From the human T2T-CHM13v2.0 reference genome, Homo sapiens: DNA of 64,000 nt. A program made the position numbers and the translations under genes. Shown in pieces: positions 1 to 64,000 of this stretch. The stretch is taken from the NCBI RefSeq assembly GCF_009914755.1, contig NC_060925.1. One strand, written 5' to 3'. Numbering within the stretch: the first letter of the stretch is position 1; each line of letters starts with the position of its first letter. A model generated the notes under the pieces. That model was not told where the DNA came from and ran no database searches. It saw only the letters and a list, made by a program, of their open reading frames with translations.

Positions 1-218
1 GTTTAGACTGTGCAGTCCAACCCTAGCAAAAAGGGGAAAGATACAGAAGCAGAAGATGTGTTAGAGATAATAAAAACCCCTGCTTTCTTTGTTCTGTATG
101 CTCTCACCATTGCTCCATATGCAAGACACACCCTTCTGCAGAGGTAAATTTGCCTTGCTGATATGTTCTCTGTCTAAGTACTTGTTTTCTTTGTGACTCC
201 AAACTCTTATTTCCAACA
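1..218 (+). mobile_element. 3' part of an ERV1-class LTR (MER4-group-like), cut by the window edge
   Basis: AATAAA at ~69, then a U5-like segment (cccttctgcagaggtaaatttgccttgctga) ending in ...tttccaaCA; family is from recalled consensus. Confidence 0.6.
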
Positions 219-237
219 ATGAGCCTGGAGTCTGTGA

Positions 238-367
238 CTGTAGTCCCAATTGCTCTGGAGGCTGGGGCCAGAGGATCACTTCAGCCCAGGAGCTGGAAGC
301 TGCAGTGAGCTGTGATTGCTCCACTGTACTCCAGCCTGGGTGACATCCCAAGACCTTGTATCCAAAA
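238..367 (+). mobile_element. Alu right-arm/FRAM-like fragment (old, AluJ age)
   Basis: tgtagtccca...ggaggctg...gcccagga...gctgcagtgagctgtgattg...ccactgtactccagcctgggtgac. Confidence 0.9.
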
Positions 368-405
368 ATGAATGAATGAATGAATGAATGAATCAATCAA
401 TCAAT
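367..405 (+). repeat. (ATGA)n/(ATCA)n tetranucleotide microsatellite in the Alu tail
   Basis: atgaatgaatgaatgaatgaatgaatcaatcaatcaatc. Confidence 0.95.
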
Positions 406-424
406 CTTTTTTTTTAAATTAGAA

Positions 425-640
425 ATAAAAGGGATATCTCTCATGTCCTTGAGAAAGACATTTCTGGGTTGTAACATTGGCAGGAGACTTTCTAAATGAT
501 TCACATCTCGAAGGGAAAGAATTTATAAGTGTTGTAAAGTTAATGCTTTAGGAAATAGGGAGTCCAGTGGCCTAGAGTCGGAAAGAGGCCTCTTTAAACA
601 TTAGTTGATCTGATTAGAATATTAAGGCTATCTTAGTTCC
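425..640 (-). mobile_element. MER31-like ERV1 LTR fragment
   Basis: The reverse complement resembles the recalled MER31 5' end (...agccttaa...tcagatcaactaatgtttaaagaggcc...ctaggccactggactccct...). Confidence 0.6.
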
Positions 641-1489
641 TGGTTAAGTAGCTATTCACTTCCTCTGCCCTACTTCCCAACTTGGCTCACATTTTAGGGT
701 CTGTTTCTTATAAAAATACAATAGATCAAATTTGGTTTTAGAATTTTTTTTTTTTTTACAGTTAAGACAACTCAATCTAAATTGGTTTAGTAATGAATTA
801 ATTGGTGGATTTAAAGACTTGGACAGTGAAAACCTCCAAAGATAGGCTAATTTTCAGGCTTAGTGGATCTGCTGTCTTTGTATTTGCTCCATTCTCTGCC
901 TGACTTCTCCCACGGTAGGAAGAGTGTTCTAAAAGCAACAAGCTTATGTGATCATTCTGACAGAGAAGAGGGTGTGGTGGGCGGGAGGTTTTTAAAATTT
1001 CAAATAAACGTTTTGAGCTTTACATTGATTGGACCACCCTTGAATTAGAATATGGCAACGGTGCTCTCCAAACACTGGTTCATTTCTGACCCAGTAACTG
1101 CAGTAATGAAGACAGAATTTTCATGAAGCTAAGGGACTCTCTGGAGTGAAGGGTAAACTTAATCCATGTAAACCTCTTGGTTGCTACAAAATGGGGAAGA
1201 GGAGAATGAATTCTTGAGGTGCACATGGGGTAGGAGAAGAGGATGAGGATATGGTATCTTCTACTACTACTAGGATATGATTGTCAAGTAATCTTGTTAA
1301 GCCTTGACCAGTGCTACAGTACTACAATCCACTAATAAACAGGATTTTGCCACATGATAACATATGGCCACCTTAAATGCAGCTTTACTCAAACTGAAAT
1401 TATTCTCTCTTACTTATTCCTCTTTAAAACTGCTCCACTTTGCTATAGGGTCACTCTGGGGTATATTTTAAATCTAAAATCTATCAGTT

Positions 1490-1655
1490 ACTAATTGTGT
1501 GATTGAGAGTAAGTTGCTAAACTCTCTCACATTCTATTGTTCCTTTTATAAAATAGAAATTAAAATATCTCTTTGGCAGAGTATCATGAGAATGAAAAGA
1601 ATCAACATTTTAATGTGCCTAATTCTCTGCCTGGCTTATAGAATAAATTTATTTA
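1490..1655 (+). mobile_element. MIR fragment
   Basis: aagttgctaaactctct...tataaaatagaaat...atgagaatgaaa...tgcctggc, a MIR core pattern. Confidence 0.55.
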
Positions 1656-1869
1656 AAGTCACTTACTTTCCTTTCCTTCCCCTTGTCTACCATAACAGGT
1701 TAAGCCCATGTGTCTGGATTTTCAGTTACTTCAGCATCTCAATTAATATATTCACTTAGTGAATTCAACAGAATTTCTTGCCTGGTCCTCAGTGTATGCC
1801 ATGTGCTTTCTTAAGCCTTTGCTCAGTCTGCCTTCAGTACTTGGGAAGTCCTCTGTCCATTTCCATCCC

Positions 1870-2005
1870 ACATTTCTGAGCCTTGGTTTAATCTTGTAAA
1901 AAGAAAAAAATAATACCTATTTCATGGGTTGTTGTCAAAATTAAAGGAGACTCTCTAGAACTTAGACAGCTACCAATATATGGAAAGTGCTGTAATTATC
2001 ATTAC
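1870..2005 (+). mobile_element. MIR fragment
   Basis: tctgagccttggttt...tgtaaaa...taatacctatttcatgggttgttg. Confidence 0.65.
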
Positions 2006-2036
2006 TGTACCAGATATTTTATACCCTGGGCCCTGG

Positions 2037-2356
2037 TGAGACAAGCCAGATGGGAGGGGAGTCCCTGGAAAAACTCCAACCGGCCAGTGCACTGGGGTGG
2101 AGCCTCAGGAAATGTGTGCCCTTTGCAGCAAAGAGCGTGGTTCCTCCTCTTCCTGGGTGTAAACTGCGATTCAAAAAGCCAGGTGGGAAGCCCTGTAGTA
2201 GGGACTCTGGCTTTGTCCCTGTTTCCCCCTTTTCTTCCTCTTCACCCACTAAAACCCTGTTTTACTCACGGTTCAAATTGTTTGGCAGCCTGAATTTTCA
2301 TGGCCATGGGACAAAGAAGCCCGTCTTTAGCTGAATTAAGGAAAAGTTCTGCAACA
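2037..2356 (+). mobile_element. MER61-family ERV1 5' LTR
   Basis: TG...CA termini (tgagacaagccag...gaaaagttctgcaaca), ~320 bp, with internal ggaaaaactccaaccggcc and tttagctgaattaaggaaaag matching the recalled MER61 consensus. Confidence 0.85.
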
Positions 2357-4547
2357 TTTTTGACGTGCAACTTGGGGGCTCAAGCGGAGAAGCGGTGAGT
2401 GAAATGGGGACTCAAAACCTCTCACTGTTGCTTCTAAACCTTTTATCTTTGGACTTCAGAGGGTGGAGGAAACCATGCCCCCACCCCTATAGCTGCCGGG
2501 CGTTTCCATGGCCTTTTCCTTTTGTTTCAGGACGGATCAGCAGCTCCCTGCCACTGTCCCCTCCCTGCCAGGGCTGGGACACATGGCTCAAGGCGCTGCA
2601 GAAGGCTGGCTGGCGTTTTCTACCATGTGCCCTTGGAATCTCCTCCCACAGTCAGGGAGCCCAGCTCCAACCCACAGCAATTACACTTCTCCCCCTGGTG
2701 AAGGAAACACTTGCATAAGAATAAGAGGTTCTTCCACAGGCATTTTAAAACCTTTTTTCTTTCCTCTTCTCCACAATATCAGCGTTTAAGTTTAAGCAAG
2801 TTTTTTTATTTCTAGAAGACATTTTACTAGGCAAGGAATGATAAGAATCCCTGTGTATATTCTCTATTAAGCTTTAATTGTGAAAAAGGATTTGTAGGGC
2901 TAGTCTTGGGCTGTGGCCAATCTGGTATGCTTCCTGTGTCTGTATGGTTTGTGCTGTAAGCCTCCATCTTGTTTTACACATCCTGGGGACATGGCCCACA
3001 ACTGCTTGACAGAACTTTGTTTAGCAATCCTGCTTTAGGGGATCAGCCCTCTCTGGCCAATATCTGCATGTTTTCCTACTCCTGTCTCTTAAAGGGCCCC
3101 ACCCAGCGACTGGATTTTCTTCTGCCTCTCTGTGTGGGTACTGTGTGTGATATCTGTAAAAAGTGCGCTAATTAATTTGGCCTAAAGAAAGACAAGAACT
3201 TGGATCAAATTTTTTTTAAGGGAAGTTAAAAGCTGTGGTATCTTTCAGTTCACATGACTTTAATCTCTGAGAAATAAAAACAGCCCTAAAGACTATTGGT
3301 AAAATGCAGGTGAGATGCAAGGTTTTCTAAGTGTTTTGAGGTTAAAAACTGCTTTTTGGGTTTTGAGAACTATTTGACTTGAAGGCTTCACAATTGGTAA
3401 GGCCTGGGGACATATGGAAATAACCACGCTCTTAATTATGCTGGGAGTCAAACCTTGGCTGCACCTAGCACACAATTAAACAACTTACCAAGTTTTTACC
3501 TTAAAAGTTAAAAATTGCTAGGAGTTACTATTCCGAGATGTAATTGAGACTACAGGAAATAGATTTATATGCAAGATGTGTAAGAACAGTAAAATGTGGT
3601 GTTTTTTTGTAAAATATTATAAGAAGGCATGGAAATGTATACTTTTGCTTAGGGTTAAAGGATTGTTTAAATTAGGAAAAAGCTGAAGGTTCAAACAAGT
3701 GGTGGAGAATTGTGGAAATTAATCTTGCAGAAGAGGTTCAACATATTAACTAAATTCAAAAGGGTTATAAGGTTATAAAAGGTTTTTGCTTCTTTGAAAT
3801 TTCTGAGTCATCCTTTTGGCAAAATAAATAACTTAATGGCAATTTGGAACTCTGTTTCATAATATCAAGTGTTTTAAACCTCAAACATGTTTGACAGCCT
3901 TCCCAAAATCAAACTTTGGTTTCAAAACTGTCTTCCCTGGCACTTGGCTTTTGGAATACTTCAGAGGGCCCCTGAAGTGTCCAGAAAAGAGAGGTAAACA
4001 GGGTTATTTGACATGTTTAGGTACATGGATTGCCAAAATGATGTTCAATCTTCTTTAGGTTATATCTTGGTAAATAATGCTAATATATGTTCCAAAATTG
4101 TATGGGACTTCTAAAATTCTAATGTCTAAGTATTTGCTACCAATCGTAATTAAGGTTGTTATGTTAAGTTATTGTAAACCACGGAGACAACCAAACTTCT
4201 TTTTCCATCGTGTTTCTAACTGTAAGTACCTTGGACATTTTTCTATTCACAGAAAATTGTCTTGTTTTAATCCTTTTCAAAAGATGGTTTATAATAAGCT
4301 ATATGACTTTAACAGGCACTCTCAAATATAGGCTTCTGGTAACTTTGGAGATGGTAACATTGGAATAGAAGAAAATGTACAGGACACATAAAGAGCTGAA
4401 ATGCTCAAGAATATCAAGCAAAACAAGAGTTAACTAAATGGACTGAACTCAGAAAGCTGAAGCAAACTTTTTGACTTTTGCTTGGAATATTGCTGATACT
4501 TGTTTTGTTTTTCAGAGTCAAGGAAATTATTTTGAACTGTTTACAGG
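2357..4547 (+). mobile_element. MER61-int / MER4-group ERV1 internal region, 3'-truncated, no 3' LTR
   Basis: Follows the LTR and PBS and carries typical MER4-group internal motifs (cacatgactttaatc, ggattgccaaaatgatgttcaat, gttttgtttttcagagtcaaggaaa); no intact gag or pol ORF. Confidence 0.75.
2361..2380 (+). other. Degenerate retroviral primer-binding site (tRNA-Lys-like)
   Basis: tgacgtgcaacttgggggc immediately after the LTR resembles TGGCGCCCAACGTGGGGC. Confidence 0.5.
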
Positions 4548-4848
4548 AACGATAAACCAAAAGTGTTTTATACATTTTTGCTCTTTGAATTACTTCATTA
4601 TTAACTTATCTGCAAAATTCCCTGAGAATATTTTAACATTATAGAGAAGCACTGTAAAACCTTGATAAATTACCCTTAAATATTTACCTAAATTAGATAG
4701 GAGCAGATAAGAAATATCTCTACCATCAACTTTCAGATATAACCAAATAAATGAACATATTCAGAAGAAAAAATAATTCTAGAAATCATTTCACCTGGTT
4801 TATGGGAGTAAGGAAATTCAATAAAATCATATTATTCTTGTTAGAAAT

Positions 4849-5224
4849 TGTCTTAGTCTATTTTGTGTTGCTTATAACAGGATAACACAGATTGAGTAAC
4901 TTATAATGAACAGAAATTTATTTGGCTTATGGTTCTGGCAGCTAGGAAGTCCAAGAACATGGCACTGGCATCTGCTGAGGGACCTTGTGCAGTGTTATCC
5001 CATGGCAGAAAGTGGAAAGGCAAGAGAGCACAGGTGAGAGAGAGAGGCCTAAACTCACTTTTATAACAACCTGCTCTCATGATAATTAACTCACTCCTGC
5101 AATAACAATATTAATCCAGACATGAAAGTGGAGCCCTCATGGCCTGATCACCTCTTAGTTCCATCTCCTAATACCTTCCCAATGGCAATTAAATTTCAAC
5201 ATGAGTTTTGGAGGGGACATAGCA
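4849..5224 (-). mobile_element. MST-type MaLR solo LTR (MSTC/MSTD-like)
   Basis: tgtcttagtc...atgagttttggaggggacatagca with a 5-bp target-site duplication (TSD) gaaat on both sides. Confidence 0.88.
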
Positions 5225-6164
5225 GAAATAAGTTCTTACTGTTCAGTAAGTTGAGAGTCACAAAGGACCACTTCCCAAAATAGTGGCCCTCTTTCTCATT
5301 CAGTTTTGAACAATTTTGAGAAATAAAAAACAATAGATAGAAAATCAGTACATTATTTTTAGTACTTCAGACTGGAGGACATAATTTAAAACAATATTAG
5401 CTAATTGGTTGAGCCCCATATTATATCTCAATATTAGTCATATTTAACTAAGTTCTTGCTGAAACTAAATAATACTTCACTCTGAAGGAGGACCAGGTTC
5501 TTGATGGAGAAAACCAGCCCCCAAATTAGCAGAGCCAAATCTTTATTCCTCTGATACCACCGGCATCTCTGAAGAACAGATGCCACAGAAGAGATATACT
5601 TCCCAAGAGGAGCAGAGATCTCTGAGGCCATACCTGCTCCTAAGAAAAAGACAGAAGTGGCTCTCTACATTCATTTACACATATATTGTTTTTAAGACAA
5701 CTCCCCACCTGGATACATTTCTCTACCTTTCCTATGGCAAAGAAAATTGTGAGGCTAAGAGAGGCTGGGGCATGTTTATGGAAAATGTCCATTTATTAAA
5801 AACTCCCCCAGACGAGTGGGGCAGTAATGTCCTCCACTACGACAACTCTATCCATGGAGATGGTTAAATATTTTTTTCCAAAAGAATACACATGTGAGAT
5901 GCAATTCTCAGATGTCATTAACATATACATGCACATAAATAGTTTTATTCTTAATAAAGATCTTCTCATTTGTCTTAAGATAAAAGGGACATTGCCACAG
6001 ATTATCTTATTATTTTCTTTATTTTAAATTTTGTTTTTCATGTTCATTTTTAGTTGATTACATCGAGTTCCATTGTTTATTTTTATAGTTTCTATTTATG
6101 AAAATTTTGTTCATTTTTTCCATTTGTTCTAGTGATATAAAATTTCCTTTTTTGAAAAAAAATA

Positions 6165-6280
6165 AAGACGACGTGTCACTATGTTATTCAGGCTGGTCTC
6201 GAACTCCTGTGCTGAAGCAATCCTCCCGCTTCGGCCTCCCAAAGTGCTGGGATTACAGATGTGAGCCACAAGGCCCAGCC
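6165..6280 (-). mobile_element. Alu left monomer (FLAM_C-like)
   Basis: ggctggtctcgaactcctg...gcctcccaaagtgctgggattacag...gagccac. Confidence 0.9.
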
Positions 6281-7076
6281 CCTTTCTTTAAAATAAAAGA
6301 AGCAGTTAATTTGTGGATTTTATTATATTAATTCTGTTACAGTCTGTATATAGGCACAGAAAAATTGTGAGGTCTGGACCTGGAAAACTAAAATATTGAC
6401 AATTTTGGTCTAAAGGACAACAGTGATCTATATTTCAGTGTGGTGTCATACTATCCCCCCATAAATATCAACTAACAGAGTCAAAGCCAGGTACATGGTA
6501 GCTGTAACTATGATCACTGTTCTTTGAAAGCACTTTTTACTAGTGAGTACACGAAAGCTGAACAAGCAGGCACAGATTTTTAAGGTATTGGATATCTAGT
6601 ACAGCCACCTCTGCTCTCAGATTCTTCGTTTTGTTCTGCATTTTGCTGTGAAAGTGCTTTAAAATTGATGAGCCTTCTTGGGAAAGGTCCACTGTCAGGT
6701 TGTGGCAGATGTTACAGCAGCTGCTCCCATGTTTTAAAGTGCCTTTGATGTGATCCAGCCAATGCGATGGAAAGCAGCCTTCAAAGTGGAAAGAGTAGCA
6801 GCTGTGGCTGCAGCAGACCTTCCATTGATGGAGCCTGTTGAGGAGTCTAAATGGCTCCAAAAGATCATGAAGCTGGGCTGATGGACATTCAATCACCATA
6901 CCCACTCCACTGTTGTGCCAAGTAGGGAGAATAGAGAGAGAAGCAGTTGTGCCAGCTGCTACTATTGGGGTTATGATGCATTTCATTCTGTAATGAATAT
7001 TCTTAGTGTTTTCTTTCTCCGAAATCTCATGAGCTTATAGTACATGTTCCTCCATAGGCAAAATTCTTAAATCAAT

Positions 7077-7440
7077 ATTCATTCACTCGACTAATATTTA
7101 TTGAGCTTCTGATGTGGCAGTCACCGTGAGGCCCTAGGGATTCAATAATAAATAAGAGAACATTTTTCCTTTCAAGAGCTTAAAACTCATAGGGAAAATA
7201 ATATATAAGGAAAAAGGCCATGTGCCGTCATTAAGGGTTATGATATTGGCAAACGGTGGTTCCTAAGAGAGATTGTGAATATAGATGACATATAGGAGGA
7301 ATACGGGAAAGCTAAATAAAGATGTTTGCAAAGAACAATTAGACTTTAATCTAAAAACAATGGGAAACAATTACAGCCTGAAAACATAGGAGGGAAAGAT
7401 TTTTTGTTTTGAAAAAAAGAAAAAGATATTGATTGGAAGC
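7077..7440 (-). mobile_element. L2 3' fragment
   Basis: attcattcactcgactaatatttattgagc is the L2 3' terminus signature. Confidence 0.6.
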
Positions 7441-7945
7441 AGAAAACGCTACCAACCCAAGAGACAACTCTTCCCAGTATGTGCAGTGTTAACATATACT
7501 TTATTTAAAACATATTTTAAAAGCCGATCCTAAGCACAAGGAGGTTTAAGCAGCACTGAGACCAGCAGGGCCCCTGATGAAGATAATGGTGAGAAAATAA
7601 TAATCTCTGCTCACAGCTGGCAACTTGGAGCTCTGCAGCTCCCAGTAGCTACTGGTGATCATGCTGAAACAGATGGCCTCACTTGGCCCAACTAGCCATT
7701 CAGTATATCCTTTGATTTCATTCCTTAATCTGTAGTGTGTCAGTGATTGAGAAGAAAGATCACAGCTTACTGGTGTTGTTATGAGATAGGATGTAATAGT
7801 GACATCATTCTAGCCTTAAGACCCAGCTCAAATCTGGAAAAGACTGAATGTCAATGATGTCATCCTCCATCCCTACTTCTACTCACTCATCCCTTCTCCT
7901 ACTCACCTCTTCCTCACAAATCTTCCTACAACAATCATCTAGAGT

Positions 7946-8840
7946 CACGGCCTGTTTCGTGGGCTTATGAACCACACAGTCCCACAGGGATCCATGCCCG
8001 GAAGTATGTCCCATGCTTGGGGTTTGACGCTGCCTTGGAATTGATAATAACTATCTTTGTTTTTGGTTTTGTTTTGTTTTGTTTTTGTTTTGTTTTTTTT
8101 TGAGACAGAGTCTTGTTCTGTCGCCCAGACTGGAGTGCAGTGGCGCCATCTCGGCTCGCCGCAACCTCTGCCTCTTGGGTTCACGCCGTTCTCCTGCCTC
8201 AGCCTCCCGAGTAGCTAGCTGGGACTACAGGCACCCGCCACTATGCCCGGCTAATTTTTTTTGTATTTTTAGTAGAGACGGGGTTTCACCGTGCTAGCCA
8301 GGATGGTCTCGATCTCCTGACCTCATGATCTGCCCGCCTCGGCCTCCCAAAGTGCTGGGATTACAGGCATGAGCCACCGTGCCTGGCCTGTAACTTTATC
8401 TTTGAAATTTTGTTTTGTAAGTGAAGCCAAGTGGGACAACTGAGCATGCACTAGAGGCTTGGAGTTTCGGCTTAAGTGTGGCTGCTTAAGCCACACGGCT
8501 CGCTGCCATGCCCACTTCCTTGACCCTGTCCAGAGACCCTAGTCACCAACCATCCTCTTTAGAGGCCTGGGCCCGGGTGCAGGGAGGGTCAAGGTCAGGC
8601 ATGCACACTCCAGGCACCAAGTCGCTGGGCCACACTCTTGGCAATTGGAAGGATCTGCACAAGGCCTGTGAGTATTTCTGTGCCTGAAGGAGTACAGAAT
8701 TAAACAACAATATACCATAACAAGTCACGAGAGAAACCACAGAGAAAAAGGAAAAAAAGCCTTTTCTGCTTCTCGAACAAGGGGCTCGGCATCTTTATTT
8801 TGCTCTGCTACCCACAAATTACGTAAACAAGATGGTCCTA
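7946..8840 (+). mobile_element. MER45-family (MER45C-like) hAT-Tip100 DNA transposon, interrupted by an Alu
   Basis: The 5' end cacggcctgtttcgtgggc and the 3' end gaacaaggggctcggcatctttattttgctctg...cacaaattacgta resemble MER45 termini. Confidence 0.75.
8056..8388 (-). mobile_element. Full-length AluY-like element
   Basis: Dimeric Alu with gggttcacgcc, gccaggatggtctcgatctcctgacctc and a (GTTTT)n tail; many CpGs retained. Confidence 0.95.
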
Positions 8841-10944
8841 CTGAGAGGGAAGCAGCAAGTAGTCTTCTGGAATGGGCCAGAACATCTTAAGTTTGACAGA
8901 ATCCCTGCCTGTCTCCATTGTTCCTGCACACTGAGATGAGAATGTTGGCTTGATTACTTTTATTCCTTTTGCTTTGCCTCACATTTTGAAATTTTACTGT
9001 TTGATTTTAGGAGCTTTCATTTACAGTACAGGCCTGCCAGGAATACTTTCTGGAAGAGCTACAGTTTGAGGGAAATGATAAATAAATACCAACTGAAAGG
9101 TAGGATTTTGTAGGGAAATCAAGCAGGGAGAAAGCATAGGGTGAGGCTCTGAGTCATGACCGAGAAGCTGTGTAATAGACAACAACTCTTCTAAAATGCA
9201 AGTTCTACATTTAGGTGTACATAGTGATTATGATCTTACTTTATCCACCTAGTTCCTCTTAGATTTATTGCATCTGTGATGTTGTTTTGCATTGTATGAC
9301 CAAATATTATGTTATTGCACAGCAACTAACACATTGAATTCAAATAAACTATTTTTGAAATGCAATTTACAAATTCTGATTAACGTTTAAAAAACTAGAA
9401 GTTTTTAAGTCATAGTTTGTGTTTATTATATAACTGCAGAAATATTTTAAAGATAAAATTAAAGAGATTGTTCACAAGGGGAAGACCAACTGGCAATAAA
9501 ACTGTAAGTAAGAATTAATTGCAATTTTTACAAGCAAGCCAGTTGTCAGAATAACAAATAATTCTTTAATGTGTTTTATCAGTTGGTTGATTTTGTTGGC
9601 AGGAAATCACTATTGAGGAAATGTAATGAAGTGTCCTCAGATGTGAAATTCAGAAATAAGAGTGGGTTCTACCCTGTAAACAGAATCAGTTGAATCATTA
9701 AAAACACTGCACTGATGGAGTCTAGACATATTGATAAGATATAAAAAAGTTTCATTTGAAAATGGTGTCTTATAAAAGTGAAGCCAGATCAGCTCTTAAA
9801 AGGATGGTTTAAATTATACTGGTCTTTCATGAGAGGAAAAATAGACCTTATGTCTTAAATTAAGTAAATTAAAACATTTATATTTCATCAAAATTCAATA
9901 AGCTTCTTTTGAATTTGAAAAAATTACATTTAAGATTAACTTGCTTGGAATATATATAGATGATTGTTTCTGACCTTTTGCACACAAATTCCATATTTAC
10001 ATCTTATAAATAATAAACCTTAGCAAGTTTCATTCTGTGGCCATAAAAATAAGAAACTTTGAGTTTCTTTATTCTGTTGGCAGTCCCTTAAGGAAAGAGT
10101 GCTGTAAGCAGCTCCTTCTGGCTGCCAGAAGGGTTCAAGGATGTCCTGAACACAGGGAAAGGCTTTAATAACATCACAAAATTGTACATTGGCCTCAGTG
10201 CAGGTGTGCTTTGCTCCTGGGAGCAGCACAGATGGAAAACAGCAGAATAAGCACACTGTATATACTTATAGATTGAAATCTTCAGTGAACACATTGCCAA
10301 GGTGAATCTCAGGGTCAACTTCTGTGGCCAATATCAGGATATATTCCCTTCTTCTGTATTATATTATTGTCTCTCTTAGCTGTCTCGTAATTGGTAGGTA
10401 TTGTAAATGTTAAGTATTGCCCAAATCATGATACAAATAAAATTTTGTAACTTATAATTATTGTATTTTTTGAAGATATCAGCAAGTGCCTACTAGATGC
10501 CAGGCATTGAAAAGTGTTGGGGCTTCCAGAAAGACACTGTCATTCCCCTTGGACAGAAACATGGGGATGGCACAGATTAAGTAAGAAGCTCCAAATATGC
10601 AGTGAAAAGCAGAAGAGATCAGAAAACATTGGGAAAGGATCCCCCTCCTTGTATATACCAGAGCAGAGATTTCAATAGAAAACTATTTCAATGGAAAAAA
10701 TAAATAAAGCCAGTATGACTACTACTAATAATAATGTAAAAGTCCAAATTTGCTAAAAGACACTTTAACAAAGCAATTTACCCTTAGCTTATAAGAGAAG
10801 AGAGTATTAGGTCATAAAGAAACTGGACAAATATACAAGAGATACACAAATATACAAGATAGGTAAAATTTTATATTTTAGTGAATATAATGCAGAGTTG
10901 TAATTTAAACTTCATCTATTCTGTTAAGATCCAGTTCAGGTTAA

Positions 10945-11125
10945 TTTCACACATTCTTGTTGAGTGCCTACCATGTTTCATAGACTGTACTTGGCACTGA
11001 AGAGAATAATGAATAATGAAGGAAGCACACACACGACTAGAGTACAACAATAAGATCCCAGGAAGGTTGGGTGCTAAGATGAAGGAGAGATGATTTTGAT
11101 GTCTGAGTGCTCAGAGATGTTCTTT
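10945..11125 (-). mobile_element. L2 fragment
   Basis: ttgttgagtgcctaccatgtt...actgtacttggcactga. Confidence 0.55.
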
Positions 11126-11856
11126 ACAATTTCACTTATTTAAGTTACATTAATTTATAAAAAACATAATGGTGCTTCCGCCTCCAAGACCAGTTATGTT
11201 GGTTTATAAAAGATAATTTACAAATCTCATTTACTTCTCTAACAATGTTTAAACTGTGCTAAGTAACTCTATTTACTCAATGAAGAGATTAATTTTATAA
11301 GGTGAAACAACTGTCTTAATTTAAACAATATCTCAAATGAAAGCAGATCATTATTCAGCCCCTCCCCAAGCATTAATCACCTGCCCAAATGACCTTAACT
11401 GATTTACTCCAGCAACCAGCATGATTACAAATAAAAGTTAATTCTGATTTTAATTTTATTTTATAATCAGATCTTATTTTATTAAAATTAGCTCTAGGCT
11501 TTTTTGCTACTAAAGCATAAACTACAAATCATATTTTCCATTTGGAATAGTTCTTACCCCTTAGGAGAAAATCAATACATGAAAATTAAATTTCAAAACT
11601 GCATTAACAGCATCTTCGAGGTCAGGTATTCTAATAGGCTCCGAGTGGAAATTATAGAGTCACTATTTGTGGACAATATAATTATTTGTACTACCTTTTA
11701 CTTTATAGAACACAACAAAAAAGAAATTAAATCTGGTATAAAGATTCAGTTAAAAAATAGACATATGTTTATATCATCTTAATACCACTAAACTTAATGA
11801 TTTCACATGAGCATTTGTTTTAATTCATGGAATCTGCCTTAAAATGTGAATATTTA

Positions 11857-12222
<366 letters not shown>

Positions 12223-12702
12223 CTAAATCATTAAAGATATTTATTAATGGAATAGGAGATCTGTTAGAAATTTTAAAAATCAACAAGTCCAATCACAAAT
12301 TTAAAGAAAATGAGAATTATATTAAAGAACAAATACGATTCTTAATTTTATCTCTTAAGAACTATTCTCATAAGATTTCCTTTTTCTCCATACTGCATTT
12401 CCTTACATACTTAGGATTTGGAGCTTAATCCATTGGGAAATTTTGATAGTTGTGATGTCTGTTAGTTGTATAACAGCAGGAATTTATGTCTGATGTATCC
12501 CTTGACACATACTTCTTTTTGTGGGCAAGGGAGTTGCAAAACAGGTAAATGGATTTGCAGAATGGGAACAGATAGTAGTGGACTCATTATCAGGAACCAA
12601 AAACTGTAATGCATTGTAATTTTAAAAAGTCATCATTGTTTTGACCCAGATAATTCTTATAAGATTATGCTGCCTTTAGGAAATTTTTTTTCCTTACTAT
12701 GA

Positions 12703-13176
12703 TATGGCAGAGACGGCTCATTGATTTCCTAATGCCTATTCCCGTTTCTTAAGCACAGTATCCCCTACACTTAACAGTCACATGGCTGCTTAACTAGAGA
12801 TTACATTTGCTAATGTATATACCATGCAGCTAGAAATGCTCATGTAATTAACTTTTGCTCAGTAGAAGCTGAGTGTGGAGGGATATGTGCCGTTTGTCAC
12901 AAAAGCTTAAAAGAAAGCAACTTGTGCTTCACCTCCTCTTCACTGGCTAAACTGTGGACACAGTGAGAGCCAGCTGGTCCTGACCATGAAGAGATAGGCC
13001 ACACTTTAAGTGATGATGGAATGAAAAAAACACATGGAATTGGGGTTCCTGGATAACCTCATGGAGGAGAGCTCCCTTATCCCCTGGTGGCTTATCCCCC
13101 CTACCAATTCAGACGTTGAAGTAAAAGTAGAATAAATTTTCAATCTTATTTAAATCACTATTTGTTGTCTTCTGAC
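12703..13176 (+). mobile_element. Old MaLR LTR (MLT1J/K-like)
   Basis: cacatggctgc...attacattt...gaccatgaag...aataaatttt...ttatttaaatcactatt pattern. Confidence 0.65.
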
Positions 13177-13256
13177 AAAGACTTCCAATCTTGAAGACCC
13201 ACATCCTACAAAATATGCAAGAATAAACTGATACTCTATATGTCCTTGTGAAAGAG

Positions 13257-13258
<2 letters not shown>

Positions 13259-13290
<32 letters not shown>
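13259..13290 (+). repeat. (GT)16 microsatellite
   Basis: Read directly from the sequence. Confidence 0.98.
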
Positions 13291-13292
<2 letters not shown>

Positions 13293-14169
13293 TATCAAAG
13301 GTTAACTACAAAATTAATAATTGCAATACAATAAGAACCTACACATGAAAAAATAGAACAATAGAGGAAATCTTTGCCTCATTATGTGGCAGAGATTGAA
13401 GAATATCTTCACAAAATAGATTTCAGGATTGCCCCTTTCTTGCCTGTTTCCTGTATTACAACTTGCCTCCAATTTTCCTAGATTCTTTGCAGTAGACATT
13501 GAGTTTCAAAATGCTATGAAACACTCATCTTTTGGTCATTGACTCTTCACTTAATATCTGGCAAATAAAGAACACCAGGCTTCAGTTCCTTTGGTGTATT
13601 GGAATTTAGTTAGTTTGGGCTCAGAGGCTGGCACTTATTTGAAGTGGCCAAGTGCTTTCTTGCTATAATCTGTTCTGTATTGATCTTCCTTCATTCATGC
13701 TTTTCATTTTGGAGAGTACTAGATTTGGAAGGTAAGTACTTACACTGTCTCTAATGGTGTCTGTAAAATTGAACTCTGATGACACTATTCTTAAAAGTCA
13801 ATACATATTCTTTTTTTATCTTTTAATTTTAATTTTATGCCCTTCTTCCATCATTTGTGTATGACCTTCCTAAATATTTGAAATCATTAGAGGGGTTCAC
13901 ATTGTGTTTCTTTTTTAATCTCCAAAAGCAAAGAAGTACAGTCAAAGTTAAGGCTTTATTAAATATATTGCATAAGCCTGAATGTATCATTGTATTTATT
14001 CTAATTTGTATAATACTTTATAATTTTAAACTTCCTATTTAGTGACTATCATTTTCAAATGCTTTAGATACTCATATTGTTCAGTTCGAGTTTTGTGCAA
14101 AATCTCACACTCTAATCTTTATTTTCCTCTGCTTTGTCATTTCTTAGTTTTAAATGTTCACAAATTCTT

Positions 14170-14370
14170 CTGTTTGCACAAACCCAACACTGATTATCTG
14201 TGTGAACCTGTTTGGGTTACTTTCCTCTTTCAATATTAGTTTTTCTCAAGTACAAGACGATGATATTAATAGATAATCTCATGGTATAGTTAGGACTAAC
14301 AGAGATAGTGTTCACATAGAACCTATCTGACTCAATGTAAGAGAGTAATACATTAGCATTACCATTATTT
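14170..14370 (+). mobile_element. MIR fragment
   Basis: Degenerate core: ctgtgtgaacct...gttactttcctct...aatctcatggtatagttaggactaa. Confidence 0.5.
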
Positions 14371-14957
14371 AATTTTAAAGTATGTCATATGGGGAACCTA
14401 AAATTTTAATTTGAGTATCAAAATATGCAGCACAGCCTGTAACATGGTAAAAGAATGATATATTTTCTCCATAAGATCTCAACATGACCAGTATTTCTTA
14501 AAAGAGTGAAAATTCTTTGCACCTTCAAATGTCTAAATATTAAAGACCTTAATACTATATGTCATCTAAATGACTTCACTTCAGGTTTATGCTGCAAGTT
14601 TTAGAGGATATAATGTCTGAGATATATCAGAATTTCTCTGGCCACCTTGTCCGTACCTCTTTTCTAGTGTTAGTAGGTCTTTTACATTTGTCTACACACT
14701 TTCTGGGACTCTCGCAGGCACTCAGCAGCAAATTTTACTGCAGAAGTATCTGAATTTGAAAAACACACTTTCACTATATACATACAAATATGTGTATATG
14801 CATATATAAACAATGTATTTAGTTATAGTTAAATAGTGGAGTTAGAGTGCAGCTATAAGTTTCATGTTACATAGGTAAAATTAAATAATTATTGGTTGTC
14901 TTGTTCTTTTGAATGTTTGTCTTTAAAAGGAAATACACTTATTTTACTTAAGAGGGA

Positions 14958-15180
14958 TTTTTTTTTTTCTTTTAGACAGATTCTTGCTCTTTTGCCCAGG
15001 CTGGAGTGCAGTGGTGCCATCTTGGCTCACTGGTACCTCTGCCTCCTAAGTTCAAGCGATCCTCCCACCTCAGCCTCCTGAGCAACTAGCTGGAACTACA
15101 GGTGTGCCAGCACACCCAACTAATTTTTGTATTTTTTGTAGAGATGGGGTCTCACTGTGTTCCTCAGGCTGGTCATGAAC
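14958..15180 (-). mobile_element. 5'-truncated AluJ-like element
   Basis: Poly-T, then gcccaggctggagtgcagtgg...tagagatggggtctcact...ggctggtc; flanked by TSD-like aagagggatt/aagagagaatt. Confidence 0.92.
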
Positions 15181-15624
15181 AAGAGAGAATTTACATTAAA
15201 GAAATTATTGTATTGAGTTGGGACATCTATTGTCATTTGTGATCATTGCATGCATAAGCTAGCCACCAAGTAGAGAATATGTATAATCTCTTCTAAATGC
15301 ATTATTGCCTTTATTTTACCTACCATGAGCTTAACTATGAAAAGAAACCTGCTATGTGACCTTGAGCAGTTAATGCTATCTCACAGGGTTTTGGAAAGAT
15401 TAAATTAGATACAACCAAGATACTTGTGAAAACAACCTTTATCACACCAAACACATTTTAATTCCTTTTCTTTACTTTCAATTTTTATCACCAACTAATA
15501 ATAATAAATTTTTTAAGACTTATTTTTCTGAAACTTCATGTAAACCAATGAACTGAGTTGATATGGGAAGCGGCTATTATTAACATTAGTAGTATAATTC
15601 TCTCTACATTACTAATTTTAATAA

Positions 15625-15840
15625 TTATAACTAATCCTTATTGAAAATTTTTTATGAGCCAGTCATGGTACATGCATCATCTCAGAATAATATTATTACA
15701 GAGCACCTATTGTTATACTGATTTTACAAATGAGGAAACTAAAGGTTGTAGACACTAAGGAATGTGCCCAAGATTTACATAGCTCATAAAGTATTCTGTC
15801 TATGTAAATCTAGAGACCGTATCATTAAACTTATAATGCA
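15625..15840 (-). mobile_element. MIR
   Basis: attttacaaatgaggaaactaaagg...gtgcccaagatttacatagct. Confidence 0.75.
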
Positions 15841-16378
15841 TTGTTTTCTGTAGTGCTTATCCACTAAGCAATTTTAAAAATCTGTACTTTATTGAAATAT
15901 TTGATCAAAGATGGTGAAAATCTCAAGTCACTGGATAATAGCAGAGCTTGCACTTTATTTTTCTATGAGGCAACAACAAGTATTTGTTGCTCTTTTCTTC
16001 CACCTCTGAACACAAGCAAGTTAAGTTTCTAGAAAAGACTATGACAAATAACTAAATGTGGTCTGGATCAATAAAGCAGCTGCTGTAAAACAGCCTTGGG
16101 CTCTGGAATTTCTACTAAACTATCAACATAAAATGTCAGTGTTCTTTGAAGGATGAAAGTCAGACTGATATCTGGAAAGAAATTTTCTTTTTGTATGTCA
16201 GTGATTGAATTTGGGTCACTTTCAAAATTGTTTAATAAGACAACACAGTGTGATTACTCATATCTCCTGCAAACAAAGCAATGATGATTCACAGAATTGT
16301 GAACATGTCTTAAGAAAGAAAAACATCCTAGTTAAGTAACAATTACATATTTACATACTATAGAAATTTCTCAGATAA

Positions 16379-16771
<393 letters not shown>

Positions 16772-18070
16772 TAGAAACTATATTAAAATATGAAGAGAAT
16801 ATTATGGTTGTTAAAAATACCTGAAATAGTAAGGCCAATTCTCTCATTATAGTATTTTAGGAGATATAAAAAACTGAAACAACATAGCAAATAAGTTTGT
16901 TTTCTCACTAGAGGGGAACACGTAATGGTTGAGAAGCATGAGCTGAATTCGTGATACTGCTGGATCCCTGTGCTTTGTGATAGTAACAAATGATTTGACT
17001 GCCAGATTCCTCTTCAAGGGTTTGCCTAGATATTTCTTAACGTCTTCTCAAGCTTTAAATTTTCTGAGACTTTTTCTGGCATTGTTTTAATTTTGGTCCA
17101 ATTGGAATAGCAAAAGGAACATTTTATAGGGGGGTCTTTCCCTAAATAAATTATGAAAATTATTTAAGTTACCTTTTATAAAGAAAAAAGGATCCTGGAC
17201 CAGAATCACATATGTTGCTGCTACCGTAACTGCCAATGCCCAGGGAAATGGTAAGAAAAGAGGCATTGAAGGCAACTATTACCATCTTCCAGAGCATACA
17301 GTTTACCACTTCACTTTTAAAATTTGCTCTTACAACCTTTCCTTCTCATTTCTTTTTTTGTGATATTATCAATCTGAGAGCTTTCATTAATGAGGATATT
17401 AGCTGATTTTTTTACTCTTAGGTAAAATGAGTTTAATAATTTACTTCTATGTTATATACTGAACTTATATAGTGTACTTCTGTTGATTCCTGAAGTGATG
17501 ATAATGAAAATAATTTAGAAAAATGTAACTAGATAATGAATTAAGGGCAATAAATTAAAAAGCACAAAGAGTATATTTGCTTCTATAGCAGTTATAATAC
17601 ATGTATTGGAAAATAATTATCAATAAAAATTATCAACATGGACCCTGAAAAAATATGATGAGAAAATACACATATCATTCCCTATTATTGTGCCCAGTTT
17701 ATAGTTTCTAAGTGCTATCCCCACAAAGGGAACAACGGCTCCTTTGATGAATGGCTAATTCCAGATTGGGTTAGAAATTGTATGAGCTTTTGTCAAATGG
17801 ACAGAGGGACCAACTTGAAAGGGCTCATATCTACCAAAGATGTGACTGAGAAACAAAAATAAAAATAAATGCCAGTTACTAAAACATATTGAATATATAA
17901 ACCTCTGTAGGTTCATGATGATTCTCGAATAAATAGAAAACCAAATGACAAGCAAGCAAATAACTCATTGGAAACTATTGAAAATAACTGCAACTTATTC
18001 CACTCCTTTCATACTAACTGTATTTCAGGGTAAACAAATAGTTATAGTTGAGAAGACAAGTTATTTTCTT

Positions 18071-18420
<350 letters not shown>

Positions 18421-20116
18421 TAAAGGAATAGTGAAATTAATAAATAACCACTTGCCATGTCTAACTAATTTAACTATTTAATTATTATGCCTAATTTTAG
18501 GGTATCTAAGTTTTTCATAATGAACTAAATTGGTAGTGAATACAGTTGAGTTAGGAGAAAGTAAATGTATGACTGCTTATAATAATCACCTCCCAGCTCA
18601 GATCTATGCATCCTTAATCTTACGTTTTAGATGTAAAATAGAGTTTTAGATGTAAAAATCTGTGTCAAAAATAGTGGGTACAATGAAGTATATACAACTA
18701 GAGGGCTGAAGATATTGCCATCACTGAATTTTATGCCTTTTTATTGACTATTAAAGCATAAAATTTCAAAATTAAAGAAATCTTTCTGGAGCACACAATT
18801 TCCCCTATAATAAGGAATTTTTCTAAGCTCCCATAACCCTTAGGATTATGAGCTCTTTCTAGATATAAGATTTCTTCCAGAATTCCCTATGATCCCCCAT
18901 AATGGTTCTAAATGTAAATTGAACAAAATTTAAAGAGAACTAAGATTTCCAGAATGATAGTTGAAATTGATGGATGGAAAAATGGGACTTGGGCCACAAA
19001 GAAAATTGTTTTCCTAGGATAGAGATGGCTCTTGAACTGGATCTTAGTATTCTGAGTCTGTATAAATGAAAATCAGCATGCTGGATTTGTAATATCTATT
19101 TATGACAATGATCACTTAAACCTTGGAAGATAATTGATCTAAATATTATATGTGTATAACAAATAACAATTATTTTAATTGTTATATTATTTTACACTGA
19201 ACAGCTAAGTGATAGGCTTATATTAATTTCTGTGCCACTTTTATAATTCATCCATATTCTACTATACAATGTCAATACTGTTCATGAGTATTGACATTTA
19301 AATTTTCTTATGCTTGCATTGAAGAGTTTGTTTTGTTATCTGTCGCGATGTTGCAATATCATTTCTCTATGTTGCCTCTGCTAGCTGCATCCTACATTAA
19401 GATGCTTTCCTTAGCTACAGTTTTAATGCAAGATTAAAGGGAATGTCCTAGTAGCGGATACATTATTTATTGTGAACAAATCAAATTCTTTATTAGAAGT
19501 GAGGTATAAATGATAATTCTATCAGTCAACTATATCGATGCTGAATTAACTTGAGTTGACATGAACAATGATTCCGATTTAGGAATGAATTTAGTTAAGC
19601 ACCACTTTATTCTAGATTTACCAGTGACTGTTTTTAATGACACAAATGTTTGATGGGTTGCTAATTTGATGCTGAAGATTAATTGGCTACCCTGTGAAAG
19701 ACTAATATATATGTAAAAAGAAAATAAGAAGTTAACTCTGAAAACAAAGAATCCACCATTTTATCAGGAATAAATCTATCACAGCAATTACTGAGATTAA
19801 TATTAAAAGTAATAAATACAAAAAAGAAAGCTTCTGTCCATTTTTTTCACCCTTTCTTTTATTCAAATGATATCCTGGGTTTAAAAAGAGAAAACTATTT
19901 CTGTGAGGAAACTGTTTACCTATGTTGGGTAAATTAACTCTTCCGGGGCAGGGCACTAGGGTATAATTCAGCAAATGGTGTCTTTTTGTGCATGAAATGA
20001 TAACCCATGTTCTTTAAATGCCTATTCATCTCCATAGTATTAAATATGTGTAATTAGGCCTCTCTTTTCTTTTTTCTCTTAACTGAACCTCAGTTTTTAA
20101 AAATAATCCTGAAGCC

Positions 20117-20145
20117 GCCGTGCGCAGTGGCTCTCGCTTGTAATC
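20117..20145 (+). mobile_element. 29-bp Alu 5' head
   Basis: gccgtgcgcagtggctctcgcttgtaatc versus Alu gccgggcgcggtggctcacgcctgtaatc. Confidence 0.7.
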
Positions 20146-20150
20146 TATTT

Positions 20151-20247
20151 CCGTGATCCAATCACTTCCCACCAGACCCCACCTCCAACACTGGGGATTA
20201 TAATTCAACACGAGATTTGAGTGGAGACGCAGATCCAAACTATATCA
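20151..20247 (-). mobile_element. MSTA/MSTB LTR terminal fragment
   Basis: gatccaatcacttcccaccagaccccacctccaacactggggatta...gatccaaactatatca. Confidence 0.85.
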
Positions 20248-20449
20248 TAGGCCCTATGTGATCTTCCTTGTTTAACCTTTGTAAGACTCTAACTACCATT
20301 AACACCATCTCCCCACTCAAGATACCTATGAGTCCATTTTTATACAACAAATATTTTATTTAACAGCTCACGTGCTCAGCAACGTGATGCAATGTTTAAA
20401 AGAAAGTTGTAGGTGTCAGGAAGCTTTGTCATATAGCTACTGAATTTCT

Positions 20450-20882
20450 GTTAGTTCCTAAAACACATGTGGTGTTTATATGTCTCTCACTCCTTTTTCA
20501 TCTTTGTGGTTTCACAAATACCGTTCCCTCTGCCTGAAATATTCTTGTTGAGTCCCTTTCTCTAACCCTTCAATTCCTTTCATCCAGCTAGCCTACCATT
20601 TAGCCTGCATGACTCACTTGGATTTTATATCTTCAGAAAAAGTACTTTATAGGTCACCTGCTTCTACATACACAAATCCCTGAGCTAGTATGCTTATCTA
20701 GTGCCTCAATAATAACAGGTAACCCTCCCTTGCTTATTGCTTATGAAACAGGAGACTACCGCCACCAGAAGAGAATCCCCACAGGCCCAGGACCTTTTTT
20801 GTTCTTGTTCCCTATTTTATCCCTACCATCTAGCCAAATACCTGGACATAATGGCTGTTGGATAAATATCTGTTAAATTAAA
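20450..20882 (+). mobile_element. L2 3' fragment
   Basis: gttccctctgcctgaaat...tcttgttc...cctggacataatggctgttggataaatatctgttaaatt. Confidence 0.6.
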
Positions 20883-21560
20883 AAATTATGTATTTGGGGA
20901 TATTCTGTGATACATGTGTGAGACGTATTATAATTACATGTTTATAAAATAAAACTGTGACAATTTCTTTTTTTATAACAATTTCTTCTTTTGGTAAGTC
21001 TAAAAGATAAACCACAATGACTAGGTACTAAGGATAAGTAAAAAACCATTTGTGTTGTCATTATGTCATTACTAGAATCATTTTACTCCCCTAGAACATC
21101 TAGTTTCTTCTTGAAGCCTTCCAGTGATGGGCGATCACATGGTTTTGAAACTATGCCTTCTATCACAAAACAACCCTGACTGTCATATAGTCCTCAATAA
21201 TGAGTAACAATCTGCCTCCTCCTAACTTCCACCTCTTTGTCTTGGACCTGCCATCAGAAGCTAACCAGAACGCTAACACTTTCTCTGAATGAAAACTGTT
21301 CAGGTATATGAAGCTGCTTTTTAATCCCTTCCACCACCTTCTCCCAAATCTTTTCTCAACAGAAGGCACTTTGGGGATTCTAAGAGAATCTTTACATGGC
21401 ATGACTTCTAACTTTTTATCCTCTTTGCTCCTTTGAAGGTACTCTAATTATCATTGTCCCTTTTACACTGCATAAAATATTACTTCTCATCTGAACAATA
21501 ATGTCTATTGACAGTCTTATTTATATAACTTTTAGCAGCTACTTTATAGTGATGGCTTAC

Positions 21561-21759
21561 CAGGGGTGTCCAATCTTTTGGCTTCCCTGCGCCACATTGG
21601 AATACAAAGCATTGTCTTGGGCCACACATAAAATACATTAACATAAACGATAACTGATGAGCTAAAAAAATTGCAAAAATATCTCATAATGTTTTAAGAA
21701 AGTTTACAAATTTGTGTTGTGCCACATGCAGCCCGTGGGCCGTGGGTTGGACAAGCTTG
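21561..21759 (+). mobile_element. MER30 hAT-Charlie DNA transposon
   Basis: caggggtgtccaatcttttggcttccctg...gggttggacaagcttg termini. Confidence 0.92.
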
Positions 21760-24700
21760 GCTTATACTAAGCTTGAAGAAACCCAAAAGATCTAGGTCAT
21801 CTCTGGATAAGATTTTTAGGTTTTTCCATATTTCCTTAAAGTTTCAATCAAAATCATTACTATGGTTACCAAGACCATATATCTGATAGGCAGAAAAAAA
21901 AATTCCGAAAAGAAACATTTTGTAGTGTCCAAGGCATTGGTGAATAGCAGAGAAAACCTGGAGAGTGTAATTCTGACTGCAGGCTATAAACAATGACCAG
22001 GAAACAAGAGGGGGATGTTGATGGCTAGGCTGGAAAGTAAGTTTACCTGAGAATAATGTGGTTCCTGCCCTCTCATAGCCTAGCAAAATGTTTCAAATAG
22101 ACTGGAGTTCTCTTTCAGAACAGCATGTCTTCTATTTAAGCTCAAGGCTCTTTACTCCCACTTTTTGATTCAGGAAACTCAAATCATTTCTTACAGAAGG
22201 AATGTGGGAAACACACTGTCCTGACACCATTTTATAGCTATTCCTGTGCCTTTTAATTCTTGTTAAGTGCATTTCAAAATTAAAAGGAAATTTTCAGCTC
22301 CAATTGAGTTTTAGCAATGAATCTATAGTCCATTATATTTTAAGCCCTCAGATTTTTGCCTTCTTTCCTGTTTTAACATTGAGAATATGGGATACAATAA
22401 ATTATAGGTATTAGACTTCTGGCAAAATGCAGTTTAGGACACTGCACGTTTTAGCACAAAAAAAAATCAATCTTTTCTGCTGTCATAAAGCTTATTGAAA
22501 ACTGCTATTGTGCCATTAAAATTAATGTAATCACTTTTTCTTTCTAAGTCACATTGCCCTTTTGCCCAACCCCTTGGGGTCATCTCCCCTTGAAGACAAT
22601 AAACCCTTTCTGATTCCTCCAATTGAATTAAAACTCAAAACTAATGCTGTGAAATGTTGCTTTTCTAATTCATATTTTATACAAAAAGATTTAATTTTCA
22701 CATAAGATAGCTGAATTTCCATTTGGATTTTTCCCATACTTTTGCATCATTTAAAACCCACTGCTATAGAAAGGTAGACTAATACAGGCTCTTTTTTTGA
22801 AATGTACTTGAAAAAGGCATCAAACCTGAAATAATTTGCAGCAACTTTTTGATTTAAGAGAAAACTTTTGGGCTTTTTATTAGGCTTTAGTATAAGGCTT
22901 GGAAGTCATCTACAGTATATTAATATTTAAATATAAGGAGTTATATATACTATGCAATATGGATCTTAAAATGTAGTTACAATTCATTCGGTATTAATTC
23001 AAACATTTGCTTAAGAAAATGCAGCCTCGTTTATAATGCTCTAAAATTAAATTTACATCAAATTTTACTTTATCAATATCTAACCAGCTTGTTGGTTAAC
23101 TTCACTGACGTTGTTTACACAGAGAAGAAACTTGGGAGCCATTCACTTCTGCAGGGAGGCTCAGTCTTGTGGCACCTGCTGAATCCAGTCTCTTTGAACA
23201 CGGGAACTACTGGAGTCTCAGGCTCCAGGTCCTTGAATCAGCTTTAGAGGGGTGCAGATATGCTCTTCTCTATACCTCTTTCCTCCCACCTCCACTTTGG
23301 TGAAATATTCATTAGTTACTTCCAAATTATTAAGTCATCACGGGAAGGTGAATTCATTTCAGAGGTCTGCTCAACCTAAACAATATTTATCGGCAAACTG
23401 ATTGATCCTTGACCCTTAAATAGTCAAGATTTGAGGCAAATTGTTTTAATAGGCATGCATGTTAAGATGCAAATAAAACTATTTTAACATGAAATTTAAT
23501 CACTTACAAGGTTCACCAACATTTTGCTTATACATTTTCCCAATCAGGTATACACATACACTCACACATCATATTTGGTGAAGGAACCCTATGTTTTACT
23601 GCATGATTGTGTGGTCTATTTGCCTTTATTTCCTTGGTACCTGTAAACAGAAACTGCTTCTACCCTTGTTCACAGAGAATATTCTTTGTACTTGCCAAAT
23701 GGAGCATGGGGAAAATTAAAGAAACAGTCTGACATTCACCATAGACTCAATAAAGAGAGATAAATAGTCAGGAATCTCATCTAATCCATTCTTCAGGCTT
23801 TTATCTCTTTCCTTGCATACCTGTTTCTTTCCTTTTTTATTTCCCTAGTGCTAAGATTCCACTTGTTCCATCACATTCTGTGGAGACATGTGTAGTGCTG
23901 TTGGCTGGGAGCTTAGGAAGCTGGTGGGGCAGCTGGCTGCTTCTCTACAATACCTTACCTGCAAGACACCCAGCCTTCACACATGGAACTGGAATACAAA
24001 GCAACACCAAAATACAACATAACTTTCAGGCTATCATAAATCTTCCCTTTTGCTTTCTCTAATTTTTAAAAATGAACACACAGCCCAAATACATGATTGT
24101 CTTTTTTAAGGTCCCATTTTGATATGAGTGGTATTTTAAAAATAATAGAATACATTGCAAAGGGAAGAAAACCATTAAGAGATTTGAATTCCAGTTAACT
24201 ATCAGTGATTGCTTTGTAGCTCTGGGTCAACTGCACTGAGAATTTCAGAGATCAGTGTTTTTGGAAGGTGGCAAAGGAGAGTGTCCTGGAGGCTTGCAAA
24301 TCTCCTCAACAGCCTTTGAGACCATCAGTTAAGCCTCAGTTATGATGAAAATTTACTTAACTAGTGCACTTCATTTCCCAAAGTCAGAAAAGTAAGGAAG
24401 ATTTTCTATTCCTTCTCATGTTCATATTGGACTATTTCTCCATTTTCCTCAAGTTTTTCCGAACTTCTACTCTGTCTTTCTAATCATTTGATTCGAGCCA
24501 ACCTTCAAAACAAAATATCTGAAATTGTTTAATCCAAACTCTTGAAAGGAACAAAGGAAGATGGGGAAAGGAAGCCTTTTATATATCAATTGTAGAAAAC
24601 AATTAAATACATGTCATACTCACTAGCATTACCTGAGGCTTATTATATGCCATTCAAAAAGGGCATTATTTATATTAATTTATGTAAACTTTATAAAAAT

Positions 24701-25831
24701 ATTGTATGATATTATCTTTATGTTACATATGAAAAAATTGGGATTTAAAATCTGTTATTTTAGCTCTAAAGGCTATGATATTAGCCAGAATACTACATAA
24801 AGGGTTGATATACAAGTTACAGAGATGAATAAATATGGTTTTTCCTTCAAACAATGCAGTCTTGGAAATAAACATTTTACTAGGGAAAATAACAACAACA
24901 GCCAAACATAGGTAGTGGGAAGTCTTTTCCCTGCTTTGTGTTTCAGTAACACAATGCTCTTTCTTTCCTCTGCCTTCTCAGTTTCTTCTCTCATTTGTAG
25001 TTGCGTAAGTTTTGAGAAGGAGGATGCATGGCTCAGCCTCCCTGCTTCCTCTTTGAGATGGGGTCACCTGAATGAAAGAATGTGTTCTGATCTGTTCTCA
25101 GTCTAGATAGACTCAACAACAAAGGTCAATCTTGCAGGTAACTGATAGATAAGTCATGCAAAAGAGTGAAAAAAAAATGGCCCCTTTTTGGGGGAGAGAA
25201 AAAAGCAGCCTCTTTCAGCGACCAAAGAGAGAGATGATGAAAGTACAAATGAAGGAATTTGCAGAAAGACGATAGAGAGAAGATCTGGTATAAAATTCAC
25301 ATACCTTTTGAGTATAACAGTACATTTGTTAAGGTTTAGTGGCAGTTTGGATGGTAATGGAGATCTTCTGGACATTCAGCAAATAATATATTTATGCATA
25401 TTCAATTATGCCTTACAAACATGTAATTAAGGTCTAAAACATTTACATTTAGTAAGTACCATAGGATTTTAGGAGAAAAAATAGCATTAATGTAAAATGC
25501 AATTTATGTATACCACTTTGAGTTTTACAAAATGCAGACCTAAGCTTAAGACATGATCCCAAACTTTTATTTCAGCTACTATTACAGTCTAGATAGCCGG
25601 TGAAATCTGCTTAGTATAAGACACCAAAAATATGCAATAAAATATAGTTTTAAATATTTATAAATTCACAGCCAAGAAAAGGAAATAAATTACATGGAGT
25701 AGAGAGAAATAAATAAAATAAAGAAAGAAAGCATAAATCTGGAGCAAATCACAAGTGTTGCAGCTGGTTCAGTGGCTGGTTCCCTTAATTGCAGCTGCTG
25801 CTGACCCTATTGGCCTGGAGCTTTAGTTTCT

Positions 25832-26137
25832 CTCTGCCTTTCTCCCTTTTTCTCCCTTTCTTTCTTTTCTTTTCTCCCTTCCTTCCTTCCTTCCTTCTTT
25901 CCTTCTTTCCTTCTTTCCTCCCTTCCTTTTTCTTTCCTTCTTTGACACAGGGTCCCACTTACTGTGTAGCCCAGGCTGTGATCATAGCTCCCTGCAGCCT
26001 CAAACTACTGGACTCAAACTATCTTTCTACCTCAGCCTCCTGAGTAGCTAGGACTACAGGCTCACACCACCACTCCAGTCTGATTTTTAAAATTTTATAT
26101 AGAGATGGAGTCTTGCTATGTTGCCCAGGCCAGTTGA
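25832..26137 (-). mobile_element. 5'-truncated AluJ whose A-tail has become a ~110-bp CT-rich (CCTT/CTTT) tract
   Basis: Exact 14-bp TSD gagctttagtttct at 25818-25831 and 26138-26151. Confidence 0.92.
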
Positions 26138-26379
26138 GAGCTTTAGTTTCTAATAGTTCTAAACACGAGGCAAAATATAAAGCTGGGGGCCTGGGAAAGA
26201 TGGGAAATTGTATTGTAAGAAAATACCATGCATAAGTTCAGATATAAAAAAACTACAAAACCAATGAAAAAAATCACAAAGAGTCAGGGTCATCAAGAAA
26301 ACAACACAAAATTGAGTCAAACTCTCAAAGACTTCAGAAAATGAAGAATATTATAAAAAAATTAAAGTCTGTCAATATA

Positions 26380-27290
26380 ACATATTGACAGGATATGGAG
26401 CAAAAGGAACTCTTATAAGCTATGGCCTTCTGGTAAAACAGTAGGACCACAGATTTGAAGGTGCACATCTTTTGAACTGGGCTTTCTCGACCACAGCACT
26501 ATTGACATTTTGAGCTGGATAATTCTTTGCTGTAGAGGGCTGCCCTGTGTATTGTAGGATGCTTAGCATCATTTCTGGCCTCCAGCCACTAAATGCCAGT
26601 AACACTCCTCCTGCTCCCTTTCCAGCTGCGGCAGTCAAAACTGTCCTCAAACATTGTCAAATGTCTCCTGGAGAGCAAGATCACTCCTGGTCAGAAGTTA
26701 CTGCTGTACAGCCCACAGTTCTACCCCTAGAGATTTATGGCAGAAGAACTTTTGTATATTTGTGTTAGGAGGCAGGCATATGAATCAGAGTAGTGCTGTT
26801 TGTAAAACAGAAAATTAGATATAATCCTAGAAAATCTGTGAGTATATTACAACACATTAATACAATGGAATATTACACAATTTCCCTATTGTATTAAACA
26901 AAAGGAAACAAACTACTGTTAAATGCAATAACATGCATGTATTTAATACTCATACTATCGAGAAAACAAGAATATTTCAGAAGAATACTTAGTTTTGTTC
27001 CATTTAAGTAAAATATGAAAAGATGTAAGACCAAATCTGTTATCTATCTATCTATCTATCTATCTCTGTTACTTGATAAAACTATAATGAAAAGAAAGGG
27101 AATAAAAAGCAAAATATTCAAGATAATGACTATTTCTCAAGGCAATGGTGGGAGGAAAGAACATAGGATCAAAGTCGCATCATAAACTTCAAACATTGGT
27201 AATGTTCAATTTCTTTATCTTGATTGTGAGTACATGGTGTCTCATTTTATTATTGTCATTCAAACCATTTTTATGATTTTACTCTTATAT
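26380..27290 (+). mobile_element. Old L1M (L1ME/MC-like) 3' fragments, interrupted by MER20
   Basis: ggatatggagcaaaaggaactctta, tacaatggaatattac, gtaatgttcaatttctttatctt. Confidence 0.6.
26477..26703 (+). mobile_element. MER20 hAT-Charlie DNA transposon
   Basis: gcactattgacattttgagctggataattctttgctgt...cattgtcaaatgtctcctgg. Confidence 0.88.
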
Positions 27291-27295
27291 GTGAT

Positions 27296-27515
27296 ATATT
27301 TCATAATTCAAACATAATTTATATTTGAATATTTCATAATTCAAATATAATTTATATTTGAATATTTCATAATTCAAATATAATTTATATTTGAATATTT
27401 CATAATTCAAATATAATTTATATTTGAATATTTCATAATTCAAATATAATTTATATTTGAATATTTCATAATTCAAATATAATTTATATTTGAATATTTC
27501 ATAATTCAAATATAA
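27296..27515. repeat. 33-bp AT-rich minisatellite, ~6.7 units
   Basis: Unit atatttcataattcaaatataatttatatttga, near-perfect (one T>C in the first unit). Confidence 0.97.
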
Positions 27516-27747
27516 AAATATAATCCTTACCATATAGTTTAATATTATTAGATAAATTACAGATATTTTTTTTTGTTTGCTGAGGATTCCTTTCTCCTTC
27601 CCAGAAATGTTCTTTCTCCCTTTTTTTTTAATTTATAGAACTATTCTTGCCACCACTATACCCATGCCTCTAATGGAAACTGACAGTTATGACATTTTGC
27701 TCCCATGGCCACAGGGGGAGTCAGGGTTCAAAGCCAATCACTGAACT

Positions 27748-28085
27748 TGAATTAGTTTGCTAGGAATGCCATAATGAAATACCAAAGACTGGGTGGCTTA
27801 AACAACAAAAATTTATTTTCTCACATTTCTGGAGGCTAAAAGTCCAAGATCAAGATATCAGTAAGTCTGATGTCTTCTGCAACCTTTTTCTTAGTTTGCA
27901 AGTGGCTGTCTTCTCACCCTGTCCTCACATGGGCTTCTCCTGTGCATGCACACATCTGGCATATCTCTATGTGTCCAAATTTCTTCTTCTTATAAGGACA
28001 CCAGTCATATTAGATTAGGGTCCATCCTGATGGCTTCATTTTACCTTAATCATCTCTCTAAAAGGTTTGATATTCAAATATAATC
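27748..28085 (-). mobile_element. MLT1A/B-type MaLR LTR, truncated at a fold-back duplication
   Basis: attagtttgctagg...gactgggtggcttaaacaac...ttcttataaggacaccagtcatatt. Confidence 0.88.
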
Positions 28086-29435
28086 AATATCTTCCATGTG
28101 ACCATATTTGAATATCAGGCCTTTCAGAGAGGTGATCCATTTATTTTTATTGCCTACGTTGTTCAGTGTGTGCTTTTCTCACTTGAATCAAAGGATACCA
28201 AATAATACATGAATCATTGTTTTGTAAGTGGGAAGAGTACCTATAATAATACTTGCAAAATATTGAGTAAATTTAGGGCTAAATATTGACCCCTGTTTTT
28301 CTTATATGTCAGAAAATAGTTGCCTATACTTTTATTTCACCTTACTTATTAGTAAAACATGGTGTTGTTAAAATATTTTATTACAGAAAATCTAATCTTA
28401 CTATCCTAGGCATACTTTTCTGATGGTTACCCTGAATAAAACATTAAATAACTATTTAGCATATAGTCAAGAGTGGATACCTGGAAGAAACATTTACATC
28501 TGGGATGATTTGCCTCTTAACTCTGAAATGAGTACTGCATAATATGTTTGCAAGACATCATATATTTAGTGTAAAAAGCATTTTCCCTTATCACCTTCAG
28601 GTTTTCTGTCAGCTATATTCCCTTCAGTAAAATGATGCCAAAATATTCTCAGAAATATTGAGAATCATGCTAACTAGTATCACATAGAATTTGTTTCTTT
28701 CATGATATTCTGTAGTTCCTCCAAGAAGAAGAAGAAAAAAAAAAGGAAGAGGAAGAGGAGGAGAAAAAGGAGAAGAGGTGGGCCCAATTCCTGCCAGTGA
28801 GCCAAATTCCTGCCAGTGAAACCCATTAGCAATATGCAGCATAGAACTTCTCATAGACATTTTAATTCCTCAATAGCAAATTTGAATGGTGAACCAAGAA
28901 ATGTGAGGTAAGCCTGAATCTGAAAAAACAGCAAAAAGGAAATCAAAAGTCTTAGTGCTATTACATAGAAGAAGAAACTGTTGAATAAACCTTATTATCT
29001 TGAAGATAAGAAAAAAATTTGGCTGCCACAAAACAATAACATAATGCTTGTTTTGAAGAAGTTTTAAAGAATAAGAGTCATCAGAACTTTAAAATACCAA
29101 AACAGAATTTACAAAGTCCATTAGAAGAGTTGGAAGATTATATTAAGGAAGCTCAAGAAAACAAAACAAAAACAAACTTAAAGCTATCCTATCACTCAAT
29201 CTGTGGCTGTAGATGGGACTGTTGCAACCAGTACTAGGGACACAAATGGAATCAGGGCTGGGAAAGCCATCCCCAGTACCGAACCAGGTAGTGCAACTGG
29301 GACCACAGAGCCTATATTGGTGGCACAGTTACAGACTGGGTAGGGCACTCCATTTCCTGCCCCCATCCCTGTGGTTCCAGCAAGCCAGGTTTCTCCACTT
29401 TCTGCAAGTCCATTTTTGGCTACTTCCAATAACTA

Positions 29436-29816
<381 letters not shown>

Positions 29817-30077
29817 AATAGGCAAAGTCCCATATTAAGAGGACATATCTAATTTCTATGATTATTTTTACTGATTTAACAAAAGACAAAATGGATGAAG
29901 AAAAAAGACTATTTAGAAGGTCAATGAAAATTTGGAGAGGGGTCAACAATATTTGAAGAAGAATGAACTTGCCAAGAGGAGACAGATGCAACTAGAATAT
30001 TTACTGCGTGTCTGAATCTGCTAAAACGTGAAGCAGCATTGCCTGCATCTTCTATTCCTTCTATCAAGGATCAAGAC

Positions 30078-30625
30078 TGTATTAGTCAGGGTTCTCTAAA
30101 GGGTCAGAACTAATAGGATACATGTATAGATGAAGGGGATTTCATTAGGAGAACTGACTCACATGATCACAAAGTGAAGACCCACAGTAGGCCCTCTGCA
30201 AGCTGAGGAGCAAGGAAGCCAGTGCGGGTCCCAAAACCTCAAAAGCAAGGAAGCTGAAGGTTCAGCCTTCAGTCTGTGGCCAAAGGCCTGAGAACCCCAG
30301 CAAACCACTGGTGTAAATCCAAGAGTCCAAAAGCTGAAGAAGTTGGAGTCTGACGTTCCAAGGCCGGAAGAATCCAGCACAGGAGAAAAGATGAAGGCTG
30401 GAAGATTCAGCAAGTCTGCTCATTCCACTTTCTTCTGCCTGCTTTATTTTAGCCATGCTGGCAGCTGATTAGATGGTGCCCATCCAGATTGAGGGTGGGT
30501 CTTCCTCTCCCAGTCCACTGACTCAAATATTAATCTCCTTTGGCAACACTCTCACAGATCCACCCAGGAACAATGCTTTGCATCCTTCAATCCAATCAAG
30601 TTGACACTCAATATCAGCAATCATA
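30078..30625 (-). mobile_element. MLT2A2-like ERVL solo LTR (~548 bp)
   Basis: tgtattagtcagggttctct...caatccaatcaagttgacactcaatat; 5-bp TSD aagac at 30073-30077 and 30626-30630. Confidence 0.92.
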
Positions 30626-31504
30626 AAGACTATGCTGAGAACTATGAATGGCTACTTTTCCACTCACTATTAAATATAGTAATCAGAACTTAATATTTAT
30701 TCTCAGATTACTTATATCTTTATACTTAGAAAAATCCATTATTTTCCTTACATATGGATTTTTAAAATCTTCCATTAAGTGCTGACCTGTCCAGGCCAAC
30801 CTTACTAAAAATATGCTTAATGTTGATAGCTTATGCATAGGCATTAATATTCAAGGATGTTCTCTTTGTTAAAAAGTATTTCTACTTTTAATTTTATACA
30901 TTTTCAATGTATTTCACAAACATTTATTCTTTAACTGATAAAGCCCTTTGGCTTTATGTAAGTGCAAATCCAACATTTCCTTTTGGAATGAACGGTTAAA
31001 TTGCAGTGCCTTTGTCTTTCTCCTATGTAAAATAAATTTACAAAATGAATGTGCATAAATCCAACAAATAAAGGTATATAAAACAACCCTCATAAGTAAT
31101 TAATGGTAAGGGTAGGTACTGCGGGATGAAACAATCTGCACATTTTTCCATAAAATATTTACAGTTGTTTATATGTTAGCATCAATACTTATGGAATAAT
31201 TTCTCCAGATTGTTTTCCATCTATAAATCAAGACATTGCTTTATTGCTGATTCCACATGCAGTGAGCTCTCAGTCCTATATTTTTCTAAGCATTTCCTAT
31301 TACCTACAATATTTTCTAAAAATGATTAACATCACAAATTCCTTTATTGCACCTTCAAAAGTTACAGATTTTTAGAAATACATTAATAACAATATTAGCT
31401 GTAATAATGAAATATCAATTTTTCTTTACATCAAACTTAAAAACATACAAATTAAGGGCACCTGTGAGTTGAGGGAATTGAAAGAAAAAAATATTCCAGG
31501 CAAT

Positions 31505-31672
31505 AATTCTGGACATTGGCTGCACATAAGAAACCTCTAGAGAGAGTCTTCTATCCTGATCTTCAGGTCACACCCTTCTCAAAATAAATGGAAATCTCTA
31601 CTGATGAGACCCATATATTATTTTTAAAGTTGCCAGGAGGTTAAAATGTGTAGACAATTTTAAGAACTAACA
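31505..31672. mobile_element. MER5A-like fragment
   Basis: ttggctgcacataagaaacctct...tatttttaaagttgccaggagg...ttaagaact. Confidence 0.55.
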
Positions 31673-32924
31673 AGGCAAGGTGAATGAGCAGATTCTATAA
31701 AGTGCAATCTCTACAAACTTTTCTCAATCTCTGTTCACCACAGTTTTTTGTGAAGTCACATTTGAGGAATCTCCAGCACTTACCAAGGCTGATGAAAAAA
31801 GAGAAAGGCCAGAATCAAGGCTGTGCACAAATATCATAATTAGTACAAGGAGGAGAAGCGGGAAGTTTCTGTGATACATTTTGGTAAGAAGCCTACACCA
31901 GTTTGAACCTAATTAAAGTTATTATAATTAGCTCAGGAGGCAGATAAAATTCTGATTCAATGGAAACCCACCAGTGAAGCAGACTCACCTGAACAAACAT
32001 ATAAACGTCCTGTTCCAGCAATAGATAGGAGGCGGCTACTAAAACAGAGCCTGCTGCTTTAGTCCACTGTGGGCCCCCACAGACTTCTAACATTTTCTGA
32101 TAGAAAAATCCCAGTTTGGTTTCCCTAGATTCCGACTGATAAAGTATAGTTTTCTCTTTTCACTATCCAAAATGTTTTATTATACATAAAGTAACTTGTG
32201 AATGTGCATTTGTTATTAGCAAATGTAATTTTTGCTCAACAAAAAATGAAAAAAGAGTAAGAAAAAAGAATATGTAAAAGTAGGCTCTTTCTCCATTTGA
32301 AGTATGTTCATATGACATTTATTTTTATATTCAAGTACTTTATTTTACCAGTACTGCAAAATACCTTATCTTATTTGATACACTCTCAGTCACAATAAAA
32401 AATTTTCCCCAAACTTTAAATCATAGCGCTTTGAAAAATATTGCTCCAATAGCAATTTTTTTATGTCTGTGGGTTTACTACCTATAGCTTACAAACTTTT
32501 AGCGAAAATATTAATTTTTATATCCTCTCCCTATATACGGTTTTTTTAAAGTTAAGCTTTCCCCCACAGTCTACTGAGTACTTATTTTGTTCTTTCTACT
32601 CATCATATGTCTTTATATTTATTTAGTTATATTCATGAATGAGTAAAAAGAGGGGAAAAAAGTCTAGGAAGGAAAAGTTTACTGATCACTAAAAATTACT
32701 CAAATTACACACTAACTTCTACGTCTATTTAAAATTTAAATGCTGTATTATTTTATATGTATTAAAACAGAGATTTAATTAAGTTTGATGCTTTAAAGTA
32801 ATGTGGCTTTTTTCACATCAGACCCTCACAATATGAGTTTTTTTCTCATTAGAATTGTTGTAACTTTTAAGACAAATTAGGTTATCATTTGAGTAGATTG
32901 TACACCAATGGGATTTACTTATGT

Positions 32925-33545
32925 ATTCCCTCAATAGTTGTTTATTGAGCATTTAGTATGCGCCAAGGATTGTGTGGACACTAATAATTTGATGGCAAAA
33001 TAAGACAAAAAAAAAGAATAAAGGCCTGTTGATGCCCCCCAAAGAGTTTACAATCCAGTGGGAAGGAGACACATAAATCAGACAAGTATAAATGAAAACT
33101 ATGCAAGTTGTGGTACACCATGCTGTGCAGGTATGACTCGGAGAGATTGACAAGATGCTACCTAGGGAAGGGAAATTGAGGAATAATCTGAAGAATGAAT
33201 CATTTTATGAAAAGAGTGTGGGAGCAGCAGAAATGTAGAAAATTGGGAAGCTTGACAATGGCACAGTCTAGCAAGAAAAAGAACCTTGACTAGATTGAGA
33301 GAGCAGGGAAATGGAGGAGAGAAAACAACTGGAGACATAAGCAGACTGTCAGGCTGTGTAAAGAATGCCTGAAGTACCCTGAGAACTGTATGAAACCAGT
33401 GACAAGGGCTTGACATGATCATACTAGTCTTTTGAAAAATCCACTTTGCTTGTATTCTGAATAACTAGTTGGAGTGCAGCAAGACCGGATATGTCGAGAC
33501 AAGTTAAAAGACCCCTGAGGTAGTACACATGATACAAGTTAGTAG
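32925..33545 (-). mobile_element. L2 3' region
   Basis: tttattgagcatttagtatgcgccaagg...gagtttacaatccagtggg. Confidence 0.7.
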
Positions 33546-34032
33546 TGATTTTATGTTAATATTTTATTAACTAATTTACATAACTTACAACAATCACAGT
33601 TTGGAAGTTTCCACTTTTTAGCTATAGAATGATGCTACCTTATTGGCCATTAAATAAAATGGATTCCTTATTAAACTTGTATTAAAATGGAAATCTTTAT
33701 GCCAGCATTCATTAAAATGGCAAAAGAATAAAAGCAATTTGCAAGATTACAAGGATGAAAATAGAAACAGAAGCTGCAAGAACAAAAGTTGATTGACTCC
33801 AGTATTACTGAATGTGACATAAATTTCTACTTATTCATTCCACTTCCTAACTAAAACCTGACTTTTCTAGGAGGCTATATAATCATCATTTTAATAAGTT
33901 GCTAATCAATTTTAAATTCCTTTCATATAATAAATTTCCAACTTGACAATTGGAAATCCTAGTGATACCTGATATGCATTACATGGAAATAGGAGCTGCA
34001 GTCCTTGATGAAAAAAGCAGACATGGGGGTGG

Positions 34033-34531
34033 TGTATTGGTTAGGGATCTCCAGAGAGACAGAACCAGTAGGATATATACATTACTCTCTCTAGAAAGAG
34101 AGTGTTAGAAGAAATTGGCTCACATATATTTTATTGGTTCTGCCTCTAAAGAAAAAGAGAGATTTAGAAGAAATTGTCTTGCATGATGATAGAGACTGGA
34201 AGTCCAAAATCTGTGGAGCCCATGTCCCAGTTAGAGTCCAAAGGTTGGGAGCTGCTGTAGAACCAGGAAGAAACCAATATCTCAGTTTGACAGCTACCAG
34301 GAAGGATAATTTTCTTTTATGCTGTGAAGGGTGGGCCTTTAGTTGTATTTAGGCCTCCAACTGATTGGGTGAGGTGCATCCACATTATGGAGGGCATTCT
34401 GCTTTACTCAGTCTGTCAATTTAAGTGTTCATCTCATCCAAAGCACTCTCACAGAAATGTCAGAAAAGTGTATGTCCAAATATCTGGGCACCACCTGGTC
34501 CTGTCAAGTGGCATATAAATTAACCACCACG
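34033..34531 (-). mobile_element. MLT2B/C/D-like ERVL solo LTR
   Basis: tgtattggttagggatctccagagagacagaaccagtagga...aaattaaccaccac. Confidence 0.85.
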
Positions 34532-35235
34532 GATGGATTCAAGAATAATTCAACACACATGCACACACACACACACAAACTATACAACTATCACACATTT
34601 AAATTTGAAATCTAGTACCTTATTTTTATTTGTCAGTTAATAGCTACTTTCTTTTTATCTTGCAAGATAACATTTCTCGGTGTGGGTGAGAAAATTTGAA
34701 GTCGATCTTAAATGTATTTATAGCAAATGAAATGCCATATCTGTTTACATTTTTATTTTAAAATATAGGTGTAAAGAGTTTTCTGTTTGTTTTGTTTTTT
34801 GCTAATTACAAAGCTTCTGACTTTAGATATTAATACTAACAATTAGGTGAATAGCGGATTATAAGAGAGAGAAAAAGATAAAGAGAAATTAGGATACGTT
34901 TTTACAACTTAGGATTTCTTCAACTTTTGTACTGTAAGAAAAAATAATTTTTCTGTATAACAACATTTCCTTTTTCATATATAACATATGAAAGTCAGAA
35001 CACTGAAATGTTTTATACATATTTAAAATTTCAGTGTACTATTCCATTAATTAGCTGTCATAAACAGTTTTCTTATTGATGTATATTGAAAATTATAATT
35101 TGTTGAAGGCAATGTAAGTAAAGCTGTCAATGGATTTAAAATAACTGATATAGAATTATTTAAACTTATAGTTATTTGTGCAAGAATTTTATGGGCTTTC
35201 AAACAAAAGAATAACAAAAGCAACAACAAAGTTGG

Positions 35236-35640
35236 ACCTATGGACAAAACTGTATCCCTCCTCCCCCAATTTTCATGTGACTGGTGAAGCCTTAATCTCC
35301 AATATGACTGCATTTGGACATAAAGCTTACAGGGAATACGTAAGGTTATATGAGGTCATAGGGTTGGAATCTGACCTGATAGGAATAGTGGGCTTATAAG
35401 AAAAGACACCAGAGAGCTCCATCCCTGAAAGGGTGCACAGATGGAGGGAAACGTTGTGTGAAGACATAGTGGGAAGGCAGCAATCAGGAATCCAGGAAGA
35501 GTGTCTCACCAGAAACCTAATTGGCCAGAACCAGGATTTTGAACCTCAAGCCTCCAGAACTATGAATAAATAAATTGCTGGTTTTTTTAAGCCACCCAGT
35601 CTATAGTATTTTGTGATGGCAACCTGAGTTGACTTACACA
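35236..35640 (+). mobile_element. MLT1A-type MaLR solo LTR
   Basis: tatggacaaaactgt...gcctccagaact...aagccacccagtctatagtattttgt. Confidence 0.85.
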
Positions 35641-35949
35641 CTGTAAAAGCTAAACCGGCTGGGATCATTTTTAGTAGTTAATCTCATACCCAGAATATCT
35701 TGCTATTCCATTTTATTGGTATATATATTTCATGGTTCCTGAAAACTTGATGCATGAATTTTTAACATGAATTATAATTTTTTAATTTATAATATTGATG
35801 CTTCATAAGACATTCACTACTTATAGAATACAGATTTGTGGTAAATCTAGACCCTAGTTTCATTTGGTCATGAGTTTTGAGTTCAGAGAAAGATGTTTTC
35901 ATTAGGTAAGATTACCTGTAAAGCAGTAATCAAGTTATCTAGCCCATAG

Positions 35950-36362
35950 CAAGCCCAGAGTGAACTTTTAATTTCCCCCCCAAACTTGCCTTTCCCACAG
36001 TTTTCTCCATCTTGGTAAATGCCACCAATATCCACTTGGCTGTGCAAGCCAAAATCTTAGCTGCATCTTGAATATCTTTATTGACTGTCACTTTCTGATA
36101 GACATTCCTAACTATTGAATAGAAAGTAAGAAACCTGCCCTTCTTGTCACAATTCTCTGCGTATCATTTATCACAACTTGATATATCTACTTCTTAAAAT
36201 TATTCATTTGTTTGAATATAGTCTGTCTCCTCTACTAGCATTTTAACCTCATGATCAGGAGACCTTGGTTCTCTCATCTTCTTCATTCCTAGTTCTGGAC
36301 CTGTGCCAGCCACATAGAAACTGCTTAATAATTATTTGTTGAAGAATGTTCTAAATGAATAA
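35950..36362 (+). mobile_element. L2 fragments
   Basis: ttttctccatcttggtaaatg...caagccaaaatctt...gtctcctctactag...attatttgttgaagaatg. Confidence 0.6.
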
Positions 36363-36778
36363 TCCGCAGCAAAGCCCTGAGAAGTAAGTATTATCCACTT
36401 CACTTTACGAGAACAGAGACATTAAATCACCACTAAAATCCTATTTAACTTTTTTTGAGCTTTAGATATCTTTAAAAATGGCCATAAGACCTAATAAAAT
36501 TGTTTCAAGGTTTTGATAAGATATTGAATAGAGTCAAATTGTGTAGCAGATCATCTGTCACACAATAAATTTTTAATGAATATTTTCTCATTTTTTTTGA
36601 GTGGATCAAAACAAGAAATTTAGAATTGAGTTTGACACTTTTCCCCCACTATAACTTATAACTAAGAATTCTGTGTCTGTTGAAATTCAAGTAAACAGTC
36701 ATATATGTAAAAATCTTTAAAAATCAATCTCCTAATACACTGGCAATAAAAAAAAAAAAACTTTAGAAATAAATTCAC

Positions 36779-37123
<345 letters not shown>

Positions 37124-39047
37124 TTAGTTATGTAGTATTTTAAACTATATACTGTTGTGATCACCACCACAATCATGATACAGAAAATATTTGTATTTTC
37201 CCCAAAACTTTCCTTATGCACCTTTGCAGTCAACCAGTCCCCAAACTAGCACTAACTTCTTGTAACTAGTGATGTTTTCTTCCCCTATAATTTTGCCTTT
37301 GTCAGACATGTTTTACAACTATTTTTTCCCAGTATGCGACTTGTCATTTTATTTTGAAACAATGACTTTTGAAGGGCATACATGTTTTTTATGAAGTCCA
37401 ATTTATCAAGCTTGTCTTTTATGATTTGTATTTCATGTCTTATAGCTTAGAACTTTTATGTACCTAAGGTCAAAAATTGTTTTTCCTAAATATTCTTCTA
37501 AAAGTTTAAAAATTTTAGATACAAAATCCAGGTCTAAAATCTATTTTCAGTTAATTTTTTAACAAGTTGTGATATATGTGTTAAGATTTATTTATTTGTT
37601 GGTAAGTTGAAGTCCAATTACTTTAGTATAATTTGTTGAATAGACTTCATTAAATTGCTTTTGTGCACTTGCAGGAAAACAATTGACTGTATATTTGTAA
37701 AACAATTTCTGGTCTCTACTGTCCCATTGATTTCTGTACCTATTATTTTGTCAATATGATATTGGTTCAATTATTTTTGCTTTATGATAATTACTTAATA
37801 TGAGTATAGGTTTTTCAACTTTGCTTTTCTTTTTAAAAAATACTTTTGATGTTCCAGATATTTTGCTTCTTTATATGAATTTTGGAATCTTCTTGCTAAT
37901 TTCTACTAAAAAATTTGCTTTAGTTTTTTTATTGGGATTGCATTGACTCTACAGATGAGTTAGGAGAAGTAAAATCTTTACAATATTGAGTCTTCCAATC
38001 CATAAACATGGGATATACTGTAATTTATTGAGGCTTATTTTGATTTCTTTCATTCGTGTTTTGTAATGTTTAGCCTACAAAATTTGAAAATATTTTTAAA
38101 AATTCAGACTTTAGTATTTCAAGGATTTTTTTTTTTTGGTGTTATGTTGAATGGTACTGTAATTTCTCTCCCTAACCATTTGTTTATTCTGTGACATTGC
38201 TAAAACCCATGTATCAGGTACAGTAACATTTGCAAATTCTTCTAAGACAATCAGCATGTTATCTGAATATAGAGCTAATTTCATTTCTTTTCCAATTTCA
38301 CACTTTTTATTTCTTTTTTTATGTCTTATATAAAATAAGGCAACAACACCATGTTGAATAGAAGTGGTGAAAGCAAATTTCCTTTCCTGGTTTCCGTCTT
38401 AGAAAGTATTCATGCTTTCAACTTTAAGTGTGATGTCAGTTGTAAAGTTTTGTAAATGTCCTTAATCAGGCCAAGAAATTTTTTTAGTTTGCTAAAATGT
38501 TTTTAGTTTGAGAGTATTTTTTTATGAAGGGATATTGAATTTGGCCAGGTGCATTTTCTGGATCTACTAAGATGATAAATATGCATTTTCTTCTTTTTCT
38601 TCTTTACCATTGAAATCTTAATGTTGAATCAGATTGCACTTCTGCATAAATTCCACTTGGTCATCATGTATTATCTATCTATCCATTTATCTATCTATCT
38701 AATTTATAATTTATCTTGCTGAATTTAATTTATTAATATTTTATTGAGAATTTCTGCATATATTTTTATAATAGATTTAGTTTGTAGTTTTCTTGTAATA
38801 TATTTGTCTGACTTTAGGATAATGACAATGCTCTCATTATAAAATAAGTTGTAAAATATTACCTCCATTTCTGTTTTCTGGAAGAGTTTATATAGAATTG
38901 GTAACTGTTTCTAATCAAATGTGTAGTAGAATTTTCTAATGAAGCTGTCTTGTTCTGCCATTTATTGAAAGAATTTTGCCTATAAATTCAATTTATTTAA
39001 TAACCATCATTAAAGACTATTCTAATTATTAATATCTTCTTTCATAA

Positions 39048-39389
<342 letters not shown>

Positions 39390-40937
39390 CTTCTTTCATA
39401 GACTTTGGTAGTTTGTGTCCTTCAAGGAATTTGCTCATTTTTTTTTTCTATTTACCAATGCATTGTTACATTTGTCTTTATAATTGTTTATTTTCTTTTT
39501 TCTTTTTTTTTTTTTTTTTTTGCTCTAGCACTAATTTTATAGTCCTATAGTCCTTTTTTCGTTTCTTAAGGTGGAAACATAGATTATTGATTTAAGGTTT
39601 TTATATTTTTCTAATATAGGAATTTAATGCTACATATTTTTCTCTGAGCACTTCTTTCAATTTATACCAACATTTTTATGTTTCATTTTCATTTTTTTTG
39701 TTCAAAATGTTTTCTAATTTTTATAATGTTTTATTCTTTGAACAATGAGTTCTTCAGAAAAATGATTTGGGAATTTTACAATTATTTCTTTTGTTACTAA
39801 TATCTACTTTTATTCAATTTTGGTAGGAGAGAACATTTTGGGCAAATTCAATTTATTAAAATTTGCAGATTTTTGATTTAAGGTCCAGGATAGCATCTAT
39901 CTTGGTGAATATTACATGAGCTACTGGAAAAGTAGTTAATTCTGCTTTTGTTTGATGAAATGTTCCATATATAATAATTTGATTACATTGATTGAGAGTA
40001 TCACTCACATCTTTTATAACCTTTTTGCTTTTCTGTGTACATTTCTGTTATCAAATACTAAAAAATAATGTTAAGGTCTTCAACTAATTGTGTATGTGCC
40101 TGATCCCTTTTCAGTTTTATAATGCTTTGTTTCACAAATTTTGGAGCTCTATTTTCAGATAAAAACACATTCAGGGTTGTTATGTCTTCTTGGTAAATAG
40201 ATACTTTTTTCATTGTATAATAATACTAACTCTGATAGTGCTCCATGTGCTGAAGTCTGATTCGTGTGTTATTAGTATAGCTATTCCAGCATCTTTTTGC
40301 ACAGTATTATATGGTATATCATTTTCTGTTCTTTTGCTTTCAATCTATCCATATCTTTATAGTTTAAGTGCATTTACATAGACAGCATAGAGTTGTATCT
40401 TGATCTGTAATTCAGTCTAGAAAACTGACTATTTTCAATTGATATGTTTAGATCATTTACATTTATTATAATTATTGCTATGGTTAGATTGAATTTTACC
40501 ATCTTCCTAGTTTTTTACTCTTTTTTCCATCTGTTTTTTGTTCCCTTTTTTTAAAAAAAGATTTTATAGTTTGTTGAGTATTTTTAAATAATTCTATTTT
40601 ATATCTACCATTGGCTTCTCATTTATTTCAGTGTTATTCATTTTAGTATTATTTTTACTATTTTGGTTATTTGTATTTAGTATTATTTTAAAATTTATTT
40701 TACCATTACTCTTATGGTTGCTCTAGGGTTTAAAATATATATCTTTCGTTCATTATAGTTTTCCTTCAAATAATAATGTATGGCTTTATGTAGTGCATAA
40801 CTGTTATAGTATATTTCCAAATCTTTTTTCTCATCTTTTTTGCTATCATTGTCATACATTTTATTTTTCTTATGCTGTAAACTTTGAATGCATTGCTACT
40901 ATATATACTTTAGACAGTCAGTTATCTTTTTAAAAAT

Positions 40938-41106
40938 ATAGCCTTCATTTTAGAGCAGTTTTAGAGTCACAGCAAAATTTAACAAAATGTACAAAGATTT
41001 TCCATATACCTCTGCCCCACACATGTATAGCCCTCCCCCCATAAACTTCCTCCATCAGATCGATGTATTTTTTACAACTGATGGGCATGCATTGGCATAT
41101 CATTAT
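40938..41106 (-). mobile_element. Short L1MC/MD 3'-end insertion nested in the older L1
   Basis: ttttagagcagttttagagtcacagcaaaatt...cccacacatgtatagcc; flanked by cagtt(a/g)..ttttaaaa direct repeats. Confidence 0.7.
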
Positions 41107-41484
41107 CAGTTGCCTTTTAAAATAACTAGAATAAAAGAACAGTGTCTTTTATATTTATCTTTATTTCTAACTTTTCCAGTTTTTCATTTTCTTATATAGA
41201 TACAATTATGTGCTCTGGTATCATATTCCTTCTGCCTCAAGAATTCCTTTTAATGAATTCCCTGTTTTGTTTGTATGTAGACTTTTTCTGAAATATATTT
41301 TGATTGGATATATAATTACAAATTGATGATTTTTTTCTTTCAACCTTTTAAAAATGTCTCAAATGGTATCAAGCTTACATAGTTTCAGATGAGAATTCTG
41401 CTTCTTTTTCCCTTTAGCTTTTTTTGTTCTTATGTATGCATCTTTATTCCCTTACTGCTTTAAAGATTTTCTGTTATATGTAAT

Positions 41485-41688
41485 AAGGACTTTCACTCTC
41501 ACTCTGAACAACATGGGAAGCCATTGGAGGGTTTGAGCAGAGGGGTATCATTATCTGTCTTTGGTAATGACAGAATCACTATGGCTACAGTGAAAAAAAC
41601 AAACTAAATAAGGTCAACAGCAAAATCAAGGAGCCCAGTTAGGAGCTTATTGTAATAATCCAGGCAAGAGATGATAATTGCTTGAGAG
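41485..41688 (-). mobile_element. L2 fragment
   Basis: atgggaagccattggagggtttgagcagagg...taatccaggcaagagatgat. Confidence 0.75.
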
Positions 41689-41689
41689 A

Positions 41690-42189
41690 TGTGGTTTCTT
41701 TTTTGATGTGTCAATTTAATTTGGGTTTAGCCCTCACTTATTCAATTAATCACTAGTCTAGTTGTTTTGAAGGGAGCTTGCAAAGGTAATTAAAATCCCT
41801 AATCAGTTGGTTTTAAGTAAGGGAGTCTGTACTGGATAACACAAATGGACCTGATTTAATCAGTTAGAAGACATTCAAAGTAGTGCTGAATTTTTCTTGA
41901 GGGAATAGAAGAAATTCTGCTTGTGGGAAAATAGCTTTGGCCATGCACATGATTTCCAGCATACTTGTGATCTTACTTTCCAGACAGTCTGCACTACAGT
42001 TTTCAGACTTGCATACCCAGCCCACACAATCACAAAAGCCACTTCCTTGAACTCTTTCCCTCTCTGTCCCTACTCTCTCTTTCTCCCCACAATCTCTCGC
42101 TCTATATGGACACACACACACACAAACACAGACACACACACACATTTATTTTACTTGTTCTGCTTCTCTGGTGAACCCAAACTGATACA
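41690..42189 (+). mobile_element. MLT2E/F-like ERVL solo LTR with internal (CT)/(CA) repeats
   Basis: gtgtcaattt...taatcagttggttttaagtaagggag...gttctgcttctctggtgaacccaaactgataca. Confidence 0.75.
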
Positions 42190-43764
42190 GGAGTTAAAAA
42201 ATTGTTAGACTGCAGATATCAGCCTAAAAAACAAAATATATATCTATGTCATTTATATATCTATATATCCATGTACAAAAGAAATTTGATTTACTTATCT
42301 TGTAATATGTCATAAAATTGCCTATTCAATAAATACAGATCTATACCATTATTTTAATAGCTATGTTGCCATTTGCTAAATAAATATCAGCATTGTTTAA
42401 TCAGTCCGTCTCTATCTGGCTTATTTTCTATGTTTCAATATTATGAATAATGTTGATTTAAACTTTTTTTGTATGTATGAATGTGTGTGTGTTTTATGTT
42501 TAAATCTAGTTTTTTTTTGGCTAATGTAATATAAGGTGATTGCATTCTAATATATTTATTTAGCAAACATGTGCCTTTAAAAGTTTTGTGTTCTTAAAGA
42601 ATGTATTTACCATGTTAAATTTATTTAATTGTATTTAAAATATGAATGCATATTTAGATGCATGCAGGTTATACAATTACACTATGGGTGCTTTGGAAAA
42701 TCAAAACAGAAAGACTGTGAATATTATTTGACAAAATAGTGAATTTCACTTTCCAAAGAACTTTCTAATATTAATCCAGAGTCCATTCTTTTGTGAAGAA
42801 AATTAAATGACCCAATTTTTCTCTGTTCATTTATTATTTATGCAATAATCCTCACATGATTTAATGGTTTGTTTCTAACTGAAATGTACAAAGTCCTTTT
42901 CGAATGAAAATATTACAAGCTGAAAATACATTAGCTGGTAGGTTTTGAAAAATAGAAGCAGATTTTTACTAATGCATTGAACTATACACCTCATTCTTAA
43001 CTTACTGGTATTTCAGTGGGCTGTGCCATCTTATGAATTTAGGGGTGTTTATGGTTTAATAGAGCCATCTTCCACATATTAAAGATTTCTGCAAGTTGAC
43101 ACTTTAGAAAAGAGAGATAATAAAAGAGGATGGGAGGAGTGGAACGTTGTTACTTGTTCTCACAGCTGTGAGGACTGTTATTAGTGAAAGACACTCTAAG
43201 AATATATTTCATTTTTGACAAGCAATCTCTGTCAAATGATGGCATGTCAGCATTTGGTGATATTTTGAAAAGAATGTCAGGTGCAATAGAGGAAAGAATC
43301 ACTAGTCTAATGGATTGTTAAAACAATGCATTACGTTTGATTTCTGAATACACTTGATTTCATCAAAACTAAAAGCTTCATTTCTTCTCATTCTTGAAAA
43401 ATGTCCTTTCTGTTTTGGAGTTGAGGGAAGGAGAAATAGTTTTGTGTTAACCTAGACTTGTTCCTTCACCGCATCTATTTACAGTTACAAGTGCAGCAGA
43501 AATATTTTAAACCCTCGATTGCTATTACTGATCTAAAATCTGCATTTAGTACTTACTTCAGTCTGACATGTAGGATTTTAGTCTTATAGCTGTTTATTGT
43601 ATATAAAGTCTGTATTTTTAAAACTGTCCTAATATGCACTGTATTTTCTTTCCTGCTAAGAAAAGCAATGTAATTATTATCCTGATTCTAAAACAAAACA
43701 ACTAACTATACAATGATAACAGAAATACTCACTGTGGCATTTATTAGTTATATAACTTTGGGCA

Positions 43765-43768
43765 ACGC

Positions 43769-43813
<45 letters not shown>

Positions 43814-43820
43814 CACGTAC
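43765..43820. repeat. Alternating purine-pyrimidine tract (CG)3-(GT)18 inside a MIR remnant
   Basis: acgcgcgcacgtgtgt...gtatacacgtac. Confidence 0.95.
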
Positions 43821-44519
43821 CTAAGATTTTTTATTGTATAACGGAGGTACTACTGGGACTTACCCCACAGCATTATTGTGTGGATTCAGGAGGTCAATGT
43901 GAAACACTTAGAATATTTTCTTGCACACAGTAAAGGTGCAGTAAATGGAGGTCCTCCACTAGGCATTATGTGCTAGTTGGAGTCCTAGCTGCAGTATTTA
44001 ATCTGAAGATGGCACTGTCGGCTGTTATCATTGAAACTGGCTTGAGGAATCAATAGCAGCCAATACTATAAAATGAATCCCTTCAGCATATATTCTGCAG
44101 TTCAAAACTGTAGTTGGCATGAAAGATAATTGTTTTAAAAGAAAACTTATTTTAATAGCAGGTCTCAGTACGAGCTCTATCACCAGATGGGTAAGTGACC
44201 TCGGGCAAGTCACTTAGATTTATACAATCACAGACATTTGAAACTAGTATCTGAAACTAGTAAATTTGAAGTAGTTATAATTAGGGGAATTGAAGTCAGA
44301 AATCACATAGCTAATTGGTGGCCAAATCTGAACTCTCTGTGCCTTGTTACTCAATTATACCACATTAATGCAGTCAACAAACATTTATTAGCAATCGCTC
44401 TATGCCAGTCAATCAATGTCAACGTCTATCAAATGAGATTCGATAGATACATTACATAAGGAATGCTTGAACAGGGTGAGTATACTTGAGTGTCTAACCT
44501 TATACCATTTTTTATTTTG

Positions 44520-46290
44520 AGATGTATCAGTAGTCCATTGATTTTTATTGCTGAGTAATATTTGATTGTATAGTTTGTATATTCTTCTGTTGTTTATGGG
44601 AGTTTTATGGGGGGAGTTTGATTCAATTTTTAGCTATTTATTAATATGGCTACTTTAAACATTCTTTTTCACATCTTTTTTCTGGGCATGTGTTTTTATT
44701 TTTGTTAGGTAAATACCCCGAAATAGAACTGCTAAGTCATGTGGTCAAGTGACATTTAATTTTATAGGAAGTTACCGATTGTTCTTCAATGGCAATAGAT
44801 GTGAGTTCCATTTGCTCCATACGCTCACTGACGTTAAGATAGAATTGTCTGCCTGTTTAAATGTTCTAGTGAATGTGAAATGGGATCTCGTGTTTTTAAT
44901 ATGTGTTTCCCTATTGACTATGATATTGAGCACTTATTCATGCGTATATTGCTTATTCATGTATCTTCTTTTGTAAAGTGTTCATTTAAATATTTTGCTT
45001 AATTTCAAATTTTGGCTGGCTGTCTTTTAAGTGTTTTTTTAAATGACTTTATGTATTTTGAATATGAATCCTTTGAAGATATATGAACTCTGAATATGTT
45101 TTACAGTCTGTGGCTTATTTATTTTCTTAATGGCAAGTTTTGATAAGCAGAAATTTTAAATTTTGATGAAATTCCATATGACTTTTTTCTTTCTTTCAAA
45201 ATTAGTGCTTTTTGTGTTCTGTTAAAGAAATCTTTACCGCAAAGTGAAAAAGATAGTCTCCTATGTTGTCGTTTAGAAGGATAATGGTCCTAGCTTATAT
45301 GTTTAGGTTTAAGAGGCATCTCAAACTAATTTTTGTTTATAAACTGAGGTAAGGGGTCGAGGTTTCCTTTTTTCTCCATAAAAAATTTTGTTATTCTGAC
45401 ACCATTTATTTTATTCTTCTTTTTCTATCTTCTTAAGGGAATAGCTTGGATAACTGATTTTATACATCTCTTCTAATTATTAAACCTTAGCTGTAACCCC
45501 TAAATGTTTTATATTATATTTTAATCACATTCTTTTAAGATGTTTATATTTTTCCTTTTTACTTTTCTTTGACTAATGAATTCTTTTGAAATGTTTTCAC
45601 TTTTCTTCTCCTCTATATCTTAATGTTATTAATTGCTAATGTAATATTATATTTGTTAGTGATCATGTTTTGTATGATTTCAATCCTTTGTAATATATTA
45701 AGATGCATGTTAGAGATATTATAGCCAAACATAATCTATTTTAATGAGCATTTCCTGTGCAATAGAAAAAAATGTGTATTCTTTGATTGCTGGATGTATA
45801 TTCTATAAATGTCAATAAGCCAAGTTAGTTGATTGCATTTTTAAAATATCCTATACATTTGCTTTATTTTACCCTTGACTTGTTCTATCATTCATTGAGA
45901 TGGATGTTAAAGTCTTTAATCATGTTTGTTGATTTATTTCTTCCTTAAGTTCTGTCAAATTTTGCTTAATGCATTTAAAGCTTTTTTTGGGGGGTACATA
46001 CACATTTAGAAGTGTGTCTTTTTGATAACATGATGCTTTTGTCATTATGAAATATCCCTCTTTGTTTTGAAGTCTACATCAGTTGCATCAGCTTTGTTAT
46101 TGTTGGTGTTTTGGGTATCATAATGATACCCTTATATTTTCAATTAGTATTATCCTTAAACTGTTTCTCTAATATAATACATAATTGTATCTTCCTTTTT
46201 AAAATTTCCAGTTTCTCAATCTCTTTCTTTTCACTGTAGTGATTAGTCTATTTATGGAACATTTTGGTGCCCCTACATTTACTGTAATTA
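44520..46290 (-). mobile_element. Old L1M (L1ME/MC-like) fragments, antisense
   Basis: ttttattgctgagtaatattt, ggtaaataccc, aaattttaaattttgatgaa, gtattttctataaatgtcaat-like motifs. Confidence 0.75.
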
Positions 46291-46638
46291 TTTCAAAATC
46301 CAGCTACTTAAGGTAGACTGGGAGAAATTTCTTTACTTAGGGAACATGATGGTCTCCTAAAGATAGTCCAGCCACTGTGGTAGGGTAAACAGAGAGGCAA
46401 CAAGCCCAGTTTCTCTTTTTCAGGCAGAGGCAAGAGAGGAAGTTTTAGCTCAAGATGTTTATGTGTTTCAAAATAACATCTACTCCTATACAAACCCACT
46501 CAGTAGCTGCTAAGGAATGCTAGCCATCTGAATGACTCATATATGTTTTCACTTTTCTTTTGCTCTATATCCTAATGTTATTAATTTCTAATGTAATATT
46601 ATTATATTTGTTAGTGATCATGTTTTGTATGATTCCAG

Positions 46639-46777
46639 AAGCAGAGCCCCTGGAAAACTCACATATGTGTCAACAATAGTCCTTGATGCCCCTGTAACAA
46701 AACTTGAGCAAGGCCTGGTGATGAAGAGATACAAGATTGTCACCCAAGGATTTGATTATACCTCTGTTGAAAGTTAA
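46639..46777 (+). CDS. Candidate alternative terminal coding exon of an unidentified upstream gene; frame from 46640 encodes SRAPGKLTYVSTIVLDAPVTKLEQGLVMKRYKIVTQGFDYTSVES*
   Basis: T-rich tract and ttccAG at 46637-46638, a 45-codon stop-free frame ending in TAA at 46775-46777, then repeat-poor AT-rich sequence with AATAAA signals; no upstream exon or protein homology identified. Confidence 0.35.
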
Positions 46778-48844
46778 TGCACACTCAACCGAATATGGCA
46801 ATTGGTACTCTCAATTCTATATTCTCAACAATTACAGTGAAGATACAAGTAGAATACAATCACTGCCACATTTTTTGAAATTCTGTGTAAACTGTAATAT
46901 TCTGTCAACATTAATGACATTTGAAGTGTCCTGTCAAAACAATTGCAGCTACTTTATGTATAAAACATATTAAATAGGCTCATCCAACTTGCATTCTTTA
47001 TTAAGCTTATTTTCATATTTTTTCCTATGGATGAACTTAAAAATAATTTTGTTTCTTAATTAAGATTCTATGCATGAAGATGCTGAATAATTTAAGACAA
47101 TTGTTCATTCAAATAGTTGCTAATTACACCCTCCTGGCATAGTTATTGTATTATTACTACATTTAGGAATAATATGCTGTACTACTTGGACTTGAAAATG
47201 TTTCTGACATTTTAATGAACACACTACTTAGTTATATTTTACAAGGGTTTTCAGTGAACCACAGAGGATTAAAAAATGTCATTCAAGGGTTGTAGATAAT
47301 TAAACTGACTGAATATAAGAAGCCTCATATGGAAGTGAAAATTATGTATGAATTTTGTTGAGCTGGAAATGTGTTTTACTAAATGACTTCAGATTTGTTA
47401 CTTTTAAATACAAGATGAAGGGAATCAAGGGGATACTTTCTTCTCACCTCAATTTGTTCCATTTGCATAAGCTATTTTATCTTTCAATATCCCTTTTGAT
47501 ATTTCATTTTGGCCCTTGAATACACTAAAGATTATTTAAAATAAATAAATGTTGACTTTGAAATACTGCTATATATATTCATTGCAATACATCAGGTGGG
47601 AAATTGGTGCAATTCAGTCACACACACAACCTCATAGATCAGATTTCCAGTTAAGTTTTAATAGAAAGAGATTTTAGATAGACATGACTTTCAATAAAAT
47701 GGAAGAATTTTTATTAGTTTCAAAATAATGATTTTACTTGCTTATCAACACAGTTGACCTTTCCCCACAGTACTATGATCTTCTTAGTACCTCTGCTATA
47801 ATTATATTAATGTCTTCCTATATCTAGAAATTTGATTATTATTCTATTTTTATGGATCATTAAATTTTTCTATTCAAGAATGATCCCTATAGTCAACTTC
47901 CTGAGGGATTTCTGCTTGCTATTTTCTGTTTCAATTGTGTGCATTTCATATTTACTATTAAAGATTTTAAATAATGACACATTGTTTAAGCGGTTGTAAG
48001 TCTGATTGTTATAAAGCTCTCTGGAGAATTCTGTAAGCTTTCACATCTGATGGAGAACTTCAATGAGAACATCTTTAATGTGGAATTCTTGGACAAGAAA
48101 CTACAGATTATCCATGGTTCAGAAGATATGATGAATTAGTAACTATTTTTCCGTACATAAAAAGTCAATCTTCCTAACCAGTTTGTTGTTTTAGCTAAAT
48201 GAATCGGTCAAATATTTTAGTTATATTAGCAATATTTTGTCTCTAAAATATCTTGACATAAAACTATTACTATGCATATATTATTAACCATGATCTTGTA
48301 TAGCTCTATTTCAAGCGTATTACTAACCATAACGAAAATAACTTTTAATACTGAAATACATCATCGAACTTCTAAGACTTTTTCTATTTAAAATTCCTAA
48401 GATTTGTAAAATTCTATCAACGTAGTTACTTAAAGCAAAACAAGTTGCGTTATAGTTTCTTAAAACAACATTTTGTATATTGTACTTTTTAAAAACAACA
48501 TTTCCCAGCTACCACTTTTGGCAAGAAATTGAGAGTTTAAACCTGTTGAAAGGAATATAAGATGAGTGTATGTGTCTCACAGTCATAATTAAAATGTGTT
48601 TATGAACATGTATATACTATTGCACATAAATTATGTACTCTCATTCATTCTTTAAAATCCACTATTTCTCATTATCTCAGATTGTGCTAAATTTCAGGTT
48701 AAGCTAATGAGGTATTTTCTTCTGAATTTTGAATTTCTTTCATGAGAAGTTACTAAGAAATCATAAGTAAGTTCAAATTCTTTACCAGTTCTCGATTTGA
48801 ACACTAGTATTCTCAGAAACCTAGGAACAGGAAAGAAACACCCT

Positions 48845-49217
48845 CCCTTTATCACAGTAGGCTAGGATGTGCTGCAATAGCCAGCACAAAAATCAAAGTG
48901 GTTAAACACAATGAAAATTTAATTCTCCCATTACAGGTCCACACAGGTCAGCAGGACTCACCCTCTGGCTGATGGAGGCTCCATCATGTTCCAAATACAC
49001 TATTTGCTACCCATGCTCTCCTTGGTCACTGCTATAGAGAAGCAGAGCCCCTGGAAAATAGCCCTAAGAAATTTAACTGCCTCAGGCAAAGATTGACATG
49101 TGTCACTGCTGCTCATATTTCATTGACATGGGCATGGCATACTTAAATGAAAGGGTGCCAGGAAATGTGTGTGTGGAGGATTAAAATAGTTGGCAAGCAC
49201 CAGTGACCCTGCTACAT
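48845..49217 (-). mobile_element. Ancient MaLR/ERVL LTR remnant (MLT1K/L-like)
   Basis: ggctaggatgtgctgcaata...ggctgatggaggctccatc...gtcactgctgctcatatttcattg...ctgctaca. Confidence 0.6.
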
Positions 49218-49679
49218 GGATATCTGCTATCACTGACACCCTGACTGTCACAATATGCAAAGAAAAACTCAAGTGCCTATGGGAAAGATCACATATTATA
49301 AAATCATAACTGAAAACTTGGGAACTAATATTTTTTCTACTGTAGAATATCCAACTCTTGTTTAACTTAACCTGTATTTTTTTAAAATAACAATTTTATT
49401 TCTAAAAAATACACACCGATTTATTGTTTTCATTTTTAGTGTGAGTGGCTACTGCTTGATAAAGTTTGCTCCTCGTGCATTCTTTTCTCTTTTTTTCTCC
49501 AGGGTGATATTGTGGATTGAACAGAGCACAGGGCTGAATCTGAAATACAGACAGGTTGCAATTAAAATAAAATTTACATAGATACATGTGGAAGGTCATA
49601 TAGAGAGCAAGACCAACTAGATATAAACGATGGGCAAAGGGGACAGAGAAGCACATAAAAGGTAGGTTTTGGTCTCATG

Positions 49680-50165
49680 TATGTTAGTTTCGTGTGGGTG
49701 TTGTAAAAAAAGACGACAAACTTGGTGGTTGAAGACAAAAGCAATTTATTCTCTCACATGTTCTGAAAGCCAGAAGTCCAAAGTCAGCATTACTGGGCCA
49801 AAATCAAGGTGTTACAGGACCATGCTTCCTCTGGAGGCTCTAGGGAAGTCTCCTTCCTTTTCTCTTCCAGCCTCTAGTGGCTGCCAACATTCCTGGATGT
49901 ATGCCCATATCACTTCTCTATACTCCATGTATACATTGTCTTCTCTTCTGCGTATACGTCAAATTTCTTTCTGCCTTGTGCTTATAAGGATACTTGTGGT
50001 GACATTTAGGGACCAACCACATAATCAAGGATAACCCCCTCATCTCAAAATTCTTATTTTAAGCGCATCTGAAATGACACATGTTTTCCCCCAAGTTAAG
50101 TAACATTTACAGGTTCCAAGGATTAGGACCTGATACCTTTGGGGACCATTATTCAGCTTACTATG
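49680..50165 (-). mobile_element. MLT1C-like MaLR solo LTR
   Basis: caaacttggtgg...aatttattctctcac...ctctggaggctctaggga...cattattcagc; TSD tcatg/ccatg. Confidence 0.88.
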
Positions 50166-51280
50166 CCATGTGAAATCTTTCTTTTATTTCTGTGCCAAGC
50201 CTAAAGAAATGTGTTCAAACAGAGGGGTATCCAATGAGAGAATGTCTTTAGATAAAATAGTCTAGGAAGGATGCCAGCAGAGCTGGCTTTAAGCCCAGGG
50301 AAACTCTACAGCTTTCTTTGCAGTATCATTTAAAAGGCATTGGAAGACTTATCTGACTAAAAGTATCAGCTTTTTCCCAAGCTTGTTACTTTGTAGTCAT
50401 TCTAGGTAGACAGGGGGTCAAAGAAGGATACCAGTGAATGGAAATTAGTCAGGAAAGTAATGGATATAGAAGGTGAAGACAGTATTTCCTAAATTCACTA
50501 TTTTACTCATGGGTGGTTAGATTTCACCTGGGCTCCGGACAAAAGAAGATAGTGGTGTGTATGTCATGGTAGAATGAAAACATCAAGGGTCTTCAGTAAA
50601 AATGTTTAAAAGAGCACATTTATTATTATTAAAGATTAAATATGCAGTTCTTCCATGAAACCTAAAAAAGAGATTTTTGTTTATATTAATAAGAGGCTGG
50701 TCATGCCTGACCTTCTCCAGTTTGTTGATGTGCCGTGCCCTCTCCTGAGCAATCTCTTACAGTCCTTTTGCAGAAATTATCATCTACATGCACCAAGTTT
50801 TGATTCTTCACCTCCGGCCACATCACTTCTGAAGATTTAGACACCATCTATCTATCAGTTGTCTATTGGTCACACCAACTAGCATGTATTCCAAAGACAC
50901 TTCAAGGGGCTTCCTTGACAAGTTCATCTTCAGCTCCAATTCCACCACTTCAACAATAACACTTACTCTTTCATCTCTCAATTCGGGCTTTACTGAGTAT
51001 CAGACCTTGATTCACTTTTCTAACTCACCACTTTTCTGTGTTGGGCAAGCAAAGTCAGCCATTTGGGTAAAAAGTACATTAATAGATACAACTGGGCTGT
51101 AGAGGAGGAAAATACCCTCTGTGACTCTGTGACTCCTAGTTCCAGTAACAGCACACACCTCCATCTCTGAGCACTTCCCAGTGTCAGAAGACACTAGGCT
51201 ATTTAATGACACTAAACATAGTAAAATCTGTGTCTAAGGAAACTAATTCAAATTATGCCTAAGGTAATCATATAATGGAT

Positions 51281-51819
51281 GAGGTACCCATTAAAGTCTT
51301 TGGCTCATTTTTAAAGTGTGTTCTTTGTTAACTTGGTTTTTAAGACTTCCTTTTGTACTTTGGATAACGGTCTTTCATGAGACACGTCTTTTGCAAATCT
51401 TTTTTTCCAGTATGTTTCTTCTCTTTTTATTCTCTTGGACATATCTTCAACAGAGAAGAAAATTTAAGTTATAATGACATCCATCTCAGTTATTAATTTC
51501 ATTGATCGTGCCATGGATGTTGTATCTAAAAAGTCATCACCAAACTCTAAATTATCTCGATTTTCTTCTCTGCTATCCTCTAGGAGTTTTACAGTTTGGG
51601 ATTTTATATTTAGTTCTATGATCCATTGTGAGTCAATTTTTGTGAAGGGTTTAAGGTATGTGTCTTGATTCACTTTTTTTTTAGTGTGGTTGTCCAGTTG
51701 TTCTAGCATTATTTATTGTAAACACTACCTTCTCCCCATTGTATTGCCTTTGCTCATTTGTCAAAGACCAGTAGAGAAAGTATGTATTTATGTGGGTCTA
51801 TTTCTGGGCTCACTATTCT
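51281..51819 (-). mobile_element. Inverted 5' segment of an L1MC1-like element (ORF2 3' part)
   Basis: The reverse strand encodes an L1 ORF2-like remnant (ORF 51464-51709: KPFTKIDSQWIIELNIKSQTVKLLEDSREEN). Confidence 0.85.
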
Positions 51820-52745
51820 AGATACATAGATGACAAATTCGCATACAAAAAGATGCTCCTCATCATATGATCATCAGAGAAATGCAAATTAAAACTACAG
51901 TGTGATACTATCACACACCTAGTAGAATGGCCCAAATCAAAAACATTGACATCATCAAATCCTGGCAAGGATGTGGAGCAACAAGTATTCTCATTCATTG
52001 CTGGTGGGAATGCAAAATGGTACACCCACTTTGGAAGACAGTTTGGCAGATTCTTACAAAATTAAACATTTTCTTACTATATAATTCACTAATCACATTC
52101 GTTGCTATTTATCCAAAGGAGTTGAAGACTAGTGTACACACACACACACACACACACCCCTGCACAGGAATGCTTATAACTTTATTAATAATTGCCAAAA
52201 CTTGAAAGTATCCAACATGTTCTTTAGTAGATGAATGGATTAAAAAATGGTGCTACACATAGACAATGGAATATTACTTAGTGCTAAAAAGAAATGAGCT
52301 ATCAAGCCACAAAAACACGTGGAAGAAACTTAAGTGCATGTTACTAAGTAAAAGAAGCTAATCTGAAAATGTTACATATTATATAATTCCAAGTATATGA
52401 CATTCTGGAAAAGACAAAACTATGGAGTAAAAACATCAATGGTTGCCAGAAGTTGGGGGAAGAGGAAATGAGTAAGCAGATCACAGTAGATTTTTAAGGC
52501 AGTGAAACTACCCTGTATGACACTATAATGGTGGGTACATGTCATTATACCTTTATCCAAACCCACAGAATGTACAAGGCCAAGAGTGAATCATAAGGTA
52601 AACTATGCTTTCTGGGTGATAATGATGTATCAGTGTATGATTCATCCGTTGAAACACATGTATTGCTTGGAGGGGGAGGTTGACAATCAAGGAGGCTACA
52701 CATGTGTGAGGGTAAGGGATATACGAAAATTCTCTGTACCTTGAC
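51820..52745 (+). mobile_element. Sense 3' segment of the same L1MC1-like element
   Basis: aaatgcaaattaaaactaca...HCWWECKMVHPLWKTVWQIL (ORF2 C-terminus remnant), then an L1MC-type 3' UTR. Confidence 0.88.
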
Positions 52746-53064
52746 TCCAAGTACAGGGGAAGGTTATGTCTGCCTTATGGCTTACATTCTGCTCCAGATG
52801 TTGTGAATTGCTTTTGCCACCAAAGAATTTCTGATAATAAAAACAAATTCTGAACACTTTTAAGAAGAGATCTCATGATATTTCTTTATTTCAGGATGTT
52901 CTGTCCTAAATCAACATTTTTTCTCTATGCTCGTGATATGTACTGACCAACTAGAAAACATACCTTTATATTATCTCTGCCCCTTGCCACTTTGAGCTCT
53001 TAGAGGGTTCCGGTCTCATACACATACAACACACATTGCACCAATTTAACGAATCATTTTATTG

Positions 53065-53530
53065 TTTGATTCTTTGGGTTCAAGGAGCAAGAATCCAACC
53101 CTAAACACTTAGGCAAATTGGAAATTTGAAAGGATAAACCTGGAGCATCATAAATATCCACGGTTTCTCCTGGACCTTGTTTCTCGGGAGAAACATTTTT
53201 CCAGTACTCACTTTGTTTCTTATTCTTGCTTCTTTCTTACTCCAAATCATCTTCTATTCTATGAGAAGAAACAAAGACTTCTTATGTCACACTGACTTAG
53301 AAGTTCAAATCACTGGGAAGGAAATGCTTTGCTCTTACTGGTGCCAGTTTGAGAAATCCTAGGAAAGACTTCAAATGTGGCACTTTGGGTCACTTGCCCA
53401 CCCTTAGATCTATCAACAGTGGCTACAGGGCAGAGTCAGGTGGGAAAAACACTGTTACTGGTGCCCACCATTTCTACAGACTCATTCCCAGAGGATGAGG
53501 GATTTTCATAGAAAGTTATAAAAACATCTC
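53065..53530 (-). mobile_element. Ancient MLT1-type LTR remnant
   Basis: ttctttgggttcaaggagcaagaatccaac...ttgggtcacttgcccaccctt. Confidence 0.45.
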
Positions 53531-53960
53531 ATAAATAGGAGATCACTTCAGACCCCTCCCTGTCACTCCTGCTTTGCACAACAGCAACCCTCCACAATTT
53601 CCAGTACACTTTTTTCTCTCTCTGCATGGACTGATCACTCTCCATCAGGACCCTTTAACGTGAAAAAGTTTGACTTATGTCCTTATTTCTGAGCTTAATT
53701 ATTTTGTTCTTCCAGAAGTCTTCCCTGCTATGTATGGCCGGAAGCCTTCCTTGCTATGAATGCTCTATGCTTCCTAAGGTGTCCTATGACACCTCTACTA
53801 CCAACAAAATATTACTTTTGACTGTCTCCCTAACTTGACTAGACACTGTTTCAGGGAAGCAACTATGGTTGGTTGCCAGTGAATACAATGCCAACGTCTA
53901 CTAGGTGCTTAACAAAATATTGATTAACTTTCTAAGTAACGTTTGCTTTTTGGCTTATGT

Positions 53961-54002
<42 letters not shown>

Positions 54003-54005
54003 ACA
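53961..54005 (+). repeat. (CA)n microsatellite
   Basis: Read directly from the sequence. Confidence 0.97.
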
Positions 54006-54169
54006 GCCTCGAGTTTTCTTTTTTTCTTTTTTTTCTCCTGCTGCCAGAACTATCTGTGATATCTTTTGGCATTCTCATCATCACTGTCAAAAAATATTTA
54101 TTAATAGCCAAATTGACATAAGCCAATGGTGAATTTGATACAAACCTTGGCATACAGGGAAAAAAACTC

Positions 54170-54410
54170 TATGAGGTAAAGTGCTTAAGGGCACTGGCTC
54201 TCCAGTAAAACTGCTTGATTTCCTGTCTCTCTTCAATTACTTATAGTGTGAGCTTAGGTGAATTACTTAAGTCTTTTTTGCTCTATTGTTCTCATTTCCA
54301 AAACAAGGATAGTAATAAATCCTGCTAATAGGTTCTATTTGTGAGAGCAAATAAAGAAAATACAAGCAAAATTCTATGAGCAGCAGTCGACCCAATAATG
54401 ATGAATAATC
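54170..54410 (+). mobile_element. MIR
   Basis: gtgcttaagggcactggctct...acttatagtgtgagcttaggtgaattacttaa...ttctcattt. Confidence 0.7.
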
Positions 54411-56857
54411 AGAAAGTCTCTCATCTTACATTGGGTATATTTGATGACCTATATCAATATGGAAAAGGTGTGTGGGATGTCTCAAATTGCACATAACAGC
54501 AATTCTGCTGCTAGTACTATTACTGTGCACCTATGGAAAAAGTAAATAATGACACAAGTTAATCTGAATTCCACAACTGAAGCATTTCTATTTTATAAAT
54601 CCTAACATTATATGCTTATTTAAGGAGTAAAATTGTCCTATTTAGTTAGTATATAAATAATGCACAGTGCACTTGAAGACTTCAGGACCACACAGACGTC
54701 TTTTGGTACTCAGAAAATGACAATTACAGCACCAGTTATTACTCCATCACCAGTCTTGCACCATTGATACTGACACTAGTTAGTACAAGAGACCAATATT
54801 CACTTGCATCTGAGAAAAATAAAAAGAGCTGCGAAGAGTTGTAGAGTCATAATAGGAGACTTTAGTAGATATAACTTAAAGAAGGATCTTAAAGAACATC
54901 AGGATAACCTCAGCAGAGATTATGAGTTCTGGTTAACACGCCAGGGGGTGTGCCACCAGCAACTGTAAAGCCATGGAAAAACGATAGGAGATATGTCATA
55001 TATTAGAACACATATGTCATGTATCGGAACAAGAAGGGCAGTGTCTTAGGTTCTCCACCCTGGAATAAGCAGAATGCAGGGGGACACCTGTCTGAACATT
55101 GAGACAAAGCTAGGTTTGTAAGAAAATCAGAAATCAAGATCAGCTAAGAGCATCAAACAAATAAGGTGGAGTGAAGATAGAGTGGTCATAGAGAAATTGT
55201 TCTTTGAAGGTCTTTGGACCCTGGCATGACTCAAGACTACCTGAACTTATACAACTTTCAGGGAGAAGGAGAAGCATGGGTCAGAGAGTCAACCTTTCTC
55301 TTAAAGGAACTATGTTCTTGGGGTATAAAAATTTAAGCCAGAATTTCCAGGGGAGAAGACAAACTAAAGCAGTCAGGCAGTGTTTTGTGGAAGCTATAAA
55401 ATGAGCTCCAAGTTCTGTGATGGGATGCCTGGGAGAATGATAATGCCACCAACAGTAGGAAAGGTAAACACAGAAGACAGCTGTTTCACTCGATTGTGGA
55501 AAAAGCAGAGTGCATGTCCTGGGTGAATGCATTTGTTCCTGTGATTTATAGTTTCACTCTTTCCTTGTTTTCTGCCTCTAGTTTGCAAACTTTCAGAGAC
55601 CACTGGTCCTTCCTAAAATTCTCCTTGTGAGACACAGCAAAACTGCCTTGTTGTGATGGTCCATAATTGTGCTTGGTTCATGAAAATAAGTTAATACAAC
55701 CAAATAAGTAAACCTGCATATTTGATTTGTCTATCTCAATAAAGAAATTGAGCTTAAAATGTACTAACTATACCAGTGGAAAAGATGGAAATTATTAAAA
55801 AATTTTTATCAAGATTAATTTCTAGAAATATTCTTTAGTCTTAAAAGTCATTTTATTTTCCTCCTCCCCAAACACTTTCTTTTTGCATTTACTTATTTAT
55901 TTATTCATCTATACATGCAGTAAACATGTATTCAATGCATCTGATGTACAGGGCACTGGGCTAGGTAGTGTGTCTTGTTTTTATTAACCTCTGGATCCCA
56001 ATTCAGGTTATAGTTTTATTACAAATAGATCACTTCTATATCACAGAAGATTGCTAGAAGGTTAATTTGCCCTTCAACAAACCAACAGCAAAATTCTCAT
56101 ATTTGCTACATTATTGAAACGGCCACATCATTCAGTGGAGATTGCATTGCAAGCCTATGAATCTGACACCACAATACAGTAGATTTAACAACAAGCTTAA
56201 ATAATACTGGAAAAGGGGGGAAAAGCTAGGTAAAAGAATTGTATTTCTGATAAACAAGTTTTTCAGATGCTTGATTCTGATATTTCTAGTGCAACAAGAC
56301 AAAAGATTGGTATGGTTTTTCTCTGCAAAATGATAGACCACAAGAAATACATTTTCATGGGTCACATTCATTTTTGAACAAAATTTGTTCTCATTCTCTC
56401 AAACTGGTATTCAGTGTATTTCAGGCTATAAAGGGATTTTCATCTGCCTTATCTTCTTGGCTTTTCCTGCTGTTTTTTAATTAAAGTTTAAAGAATTAAA
56501 TAAACCAGGGATGCCAGGGTTACACCAGAGAAAAGATCAGGCTGCCAAATCCACTGAGATGCAATGGGTTACAGGCTGATTTTGGAATTATCTTTCACAA
56601 TATTTTTTGTCCAGTTTAAAGACTAAACATTAATGTATCTAAAAACTAGACAGATTATAGAGATCAGAGTTCTAGGTCAGTCTCATGAAGTAAAATTATC
56701 TGGGAAAAGATGTGCTTTTAATAGCATTTTAAGGCTATTTTATGTATCATCCCTGTCGATTTTGGCTATTTGTGAATAAGAAAATTTCCAGTTTTTCATA
56801 AAGTTTGGTAATATTTAAATCCAATTAAAATGGCAGCTTTTGGAATTTAATCTAGTG

Positions 56858-56862
<5 letters not shown>

Positions 56863-56918
<56 letters not shown>
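56863..56918. repeat. Perfect (TA)28 microsatellite
   Basis: Read directly from the sequence. Confidence 0.98.
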
Positions 56919-56924
<6 letters not shown>

Positions 56925-58361
56925 ACTAAAATTCATGAAACATAATGTAGTTTCAGTTCAACTGAAAAGTAAAATACAAATAGCCCAAGGACAGAGCTTA
57001 ATGGAAGATGGGAGCGATCAGATGTGAAAAGAGGCAGCATCTCCCCAGGCTGGGACAGCAGCAGGGCATAGCCACCCTGACCCCTATGCCTGGGCCCTGC
57101 AGGCCCCTGCTTTGCCCCCTTTCAGATCTGCTAACCCTGTCTGCAGTCTGAAGGAGGTGGAGTTACAGGAAGATGTTTATGGAGATGGATTCTGGGCTGC
57201 TGCAGCCTCTGCAGGCCTTAGTTAAGAGCAGAAATGTACTCTTTGTAGATTTGCCATTTGCATGAATCATCTGGCTGTCCTGTGCCTTGGCAGTGACCCA
57301 GCACTGTGGCTGTGTGGGGCCAGGGCAGGTGTGTTGGGGAGGGGGCGGCGTCTACAGCCAGCACACAGGGAAGCTTTCTCAGTGGGAGAGGGTAGGAGGA
57401 GGAGATGAAATGAGAGAAGCTGATCAAAATAAACATTCCTGCTGCTGCCGTTTCCCACCCACCAAACCCCCAAAGTGGCCCATCTAGTCCTTGGTTGTTC
57501 CAATTAGCGACCCCACGATCACTTGCTTGTCCTTTTCAGAGAGTAAGAACAGATCTTCTTTGGATTTCCCCATCCCCCTTATTTTGAACCTCAGAAGCCA
57601 ACTGGTGACCATGGACAAGTCTCTTTTCCTCTCTTGCCCTCAGTTTCCCTAGATGCAAAGAAAATTGACTGGACTTAGTGTTCTCCAATCCCTGGGATTC
57701 TTGTTCTCCTGTTTCTATGGCCCCCTCCTTGGCCTATCCTTTTTGGTTGCTTGGGTGACCTCCTGTTTCAACCATTCCATGGCTACTTATTTCCCACAGA
57801 ACAATTCTGAAGCTTCTGGATGTGCTGCTCTAGGCTTTTCTGACCCCTTCAGCCTCAACTTTCACCATGCTATGTCCCCTCAGCCCCCCACTCAATACAG
57901 CTGGTGCAATTTTAACATGAAGAATGAAGACTCTATCTAGCTGGCATCCGTGCGTTGAAGACAGTATTCATGCTGACATGCTGACATCCAAGTCTTTCGC
58001 CTTCTTTGTTAGACTTGTATTTTTGGGAAGGTAGATCTGGGCCTGGTCCTCTCTATGTCCCTGACAGAAAGAAGAGAAGTGACAGGAAAACAGACACTTC
58101 CGTAAACATGATTTTTCTTCAAACACTGTATCCAATGATAATGATTCCTACAAAGCTAAAAAACATTTCCTGTCCCAAATTAAGGAGGGTCTGAGCAAGA
58201 GTTCAAAATTCTTCAAGCTACTGTGAGCTCTGGTCTTGAAGAAATAATGTTAAAAAGCAAAGACAAATAAACAGTATTAGTGAAGTCCAAAGCCACTATG
58301 GAAAGAATCCCTTTCCCCCTTTTACTCCCACTATGTTTTTAGAGATGGGCTATGATAGGAC

Positions 58362-58694
58362 TGCTGTAGATTGAGTGTTCAAATTCACATGTTGCAATCC
58401 TAACCCTCAAGGTGATGGTAATTAGGGGGTGGGGCCTTTGGGAAGTCATTAGGTCATGAGGGCTCCGCCTTCATGATAGGAATTAGTACCCTTATGAGAG
58501 AGGTTCCAGAGAGAGCTAGCCCCTTCTGCCACTGGAAGACACTGCAAGAAGACATCATATGTGAATCAGAAAGCAGGCCCTCACCATACACGAAACTTGG
58601 ATTTCTACGCTTTCAAAAACAGATTTCTGTTGTTTGTAACCCACTCAGTTTATAGCATTTTGTTATAACACTCTGAACAAAGTAAGACTAAGAG
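58362..58694 (+). mobile_element. MLT1A0/MSTD-like MaLR solo LTR
   Basis: aaattcacatgttgcaatcctaaccc...ggtggggcctttgggaagtcattaggtcatgaggg...gcattttgttataaca. Confidence 0.85.
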
Positions 58695-58745
58695 GATCAC
58701 TGAGATAACTTCTTATATGAGTATATGCAGATTTTTTTATCTCCT

Positions 58746-58846
58746 TATAGTAAAGAAGTAGTAGTAAAAGAAGTATAGTAGAAGTATAAGTATAGTAGAA
58801 GTAAAAGAAGTATAGTAGAAGCATAGTAGAAGTAGTAAAGAAGTAA
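58746..58846. repeat. Degenerate AGAAGTATAGT-type tandem repeat
   Basis: Repeated agaagta(tagt) modules with only one C in about 100 nt. Confidence 0.8.
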
Positions 58847-59429
58847 CTTCTAGAACTTCGATTTTCTCTCACTTTTCCCTGTATTTAAATTAAGAGATAC
58901 ACAATAATACATGTTTTAAACAAAAAACTTGTAAAGTGTTGAAAAGTTGCAGTTCCACAAGCTAATTGCAACTATTTCCATTTTAGGCACATTATTTTCT
59001 GTATTTGTCCACGCCTTTTATTGTTATAAGGGTAATGTACAGCATGTGATTATATTCTAAAGTTCACTTAATAGATTATTTTGAAACAAGAGAAAAAACA
59101 TTATAAGTTTTAAAGGCTATATAATATATGGCAATTTCATAAATAGTTTTTGAAATATTAAAAAATATTGGTTTTAGTAAAAGCTCTTCAGTTGAACAGG
59201 CATTTTGACTTATTTCAACACAAAATTTACATTTAAATTAATTAATGTATTTAAGCCTATTATATTTTTATAGGTTTAAAGGACTCCTTGCCTGTTTTTG
59301 GCATTATATTGTGGAAAGCTTATTTTTATTCTACACAAATCAGAATAATATCCTATTTATGTAATGATTTATAATTATAGACTGCTTTTGCATGCATTAT
59401 ATCAATTAAAAGAAAAAATACTATGAGTT

Positions 59430-59550
59430 AGGAAGAAAATGCATTATTGTTCCCACTGTATACATGAAGAAGCTGAAGATCAGAGAGGTTAAGACATTTG
59501 CTCTAATTGTCAGCATGTAACCTTTTGCTCTCACTTCCGGCTTCTAATAA
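59430..59550 (-). mobile_element. MIR fragment
   Basis: attattgttcccactgtatacatgaagaagctgaagatcagagaggttaag. Confidence 0.7.
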
Positions 59551-60524
59551 TTCCAGTAGAATGGGAAAAGTTACACTTGACATCCCATTACAATAACATA
59601 GAAAGTATGGAGATCTTTACATACCAAACTATGATCAATGGTTTCATCCAGGAAGTTATTTTGGACATGGGATGAAAAGAAGAGTGAGCTGTCTATTTTT
59701 ATTTTATTCATACTGTACTGTCAGCATCTTTTCAATAAATACTGCTCTTTACATAAAAGAATATTTAATTAAACTAATGTTTACCTACAGAAACTGCCAA
59801 AATAGCAGAGATCACTCTATCTACTGTCATCATAAACTTTGCTTTTCAGTGTATTTTTGGTCATTGGTGATGTTTCTAAAACTATACCATTATGCTTTAT
59901 GGAACACTTTTTACTAGAGTGTTCATAATTCAGCTAATAATAATTTATTGCACACTAACAATGCACACAAAAATGTTCTAGGTACCACTTAAGGCCACAG
60001 TGAGTTCATATATTTTTAATGGCTCTCAGAACTTCACATACAATAATATGAAGATTTTAATACATGACATGACTAACAAAATGAAAGTGCACTGACATCT
60101 CAGCATTATCCCATTGATTTTCTGGGAATGGCCACATAAGGAATTAAATTCCTTTCAGATTCAACATTATCTTAAAGCAACTCTTTCTATCTTGGGGATA
60201 GAAAAATAAAACAAAGATTATTAATGTTTATAGGCATTGTTACTTAATACCTATTGGATTTATAAAGAATAAAACATATTCACCTTCTCCTGTATTTCTG
60301 TAATGTCATATAAACACTCACGCATTTTGAAAAGTTTAGATTCATAAAATTGTTTTAATCAAAATGATGTATCTGTGTTTTAATAGGTGCATGAAGCACA
60401 CATTGAGAGGTAAGCAAGTTTTGTTTTATTTCCTCTCACTCTACTCCTTCTGTTCTTTATTCCTTATCTTGACATGGCATTTAATTAAAAACATCTGAGA
60501 TCCAAGAAGGTTCTCAGAGGCCTA

Positions 60525-60575
60525 ATTTCCTCATTTTGCAGGTGAGGAGACTGAGGGTTAGAGAGGTTAATTGGT
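60525..60575 (-). mobile_element. MIR core fragment
   Basis: cattttgcaggtgaggagactgagggttagagaggttaa. Confidence 0.7.
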
Positions 60576-61369
60576 ACCGTGGATTGTATGAGGATATTTC
60601 AACACTAATCACTATGGCTCTTTTTGTGTCTGTTTACCAAGAACTAAACGCAATGTTTCAGGTGCAGACAAGGAATTTTAGAGTTGAAAGTGTCATATAA
60701 TTTTTAAATAAGGCAGTCGAAACACAAATCAAGTTTTGTGGGAGCTGCATCGTTGTCACATATATTCAACTTTTAATTTGAGAAAATATTTTGGTCTCTT
60801 CATATGTGTTGTGTTTAACCTAAGTAGCCCTGACTCTGTTTGCGTGTACATGTGAACACGTTTGTATGTGAGAGTGAACATACAAAATGGTTGTGTTTCT
60901 AGCCTGATTGCAGTTGAGTTCAGAAAATCCTTATAAAAAGCGCTGTGCTATATATCAGAGATACAAAAGTAGATAGGACATGACTGATTACTACCCTCTA
61001 CATATGTACAACTTAGTGGTGGAGCCATATTACATAAGATAATTTAATATATATGTTGAATACTGCAATAGCTGTAACAAGAGAATCCATTTTAGTCTGA
61101 AGCAGTTTTTGATGGTGGTCAATTTATAACCCTTAAAAATTGATTTGATACACATGTGGGCTATTGATAGCTGAAAAGAGTCCAGGGCTGAAGAAAGTGG
61201 AGGGCAAAAGGAGTTATGTAAACATGATTCACACGGTTCAATAGGCACACACTGCTTGATGTTTGTGGCAAGCTACATGGGGTTCTGTATTGATAGGGTG
61301 TGAAGTTTGATTCAGAAAGTAATAAGGGAATAAAATTAAAGAACAAGGGAATAAAGAGGACTAGAGGCC

Positions 61370-62040
61370 CTGGACCTTTTTCTTTAGGCAGTGGCAGCCA
61401 CTGAAATGTTTTAAGCAAGAGAGTAAAGATGATCGATGTTCATTTTACATTCCCTTGTTAGAAGTTGGGAGAATGGGTTTGAGGGTATATGATTAATGGA
61501 ACAGGGAATCAATGAAGATCTTTGCCTCATTCCAAGAAATAGATAGTAGGGAAAGGAAGTGAAACAGTTTTAGTAGAAATGTAGGAACGGAAGGACCAAT
61601 ATATAGTTAGTTGGTAAAATCAGCAGGATTTGCTGATTATTAGCAAGAGTGTGGGAAGTATCAAGGCTCACCATCGGGTTTCTAATTGAACAAATGGTGA
61701 TGACAACATGAAATATGGACTAGAGGAATATGTGGCAAAGGAAGGATGATGAGGTTGTGAAGAGTTTAAAACAGATGCAAAGCTTAGAGGTACGACTTGA
61801 GTAACATCAGCATATATGAGAGCTTGAAATACTCCTGGGAAAGTCTGTAGAATGAGAACAAAGAAGGGGTTTTAAAAAAAGTACCTTGTAAAACACTAAC
61901 ACTGAAGGGCAGAAAAAGAGGACCTAACTGAGAAGCAAAATGTGCACTCGTCACTGAAATAGGAGAGAAGGCATCAGTGGGTAGCTTTAAGAAGTAGTCT
62001 ACAGTGGCAAATGCAGCAGAGAGGCCTAACGAGACAGGGG
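61370..62040 (-). mobile_element. L2 fragment
   Basis: ggcagtggcagccactgaaatgttttaagca...aaaatcagcaggatttgctgat...caaatgcagcagagagg. Confidence 0.65.
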
Positions 62041-62212
62041 TCTTTTCGCCTAGCCTTTTATAAAATTTGTACATTATTCTAAACTATCAGTATGGTTTGC
62101 GTTTCTTATTCTCTGATGAACGCATCGCATGAATTCACCAGGAAATTCTTCACTTATGAAAATACATAGCCAGTCAGGCCTGAGGAGAGTGAATGAAGCT
62201 GACCTTCCACAC

Positions 62213-62516
62213 CCACCAGCCATATGTCGATATTGAACACTTGGAGGGCAATTAGTCCATTTTGAGACAGGCTATCAGTATAAAATACATACTGGATTTC
62301 AGAAGCATTGTCTGAAAATGTAAAATATCTCATTAATAATTTTTATATTAATTACTAGTTCAGATCATATGTTGAATATACTGGGTTACATTAAATATGT
62401 TATTAAATTTAACTTCACTTGTTTGTTTTTACTTTTCTTAATGTGGCCACTAGAAGATGTAAAATTACCCATGTGGCTTGCATTTGTGGCTGACATTTCT
62501 ATTAGATGGTGGTACT
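62213..62516. mobile_element. MER33/MER3-like hAT-Charlie element
   Basis: gtataaaatacatactggatttc...aaaatatctcattaataat...taatgtggccactagaa. Confidence 0.8.
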
Positions 62517-62568
62517 CCAAGCTGTGCTTACTTCCCTTTGCTTATATTTTTCACAAAATCCAGGGTAG

Positions 62569-62917
<349 letters not shown>

Positions 62918-64000
62918 TAGTCTTTTATGCCAACTTCAACAGCCTCAATTCACAGTGATCCTCTGCTTTCCCAAATGCCTCTGATAAACTGATAATTAGA
63001 ACATGAGACACATGAGATATTTTGTTCTCTGTTGTTCTCTTCAGAACATCTTTTTGGTAAATAATATAGATAATTTTTGTTCTCTATTTTAATTTGTTAT
63101 ATTTTAGTTCTTGTTCTAGGCTACATACAAACATAGATACGTATTTTTATCTGTGATAATACAAACACCTTAATAATAAATCCATAGGTTGAAATGATAG
63201 AATCTGGTAAAGGCAACCTATTTCTGACTATCAGTGCTAAAATAAATCTAGGGCAGAACTTTCTAGTTAGCTCCTTACTTTAGTCATGCCCTGACTTGTG
63301 ACATTCTAATGATGAACAGTATTATCATCATTAGCTGTTCAAATATGGAATATATTTTTAAGCTGTATAATATTTAATAACGTTAACTAGATTGAATGTT
63401 TGAAATGTTCACCTAGTTTCATAGATCCTAAACATATATTACATCAGCAGAAAAATATACTGTTTTTATCATATACTTGGAGTATTTCTATCTCTGTGTT
63501 TGGAATACAAATGCATAATTTTTCTGTAAAAAACACCATGTATTCCGAAAATTTTGTACACGATGTATTTCACTGTCAAACTAACATGAATTTAATTATT
63601 GCTTTCAAATTATACTCAATCATTTATTCAACATTTGCTATCTGTCAATACATTATTCAGTATTTCCTTCACTAGGAAGACATTTCATTACCATAAATTA
63701 GTACTAATTATAAAATAATTACTCAAGAAAAAGCTATGCCAGGTGAAAGAATTAGCTGCTCCTTACTAGCCACTGCAATCATCTATTAAACCTACATTTA
63801 TGTATACTAGTCAATAATGAAATTTCAATTAAAAAATCATAACTTGTTTTTGGTGCAAATTTAAACCTGATCAAAATAATAAAAAGAATATATTTTTATT
63901 CTAAAGCTGGTTAGTAGCCAAAATTATTTCATCTACCTATTTATCATCTATCTACTTGATACTAAAACGAATTGACTCAGACTCATGTTTGTTAAACTAT

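What the first reader, a model, noticed from the sequence alone, without database searches (positions are those of the whole stretch)
46535..46668. Composite two-donor templated insertion that creates a new splice acceptor
Seen in the sequence: 46543-46637 is a copy of 45591-45682, which lies about 950 bp upstream in an antisense L1 remnant (5 substitutions plus one 3-nt indel). It is followed at once by 46637-46657, an exact 21-nt copy of 49038-49058 (agaagcagagcccctggaaaa), which lies about 2.4 kb downstream in an old LTR. The cassette is bracketed by an 11/12 direct repeat, actca(t/c)atatgt, at 46535-46546 and 46657-46668. Junction microhomologies are ATGT, A and A, and there is no poly-A. 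Established knowledge: this architecture matches serial template switching (FoSTeS/MMBIR or Pol-theta-type templated insertion) rather than retrotransposition. Inference: donor 1 supplies a T-rich tract with branch-point-like ctaat motifs, and the donor1/donor2 join makes ttcCAG, an acceptor present in neither donor. A DNA-repair scar stitched from two unrelated transposon relics may therefore have created an exon.
Basis: partly seen in the sequence, partly recalled or inferred. Interest (0 to 1): 0.85.

Follow-up and report, generated by a model that had tools for sequence, protein, structure and literature searches.

The report
Old two-donor DNA repair patch
A 110-base patch in a gene-free stretch of human chromosome 1 was copied long ago from two nearby places during DNA repair; it is a real but ordinary example of a scar type already catalogued, and nothing shows that it made an exon.

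Summary
The described sequence is there. 46543-46637 copies 45591-45682 with 5 substitutions and one 3-nt indel. 46637-46657 is an exact copy of 49038-49058. A 12-bp direct repeat (11 of 12) brackets the cassette, and the junction overlaps are 4, 1 and 1 nt.

It is not chance and not a repeat family. The 21-mer occurs exactly twice in the 3.1-Gb genome. The cassette hits only itself and donor 1. Other L1 copies are 55-76% identical over the donor stretch, against about 92-95% between the two local copies.

Donor 1 lies in an antisense L1 ORF2 remnant. The "old LTR" label for donor 2 could not be verified.

The best reading is one DNA-templated repair or replication event that copied two nearby templates. 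This is the "repair-mediated duplication" class of Pace et al. 2009, which includes two-donor chimeras and target duplications. Divergence of 4.8% implies an age of tens of millions of years.

The exon claim is unsupported. The acceptor is ordinary: 875 of 3,869 YAG sites in the window are as pyrimidine-rich. The hub's table annotates no gene here. No primate genomes or RNA data were available.

The parts
46535..46546 (+). Left copy of the 12-bp target duplication (ACTCATATATGT). Its last 4 nt (ATGT) overlap the start of the donor-1 copy.
46543..46637 (+). 95-nt copy of donor 1 (L1-derived, AT-rich, 22% G+C), with 5 substitutions and a 3-nt insertion relative to the donor.
46637..46657 (+). 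21-nt exact copy of donor 2. It shares 1 nt (A) with the donor-1 copy on its left and 1 nt (A) with the right target duplication.
46657..46668 (+). Right copy of the 12-bp target duplication (ACTCACATATGT).
45591..45682 (+). Donor 1: original stretch inside an antisense L1 ORF2 remnant. L1 paralogs align straight through both of its ends (for example 45487-45798), so this copy sits in its native context.
49038..49058 (+). Donor 2: the only other exact occurrence of the 21-mer in the genome. The repeat class of its surroundings is not established.
45920..46078 (-). Stop-free remnant of the L1 ORF2p endonuclease domain (residues 91-139 of the human protein). It fixes the family and orientation of the element that holds donor 1.
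46660..46669 (.). Perfect 10-bp palindrome of alternating pyrimidine/purine (CACATATGTG) at the restored target site. It is a possible break or stall site, by inference only.

Best explanation
This is the scar of one ancient germline repair or replication accident. A DNA end at the target ACTCAYATATGT primed synthesis on a nearby template 950 bp upstream, using 4 nt of overlap (ATGT). It copied about 90 nt of an antisense L1 remnant. Synthesis then moved to a second template 2.4 kb downstream of the break and copied 20-21 nt. The strand rejoined the original duplex 12 bp behind the point of departure, so the target is duplicated.

An alternative two-ended version is also possible: the two 3' ends of a staggered break each copied one donor and were then joined. 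Either way this is a DNA-templated, copy-not-cut event, because both donors are still in place. [quoted passage not shown]

Shown: the copies, their uniqueness in the genome, the junctions, and the lack of retrotransposition marks. Inferred: the order of switches, the enzyme pathway and the age. The patch has since drifted neutrally and has no demonstrated function.
For: Local copy, not a repeat family:
- The cassette hits only itself and donor 1 in the 3.1-Gb genome.
- The 18 L1 paralogs scored (at least 60 of the 92 donor positions aligned) are 55-76% identical to donor or copy. Donor and copy differ at 5 of 92 sites plus one indel.
- The 21-mer is present exactly twice genome-wide, 2.4 kb apart.

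Donor 1 is the original: paralogs align continuously across both of its ends.

One event is sufficient. Zero differences in the 21-mer has probability 0.36 at the pooled divergence of 6 in 125.

The differences lie on both lineages. 45620 and 45680 are derived in the copy and 45635 is derived in the donor, judged against 15-18 of 18-20 paralogs. That is as expected for long neutral drift.

There is no poly-A, no poly-A signal and no TTTT/A nick site.

The published class matches. Pace et al. 2009 (PMC2671141, sections 6, 7 and 10 read) report:
- 824 proximal duplications with the donor under 5 kb away, mean length 162 bp;
- 20 two-donor chimeras, five with the second donor 289-3,432 bp from the first;
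- target duplications of 4-21 nt in 6 of 39 inspected proximal breakpoints;
- no poly-A/T tract of 5 bp or more in any of those 39.

Osia et al. 2021 (PMC8421209, passages seen) describe germline insertions copied from up to three templates.
Against: Two of the three junctions have only 1 nt of overlap. That is weak for a strictly microhomology-primed switch and fits plain end-joining as well.

Both donors are in the same orientation as the insert and in chromosomal order. A single collinear RNA or looped template would also give that arrangement.

No extended imperfect homology supports the first switch. There are 8 of 18 in-register matches upstream of ATGT, and 111 of 972 control 18-mers equal or beat that.

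No empty orthologous site could be examined, because no primate genome is held. The insertion status therefore rests on the internal architecture alone.
Confidence: 0.8

Rival explanations
1. RNA-templated patch. A transcript of the plus strand spanning both donors, either spliced or with a reverse-transcriptase jump, was reverse-transcribed. It was then inserted by L1 ORF2p (class 1 templated sequence insertion) or captured at a break (class 2).
For: Both donors are collinear and co-oriented with the insert. The 12-bp target duplication lies within the range typical of L1-mediated insertions. Class 1 TSIPs require a duplication of at least 5 bp (PMC5110952, abstract and section 9 read). Donor 2 is immediately preceded by ...TATAG, which could be read as a 3' splice site.
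Against: There is no poly-A: the longest A or T run is 4 and is fully templated by the donors. There is no AATAAA or ATTAAA on either strand. The nick sites read GAGT/CATT and ATGT/GTCA rather than TTTT/A. The sequence after donor 1 begins AATCC or ATCC, not GT or GC, so canonical splicing is excluded. Class 2 TSIPs are described as lacking target duplications. In Pace et al., none of 39 inspected proximal duplications carried the poly-A/T tract that marked retrotransposition.
Confidence: 0.1
2. Two separate events. The L1-derived piece and the 21-mer were inserted at the same nucleotide at different times.
For: The 21-mer has 0 differences from its donor, while the 92-nt piece has 5. Taken alone, this could suggest that the 21-mer is younger.
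Against: Zero differences in 21 nt has probability 0.36 at the pooled divergence, so no age difference is required. A single 12-bp duplication brackets the whole cassette, and there is no second duplication or deletion at the internal junction. Two hits at one nucleotide are unparsimonious.
Confidence: 0.03
3. No insertion. The matches are independent copies of interspersed repeats, or chance.
For: Donor 1 is part of a high-copy family. In one search the first look found 222 candidates, 40 were scored, and 40 of the 42 matches listed lie elsewhere in the genome.
Against: Family members are 55-76% identical over this stretch, against about 92-95% for the local pair, which shares many private states. 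The 21-mer is unique to these two places, with 0 copies at one mismatch. The cassette flanks 46240-46542 and 46658-47100 match nothing else in the genome. An 11-of-12 repeat exactly at the edges has p = 2.2e-6 per register.
Confidence: 0.01
4. Functional reading by the first reader. The donor1/donor2 join created a used 3' splice site, so the patch founded an exon of an unannotated transcript.
For: A CAG preceded by a T-rich stretch exists at 46636-46638. GT dinucleotides that could serve as donors follow, for example CTG|GTGATG at 46718.
Against: The pyrimidine score is 12 of 18 and the longest pyrimidine run is 4. 875 of 3,869 YAG sites in the window do as well or better. The CTAAT branch candidates are 47 and 63 nt upstream, outside the usual 18-40 nt (a range recalled, not tested). 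An AG at 46613 intervenes. The hub's table lists no RefSeq gene in the 64-kb window and the nearest lncRNA is more than 90 kb away. No Rfam family matches in 45000-49500.
Confidence: 0.03

Closest known systems
[quoted passage not shown]
   Same: It is a germline insertion of at least 50 bp whose sequence exists at only one other place. The donors lie within 5 kb on the same chromosome. There is microhomology plus a target duplication, and no poly-A. It is a two-donor chimera whose donors lie about 3.4 kb apart (the published range for proximal pairs is 289-3,432 bp). It is of primate age.
   Different: Their pipeline only finds acceptors that interrupt an annotated transposable element. Here the acceptor flanks matched nothing else in the genome, so the locus may not be in their list. 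Their Table S1 could not be opened. They favour SDSA, and this locus cannot discriminate SDSA from replicative switching.
MMBIR/FoSTeS templated insertions (MMB-TIs; Osia et al. 2021, NAR, PMC8421209)
   Same: Serial copying from more than one nearby template, short overlaps at the switches, and return to the original template. Such events are present as germline variants in normal people.
   Different: Two of the three overlaps here are a single nucleotide. Replication dependence cannot be tested from sequence. This event is ancient, by inference from 4.8% divergence. Whether it is fixed or still polymorphic in humans could not be checked.
Templated sequence insertion polymorphisms, class 1 and class 2 (Onozawa & Aplan 2016, PMC5110952)
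   Same: A short stretch templated from elsewhere is inserted at a break. Class 1 has a target duplication, as here.
   Different: Class 1 also requires a poly-A tail, a poly-A signal and a TTTT/A site, and all three are absent here. Class 2 lacks target duplications. TSIP templates are described as distant regions and RNA-derived, whereas here both donors are within 2.4 kb in cis.

Membership tests
Repair-mediated duplication (Pace et al. 2009) | [quoted passage not shown] | tested here: met
   The 134-bp cassette matches only itself and 45591-45682 in the 3.1-Gb genome. The 21-mer occurs exactly twice.
Repair-mediated duplication (Pace et al. 2009) | Donor on the same chromosome within 5 kb of the acceptor, and more than 50 bp away (not tandem) | tested here: met
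   Start-to-start spacings are 952 bp and 2,401 bp.
Repair-mediated duplication (Pace et al. 2009) | Breakpoints with microhomology, filler, deletion or target duplication, and no poly-A/T of 5 bp or more | tested here: met
   Overlaps are 4, 1 and 1 nt with a 12-bp duplication. The longest A or T run is 4.
Repair-mediated duplication (Pace et al. 2009) | Acceptor interrupts an annotated transposable element (their detection criterion) | tested here: inconclusive
   Flanks 46240-46542 and 46658-47100 gave no other match in the genome. No repeat library was available.
Repair-mediated duplication (Pace et al. 2009) | Empty pre-insertion site in an outgroup species | not testable with these tools
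MMBIR/FoSTeS templated insertion | Microhomology at each template switch | tested here: inconclusive
   The overlap is 4 nt at the first junction but only 1 nt at the second and third. Extended imperfect homology is not above background, 111 of 972 controls.
MMBIR/FoSTeS templated insertion | Two or more templates copied in series, followed by return to the original template | tested here: met
   Two donors are joined head to tail, and the sequence resumes 12 bp behind the departure point.
L1 ORF2p-mediated insertion (processed retrocopy / class 1 TSIP) | Target-site duplication of at least 5 bp | tested here: met
   12 bp, 11 of 12 identical.
L1 ORF2p-mediated insertion (processed retrocopy / class 1 TSIP) | Non-templated poly-A tail and upstream AATAAA | tested here: not met
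   Neither AATAAA nor ATTAAA occurs on either strand, and the longest A or T run is 4 and templated.
L1 ORF2p-mediated insertion (processed retrocopy / class 1 TSIP) | Insertion at a TTTT/A-like endonuclease site | tested here: not met
   Nick contexts are TATGAGT/CATTCA (sense) and CATATGT/GTCAACA (antisense).
Used 3' splice site / new exon | AG preceded by a strong polypyrimidine tract, with a branch point in range and no intervening AG | tested here: not met
   Pyrimidines are 12 of 18, at the level of 875 of 3,869 YAG sites. The CTAAT branch A lies 47 and 63 nt upstream, with an AG at 46613 between.
Used 3' splice site / new exon | Lies in a transcribed unit, with junction reads | not testable with these tools
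   No RNA data are held. The hub's RefSeq table lists no gene in the window.

The most novel reading that the evidence does not exclude
The join of an L1-derived T-rich tract to a 21-nt G+C-rich piece made a 3' splice site that an unannotated, perhaps tissue-restricted, non-coding transcript of this gene desert actually uses. A repair scar stitched from two sources would then have founded an exon.
Probability: 0.03. Interest if true: 0.45.

Novelty: new member of a known kind. Interest (0 to 1): 0.15.

Why it matters
It is a clean, fully resolved example of a two-donor repair patch. Both donors are still in place, all three junctions are readable, and there is a 12-bp target duplication. It is useful as a teaching case or as a benchmark for callers of templated insertions. 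It adds nothing new to the known mechanism. Such patches were counted in the hundreds in the human genome in 2009, including two-donor chimeras. It would matter more only if the patch were shown to be spliced into a transcript, and there is no evidence for that.

Tried and rejected
Things tried that led nowhere or were rejected:

- **'Old LTR' label for donor 2.** 48850-49350 found only itself in the genome. In the search with 48300-49900, the 39 non-self matches all fell on an unrelated repeat of about 215 bp at 49665-49899. The label remains unverified.
- **Paralogous 'empty site' as a stand-in for an orthologue.** The cassette flanks (46240-47100) have no other copy in the genome, so no paralogue exists to compare.
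- **Extended imperfect homology at the first switch.** There are 12 of 22 in-register matches, but only 8 of 18 once ATGT is set aside, and 111 of 972 control 18-mers equal or beat that. Rejected as not significant.
- **Spliced-RNA template.** The sequence after donor 1 starts AATCC or ATCC, so there is no GT or GC 5' splice site. Rejected as a canonical intron.
- **A second small patch.** 46452-46469 matches 45537-45554 at 16 of 18 (D9), with E 0.88 in the window BLAST. This is chance level.
- **Structured RNA.** No Rfam family matches in 45000-49500.
I could not check whether Pace et al.'s Table S1 already lists this locus.
- **Literature on exonization.** A search for 'exonization' with 'templated insertion' returned 5 papers, 4 listed. 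Neither term was in any title or abstract of those listed (listing only).

Full report
**Observation.**
- 46543-46637 matches 45591-45682 (E 7e-34).
- 46637-46657 matches 49038-49058 exactly, 21 of 21.
- Nothing else in the window reaches significance; the next best E-value is 0.07.
- A pairwise alignment shows 5 substitutions and one 3-nt insertion in the copy.
- The junction print-out confirms the 12-bp direct repeat at 46535-46546 and 46657-46668, ACTCATATATGT against ACTCACATATGT.
- The overlaps are ATGT, A and A.
- The chance of at least 11 of 12 at one fixed register is 2.2e-6.

**Not a repeat family, not chance.** The window is chr1:186,992,001-187,056,000 of a 3.1-Gb genome that could be searched whole.
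- The 134-bp cassette hits only itself and donor 1.
- The 21-mer occurs exactly twice, with no copy at one mismatch and 13 scattered copies at two mismatches. The reversed control pattern has none.
- The region holding donor 1 (45300-46300) belongs to a high-copy family. The first look found 222 candidates, 40 were scored, and 42 matches were listed. Forty of these lie elsewhere in the genome, at 66-77% identity.
- In one search, 23 paralog loci were projected onto the window and the 18 with at least 60 aligned positions were scored. Over the 92 donor positions they are 55-76% identical to either local copy. The two local copies differ from each other at 5 of 92 sites.
- The pair also shares many private states. 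The lower copy is therefore a copy of this particular L1 remnant, not an independent L1 insertion.
- Paralogs align without interruption across both ends of donor 1, for example 45487-45798. Donor 1 therefore sits in its native context and is the source.

**What the donors are.**
- On the minus strand, the stop-free frame 45920-46078 matches residues 91-139 of the human L1 ORF2p endonuclease domain (E 3.4e-5; nine L1 ORF2p entries among the ten hits). 'Antisense L1 remnant' is correct.
- 'Old LTR' for donor 2 could not be verified. 48850-49350 found only itself.
- In the wider query 48300-49900, the 39 non-self matches all fell on a repeat of about 215 bp at window 49665-49899, which does not cover 49038.
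- The target flanks 46240-47100 are unique at this sensitivity.
- The genome tool states that it skips very common words and scores only the best candidates. Absence of matches is therefore weak evidence against an old, decayed repeat.

**Age.**
- Pooled over the 92-nt piece, the 12-bp duplication and the 21-mer, there are 6 differences in 125 nt. That is 4.8%, or a Jukes-Cantor distance of 0.050.
- With substitution rates of 0.5-1.5e-9 per site per year (recalled, not from a call), the point estimates are 17-50 million years. The Poisson range runs from about 6 to about 105 million years.
- Zero differences in the 21-mer has probability 0.36 at this divergence, so one event suffices.
- I polarised the five substitutions against the L1 paralogs. 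45620 and 45680 are derived in the copy (family T in 16 of 18 and 18 of 20). 45635 is derived in the donor (family T in 15 of 20). Two sites are ambiguous.
- Change on both lineages fits long neutral drift. Error-prone repair synthesis could account for part of the copy-side changes, which would make the event younger.

**Mechanism.**
- Both donors remain in place, so the event copied rather than moved DNA.
- The insert has no A or T run longer than 4, and those runs are templated by the donors. It has no AATAAA or ATTAAA on either strand. The two possible first-nick sites read TATGAGT/CATTCA and CATATGT/GTCAACA rather than TTTT/A.
- Of the four marks of L1 ORF2p-mediated insertion listed by Onozawa and Aplan (PMC5110952, abstract and section 9 read), only the target duplication is present.
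- A canonical spliced RNA template is excluded, because the sequence following donor 1 begins AATCC or ATCC.
- The remaining and best reading is DNA-templated synthesis primed from a broken or stalled end. It has two forms:
  - Serial switching: target to donor 1 to donor 2, then back to the target 12 bp behind.
  - A two-ended form: each 3' end of a staggered break copied one donor and the products were joined.
- The 1-nt overlaps at two junctions do not favour either form. They are as compatible with end-joining as with microhomology-primed switching.
- Imperfect homology upstream of the first junction is not above background: 8 of 18, equalled or beaten by 111 of 972 controls.

**Comparison with what is known.** Pace et al. 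2009 (PMC2671141; abstract and sections 6, 7 and 10 read, plus passages) catalogued this class in the human genome.
- They found 1,136 insertions of at least 50 bp with a single parental copy. 824 of these had the donor within 5 kb (mean 162 bp).
- Twenty acceptors were chimeras of two donors. In five of them the second donor lay 289-3,432 bp from the first.
- Among 39 inspected proximal breakpoints, none had a poly-A/T tract, and 6 had a target duplication (3 MH+TSD, 2 MH+TSD+filler, 1 filler+deletion+TSD; range 4-21 nt).
- Of the 1,136 duplicons, 289 were catarrhine-specific and 513 primate-specific.
- The present cassette fits on size (110 bp), distances (0.95 and 2.4 kb), donor separation (about 3.4 kb), lack of poly-A, microhomology plus a 12-bp duplication, and inferred age.
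- Osia et al. 2021 (PMC8421209, passages seen) describe germline insertions copied from up to three templates in normal people. They attribute them to an MMBIR-like process, with other mechanisms not excluded.
- The finding is thus a new member of a known kind, or an already listed one. Their pipeline required the acceptor to interrupt an annotated transposable element, which I could not establish here.

**The exon claim.**
- The AG of the proposed acceptor is the first two bases of donor 2, which in its native place is already preceded by ...TATAG.
- The C at 46635, just upstream, is a derived change in the copy. It arose by later substitution or by a copying error, and is not a product of the join.
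- Upstream pyrimidines number 12 of 18 at positions -20 to -3, and the longest pyrimidine run in the 33 nt before the AG is 4.
- Of 3,869 YAG sites on both strands of the window, 875 have at least as many pyrimidines, and 864 of those also have at least as long a run. This was a crude pyrimidine count, not MaxEntScan or SpliceAI.
- The two CTAAT motifs place their branch adenosines 47 and 63 nt from the AG, and an AG at 46613 lies between. From general knowledge (recalled), branch points usually lie 18-40 nt upstream, and the first AG downstream of the branch point tends to be used.
- The hub's RefSeq table lists no gene in the 64-kb window. No Rfam family matches 45000-49500.
- A literature search for 'exonization' with 'templated insertion' gave 5 papers, 4 listed, with neither term in a title or abstract (listing only).
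- No RNA data were available, so use of the site is untested. Nothing raises it above the many equivalent sites nearby.

**Verdict.** The structural interpretation is supported at the level of 'DNA-templated two-donor repair patch', and the specific pathway is undetermined. The functional interpretation is unsupported. It is a well-preserved but ordinary example of a published class.

Noticed in passing
window 46660-46669 (and 46538-46545 in the left repeat): The restored target site contains a perfect 10-bp palindrome of alternating pyrimidine/purine, CACATATGTG. The left copy carries the 8-bp palindrome CATATATG. Short alternating palindromes are plausible break or stall sites, but this was not tested.
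   Followed up: partly
window 49665-49899: An interspersed repeat of about 215 bp. All 39 non-self matches listed were 74-81% identical, from 1,643 first-look candidates. The family was not identified, and the repeat does not include donor 2.
   Followed up: no
window 46452-46469 vs 45537-45554: A 16-of-18 direct match lies upstream of both the cassette and donor 1 (D9). E is 0.88 in the window BLAST, so it is probably chance in AT-rich sequence.
   Followed up: partly
L046 (G000:C24:62211822-62212096) and L047 (G000:C23:154013354-154016628 locus): Two L1 paralog loci on contigs 23 and 24 gave identical alignment coordinates and scores. This is as expected if they lie in a region shared by the two sex chromosomes.
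   Followed up: no
window 46240-46542 and 46658-47100: The sequence around the insertion (32-40% G+C) has no other copy in the genome at the tool's sensitivity. It starts near where the antisense L1 remnant appears to end (about 46290, not mapped precisely). Its origin is unknown.
   Followed up: partly
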